DNA of 4,439 nt. Origin: a virus (lineage: Duplodnaviria > Heunggongvirae > Uroviricota > Caudoviricetes). The stretch lies in IMG/VR virus record IMGVR_UViG_2778261462_000001, one strand, 5' to 3'. Positions 1 to 4,439 of the stretch are shown here, piece by piece; the first letter of the stretch is position 1; each line of letters starts with the position of its first letter. The notes below the pieces were generated by a model. That model ran no database searches. It saw only the letters and a list, made by a program, of their open reading frames with translations, and was not told where the DNA came from. A program made the position numbers and the translations under genes.

Positions 1-127
1 GTTTAATTATATCGAATGTGATTACAATCGGTGGCGGCGGCACAGTTGGTGTGGCGGCCTCAGTCCGGAACAATTTGAAAACAAGAACCTCGCTTAGGCC
101 TGTGTCCATATTACGTGGGTAGGATCA
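1..127 (+). mobile_element. IS3-family insertion sequence, 3' (right) end; the element continues upstream of the window
   Basis: The sequence ends at 127 with ...GGCCTGTGTCCATATTACGTGGGTAGGATCA, i.e. the 5'-TG...CA-3' terminus typical of IS3-family elements. From memory this matches the right terminal inverted repeat of E. coli IS3. The preceding frame encodes a transposase-like C-terminus. The boundary at 127/128 is set by where that recalled repeat ends. Confidence 0.7.
2..97 (+). CDS. IS3-family transposase OrfB (InsF-like), C-terminal fragment; 5' part lies outside the window
   Basis: Frame 2 is open from the window edge to TAG at 95-97 and encodes ...[28 protein letters not shown]. The YN-x-RRHS...LSPEQF pattern is the conserved C-terminal tail of IS3-family DDE (rve) transposases. 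It is absent from the supplied ORF track only because it has no in-window start. Confidence 0.6.
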
Positions 128-176
128 TGGAGGCACCAGGCACTGCATCACAAAATTCATTGTTGAGGACGCGATA

Positions 177-365
177 ATGAAAACGTTATTACCAAACGTT
201 AATACGTCTGAAGGTTGTTTTGAAATTGGTGTCACTATCAGTAACCCAGTATTTACTGAAGATGCCATTAACAAGAGAAAACAAGAACGGGAGCTATTAA
301 ATAAAATATGCATTGTTTCAATGCTGGCTCGTTTACGTCTGATGCCAAAAGGATGTGCACAATGA
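177..365 (+). CDS. hypothetical small protein (62 aa), first gene of a two-gene small-ORF pair
   Basis: ATG at 177 is preceded by GAGGA (165-169) at 7 nt spacing. Its TGA stop (363-365) overlaps the ATG (362-364) of the next ORF as ATGA, a classic translational-coupling arrangement. I recognise no family for the product. Confidence 0.4.
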   Translation: MKTLLPNVNTSEGCFEIGVTISNPVFTEDAINKRKQERELLNKICIVSMLARLRLMPKGCAQ

Positions 366-553
366 ATTCAGCATTTGTGCTTGTTCTGACAGTTTTTCTT
401 GTTTCCGGAGAGCCAGTTGATATTGCAGTCAGTGTTTACAGGACAATGCAGGAGTGTATGACTGCAGCAACCGAACAGAAAATTCCCGGTAACTGTTACC
501 CGGTCGATAAAGTTATTCACCAGGATAATATCGAAATCCCGGCAGGTCTTTAA
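362..553 (+). CDS. hypothetical small protein (63 aa) with a hydrophobic N-terminal segment (signal-peptide or membrane-anchor-like)
   Basis: ATG at 362 is preceded by AAGGA (347-351). The product MNSAFVLVLTVFLVSGEPVD... opens with an uncharged hydrophobic stretch of about 14 residues followed by a polar region with two Cys. The ORF track extends the frame upstream to ATG 308 (81 aa), but 362 has the better ribosome-binding site and the ATGA overlap. Confidence 0.5.
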   Translation: MNSAFVLVLTVFLVSGEPVDIAVSVYRTMQECMTAATEQKIPGNCYPVDKVIHQDNIEIPAGL

Positions 554-645
554 AACAGTTCCGTAATAAATATCCGGTTTCATTCTTATATGCCAGCAAT
601 GGCAGGGATTTGTTCATCCTTAAATCTGTCATGAGGTTAAAACAA

Positions 646-3117
646 ATGAGTAAAGTCTTTATTTGCGCCGCTATTCCTGACGAACTGGCAACAAGGGAAG
701 AAGGCGCTGTGGCTGTAGCCACAGCCATTGAAGCTGGCGACGAACGCCGTGCTCGAGCAAAATTTCACTGGCAATTCCTGGAACATTATCCGGCTGCTCA
801 GGACTGCGCTTATAAATTTATTGTCTGCGAGGATAAACCTGGCATACCCCGCCCTGCCCTCGATTCATGGGATGCTGAATATATGCAGGAAAACCGCTGG
901 GATGAGGAGTCTGCTTCTTTTGTCCCGGTTGAGACTGAATCCGATCCGATGAACGTCACTTTTGACAAGCTGGCCCCTGAAGTACAGAACGCTGTCATGG
1001 TTAAGTTCGACACATGTGAAAACATCACCGTTGATATGGTTATTAGCGCACAGGAATTGTTGCAGGAAGACATGGCAACATTCGACGGACATATCGTTGA
1101 AGCGTTGATGAAAATGCCAGAAGTTAACGCCATGTATCCGGAGCTTAAGTTGCACGCCATTGGGTGGGTTAAGCATAAATGTATTCCTGGTGCTAAATGG
1201 CCCGAAATTCAGGCAGAGATGCGCATCTGGAAAAAACGTCGCGAAGGTGAACGCAAGGAAACCGGAAAATACACGTCTGTTGTTGATCTCGCCCGCGCCA
1301 GAGCCAATCAACAGTACACTGAAAATTCAACAGGAAAAATCAGCCCGGTCATTGCTGCCATTCATCGCGAATACAAGCAGACATGGAAAACACTGGATGA
1401 CGAACTGGCCTACGCTCTCTGGCCTAGTGATGTGGATGCCGGAAACATTGACGGCAGCATCCATCGCTGGGCAAAAAAAGAAGTTATCGACAACGACCGC
1501 GAAGACTGGAAGCGTATCTCGGCATCAATGCGCAAACAGCCTGATGCCCTTCGCTACGACCGCCAAACTATTTTTGGCCTTGTCCGTGAGCGTCCGATCG
1601 ACATTCACAAAGATCCCGTAGCACTGAACAAATATATCTGCGAATACCTGACGACAAAGGGCGTGTTTGAGAATGAAGAAACAGACCTGGGCACTGTTGA
1701 TGTTCTCCAGTCATCAGAAACACAAACTGATGCAGTGGAAACTGAGGTATCTGATATCCCAAAAAATGAAACCGCGCCGGAAGCTGAACCATCTGTAGAG
1801 CGTGAGGGGCCGTTCTATTTCCTCTTCGCAGATAAGGACGGAGAAAAATACGGTCGCGCAAACAAACTCTCTGGTCTGGATAAGGCACTGGCTGCTGGCG
1901 CCACTGAAATCACAAAAGAAGAATATTTTGCCCGAAAGAATGGCACATACACGGGCTTACCGCAAAATGTAGATACCGCTGAAGATTCAGAACAACCAGA
2001 GCCGATAAAAGTTACCGCTGACGAAGTAAACAAAATTATGCAGGCAGCCAATATCAGCCAGCCTGACGCCGATAAGTTGCTTGCTGCATCACGTGGTGAA
2101 TTTGTTGAAGGGATTAGTGACCCGAATGATCCGAAATGGGTTAAGGGGCTCCAGACCCGCGATTCTGTGAACCAGAACCAGCATGAATCGGAACGGAACT
2201 ACCAAAAAGCGGAACAAAACAGTCCAAATGCGTTACAAAACGAGCCAGAAACGAAACAGCCTGAACCAGTAGCGCAACAGGAAGTGGAAAAAGTCTGCAC
2301 CGCCTGCGGTCAGACCGGCGGCGGCAACTGCCCTGATTGTGGCGCGGTGATGGGCGACGCAACATACCAAGAAACATTCGATGAAGAGTATCAGGTTGAA
2401 GTTCAGGAAGATGATCCGGAGGAAATGGAAGGCGCTGAACATCCACACAAGGAGAACACTGGCGGCAATCAGCATCACAATAGCGATAATGAAACTGGCG
2501 AGACGGCAGATCACCCAATTAAGGTGAACGGTCATCACGAAATCACATCCACCAGCAGGACGTGTGACCATCTAATGATCGACCTTGAAACCATGGGAAA
2601 AAATCCTGATGCCCCGATCATCTCAATAGGTGCAATATTTTTCGATCCGCAAACCGGAGATATGGGACCGGAATTTAGTAAGACTATCGATCTGGAAACT
2701 GCTGGCGGAGTCATTGATCGGGACACCATTAAATGGTGGCTTAAGCAATCACGCGAAGCGCAATCTGCCATTATGACCGATGAAATCCCGTTAGATGATG
2801 CACTGTTACAATTGCGAGAATTTATCGACGAAAACTCCGGTGAATTTTTTGTTCAGGTTTGGGGAAATGGAGCCAACTTCGACAACACGATTTTGCGCCG
2901 TTCATACGAACGGCAGGGGATCCCCTGCCCGTGGCGTTACTACAACGATCGCGATGTACGCACAATCGTTGAGCTGGGGAAAGCCATAGACTTCGATGCC
3001 AGAACGGCTATTCCATTCGAAGGTGAGCGCCATAATGCACTTGATGACGCCCGTTACCAGGCAAAATACGTTTCAGTTATCTGGCAAAAACTGATCCCGA
3101 GTCAGGCTGATTCTTAA
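646..3117 (+). CDS. large prophage-encoded modular protein with C-terminal DEDDh (DnaQ-like) 3'-5' exonuclease domain; N-terminal domain of unknown function; putative prophage exonuclease
   Basis: Single long ORF (track: 610-3117 with a TTG start). I prefer ATG 646 (MSKVF...), which has GAGG at 633-636 about 9 nt upstream; ATG 631 is an alternative. The C-terminal region carries the three DEDDh motifs: Exo I D-L-E in MIDLETMG (D 2581-2583, E 2587-2589), Exo II in WGNGANFDNTIL (D 2881-2883), Exo III H-x4-D in HNALDDARYQ (H 3031-3033, D 3046-3048). Its position immediately upstream of xis-int matches the exo slot of lambdoid pL operons. Confidence 0.85.
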   Translation: MSKVFICAAIPDELATREEGAVAVATAIEAGDERRARAKFHWQFLEHYPAAQDCAYKFIVCEDKPGIPRPALDSWDAEYMQENRWDEESASFVPVETESDPMNVTFDKLAPEVQNAVMVKFDTCENITVDMVISAQELLQEDMATFDGHIVEALMKMPEVNAMYPELKLHAIGWVKHKCIPGAKWPEIQAEMRIWKKRREGERKETGKYTSVVDLARARANQQYTENSTGKISPVIAAIHREYKQTWKTLDDELAYALWPSDVDAGNIDGSIHRWAKKEVIDNDREDWKRISASMRKQPDALRYDRQTIFGLVRERPIDIHKDPVALNKYICEYLTTKGVFENEETDLGTVDVLQSSETQTDAVETEVSDIPKNETAPEAEPSVEREGPFYFLFADKDGEKYGRANKLSGLDKALAAGATEITKEEYFARKNGTYTGLPQNVDTAEDSEQPEPIKVTADEVNKIMQAANISQPDADKLLAASRGEFVEGISDPNDPKWVKGLQTRDSVNQNQHESERNYQKAEQNSPNALQNEPETKQPEPVAQQEVEKVCTACGQTGGGNCPDCGAVMGDATYQETFDEEYQVEVQEDDPEEMEGAEHPHKENTGGNQHHNSDNETGETADHPIKVNGHHEITSTSRTCDHLMIDLETMGKNPDAPIISIGAIFFDPQTGDMGPEFSKTIDLETAGGVIDRDTIKWWLKQSREAQSAIMTDEIPLDDALLQLREFIDENSGEFFVQVWGNGANFDNTILRRSYERQGIPCPWRYYNDRDVRTIVELGKAIDFDARTAIPFEGERHNALDDARYQAKYVSVIWQKLIPSQADS

Positions 3118-3128
3118 TGTTCAACTGT

Positions 3129-3160
3129 CGCCGGTTGTGACTGGTATTCTGCAACCGGCG
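3129..3160. other. perfect 9-bp inverted repeat (hairpin) in the exo-xis intergenic region; possible terminator/attenuator or protein-binding site
   Basis: CGCCGGTTG (3129-3137) and CAACCGGCG (3152-3160) are exact reverse complements separated by a 14-nt loop, 12 nt after the exo stop codon. No U-tract follows on the + strand, so it is not a canonical intrinsic terminator. Confidence 0.4.
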
Positions 3161-3189
3161 CTCGTCTGATGTAAGAGATAAAGAAATCG

Positions 3190-3441
3190 ATGAGCGAAGT
3201 AATCATGATTGTCTCTCCCGGCAAATGGGTATCCGAAGAGCAGTTAATTGCGCTGAAAGGAATAAAAAAAGGTACGTTAAAAAAGGCCCGGGAAAAATCG
3301 TTTATGGAAGGAAGGGAATATAAGCATGTCGCTCATGACGGTATGCCATGGGATAACAGTCCATGCTTTTACAACCTGGAAGAAATTGATCGCTGGATTG
3401 AGCGCCAGGCATCAGCGAGACCAAGACGTCATCTTACTTGA
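3190..3441 (+). CDS. excisionase-like small DNA-binding protein (putative Xis / recombination directionality factor)
   Basis: 83 aa basic ORF immediately upstream of, and co-oriented with, the integrase gene (19-nt gap), which is the canonical xis position. The call rests mainly on size, position and composition, not on a recognised motif. An alternative start is ATG 3205. Confidence 0.55.
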   Translation: MSEVIMIVSPGKWVSEEQLIALKGIKKGTLKKAREKSFMEGREYKHVAHDGMPWDNSPCFYNLEEIDRWIERQASARPRRHLT

Positions 3442-3460
3442 CTAAAAGCCACACTAACTA

Positions 3461-4312
3461 ATGAGAGAAGTTGAAATGAAATATCCGACAGGCGTGGAAA
3501 ACCATGGAGGGAAATTACGTATCTGGTTTGTTTATAAAGACGTAAGAGTCAGGGAAAATCTGGGGGTTCCTGACACAGCAAAAAACAGGCGCGTTGCAGG
3601 TGAACTACGCTCCTCTGTTTGTTACGCAATAAAAACTGGTGTTTTCGACTATGCAAAACAGTTTCCCTCCTCACGCAATCTGGAAAAATTTGGTGAGGCC
3701 CGACAAGATTTAACCATAAAAGAACTGGCTGAAAAATTTCTGGCACTGAAAGAAACTGAAGTCGCCAAAACATCACTCAACACATACCGTGCCGTCATCA
3801 AAAATATCCTGAGCATAATCGGTGAAAAAAATCTTGCCTCATCGATTAATAAAGAAAAATTACTGGAGGTTCGTAAAGAGTTACTGACTGGATACCAGAT
3901 CCCCAAAAGTAACTATATTGTTACACAACCAGGGAGATCGGCTGTAACTGTAAATAATTACATGACAAATCTTAACGCCGTGTTCCAGTTTGGTGTTGAT
4001 AACGGTTACCTGGCAGATAATCCGTTTAAGGGGATCTCGCCATTAAAGGAATCAAGAACCATTCCGGATCCTCTTTCGCGGGAAGAATTTATCCGTCTTA
4101 TCGATGCGTGCAGAAATCAGCAAGCAAAAAATTTATGGTGTGTTTCTGTTTATACTGGAGTTCGCCCTGGTGAGCTGTGTGCACTTGGATGGGAGGACAT
4201 AGATCTGAAAAATGGAACAATGATGATCAGGAGAAATTTAGCAAAAGACCGTTTCACGGTACCAAAAACACAGGCGGGAACCAATCGGGTCATTCATCTT
4301 ATTAAGCCAGCA
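3461..4312 (+). pseudogene. phage tyrosine integrase (IntE/IntR-like, with N-terminal arm-binding domain), 3'-truncated by IS1 insertion
   Basis: The N-terminus MKYPTGVENHGGKLRIWFVYKDVRVRENLG matches, from memory, the PTGVE...LRIWF arm-binding motif of e14/Rac-type integrases (more likely start ATG 3476). Catalytic box I is present (TGVRPGEL, then KTQAGTNRVIHL), but the downstream H-x-x-R box and the catalytic Tyr are missing. The reading frame runs into IS1 at 4313, and the ORF-track tail [26 protein letters not shown] is translated IS1 DNA. Confidence 0.85.
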
Positions 4313-4439
4313 GGTAATGACTCCAACTTATTGATAGTGTTTTATGTTCAGATAATGCCCGATGACTTTGTCATGCAGCTCCACCGATTTTGAGAACGAC
4401 AGCGACTTCCGTCCCAGCCGTGCCAGGTGCTGCCTCAGA
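4313..4439 (-). mobile_element. IS1 insertion sequence, terminal 127 bp (insB-proximal end); the element continues beyond the window
   Basis: 4313 onward reads GGTAATGACTCCAACTTATTGATAGTG..., which I recognise as the IS1 terminal inverted repeat, followed by the complement of the insB 3' end. The junction at 4312/4313 lies inside the integrase frame. Confidence 0.9.
4328..4439 (-). CDS. insB: IS1 transposase InsB, C-terminal fragment (3' end of gene; rest outside window)
   Basis: The reverse complement of 4328-4439 translates to ...[36 protein letters not shown] followed by a stop (TAA, complement of 4328-4330). This matches the InsB C-terminus as I remember it. Confidence 0.8.

Follow-up and report, generated by a model that had tools for sequence, protein, structure and literature searches.

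Positions 177–553 almost certainly hold the neighbouring genes dicB and ydfD from a lambdoid prophage of the Qin type, as found in Escherichia coli and Shigella, with the roles reported for those genes. The window, by which we mean the whole 4,439-nt stretch of DNA analysed, is the entire 4439-bp draft contig NNVF01000126.1 (GCA_002485555.1), with IS repeats at both ends. The upstream ORF encodes 62 amino acids, with a GAGGA motif 7 nt from its ATG, and the downstream ORF 63 amino acids, with an AAGGA motif 8 nt from its ATG; the two are joined by an ATGA at 362–365, in which the TGA of the first (363–365) overlaps the ATG of the second (362–364). An earlier note, made from the sequence alone, had described this arrangement of two small ORFs with their own ribosome-binding sites accurately, and the profile searches that it proposed give both products a name. 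The 62-residue protein is matched over positions 1–62 of 62 by PF05358 (DicB; E = 1.9e-40, 136.8 bits, cut-off 27) and by NF049927 (NCBIfam CellDivInhibDicB, ‘cell division inhibition protein DicB’; 132.8 bits, cut-off 100), and in direct comparison it is identical to K-12 DicB at 62/62 residues. The 63-residue protein is matched by PF07358 (DUF1482; E = 1.3e-26, 92.7 bits, cut-off 25) and, over positions 1–63 of 63, by phrog_1092 (E = 2.4e-36), and shares 62/63 residues with K-12 YdfD. The one substitution, H26Y, stems from a T in place of C at nucleotide 437, and tyrosine is the majority or consensus residue at this position in the family alignment.

At the nucleotide level, window positions 128–700 match the Qin prophage of MG1655 at 572/573 nucleotides (99.8%), with a single difference, and RefSeq annotates the matching regions as dicB and ‘lysis protein YdfD’. 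Positions 1–700, a query that also takes in 127 nt of IS3, are matched in 5129 of 5426 complete E. coli genomes, 3616 of them over at least 80% of the query. Nothing found contradicts the identity of DicB and YdfD. Both are known, named and characterised genes: the sequence of dicB dates from 1988 (Cam et al. 1988, as listed among the references of PMC6832061), and ydfD was characterised in work dated 2016 (Masuda et al.) and 2022 (PMC8835842). As a discovery the pair therefore matters little here, the finding being explained by the known genes.

Table 1 Features of the 4,439-nt window.
Feature	Position	Strand	Basis or remark
IS3, last 127 nt (end of transposase orfB, stop TAG at 95–97)	1..127	+	exact match to annotated IS3
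IS3 right terminal repeat, ...TGGGTAGGATCA, oriented toward dicB	116–127		
Remainder of native dicB leader, 49 nt, with GAGGA at 165–169	128..176	+	identity to K-12 Qin starts at 128
dicB, 62-aa cell-division inhibition protein DicB	177..365	+	PF05358, NF049927, K-12 identity, RefSeq
ydfD Shine–Dalgarno sequence AAGGA inside the 3′ end of dicB	349..353	+	sequence; a purine-rich Shine–Dalgarno sequence lies at similar distance in all divergent junction variants
ydfD, 63-aa lysis protein YdfD (DUF1482)	362..553	+	PF07358, phrog_1092, 62/63 with K-12, RefSeq
Weak terminator-like hairpin TGCCAGCAATGGCA followed by T-rich GGGATTTGTT (putative)	591..604	+	consensus scan only; between ydfD and the exonuclease gene
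823-aa exonuclease, C-terminal DEDDh (Rv2179c-like) domain	646..3117	+	PF16473, E = 2.4e-67; phrog_2082 over full length
Excisionase	3190–3441		
Arm-type tyrosine integrase	3476–4312		IS1-interrupted

Downstream of dicB, the window keeps the Qin arrangement of ydfD, exonuclease, xis and int; upstream of dicB, IS3 stands in place of the Qin sequence and runs to the end of the contig. At the other end, an IS1A terminus at 4313–4439 cuts the 426-residue Qin integrase short at about residue 279 and removes its C-terminal catalytic part. The exonuclease carries YdfE_N and YdfE_C domains and a CxxC...CxxC motif near residue 545; its start is placed at TTG 610 in the ORF of the gene list and at ATG 646 in the annotation.

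A longer frame, open from ATG 308 to 553 (81 amino acids), would, if it alone were translated, leave no separate coupled 63-residue product. ATG 308 is present, with no intervening stop, in all 41 close alleles, and some automatic gene calls give 81-residue products. This ATG lies inside dicB codons (I-C), however, which accounts for its conservation, and it is conserved only among the close Qin-type alleles. Of the four junction variants among divergent pairs, three (the −4 junction of PPompW with its GTG start, the −10 and the −1) lack any in-frame upstream start, and the fourth, the +1 variant of Citrobacter, has such starts but places them elsewhere. A start aligned with M1 of the 63-residue form is kept by each intact homologue (GTG in one), the Pfam and PHROG profiles both begin at residue 19 of the longer product, and position 308 lacks a Shine–Dalgarno sequence whereas 362 is preceded by AAGGA. 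The 63-residue ORF is also the form experimentally shown to lyse cells (PMC8835842). Translation of the 81-residue frame alone is hence scarcely credible, and the 63-residue reading, against which the earlier note had set that frame, stands. A 66-residue reading from ATG 353 was also rejected.

Conservation of both ORFs in related prophages, the absence of which the earlier note would have counted against its reading, is extensive. Each of the 165 loci retrieved with either protein has both genes, side by side apart from a few loci in which ydfD is disrupted, and the ATGA junction is kept in all 41 distinct ungapped full-length alleles. A DUF1482 gene lies immediately downstream in each of the 20 GenBank phage records with DicB, and the divergent DicB proteins of Salmonella and Citrobacter (60–66% identity) are likewise followed by DUF1482, across junctions of −10, +1 and −1 nt that each have a purine-rich Shine–Dalgarno sequence. 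Between divergent homologue pairs, Nei–Gojobori dN/dS is 0.08–0.5 for both genes, indicating purifying selection on both; this measure replaced codon-position counts among close alleles, which are uninformative because too few of their variable sites are shared by descent. Taken with the profile matches, this conservation goes well beyond chance. The two genes have different histories and recombine independently: relative to the window, DicB is 56% and YdfD 75% identical in one locus (L178), and 95% and 84% identical in another (L005).

In a 2016 account, no sequenced phage genome then encoded DicB (PMC5069750). The pair is now present in 20 deposited phage genome records, not only in cryptic prophages, with examples in Tritos (OV696610), HannyBb (PP925841), mEp460 (LR597641) and PhiR42_1 (PV340562). 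L005 (JAGZPX010000007.1) is an Escherichia-type dicB–ydfD locus in a metagenome-assembled genome labelled Veillonella parvula, most likely a binning contaminant. Disrupted or fused forms also occur: ydfD is frameshifted or truncated in a Shigella flexneri locus (L006, CP182557.1), a 1-nt insertion fuses dicB to ydfD in L040, and database proteins of 92–108 amino acids carry both Pfam domains (P0102, P0128). Within DicB, residues 1–37 are near-invariant across the aligned Escherichia, Salmonella and Citrobacter sequences, and the C-terminal 25 residues take two distinct forms, ...ERELLNKICIVSMLARLRLMPKGCAQ and ...EPYLLNDNSILSRIALLELGIFGEQQ.

DicB binds MinC, and ZipA targets the complex to the septum, where the FtsZ ring is destroyed and the cells filament (PMC6832061). 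Taken from the literature on an identical protein, the DicB of the window would be expected to bind MinC in the same way, to be brought by ZipA to the septum, to depolymerise the FtsZ ring and so to block division and produce filaments. Transient expression of dicBF also raises resistance to lambda by about 25-fold (efficiency of plating 0.04) to about 100-fold (the figure in the abstract), and the resistance extends to other phages that inject their DNA via ManYZ; it needs dicB and the DicB–MinC interaction, and deletion of ydfD has little effect (PMC6832061). Through the same interaction with MinC, DicB would inhibit ManYZ and block the entry of lambda-like phage DNA. Sequence searches of the PDB with the DicB and YdfD profiles returned nothing meaningful.

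In K-12, the pair belongs to the dicBF operon, ydfABC-dicF-dicB-ydfD-ydfE, whose single promoter, dicBp, is under repression by DicA that Rem relieves; a search inside the operon gave no further promoter, a ydfABC-dicFB-ydfD transcript is described, and the longest RNA observed stops after ydfD (PMC10448788). There, dicB and ydfD are the distal genes, transcribed from dicBp, which lies upstream of ydfA. The putative hairpin between ydfD and the exonuclease gene could correspond to the transcript end after ydfD.

In the window, this upstream control appears to have been severed. Positions 1–127 are the exact 3′ end of an annotated IS3 (L181 7067–7193; transposase CDS 6001–7163, + strand). The point in K-12 that corresponds to the junction lies 125 nt downstream of the end of DicF (L001 3824–3875, junction 4000/4001), and Rfam models, with a threshold of E ≤ 1, find neither DicF nor any other RNA in the window; DicF is absent because IS3 is inserted downstream of dicF. 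Since IS3 lies between dicF and dicB, the pair is cut off from dicBp and from control by DicA, and would be transcribed here only by read-through or by weak outward transcription from IS3. Two motif pairs in the IS3 end, TTTAAT (2–7) with TACAAT (23–28) and TTGGTG (46–51) with CAATTT (71–76), form putative outward promoters; such ‘3R(+)’ pairs of IS3 have been described as putative outward promoters (PMC12095673).

The exact IS3–dicB junction was absent from IMG/VR viral contigs and JGI metagenome contigs, and none of the 5426 complete E. coli genomes matches it contiguously; the source contig and one independent Logan assembly (L184) were the only places where it turned up. Two other contigs carry the Y26 ydfD allele with the native leader. 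Matches in E. coli that seemed to cover 1–4312 or 128–4439 were set aside, as they come from genomes with an IS3 or IS1 elsewhere in Qin.

It is quite possible, though short of probable, that dicB–ydfD is a silent, decaying remnant in this strain, in which IS3 has removed the promoter and neither protein is made. IS3 ends only 49 nt upstream of dicB, the dicBF operon has no other promoter (PMC10448788), a consensus scan finds no sigma-70 consensus on the + strand of positions 1–800, the prophage is otherwise degraded, with IS1 in its integrase, and a pause or termination signal that damps outward transcription is reported at the right end of IS3 (PMC12095673). Against this, both ORFs and both Shine–Dalgarno sequences are intact, and DicB is identical to that of K-12. 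IS3 also faces dicB and has both of the motif pairs to which outward promoter activity has been ascribed, its wild-type end gave a measurable reporter signal and it is a documented mobile promoter (PMC12095673), and an independent sequencing run (L184) shows the junction as well. One possibility, which we rate as rather improbable, is that IS3 drives low-level, DicA-independent synthesis of DicB, which would confer constitutive exclusion of ManYZ-dependent phages.

The 4-nt ATGA overlap, with the Shine–Dalgarno sequence of ydfD inside dicB, would allow coupled or closely balanced translation of the two proteins. Expression of ydfD is summarised as causing almost complete lysis, which does not occur when dicB, or sulA as an inhibitor of division unrelated to it, is expressed at the same time (PMC8835842, summarising and citing Masuda et al. 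2016). Since either inhibitor prevents it, YdfD lysis depends on ongoing division, so DicB translated from the same mRNA would be expected to mask it. YdfD binds IspG in pull-down, size-exclusion chromatography, ITC and FRET experiments (Lu et al., PMC8835842). In the same study, killing is abolished when even one terminal residue is removed, reduced toxicity is reported to remain in the C-terminal part alone, cysteine mutants keep IspG binding, and overexpression of ispG or supply of HMBPP rescues the cells (PMC8835842). YdfD would thus bind and inhibit IspG, an enzyme of the MEP isoprenoid pathway, starving the cell of the undecaprenyl-phosphate carrier and rapidly lysing cells that divide. 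This mechanism is as reported by one study, from pull-down, ITC, FRET and rescue rather than enzyme kinetics, and both the division-dependent lysis and the IspG binding are carried over to the Y26 allele of the window from the literature on K-12 YdfD (H26), to which they would probably extend.

The IspG mechanism fits uneasily with the N-terminus and the two conserved cysteines of YdfD, which would also suit a location in the envelope. YdfD begins MNSAFVLVLTVFLVSG, with a best 11-residue Kyte–Doolittle mean of 3.17 at residues 4–14; F5, L7, L9, L13, G16 and E17 are invariant in alignment A1, as is C32, and C45 is at least 90% conserved. The earlier note had proposed a signal peptide or single-pass anchor here. 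The conserved hydrophobic segment that prompted the proposal is real and makes either plausible, but the uninterrupted apolar run is only 14–17 residues long, against a benchmark of about 19 or more for a single-pass anchor, and in eight diverse members K and R are missing from the first five residues, where a Sec signal would have its basic n-region. A Sec h-region, with a benchmark of 7–15 residues before small residues at −3 and −1, is recognised by heuristic rules only, with a core AFVLVLTVFLV followed by V-S-G|E, a pattern kept in homologues. An AlphaFold2 model of YdfD, built from a 17-sequence alignment, has a pLDDT of 57.8, with helices at 3–15 (pLDDT about 63) and 19–38; it is of low confidence, too poor for a fold search, and adds nothing to the argument. 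The abstract of Masuda and colleagues is said to propose that YdfD associates with the cytoplasmic membrane.

Taken further, these features could mean that YdfD is an exported or membrane-inserted envelope protein that kills from the membrane or the periplasm rather than via cytoplasmic IspG, a reading that we consider unlikely. The conserved hydrophobic N-terminus (FALVLTVFL) speaks for it, as do the invariant G16–E17, the small residues at −3 and −1 (V-S-G|E, T-T-G|E, A-N-S|E), which fit the signal-peptidase rule, the two near-invariant cysteines, the best 19-residue Kyte–Doolittle mean of 2.0 in the YdfD of the window and the low-confidence helix at 3–15. In the divergent members, however, that 19-residue mean falls to 0.77–1.39, over the same short apolar run and the same n-region lacking K and R, and the partial activity of the C-terminal part alone, the IspG binding of the cysteine mutants and the rescue by ispG or HMBPP (PMC8835842) all speak against it. 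With a cytoplasmic target in IspG and a reported partial activity of the C-terminal part by itself, the published data point to action in the cytoplasm, so that a cleaved signal peptide, in particular, is unlikely. The cytoplasmic IspG mechanism is the preferred reading, and it has still to be reconciled with the signal-peptide-like N-terminus and conserved cysteine pair.

Because co-expressed DicB abolishes killing by YdfD, the pair behaves phenotypically as a toxin and its antidote, and a bona fide toxin–antitoxin module, in which DicB would bind YdfD directly and so neutralise it, has to be weighed. For such a module speak two small genes overlapping by 4 nt, a lethal downstream product whose lethality is abolished by the upstream product, and a DicB that is always accompanied by DUF1482 when present. 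Against it, the unrelated SulA protects equally: because it does, protection would be indirect, through division arrest, and the pair does not fit a canonical toxin–antitoxin system. DicB is, moreover, itself reported as toxic on overexpression (PMC10448788), the two genes recombine independently, and PADLOC, which contains no defence-system model for either protein, gives no match. The obligate co-occurrence that characterises type II modules is also missing, as DicB is lacking from 9 of the 29 phage records with DUF1482 and from 160 IMG/VR loci with that gene, including phages of Klebsiella, Salmonella and Citrobacter. We regard the toxin–antitoxin reading as very unlikely, and prefer indirect masking of YdfD lysis through division arrest. 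The earlier note had inferred a host-takeover, superinfection-exclusion or toxin–antitoxin-like module; this holds insofar as the pair combines a division inhibitor that excludes phages with a lysis protein masked by DicB, but the named genes had gone unrecognised and the toxin–antitoxin part does not apply in its canonical sense. As for whether homologues always occur as a pair, which the note had asked, they do so in one direction only, DicB with DUF1482.

The 160 IMG/VR loci (L187–L346), of Klebsiella and Salmonella/Citrobacter types, have another small ORF upstream of DUF1482 in place of DicB. These upstream ORFs encode proteins of 37–41 amino acids (phrog_22279), 66 amino acids (phrog_3722) or 42 amino acids (unclassified), unrelated and uncharacterised, and in all but one of the 160 loci (159) they share 1 or 4 nt with the beginning of DUF1482; two further DicB-less loci (L166 2391–2692 and L167 2301–2698) also have one of these small ORFs upstream. 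The DUF1482 genes of these lambdoid phages belong to the same Pfam and PHROG family as ydfD, lie, like it, between the immunity region and the exonuclease gene, and overlap an upstream small ORF as ydfD does, but that partner is not DicB. We put forward tentatively, as a rather improbable interpretation, that DUF1482 lysis genes belong to two-gene cassettes whose upstream member can be exchanged and is DicB in Escherichia. L166 contains three consecutive ATGA junctions, and because such overlaps are common along these early operons, tight spacing alone is no proof of a functional pair. Should the pairing be functional, the small proteins found in place of DicB would act as new inhibitors of cell division or as antidotes by which lysis of the YdfD type is masked; they are candidates for new division inhibitors. 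The 42-residue partner was considered as a Kil homologue and rejected, with no support from Pfam, NCBIfam or PHROG, and Pfam scans of the window and of the partner proteins find no Kil family.

Lambda Kil and Rac KilR are small proteins of the early left operon that block formation of the FtsZ ring. DicB resembles them in its neighbourhood, upstream of recombination or exonuclease genes, but has no sequence similarity to them and acts via MinC, in a complex that ZipA brings to the septum. YdfD, for its part, is comparable to the small phage-encoded proteins of single-gene lysis, such as phiX174 E acting on MraY, Qbeta A2 on MurA and LysM on MurJ, in that growing cells lyse when the supply of cell-wall precursors is blocked, an analogy drawn by the authors of PMC8835842. 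It differs from them in its reported target, IspG of the MEP pathway rather than a peptidoglycan enzyme, and is unrelated to them in sequence. It is probably not the lysis device of the phage, because its gene lies in the early left operon and the lambdoid phage has a holin–endolysin cassette besides. Compared with Qin of K-12, the contig has the same ATGA overlap, the same Shine–Dalgarno sequences and the same exonuclease gene downstream. The two differ in that IS3 separates dicF from dicB in the contig whereas K-12 has an intact ydfABC–dicF leader, in Y26 against H26 of YdfD and in the integrase cut by IS1 in the contig; conversely, the exonuclease is full length in the contig, whereas ydfE of K-12 is an IS2-truncated N-terminal part.

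Follow-up and report, generated by a model that had tools for sequence, protein, structure and literature searches.

The 823-aa ORF analysed here is an undisrupted copy of ydfE, a gene which in the Qin prophage of K-12 is a pseudogene (b1577), and its product is, by sequence homology, a paralogue of RecE in which the nuclease cassette alone has been exchanged. RecE (exonuclease VIII of the Rac prophage) carries a 5'–3' PD-(D/E)xK nuclease, whereas YdfE ends in a predicted 3'–5' exonuclease of the DEDDh type. The associated gene content differs correspondingly: recT directly follows the PD-(D/E)xK type in 77 of 77 sampled loci and was missing from all 80 that were collected around the DEDDh type.

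Intact ydfE and its genomic setting

The window, i.e. the entire 4439 nt stretch of DNA that was analysed, carries dicB, ydfD, ydfE, xis and part of int between two insertion sequence ends (Table 1). The single large ORF predicted by the first-pass annotation (about 824 aa) was confirmed, with an ATG at 646 and a stop codon at 3115–3117; the coordinates in RefSeq are identical. Residues 1–256 are 100% identical to K-12 YdfE, which shares the neighbours dicB, ydfD, xis and intQ and represents the same gene, but which has been truncated by IS2E so that everything past residue 256, including the exonuclease domain, is lost. Consequently, the K-12 annotation offers no hint of a nuclease, and the pseudogene status of this copy explains why ydfE has escaped study despite its occurrence in ~41% of complete E. 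coli genomes. The gene is common and already annotated, and the recent literature has already mentioned nucleases of the DnaQ type that are encoded close to int in lambdoid phages (PMC12315714). Among the matches listed in a protein search with residues 1–260, only fragments of up to 453 aa were found, which were of little use for establishing the domain architecture.

Table 1. Features of the 4439 nt window, with the basis of each assignment
Feature	Position	Strand	Basis
IS3 element end	1..127		Identical (100%) to IS3 copies found in 3,624 genomes; IS3 transposase annotated beneath the match
dicB, cell-division inhibitor	177..365	+	Pfam DicB, E=1.9e-40; RefSeq annotation dicB
ydfD, lysis protein (DUF1482)	362..553	+	Pfam DUF1482, E=2.5e-26; RefSeq ydfD coordinates map here
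GAGG, Shine–Dalgarno-like site 9 nt before ATG 646	633..636	+	Direct sequence reading
Intact ydfE, 823-aa RecE-type scaffold plus predicted DEDDh exonuclease	646..3117	+	ORF reading, Pfam, RefSeq, BLASTP
N1 alpha/beta subdomain, aa 1–100 (Pfam YdfE_N)	646..945	+	AlphaFold pLDDT 85–93; pN/pS 0.09
N2 helical subdomain, aa 108–205	967..1260	+	AlphaFold pLDDT 85–95; pN/pS 0.25
Third helical subdomain, aa 245–340 (end of YdfE_C)	1378..1665	+	AlphaFold pLDDT 83–92
Mini-domain, aa 386–437	1801..1956	+	AlphaFold pLDDT 93–96; pN/pS 0.075, flanking linkers ~0.85
Central block common to RecE, aa 465–630	2038..2535	+	Amino acid and nucleotide identity to RecE-type sequences
CxxC-x7-CxxC zinc-knuckle-like motif, Cys551/Cys554/Cys562/Cys565	2296..2340	+	Conserved in RecE
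Chi site GCTGGTGG	2549..2556	-	Pattern count
Predicted DEDDh (DnaQ-fold, DexA/Rv2179c-type) 3'–5' exonuclease domain, aa 641–823	2566..3114	+	Pfam PF16473; Foldseek 8KEL
Exo I, D646 and E648	2581..2589	+	Invariant in homologue alignment
Exo II, D746	2881..2883	+	Invariant column
Exo III, H796 and D801	3031..3048	+	Invariant columns
xis, excisionase (DUF1233)	3190..3441	+	Pfam, E=1.6e-31
int, first 284 of 426 codons of tyrosine integrase	3461..4312	+	Pfam Arm-DNA-bind_2 and partial Phage_integrase
IS1 element end	4313..4439		Identical (100%) to IS1A/IS1B copies found in 4,963 genomes

The flanking IS3 and IS1 ends, the loss of the promoter, the pseudogene in K-12 and the frequent occurrence of truncated ydfE versions elsewhere could be taken to mean that the ORF is a non-functional prophage–prophage chimera, conserved through hitch-hiking in cryptic prophages. 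Such an origin is nevertheless highly improbable in view of the selection pattern among 40 distinct full-length alleles, in which every folded module is under purifying selection (pN/pS 0.08–0.25) and high values (0.82–0.88, ~0.85) are confined to the disordered linkers. The invariant catalytic residues described below, the presence of an identical 823-aa protein in Escherichia phage PhiR42_1, the genome of which was deposited as complete, and the finding of at least 80% of the window in ~41% of complete E. coli genomes likewise argue against it.

In Qin-type lambdoid phages, ydfE directly precedes xis-int within the early-left (PL-like) operon dicBF, and ydfDE belong to the DicA-repressed polycistronic dicBF transcript (PMC10448788). 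In the present copy, the IS3 end separates dicF, ydfABC and the operon promoter dicBp from the remaining genes (in K-12, dicF lies ~175 nt upstream of dicB), while int is interrupted by IS1; matches in other genomes break at position 4312, and the intact gene in strain 205 measures 1281 nt. The gap between the ydfE stop codon and xis is only 72 nt. Consensus scans, which constitute weak evidence, detected neither a sigma-70-like promoter on the + strand of the window nor a terminator-like site between the ydfE stop codon and xis; a single weak 5-bp stem (591–604) is located upstream of the ydfE start, and an Rfam scan of the window returned no match. The suggestion that ydfE might be a moron or defence gene thus finds little support, as these scans revealed no promoter and terminator of its own bracketing the gene, which belongs to a DicA-repressed operon, and as PADLOC returned a generic DEDDh model only (E=1.8e-5).

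The C-terminal domain

The first-pass annotation placed three Exo motifs in the C-terminal region and proposed a profile search, which returned Pfam PF16473 (Rv2179c-like) on residues 642–813 (E=2.4e-67), together with a weaker RNase_T match. The PF16473 match scored 226.5 bits, where 27 are required, and extended over 176 of the 177 positions of the profile. Residues D646, E648, D746, H796 and D801 were all invariant in an alignment with T4 DexA, gp34 of phage epsilon34, a homologue from phage 1720a-02 and four divergent fusion proteins, and the proposed motif positions therefore stand. In the AlphaFold model, residues 640–823 (pLDDT 75–92) adopt an RNase H-like DnaQ fold, and a Foldseek search of the PDB with the model of residues 346–823 ranked T4 DexA first (8KEL, E=5e-9 at a probability of 1.00), ahead of RNase T, Cas2-DnaQ (through its DnaQ domain) and Orn/REXO2. 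The C-terminus is a predicted DEDDh 3'–5' exonuclease with a complete catalytic set, and not a PD-(D/E)xK nuclease; both the Pfam and the fold matches bear out the original description of such a domain fused to a large non-nuclease region. The K-12 gene exoD (DLP12), considered as a candidate fragment of this family, was rejected, as BLASTP detected no similarity.

YdfE and T4 DexA (PDB 8KEL/8KEN) share family, fold and the five catalytic residues, although their sequence identity is only 27%, the inserted loops of DexA are missing from YdfE, and DexA (227 aa) and its E. coli homologue EcD were expressed as separate proteins, whereas the YdfE domain forms the C-terminus of an 823-aa protein. 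DexA being the closest solved structure by both sequence and fold, YdfE could be an HREX-like defence or exclusion nuclease, which would shield the lysogen, or the cell after induction, by selective degradation of the modified (5hmC) DNA that T-even phages bring in. Consistent with this, EcD degrades T4 DNA, spares unmodified DNA and blocks T4 (PMC12153337), and its first residues as deduced from the cloning primer (M-I-D-T-E-T) correspond to the domain start MIDLETMG of YdfE; moreover, the neighbouring dicB is reported to block infection by some phages (PMC6832061). An exclusion role is nonetheless considered unlikely. The primer-derived ends of EcD, ATGATTGACACCGAAAC and ACCATTCCTGAAACATATGA, are absent from the window even when three mismatches are permitted, and EcD is therefore a different homologue. 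The residues with which DexA recognizes 5hmC, W152 and D169, are not conserved, the former being replaced by Tyr (RYYNDRD) and the latter by Ala, or else falling at an unalignable position, in a poorly aligned loop. Furthermore, ydfE resides in a repressor-silenced operon, no promoter of its own having been found, the PADLOC match is merely to the generic model mentioned above, and a 640-aa RecE-type scaffold under purifying selection would be left unexplained.

Since Rv2179c, the founding member from which PF16473 takes its name, is described as an exoribonuclease, the substrate of YdfE could also be RNA. As a 3'–5' exoribonuclease resembling Rv2179c, RNase T or Orn, the protein would act on RNA, small oligonucleotides or signalling nucleotides, and might, for example, process or remove RNAs or nucleotide signals of the host or of a defence system. 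RNase T and Orn/REXO2 are indeed close structural matches (E=4e-8 to 3e-6). Such an activity is, however, judged even less probable than the exclusion of T-even phages, since the nearest characterized relatives by sequence and fold (DexA and EcD) are DNases, the scaffold is common to a DNA exonuclease (RecE), and the genes around ydfE give no hint of an RNA substrate.

The RecE-type scaffold

The remainder of the protein (residues 1–640) is composed of an N-terminal alpha/beta and helical region, a central zinc-knuckle block and long acidic disordered linkers. Residues 262–627 align with RecE residues 278–592 (BLASTP, E=2e-61), where the homology to RecE stops. The RecE equivalog model NF007259 is matched at positions 271–600 only (E=1e-83), with a score of 281.6 bits against a cutoff of 1269. 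No Pfam match to a PD-(D/E)xK nuclease domain (PF12684/DUF3799-like) was obtained for the ORF product. The third helical subdomain is the first block to align directly with RecE by BLASTP (RecE 278–336), and it matches NF007259 from position 271 onwards. Upstream of this block, comparison by hhalign revealed distant homology between the N-terminal domains of YdfE and RecE (probability 97.6%, E=2.7e-12); N1, when trimmed and compared by itself, matched RecE residues 1–84 (probability 94.1%, E=1.3e-7), while the match of N2 to RecE (E=2.6e-4) is suggestive only. Taken at the level of sequence, residues 1–627 share homology with RecE outside its nuclease domain, and the earlier proposal that the gene is a non-orthologous occupant of the exo position does not hold, given the BLASTP and N-terminal hhalign results.

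That the first ~340 residues could not be assigned to a family remained true for the Pfam-A library searched, in which residues 1–640 had no match, scans of sub-segments to E=10 yielding weak zinc-ribbon noise only; it no longer applies to the newer Pfam families YdfE_N (PF27430) and YdfE_C (PF27432), which cover the N-terminal part. PF06630 did not match the ORF product, although N-terminal RecE homology was found by hhalign. The structure prediction and similarity search proposed for this region gave a divided outcome: the N-terminal subdomains are folded confidently by AlphaFold, while fold searches with residues 1–345 were uninformative.

Within the linker region, the mini-domain at residues 386–437 has no Pfam match and, in a further difference from RecE, no counterpart in K-12 RecE. 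The central block is ~82% identical at the amino acid level to the RecE-type protein P0126 and 78% identical at the nucleotide level to K-12 recE (nt 1365–1765). It constitutes a crossover zone of mosaic exchange, inside which the chimera P0126 changes parent sequence. The zinc-knuckle-like motif, which belongs to the scaffold shared with RecE, gave weak zinc-ribbon Pfam matches (DZR, E=0.039) and is modelled with a pLDDT of only ~60.

Nuclease cassettes and the presence of RecT

Both recE and ydfE occupy late positions in the early-left operons of their lambdoid prophages. The description of exo and recE as lying immediately upstream of xis-int was imprecise; in Rac, recT, ralR and rcbA intervene between recE and xis. 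The annealase gene of Rac being downstream of recE, an annealase would be expected downstream of ydfE, i.e. where the gap measures 72 nt. The first-pass annotation had noted that no annealase was visible upstream; none is present in the window, and the synteny survey of homologues proposed at the time extended this to the 80 loci collected around the DEDDh type. Of these, 77 carry the DEDDh domain, and RecT, Rad52-type annealases, SSB and Abc2 were all missing from the flanks. At the PD-(D/E)xK loci, RecT was directly downstream in all 77 cases. The type of cassette therefore tracks RecT perfectly in the sampled loci. Both N-terminal types were found with both nuclease types, such that all N-terminal/C-terminal combinations occur.

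Sister architectures, in which the YdfE_N/YdfE_C scaffold is combined with P0127-type or P0124-type C-terminal cassettes, were also observed before xis-int. These lack the DEDDh domain and probably correspond to the 'RecE-2' proteins without a nuclease domain described in PMC12315714. A third cassette, which represents the commonest alternative, showed sub-threshold Rad52-like Pfam matches in 9 of 11 members; it had no match in a PDB profile search, and its hhalign comparison with epsilon34-type annealases was not significant (E=0.32).

A stand-alone homologue of the YdfE exonuclease domain, the 182-aa gp34 of epsilon34, belongs to the same Pfam family and is 56% identical to residues 641–816. 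In contrast to the scaffold-fused YdfE domain, which is unaccompanied by module genes, gp34 is encoded inside a recombination module, between SSB and Abc2 and adjoining a Rad52-type annealase, and it is regarded as a genuine member of that module by Zheng et al. 2025 (PMC12315714). The same authors describe sporadic DnaQ-type genes near int and outside recognizable recombination modules, which is the situation of ydfE.

A possible role in DNA end processing

With roughly even chances of being correct, the reading preferred here is that YdfE is a lytic-cycle exonuclease which, from its RecE-type scaffold, trims 3' ends of DNA that are subsequently handled by the RecBCD-Chi-RecA pathway of the host. 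YdfE would be made only upon the switch of the prophage to lytic development, and the scaffold would carry the nuclease to a substrate or partner of the kind used by RecE, candidate substrates being double-stranded DNA ends and recombination or replication intermediates. At such sites, the DEDDh nuclease would strip nucleotides from 3' ends, so that DNA ends are trimmed or blunted for RecBCD-Chi-RecA, or unwanted 3' tails are cleared. Unlike RecE/RecT, YdfE would not act as a maker of 3' tails for annealing.

The Qin-type phages examined have no annotated recombination module in the interval from cI to int, and ydfE phages are rich in Chi: stretches of 24.7 kb and 22 kb contain 12 and 6 sites, respectively, where chance would give ~0.7. 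They fit the class of phages with no Rec module and high Chi described previously (PMC12315714). The lack of an annealase or other recombination module, combined with the abundance of Chi, would make end trimming or blunting the most likely use of the nuclease; the link between YdfE and RecBCD and Chi is correlative. A connection with recombination is further suggested by the place of gp34 inside the epsilon34 module and by the reported involvement of T4 DexA in intron homing (PMC12153337). Counting against the proposed role, homologous recombination is usually inhibited rather than promoted by 3'–5' DNA exonucleases, and DnaQ genes near int were deliberately not counted as members of recombination modules by Zheng et al. 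(PMC12315714). Even in RecE, the N-terminal scaffold has no assigned function (PMC11611040), and fold searches with residues 1–345 of YdfE offered no guidance; targeting of the nuclease by the scaffold is therefore purely conjectural.

Membership of the same family as T4 DexA, the described roles of which include the scavenging of host DNA (T4 record annotation; PMC12153337), raises the alternative that YdfE degrades host or fragmented DNA from 3' ends for nucleotides during lytic growth and plays no part in recombination. The co-expressed products DicB, DicF and YdfD are toxic functions aimed at the host, which is compatible with this. However, three observations favour DNA-end transactions over bulk degradation: the domain is fused to a RecE scaffold, it has been exchanged reciprocally with the nuclease of RecE, and a homologue occurs in the epsilon34 module. 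Temperate lambdoid phages are also not known to rely on host-DNA breakdown, and scavenging is considered as improbable as the exclusion of T-even phages.

End trimming by YdfE may be one instance of a broader arrangement, in which the RecE-family scaffold is a general platform with interchangeable DNA-end effectors, although this generalization is rather doubtful. The effectors may comprise PD-(D/E)xK with RecT, DEDDh without RecT, a possible fused Rad52-like annealase and at least one other cassette, and the DEDDh version may provide an annealase-independent, 3'-end route to RecBCD/Chi in lambdoid phages with abundant Chi and no recombination module.

For decades, no function has been assigned to the N-terminal two thirds of RecE. 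Here, purifying selection is seen to maintain the same scaffold, and the effector at its C-terminus is exchanged between nucleases of (predicted) opposite polarity. Together with the RecT pattern, this turns the function of the RecE scaffold into a tractable comparison. Should YdfE connect the ends of phage DNA with RecBCD/Chi, or behave in an HREX-like manner, it would be relevant to recombination among prophages, to mosaicism and to competition between phages. Full-length RecE and its nuclease domain alone have been reported to behave differently in linear-linear recombineering (PMC11611040), and YdfE might supply a new part for recombineering tools.

Genomic context of the intact ydfE gene

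The window, 4,439 bases long, is the int-proximal end of an Escherichia coli Qin-type lambdoid prophage, and at least 80% of it is present in 2,243 of 5,426 complete E. coli genomes (~41%). The start codon of its large ORF is preceded, at a distance of 9 nt, by a GAGG site, and identical coordinates are annotated in RefSeq. Since residues 1–256 of the 823-residue product show 100% identity to K-12 YdfE, whose gene is a pseudogene that IS2E has cut short, the window holds the intact form of ydfE. With insertion sequence ends at both borders, this prophage copy is a defective remnant severed from its operon promoter and dicF: the IS3 end takes away dicF, ydfABC and the promoter dicBp, and the 310-aa 'int' ORF represents a truncated integrase reading through into IS1.

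Features of the window and of the ydfE product
Feature	Window (nt)	Residues (aa)	Remarks
IS3 end	1–127		~50 nt upstream of dicB
dicB	177–365		
ydfD	362–553		
Intact ydfE	646–3117		ATG at 646
N-terminal subdomain 1, alpha/beta		1–100	AlphaFold, confident
N-terminal subdomain 2, helical		108–205	AlphaFold, confident
N-terminal subdomain 3, helical		245–340	AlphaFold, confident
Acidic linker	1681–1800	346–385	
Mini-domain	1801–1956	386–437	
Acidic linker	1957–2037	438–464	
Chi site	2549–2556		– strand; inside exonuclease gene
Catalytic residues	2581–2589	D646, E648	
Catalytic residue	2881–2883	D746	
Catalytic residues	3031–3048	H796, D801	
xis	3190–3441		
int	from 3461		
IS1 end	4313–4439		inserted in int after codon 284

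The exonuclease domain

As proposed in the first-pass annotation, the large ORF was confirmed to encode a C-terminal DEDDh exonuclease: a profile search assigned residues 642–813 to the Pfam Rv2179c-like family (PF16473, E=2.4e-67), and the motif coordinates originally put forward were exact. Alignment with T4 DexA, epsilon34 gp34, a homologue from phage 1720a-02 and four divergent fusions revealed that all five catalytic residues are invariant, showing a complete predicted DEDDh active site. The domain was modelled confidently by AlphaFold (pLDDT 75–92), and its best match among solved structures was T4 DexA (8KEL, Foldseek E=5e-9), after which came RNase T, the DnaQ domain of Cas2-DnaQ and Orn/REXO2. 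The structure of T4 DexA was solved by Kang et al. 2025 (PMC12153337).

EcD, the E. coli DexA homologue, degrades 5hmC-containing T4 DNA and protects against T4, a defence known as 'HREX' (Kang et al. 2025, PMC12153337); it is a different gene from the ydfE of the window. The residues linked to 5hmC recognition in DexA are not conserved in the ydfE domain, and an HREX-like defence nuclease is considered improbable. DexA-like scavenging of DNA is viewed as equally improbable, while an RNA or oligonucleotide substrate, with RNase T and Orn/REXO2 among the further matches, appears slightly less probable still.

DnaQ-like 3'-5' nucleases have been found in lambdoid recombination modules, for example that of epsilon34, and DnaQ-type genes occur sporadically near int, outside such modules (Zheng et al. 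2025, PMC12315714). The epsilon34 gene order (Rad52-type annealase, SSB, DnaQ-type gp34 and Abc2) was confirmed, and gp34 exhibits 56% identity to the ydfE DEDDh domain.

A RecE-like scaffold maintained by selection

The NCBIfam RecE equivalog model covers residues 246–623 (model positions 271–600, E=1.3e-83), with a score far under the family cutoff, and residues 262–627 align with K-12 RecE 278–592 (BLASTP, E=2e-61). Residues 465–630, which include a CxxC-x7-CxxC motif, share ~82% identity with RecE-type sequence, and homology to RecE ends exactly at the start of its PD-(D/E)xK nuclease core. The first ~340 residues had initially been left without a family; for the N-terminal 250, the local Pfam library gave no hit, but they are covered by the newer Pfam families YdfE_N and YdfE_C. 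Profile–profile comparison (hhalign probability 97.6%, E=2.7e-12) shows them to be a remote homologue of the N-terminal region of RecE. In a stricter repeat, with mosaic sequences taken out and alignments trimmed to single subdomains, significance was kept by the first subdomain (94.1%, E=1.3e-7), the second being only suggestive (E=2.6e-4). Based on the BLASTP and profile homologies, residues 1–627 correspond to RecE 1–592, with the nuclease domain alone differing. The ydfE product is thereby shown to be a RecE paralogue rather than the non-orthologous occupant of the exo position suggested earlier.

Two AlphaFold runs predicted three N-terminal subdomains, followed after residue 340 by an acidic disordered linker, the mini-domain, a partly ordered zinc-knuckle block, a second disordered acidic linker and the DEDDh domain. 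The mini-domain (~50 residues, GPFYFLFADKDGEKYGRANKLSGLDKALAAGATEITKEEYFARKNG; pLDDT 93–96) has no counterpart in K-12 RecE and no family match. Structure prediction of the N-terminus, as the first-pass annotation had advised, gave confident subdomains, but fold searches with this model returned nothing informative; the RecE scaffold likewise has no assigned function (PMC11611040).

Among 40 distinct full-length alleles, pN/pS was 0.08–0.25 in each folded module and 0.82–0.88 in the linkers, and, of the whole protein, the mini-domain between near-neutral disordered linkers was under the tightest purifying selection (0.075). This pattern indicates that the whole multi-domain protein is kept by selection, contradicting the alternative that the gene is a non-functional chimera, which is deemed highly improbable.

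Cassette exchange and association with RecT

When long representatives drawn from an exhaustive search were sorted by module, all four combinations of N-terminal and nuclease types were found: YdfE-type with DEDDh (the gene of the window), RecE-type with DEDDh (P0126, which joins a 100% K-12 RecE N-terminus to a nuclease 99% identical to that of the window), YdfE-type with PD-(D/E)xK (P0129) and RecE-type with PD-(D/E)xK (RecE itself). By DNA comparison, the crossover falls inside the central block that these proteins share.

Which gene lies next door can be predicted from the C-terminal cassette. RecT was present in all 77 RecE-nuclease loci with enough downstream sequence (from the 80 IMG/VR loci nearest RecE's nuclease domain), and also at the P0129 locus. 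RecT, Rad52-type annealase, SSB and Abc2 were found within the flanks of 0/80 loci nearest the ydfE central block (77 with a DEDDh domain, 15 with a RecE-type N-terminus), and none of the four occurs at the P0126 locus.

Two more C-terminal cassettes were found on the YdfE/RecE scaffold. The second commonest, carried by 15 of 41 long representatives (P0127, P0132, P0133 and 12 others; loci L175 5650–7986 and L176 6001–8226), has the invariant motif DGEAxKKSLTDAxKKALSxLGFSADVxLGLYD, at which 9/11 members gave sub-threshold Pfam Rad52_Rad22 matches (best E=0.003); profile tests of this cassette as an annealase were not significant. The gene lies between Gam-like and Sipho_Gp157 genes, with no other annealase close by. 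The cassette may represent a scaffold-fused annealase, and may equate to the published 'RecE-2 without nuclease'. The fourth cassette (~260 aa; P0124 and P0264, locus L008 7001–9109) had no match in Pfam, PDB sequences or PADLOC, and its gene is flanked by kilR and xis-int, without RecT.

Operon context and proposed role

Escherichia phage PhiR42_1, whose genome was deposited as complete, encodes an identical protein. Between the repressor gene and int, PhiR42_1, phage 813R8 and an intact strain 205 prophage carry only ydfA/B/C, dicB, ydfD, ydfE and xis, and no annealase, SSB, Gam or Abc genes. The exception is in PhiR42_1, where two opposite-strand hypothetical ORFs (L004 5508–6208) take the place of dicB, and where ydfD and the exonuclease gene are retained, indicating that the exonuclease gene is not strictly tied to dicB. 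The lack of an annealase gene noted at first held for these regions and for the 80 central-block loci. In K-12, ydfABC-dicF-dicB-ydfDE forms a single transcript from dicBp, silenced by the CI-like repressor DicA, and its characterised products are DicB, DicF and, beyond those, YdfD only (PMC10448788). A consensus scan of the window detected one weak 5-bp stem (591–604) upstream of the ydfE start, no + strand promoter-like site, and no terminator-like site between the ydfE stop and xis. The silenced transcript and the scan argue against an autonomously expressed moron, as had been entertained.

Qin-type phages carry 12 Chi sites in 24.7 kb (L001 1–24700; 10/12 on one strand) and six in 22 kb (L004 1–22000), compared with ~0.7 expected by chance. 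They fit the 'no Rec module, high Chi' lambdoid class, proposed to depend on host RecBCD (Zheng et al. 2025, PMC12315714).

The gene was shown to be placed in a repressed early-left operon of phages without a recombination module, with no annealase partner in the sampled loci. Scaffold-directed trimming of 3' ends in the lytic phase is our general reading, held at roughly even confidence. The protein would be made during lytic development, guided by its scaffold to DNA ends or intermediates, as RecE would be by its own, and would then take off 3'-terminal nucleotides. Such trimming or blunting might suit host RecBCD/Chi processing, or clear 3' tails, and would make no 3' tails for annealing.

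Because this is a widespread gene that already bears an exonuclease annotation and falls under Pfam families, and because recent papers have remarked on the general phenomenon, it does not amount to a new kind of system. What is new is the architecture, in which a RecE scaffold bears a nuclease of the opposite polarity, strictly uncoupled from RecT; no description of the fusion, its reciprocal relation to RecE or its covariation with RecT was found in searchable papers. This architecture gives a useful way into the N-terminal region of RecE, which has long lacked an explanation. Overall, the initial observation was confirmed and its interpretation partly supported.

Additional sequence features

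The K-12 exoD pseudogene (L174 2599–2862, DLP12 prophage) adjoins xisD-intD; despite its name and equivalent position, it has no similarity to the ydfE protein. The 72 nt separating the exonuclease stop from xis (3117–3190) contain a GC-rich inverted repeat of 8 bp (GCCGGTTG ... CAACCGGC, ~3131–3160), which has 14 nt in its loop and lacks a T-run; the terminator scan did not list it. The acidic linkers evolve almost neutrally, and in P0121, a 50%-identity representative, residues 346–464 are only 70% identical between flanking modules at 95–99%, indicating that this region is either hypervariable or recombination-replaced.

Follow-up and report, generated by a model that had tools for sequence, protein, structure and literature searches.

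The window, i.e. the whole stretch of 4439 bases that was analysed here, represents the entire contig NNVF01000126.1 of the draft assembly GCA_002485555.1 and is composed of a unique stretch of 4185 nt that is flanked by 127 nt of an IS3 element on the left and by 127 nt of an IS1 element on the right (Table 1). The unique part carries dicB, ydfD, a gene for a large YdfE-type exonuclease, an excisionase gene (xis) and the 5' portion of an integrase gene (int) in the order that characterizes Qin-type lambdoid prophages. The same order of dicB, ydfD, the ydfE exonuclease, xis and int was found at more than 99% identity in thousands of E. coli chromosomes. In all intact relatives that we examined, the integrase comprises 426 amino acids (1281 nt), with rspB and rspA behind it; the window stops before this point. 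We identify the window as the integrase end of a Qin-type defective lambdoid prophage of E. coli. No RNA family was detected in the window by an Rfam scan.

The genes directly upstream of the integrase gene are well preserved. An initial reading of the letters alone, here called the sequence-only reading, had described the excisionase-like gene and the large exonuclease as intact, and this description agrees with our comparisons: the excisionase region shows zero nucleotide differences to locus L005, which also holds our reference for the intact integrase gene, and the collection lists an entry that is residue-for-residue identical to the exonuclease protein of 823 amino acids in 6079 blocks.

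The left edge of the window was not commented on in that reading, although both edges of the window are formed by IS elements, IS3 on the left and IS1 on the right. The stretch of locus L016 to which the first 127 nt are identical is the terminus of an annotated IS3, and both the terminal sequence and the transposase 3' end of this element are present in the window. When the same 127 positions were compared with L005 at the same offset, 94 of them were mismatched, i.e. the sequences are unrelated. The junction of IS3 and prophage lies 49 nt upstream of the start codon of dicB and approximately 126 nt downstream of the position that DicF takes in intact relatives (L005:9306-9357). The IS3 end stands between the genes dicB, ydfD, exonuclease, xis and truncated int on one side and dicF with the operon promoter further upstream on the other; a polar effect on the former genes may result. 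The left IS3 junction occurred in none of the 5426 complete E. coli genomes.

Table 1. Features of the window and copies of insertion sequences at the same locus in other genomes. Positions without a locus prefix refer to the window; nt numbers in the lower part refer to the intact integrase gene and its continuation.
Feature	Position	Strand	Evidence and remarks
IS3 right end, exactly 127 nt	1-127	+	Last 32 transposase codons and terminal repeat ending ...GGATCA; window 1-128 100% identical to L016:8567-8694
dicB	177-365	+	Pfam DicB, E 1.9e-40; annotation in relatives; marks the Qin-type locus
ydfD	362-553	+	Pfam DUF1482, E 1.3e-26; annotation in relatives; marks the Qin-type locus
YdfE-type protein, 823 aa, with C-terminal 3'-5' exonuclease (Rv2179c-like) domain	646-3117	+	Pfam PF16473, E 2.4e-67
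Excisionase-family gene, DUF1233, 83 aa	3190-3441	+	Pfam PF06806, E 1.6e-31; relatives annotated as excisionase family protein
Longest fused ORF, integrase codons plus IS1-encoded tail	3461-4393	+	310 aa from ATG 3461; 305 aa from ATG 3476
Qin-type tyrosine integrase (intQ-like), 5' 837 nt, codons 1-279	3476-4312	+	837/837 identical to L005:12831-13667
AAGCCAGCA, predicted 9-bp target duplication if IS1 was simply inserted	4304-4312		Prediction; other IS1 copies at the locus have 8 or 9 bp
IS1 right end, cut by the contig end after exactly 127 nt	4313-4439	-	All 127 nt match nt 1-127 of the IS1 (768 bp) in L004
IS1-derived tail of the fused ORF	4313-4393	+	26 sense codons and TGA stop at 4391-4393, 81 nt
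L015 (GCA_949767355.1), divergent IS1 after int nt 852	L015:5370-6136		8-bp duplication CTCTCCGG; gene resumes
L017 (E. coli YSP8-1), first copy, IS1 after int nt 660	L017:1671-2438		8-bp duplication; gene resumes
L017 (E. coli YSP8-1), second copy, IS1 after nt 1192	L017:2979-3746		Far flank from nt 1393; int nt 1193-1392 (200 bp) and with them the gene's 3' end missing
L004, IS1 beyond the 3' end of the gene (after nt 1391)			9-bp duplication
L018, IS1 beyond the 3' end of the gene (after nt 1445)			9-bp duplication
L016 and further genomes, IS3 after nt 1086			3-nt overlap of the flanks (1084-1086)

The integrase gene is interrupted at an IS1 end

The integrase sequence of the window matches nt 1-837 of the reference gene (L005:12831-14111, 1281 nt, 426 amino acids) without any mismatch. 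After ...AAGCCAGCA the intact gene runs on with ATCGACGCT, whereas the window instead runs on with GGTAATGACTCCAACTTATTGAT. In a four-way alignment, the sequences are shared up to ...ATTAAGCCAGCA and are then followed by ATCGACGCT in the intact gene versus GGTAATGACTCCAACTTATTGATAG... in the window, and beyond this point every base of the window aligns with the termini of IS1 copies from two unrelated sites (L001 and L004). The junction between int and IS1, which lies between positions 4312 and 4313, is exact and unambiguous. Hence, the earlier statement that the integrase frame is intact up to 4312 and that IS1 begins at 4313 could be fully corroborated by the matches to the intact gene and to IS1 over every available position (837 and 127 nt, respectively).

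The identity of the element is equally clear. The terminal inverted repeat of IS1 of about 23 bp, GGTAATGACTCCAACTTATTGAT, is present at positions 4313-4335 and identical to that of the copies in L004 and L001. The last 36 codons and the stop codon of the IS1 transposase can be translated from the minus strand at 4328-4438, in agreement with the inward-reading insA/insB' transposase of IS1 elements and with an insB 3' end that lies 16 nt short of the right terminus; the annotated transposase CDS in L004 likewise ends at IS1 position 16. A perfect match to IS1 over 127 nt is not a chance event.

Two details of the fused reading frame need to be corrected. The sequence-only reading assigned its last 27 codons to IS1, a number that is right if the stop codon is counted, while the sense codons amount to 26. 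Furthermore, it placed the start of the integrase at 3461. Public annotation uses two in-frame ATGs, which result in entries of 431 (MREVEMKY...) and 426 (MKY...) amino acids; the 426-residue form is the commoner one among the loci inspected, and most annotated relatives start at the equivalent of 3476 (MKY). This position is the likelier start codon.

Catalytic residues missing from the truncated product

The conserved residues of the integrase were mapped by a HMMER alignment to the integrase of Tn1549 (PDB 6emy), combined with motif positions and Pfam coverage. The alignment of the intact relative to Tn1549 Int spans residues 151-399 and includes the conserved R, K, R, H and Y. In the intact integrase these correspond to R230 (in TGVRPGE), K264 (in PKTQ), R359 in the box Y356-Q-S-R359, H382 (in MGH) and Y392 (in QVYGK). 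With the truncation at residue 279, R230 and K264 are kept, while Y356-x-x-R359, H382 and the nucleophile Y392 are gone. The sequence-only reading had claimed that the H-x-x-R and Tyr region was removed. In substance this applies, since the arginine of the box, the second histidine and the catalytic tyrosine are lost; the box itself, however, does not read H-x-x-R. Y356-Q-S-R359 aligns to H-A-M-R of Tn1549 Int, i.e. the first histidine of the box is a tyrosine in this integrase lineage.

The domain composition leads to the same picture. The Phage_integrase domain (PF00589) is covered at positions 4-70 of 172 in the window compared to 4-165 of 172 in the intact protein, and a complete PF00589 catalytic domain with the residues R-K-(H)xxR-H/W-Y does not exist in the window copy. 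The N-terminal half, in contrast to the catalytic part, shows the architecture of lambda-type integrases with an arm-type and a SAM-like core-binding domain: the Arm-DNA-binding domain PF12167 (E 2e-22) is present at residues 4-67, and PF13102 (SAM-like) matches residues 83-185 with 21.6 bits, slightly under its gathering cut-off of 22.3 bits, as is also the case for both SAM-like Pfam matches in the intact protein. Judged from its residues and domains, the window copy is a gene fragment of a member of the tyrosine recombinase family and not a functional member.

A protein without these residues cannot cleave DNA according to the chemistry of tyrosine recombinases. Because R359, H382 and the nucleophile Y392 are removed, the gene would not give rise to an active recombinase, and the loss of self-excision that the sequence-only reading stated can be inferred from the missing nucleophile.

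Insertion sequences at the same locus in other genomes

The integrase gene and its immediate surroundings have been hit repeatedly by IS elements in E. coli (Table 1). In addition, 341 of the 3051 complete genomes with the integrase gene lack 80% of the gene in one place. The IS1 in L015, which has a length of 767 bp and is 91% identical to the copy in L004 over 768 aligned positions, is followed by the remainder of the gene behind a short duplication. This also applies to the first copy in E. coli YSP8-1, whereas the second copy of the same strain looks like an IS1-associated deletion. Besides IS1, the integrase gene of L015 holds a second insertion of the IS3 family near its 3' end, after ...VYGKWM. 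In one further relative (L012:12867-15482), three genes (for an IS66 transposase, TnpB_IS66 and an HTH_Tnp_1 protein), which according to Pfam belong to an IS66-family element, separate xis from int, the latter being otherwise intact.

All eight IS1 copies that we saw in or near this end of the prophage (in L001, L002, L004, L015, L017, L018 and the window) point the same way, and their transposase runs against int. We rejected this as evidence for an orientation bias at the locus, since the loci were found via same-strand joining and fused ORFs, both of which select for this orientation. The shared orientation may be an ascertainment effect.

The specific junction of the window was searched for in several collections. 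When window positions 4190-4439 were compared by BLAST with 5426 complete E. coli genomes, no single-piece match was obtained; three matches with full coverage (H31-H33) carry IS1 at other positions. Exact 43-mer scans for the junction of int and IS1 yielded 0 matches in the GTDB representative genomes, the JGI metagenomes and IMG/VR. The far junction that is predicted for a simple insertion (IS1 left end, 0-14 nt, int from nt 838 onward) also had 0 matches in genome and metagenome contigs. The integrase remnant of 140 amino acids (MTLTRL...KN) predicted from the sequence is identical to P0064, which is present on 216 contigs of the protein collection.

How the integrase gene may have been interrupted

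The best explanation of these results, which we regard as highly probable, is that an IS1 at nt 837 truncates a Qin-type integrase, that the active site was lost and that the prophage was fixed thereby. An IS1, which is a common mobile element, borders directly on nt 837 of the integrase gene (1281 nt), and its transposase is encoded by the other strand. Translation continues into IS1 for 26 codons and stops. The predicted product keeps the arm- and core-binding domains together with R230 and K264 and, without R359, H382 and Y392, should neither cleave nor rejoin DNA. Because the product could not carry out these reactions, the prophage remnant would stay at its site as long as no compatible integrase is provided in trans.

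This explanation depends on the join being real. The junction between int and IS1 is known from a single draft assembly and was found nowhere else in the collections searched, which could be taken to mean that the contig end is chimeric and that the genome itself carries an uninterrupted integrase. Such an artefact is very improbable, considering how the contig ends. Since both IS ends have the identical length of 127 nt, we infer that the contig stems from a de Bruijn short-read assembly with k=127 that was broken at repeats. Within IS1, the contig extends without a branch over exactly one k-mer length (127 nt), as it would for reads across a true junction of unique and repeated sequence, and an uninterrupted allele among the reads would have made a branch at 4312. 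Moreover, the join lies at the terminal nucleotide of IS1, which random chimeras would not respect. In view of the missing branch and the exact position of the join, reads probably support the junction. Even less credit can be given to the assumption that the integrase is naturally short, or represents a shorter paralogue, with an IS1 just downstream of a complete gene. It can refer to an open frame with a stop codon and to nothing more, whereas the 837 nt are identical to genes that extend 444 nt further, the catalytic domain reaches only position 70 of 172 instead of 165 as in the intact protein, and the last 26 codons belong to IS1. We rejected natural shortness on account of the identity to longer genes, the partial Pfam domain and the IS1 tail. 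The earlier claim of a truncation is thus upheld, since the intact relatives have 426 amino acids and, in the window, codon 280 and all later integrase codons have given way to IS1 sequence.

The question of how IS1 arrived at this position deserves more discussion. A simple transposition with a 9-bp duplication of AAGCCAGCA, as assumed in the sequence-only reading, is most likely in our analysis because of the IS precedents at the same locus. It makes clear predictions for the far side, where the left end of IS1 ...GGCAGCATCACC should be followed by the repeat AAGCCAGCA and by int from nt 838 onward, ATCGACGCTCTCCGG...; furthermore, an IS1 end ...CAGTAAGTTGGCAGCATCACC followed by AAGCCAGCAATCGACGCTCTCCGG and then by rspB would be expected. 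Alternatively, the junction might result from an IS1-associated deletion, inversion or other rearrangement, so that the DNA beyond IS1 would not be the rest of the integrase. IS1 is well known to promote adjacent deletions, and either such a deletion or the recombination of two IS1 copies could have led to the loss or relocation of the 3' part of int, perhaps with the attR side. The gene would be truncated just the same, and the end of the prophage would be more than interrupted. We consider a rearrangement less likely, yet a serious alternative that has precedent: in L017 an IS1 after int nt 1192 has its far flank from nt 1393, which equals a deletion of 200 bp, and the unique segment of 4185 bp between the ends of IS3 and IS1 suggests an IS-rich strain. 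On the other hand, four of the five other IS1 copies in or just after the gene are clean insertions with duplications of 8-9 bp (L015, the first copy in L017, L004 and L018), and nothing in the window is specific to a deletion. There is also a small chance that the whole block of 4185 bp was relocated or inverted from the Qin site by IS-mediated recombination, or that the fragment of 279 residues has been kept as a DNA-binding, dominant-negative protein that acts against excision by a related integrase provided in trans.

Meaning for annotation and for the fate of the prophage

The annotation should be changed from an 'integrase' of 305 or 310 amino acids to an IS1-disrupted integrase pseudogene, and the prophage should be listed as a remnant that is fixed, or 'grounded'. 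The inactivation of intQ is already known, as are IS1 and the integrase family, and the case represents an ordinary route by which old prophages get locked in the chromosome. The particular IS1 insertion allele appears to be unrecorded in the collections searched. Across E. coli, this gene has been inactivated time and again, by IS1 at several positions, by IS3 and by the 5' truncation in K-12, and the allele adds one more independent IS event. The allele could be used as a lineage marker, because it is absent from the 5426 complete E. coli genomes. Beyond annotation, however, its significance is little.

Comparison with known elements and prophages

The element at the right edge corresponds to IS1 (IS1 family, 768 bp); over all 127 nt available, which comprise the terminal inverted repeat and the transposase 3' end, the two are identical. 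A complete IS1 has two inverted repeats, whereas the window holds one end only. A close counterpart of the arrangement is the integrase gene of L015, in which IS1 has the same orientation, lies 15 bp downstream of the window site and generates an analogous fused ORF of 310 amino acids. Nevertheless, the two represent independent events; the IS1 of L015 is divergent, and both of its flanks are visible. Among the tyrosine recombinases of the phage-integrase family, Tn1549 Int (6emy) shares R, K, R, H and Y with the intact Qin-type relative, which possesses Arm-binding, SAM-like and catalytic domains. The window copy differs from Tn1549 Int in that it ends at residue 279 and thereby is devoid of three conserved residues including the nucleophile.

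A further comparison is the one with the cryptic prophage Qin of E. coli K-12. In genomes of the K-12 lineage, the match to the intact integrase gene is confined to nt 122-1281; on the K-12 map, intQ is without its 5' end and the exonuclease gene is fragmented. The intQ pseudogene of K-12 belongs to the same gene family and to the same locus type as the integrase of the window, with dicB, ydfD, ydfE and, further on, int beside rspB. In both cases, the integrase is disabled by a lesion that is associated with a mobile element, and the prophage would be fixed. The lesions themselves differ, because the window retains the 5' 837 nt of the integrase gene, xis and the full exonuclease of 823 amino acids, and is hit by IS1 at codon 279. 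Excision of Qin was undetected in K-12, which was ascribed to the inactive intQ (Wang et al., 2010; PMC3105296), and the loss of excision that we predict for the prophage of the window fits this published absence. Multiple intQ mutations have been reported in most Qin prophages, and the inactivation of the integrase was proposed as the cause of their 'grounding' (Ramisetty and Sudhakari, 2019; PMC6379469). The repeated inactivation of intQ, to which the IS1 lesion of the window can be added, is consistent with the published view that the loss of intQ made Qin a permanent resident of the chromosome.
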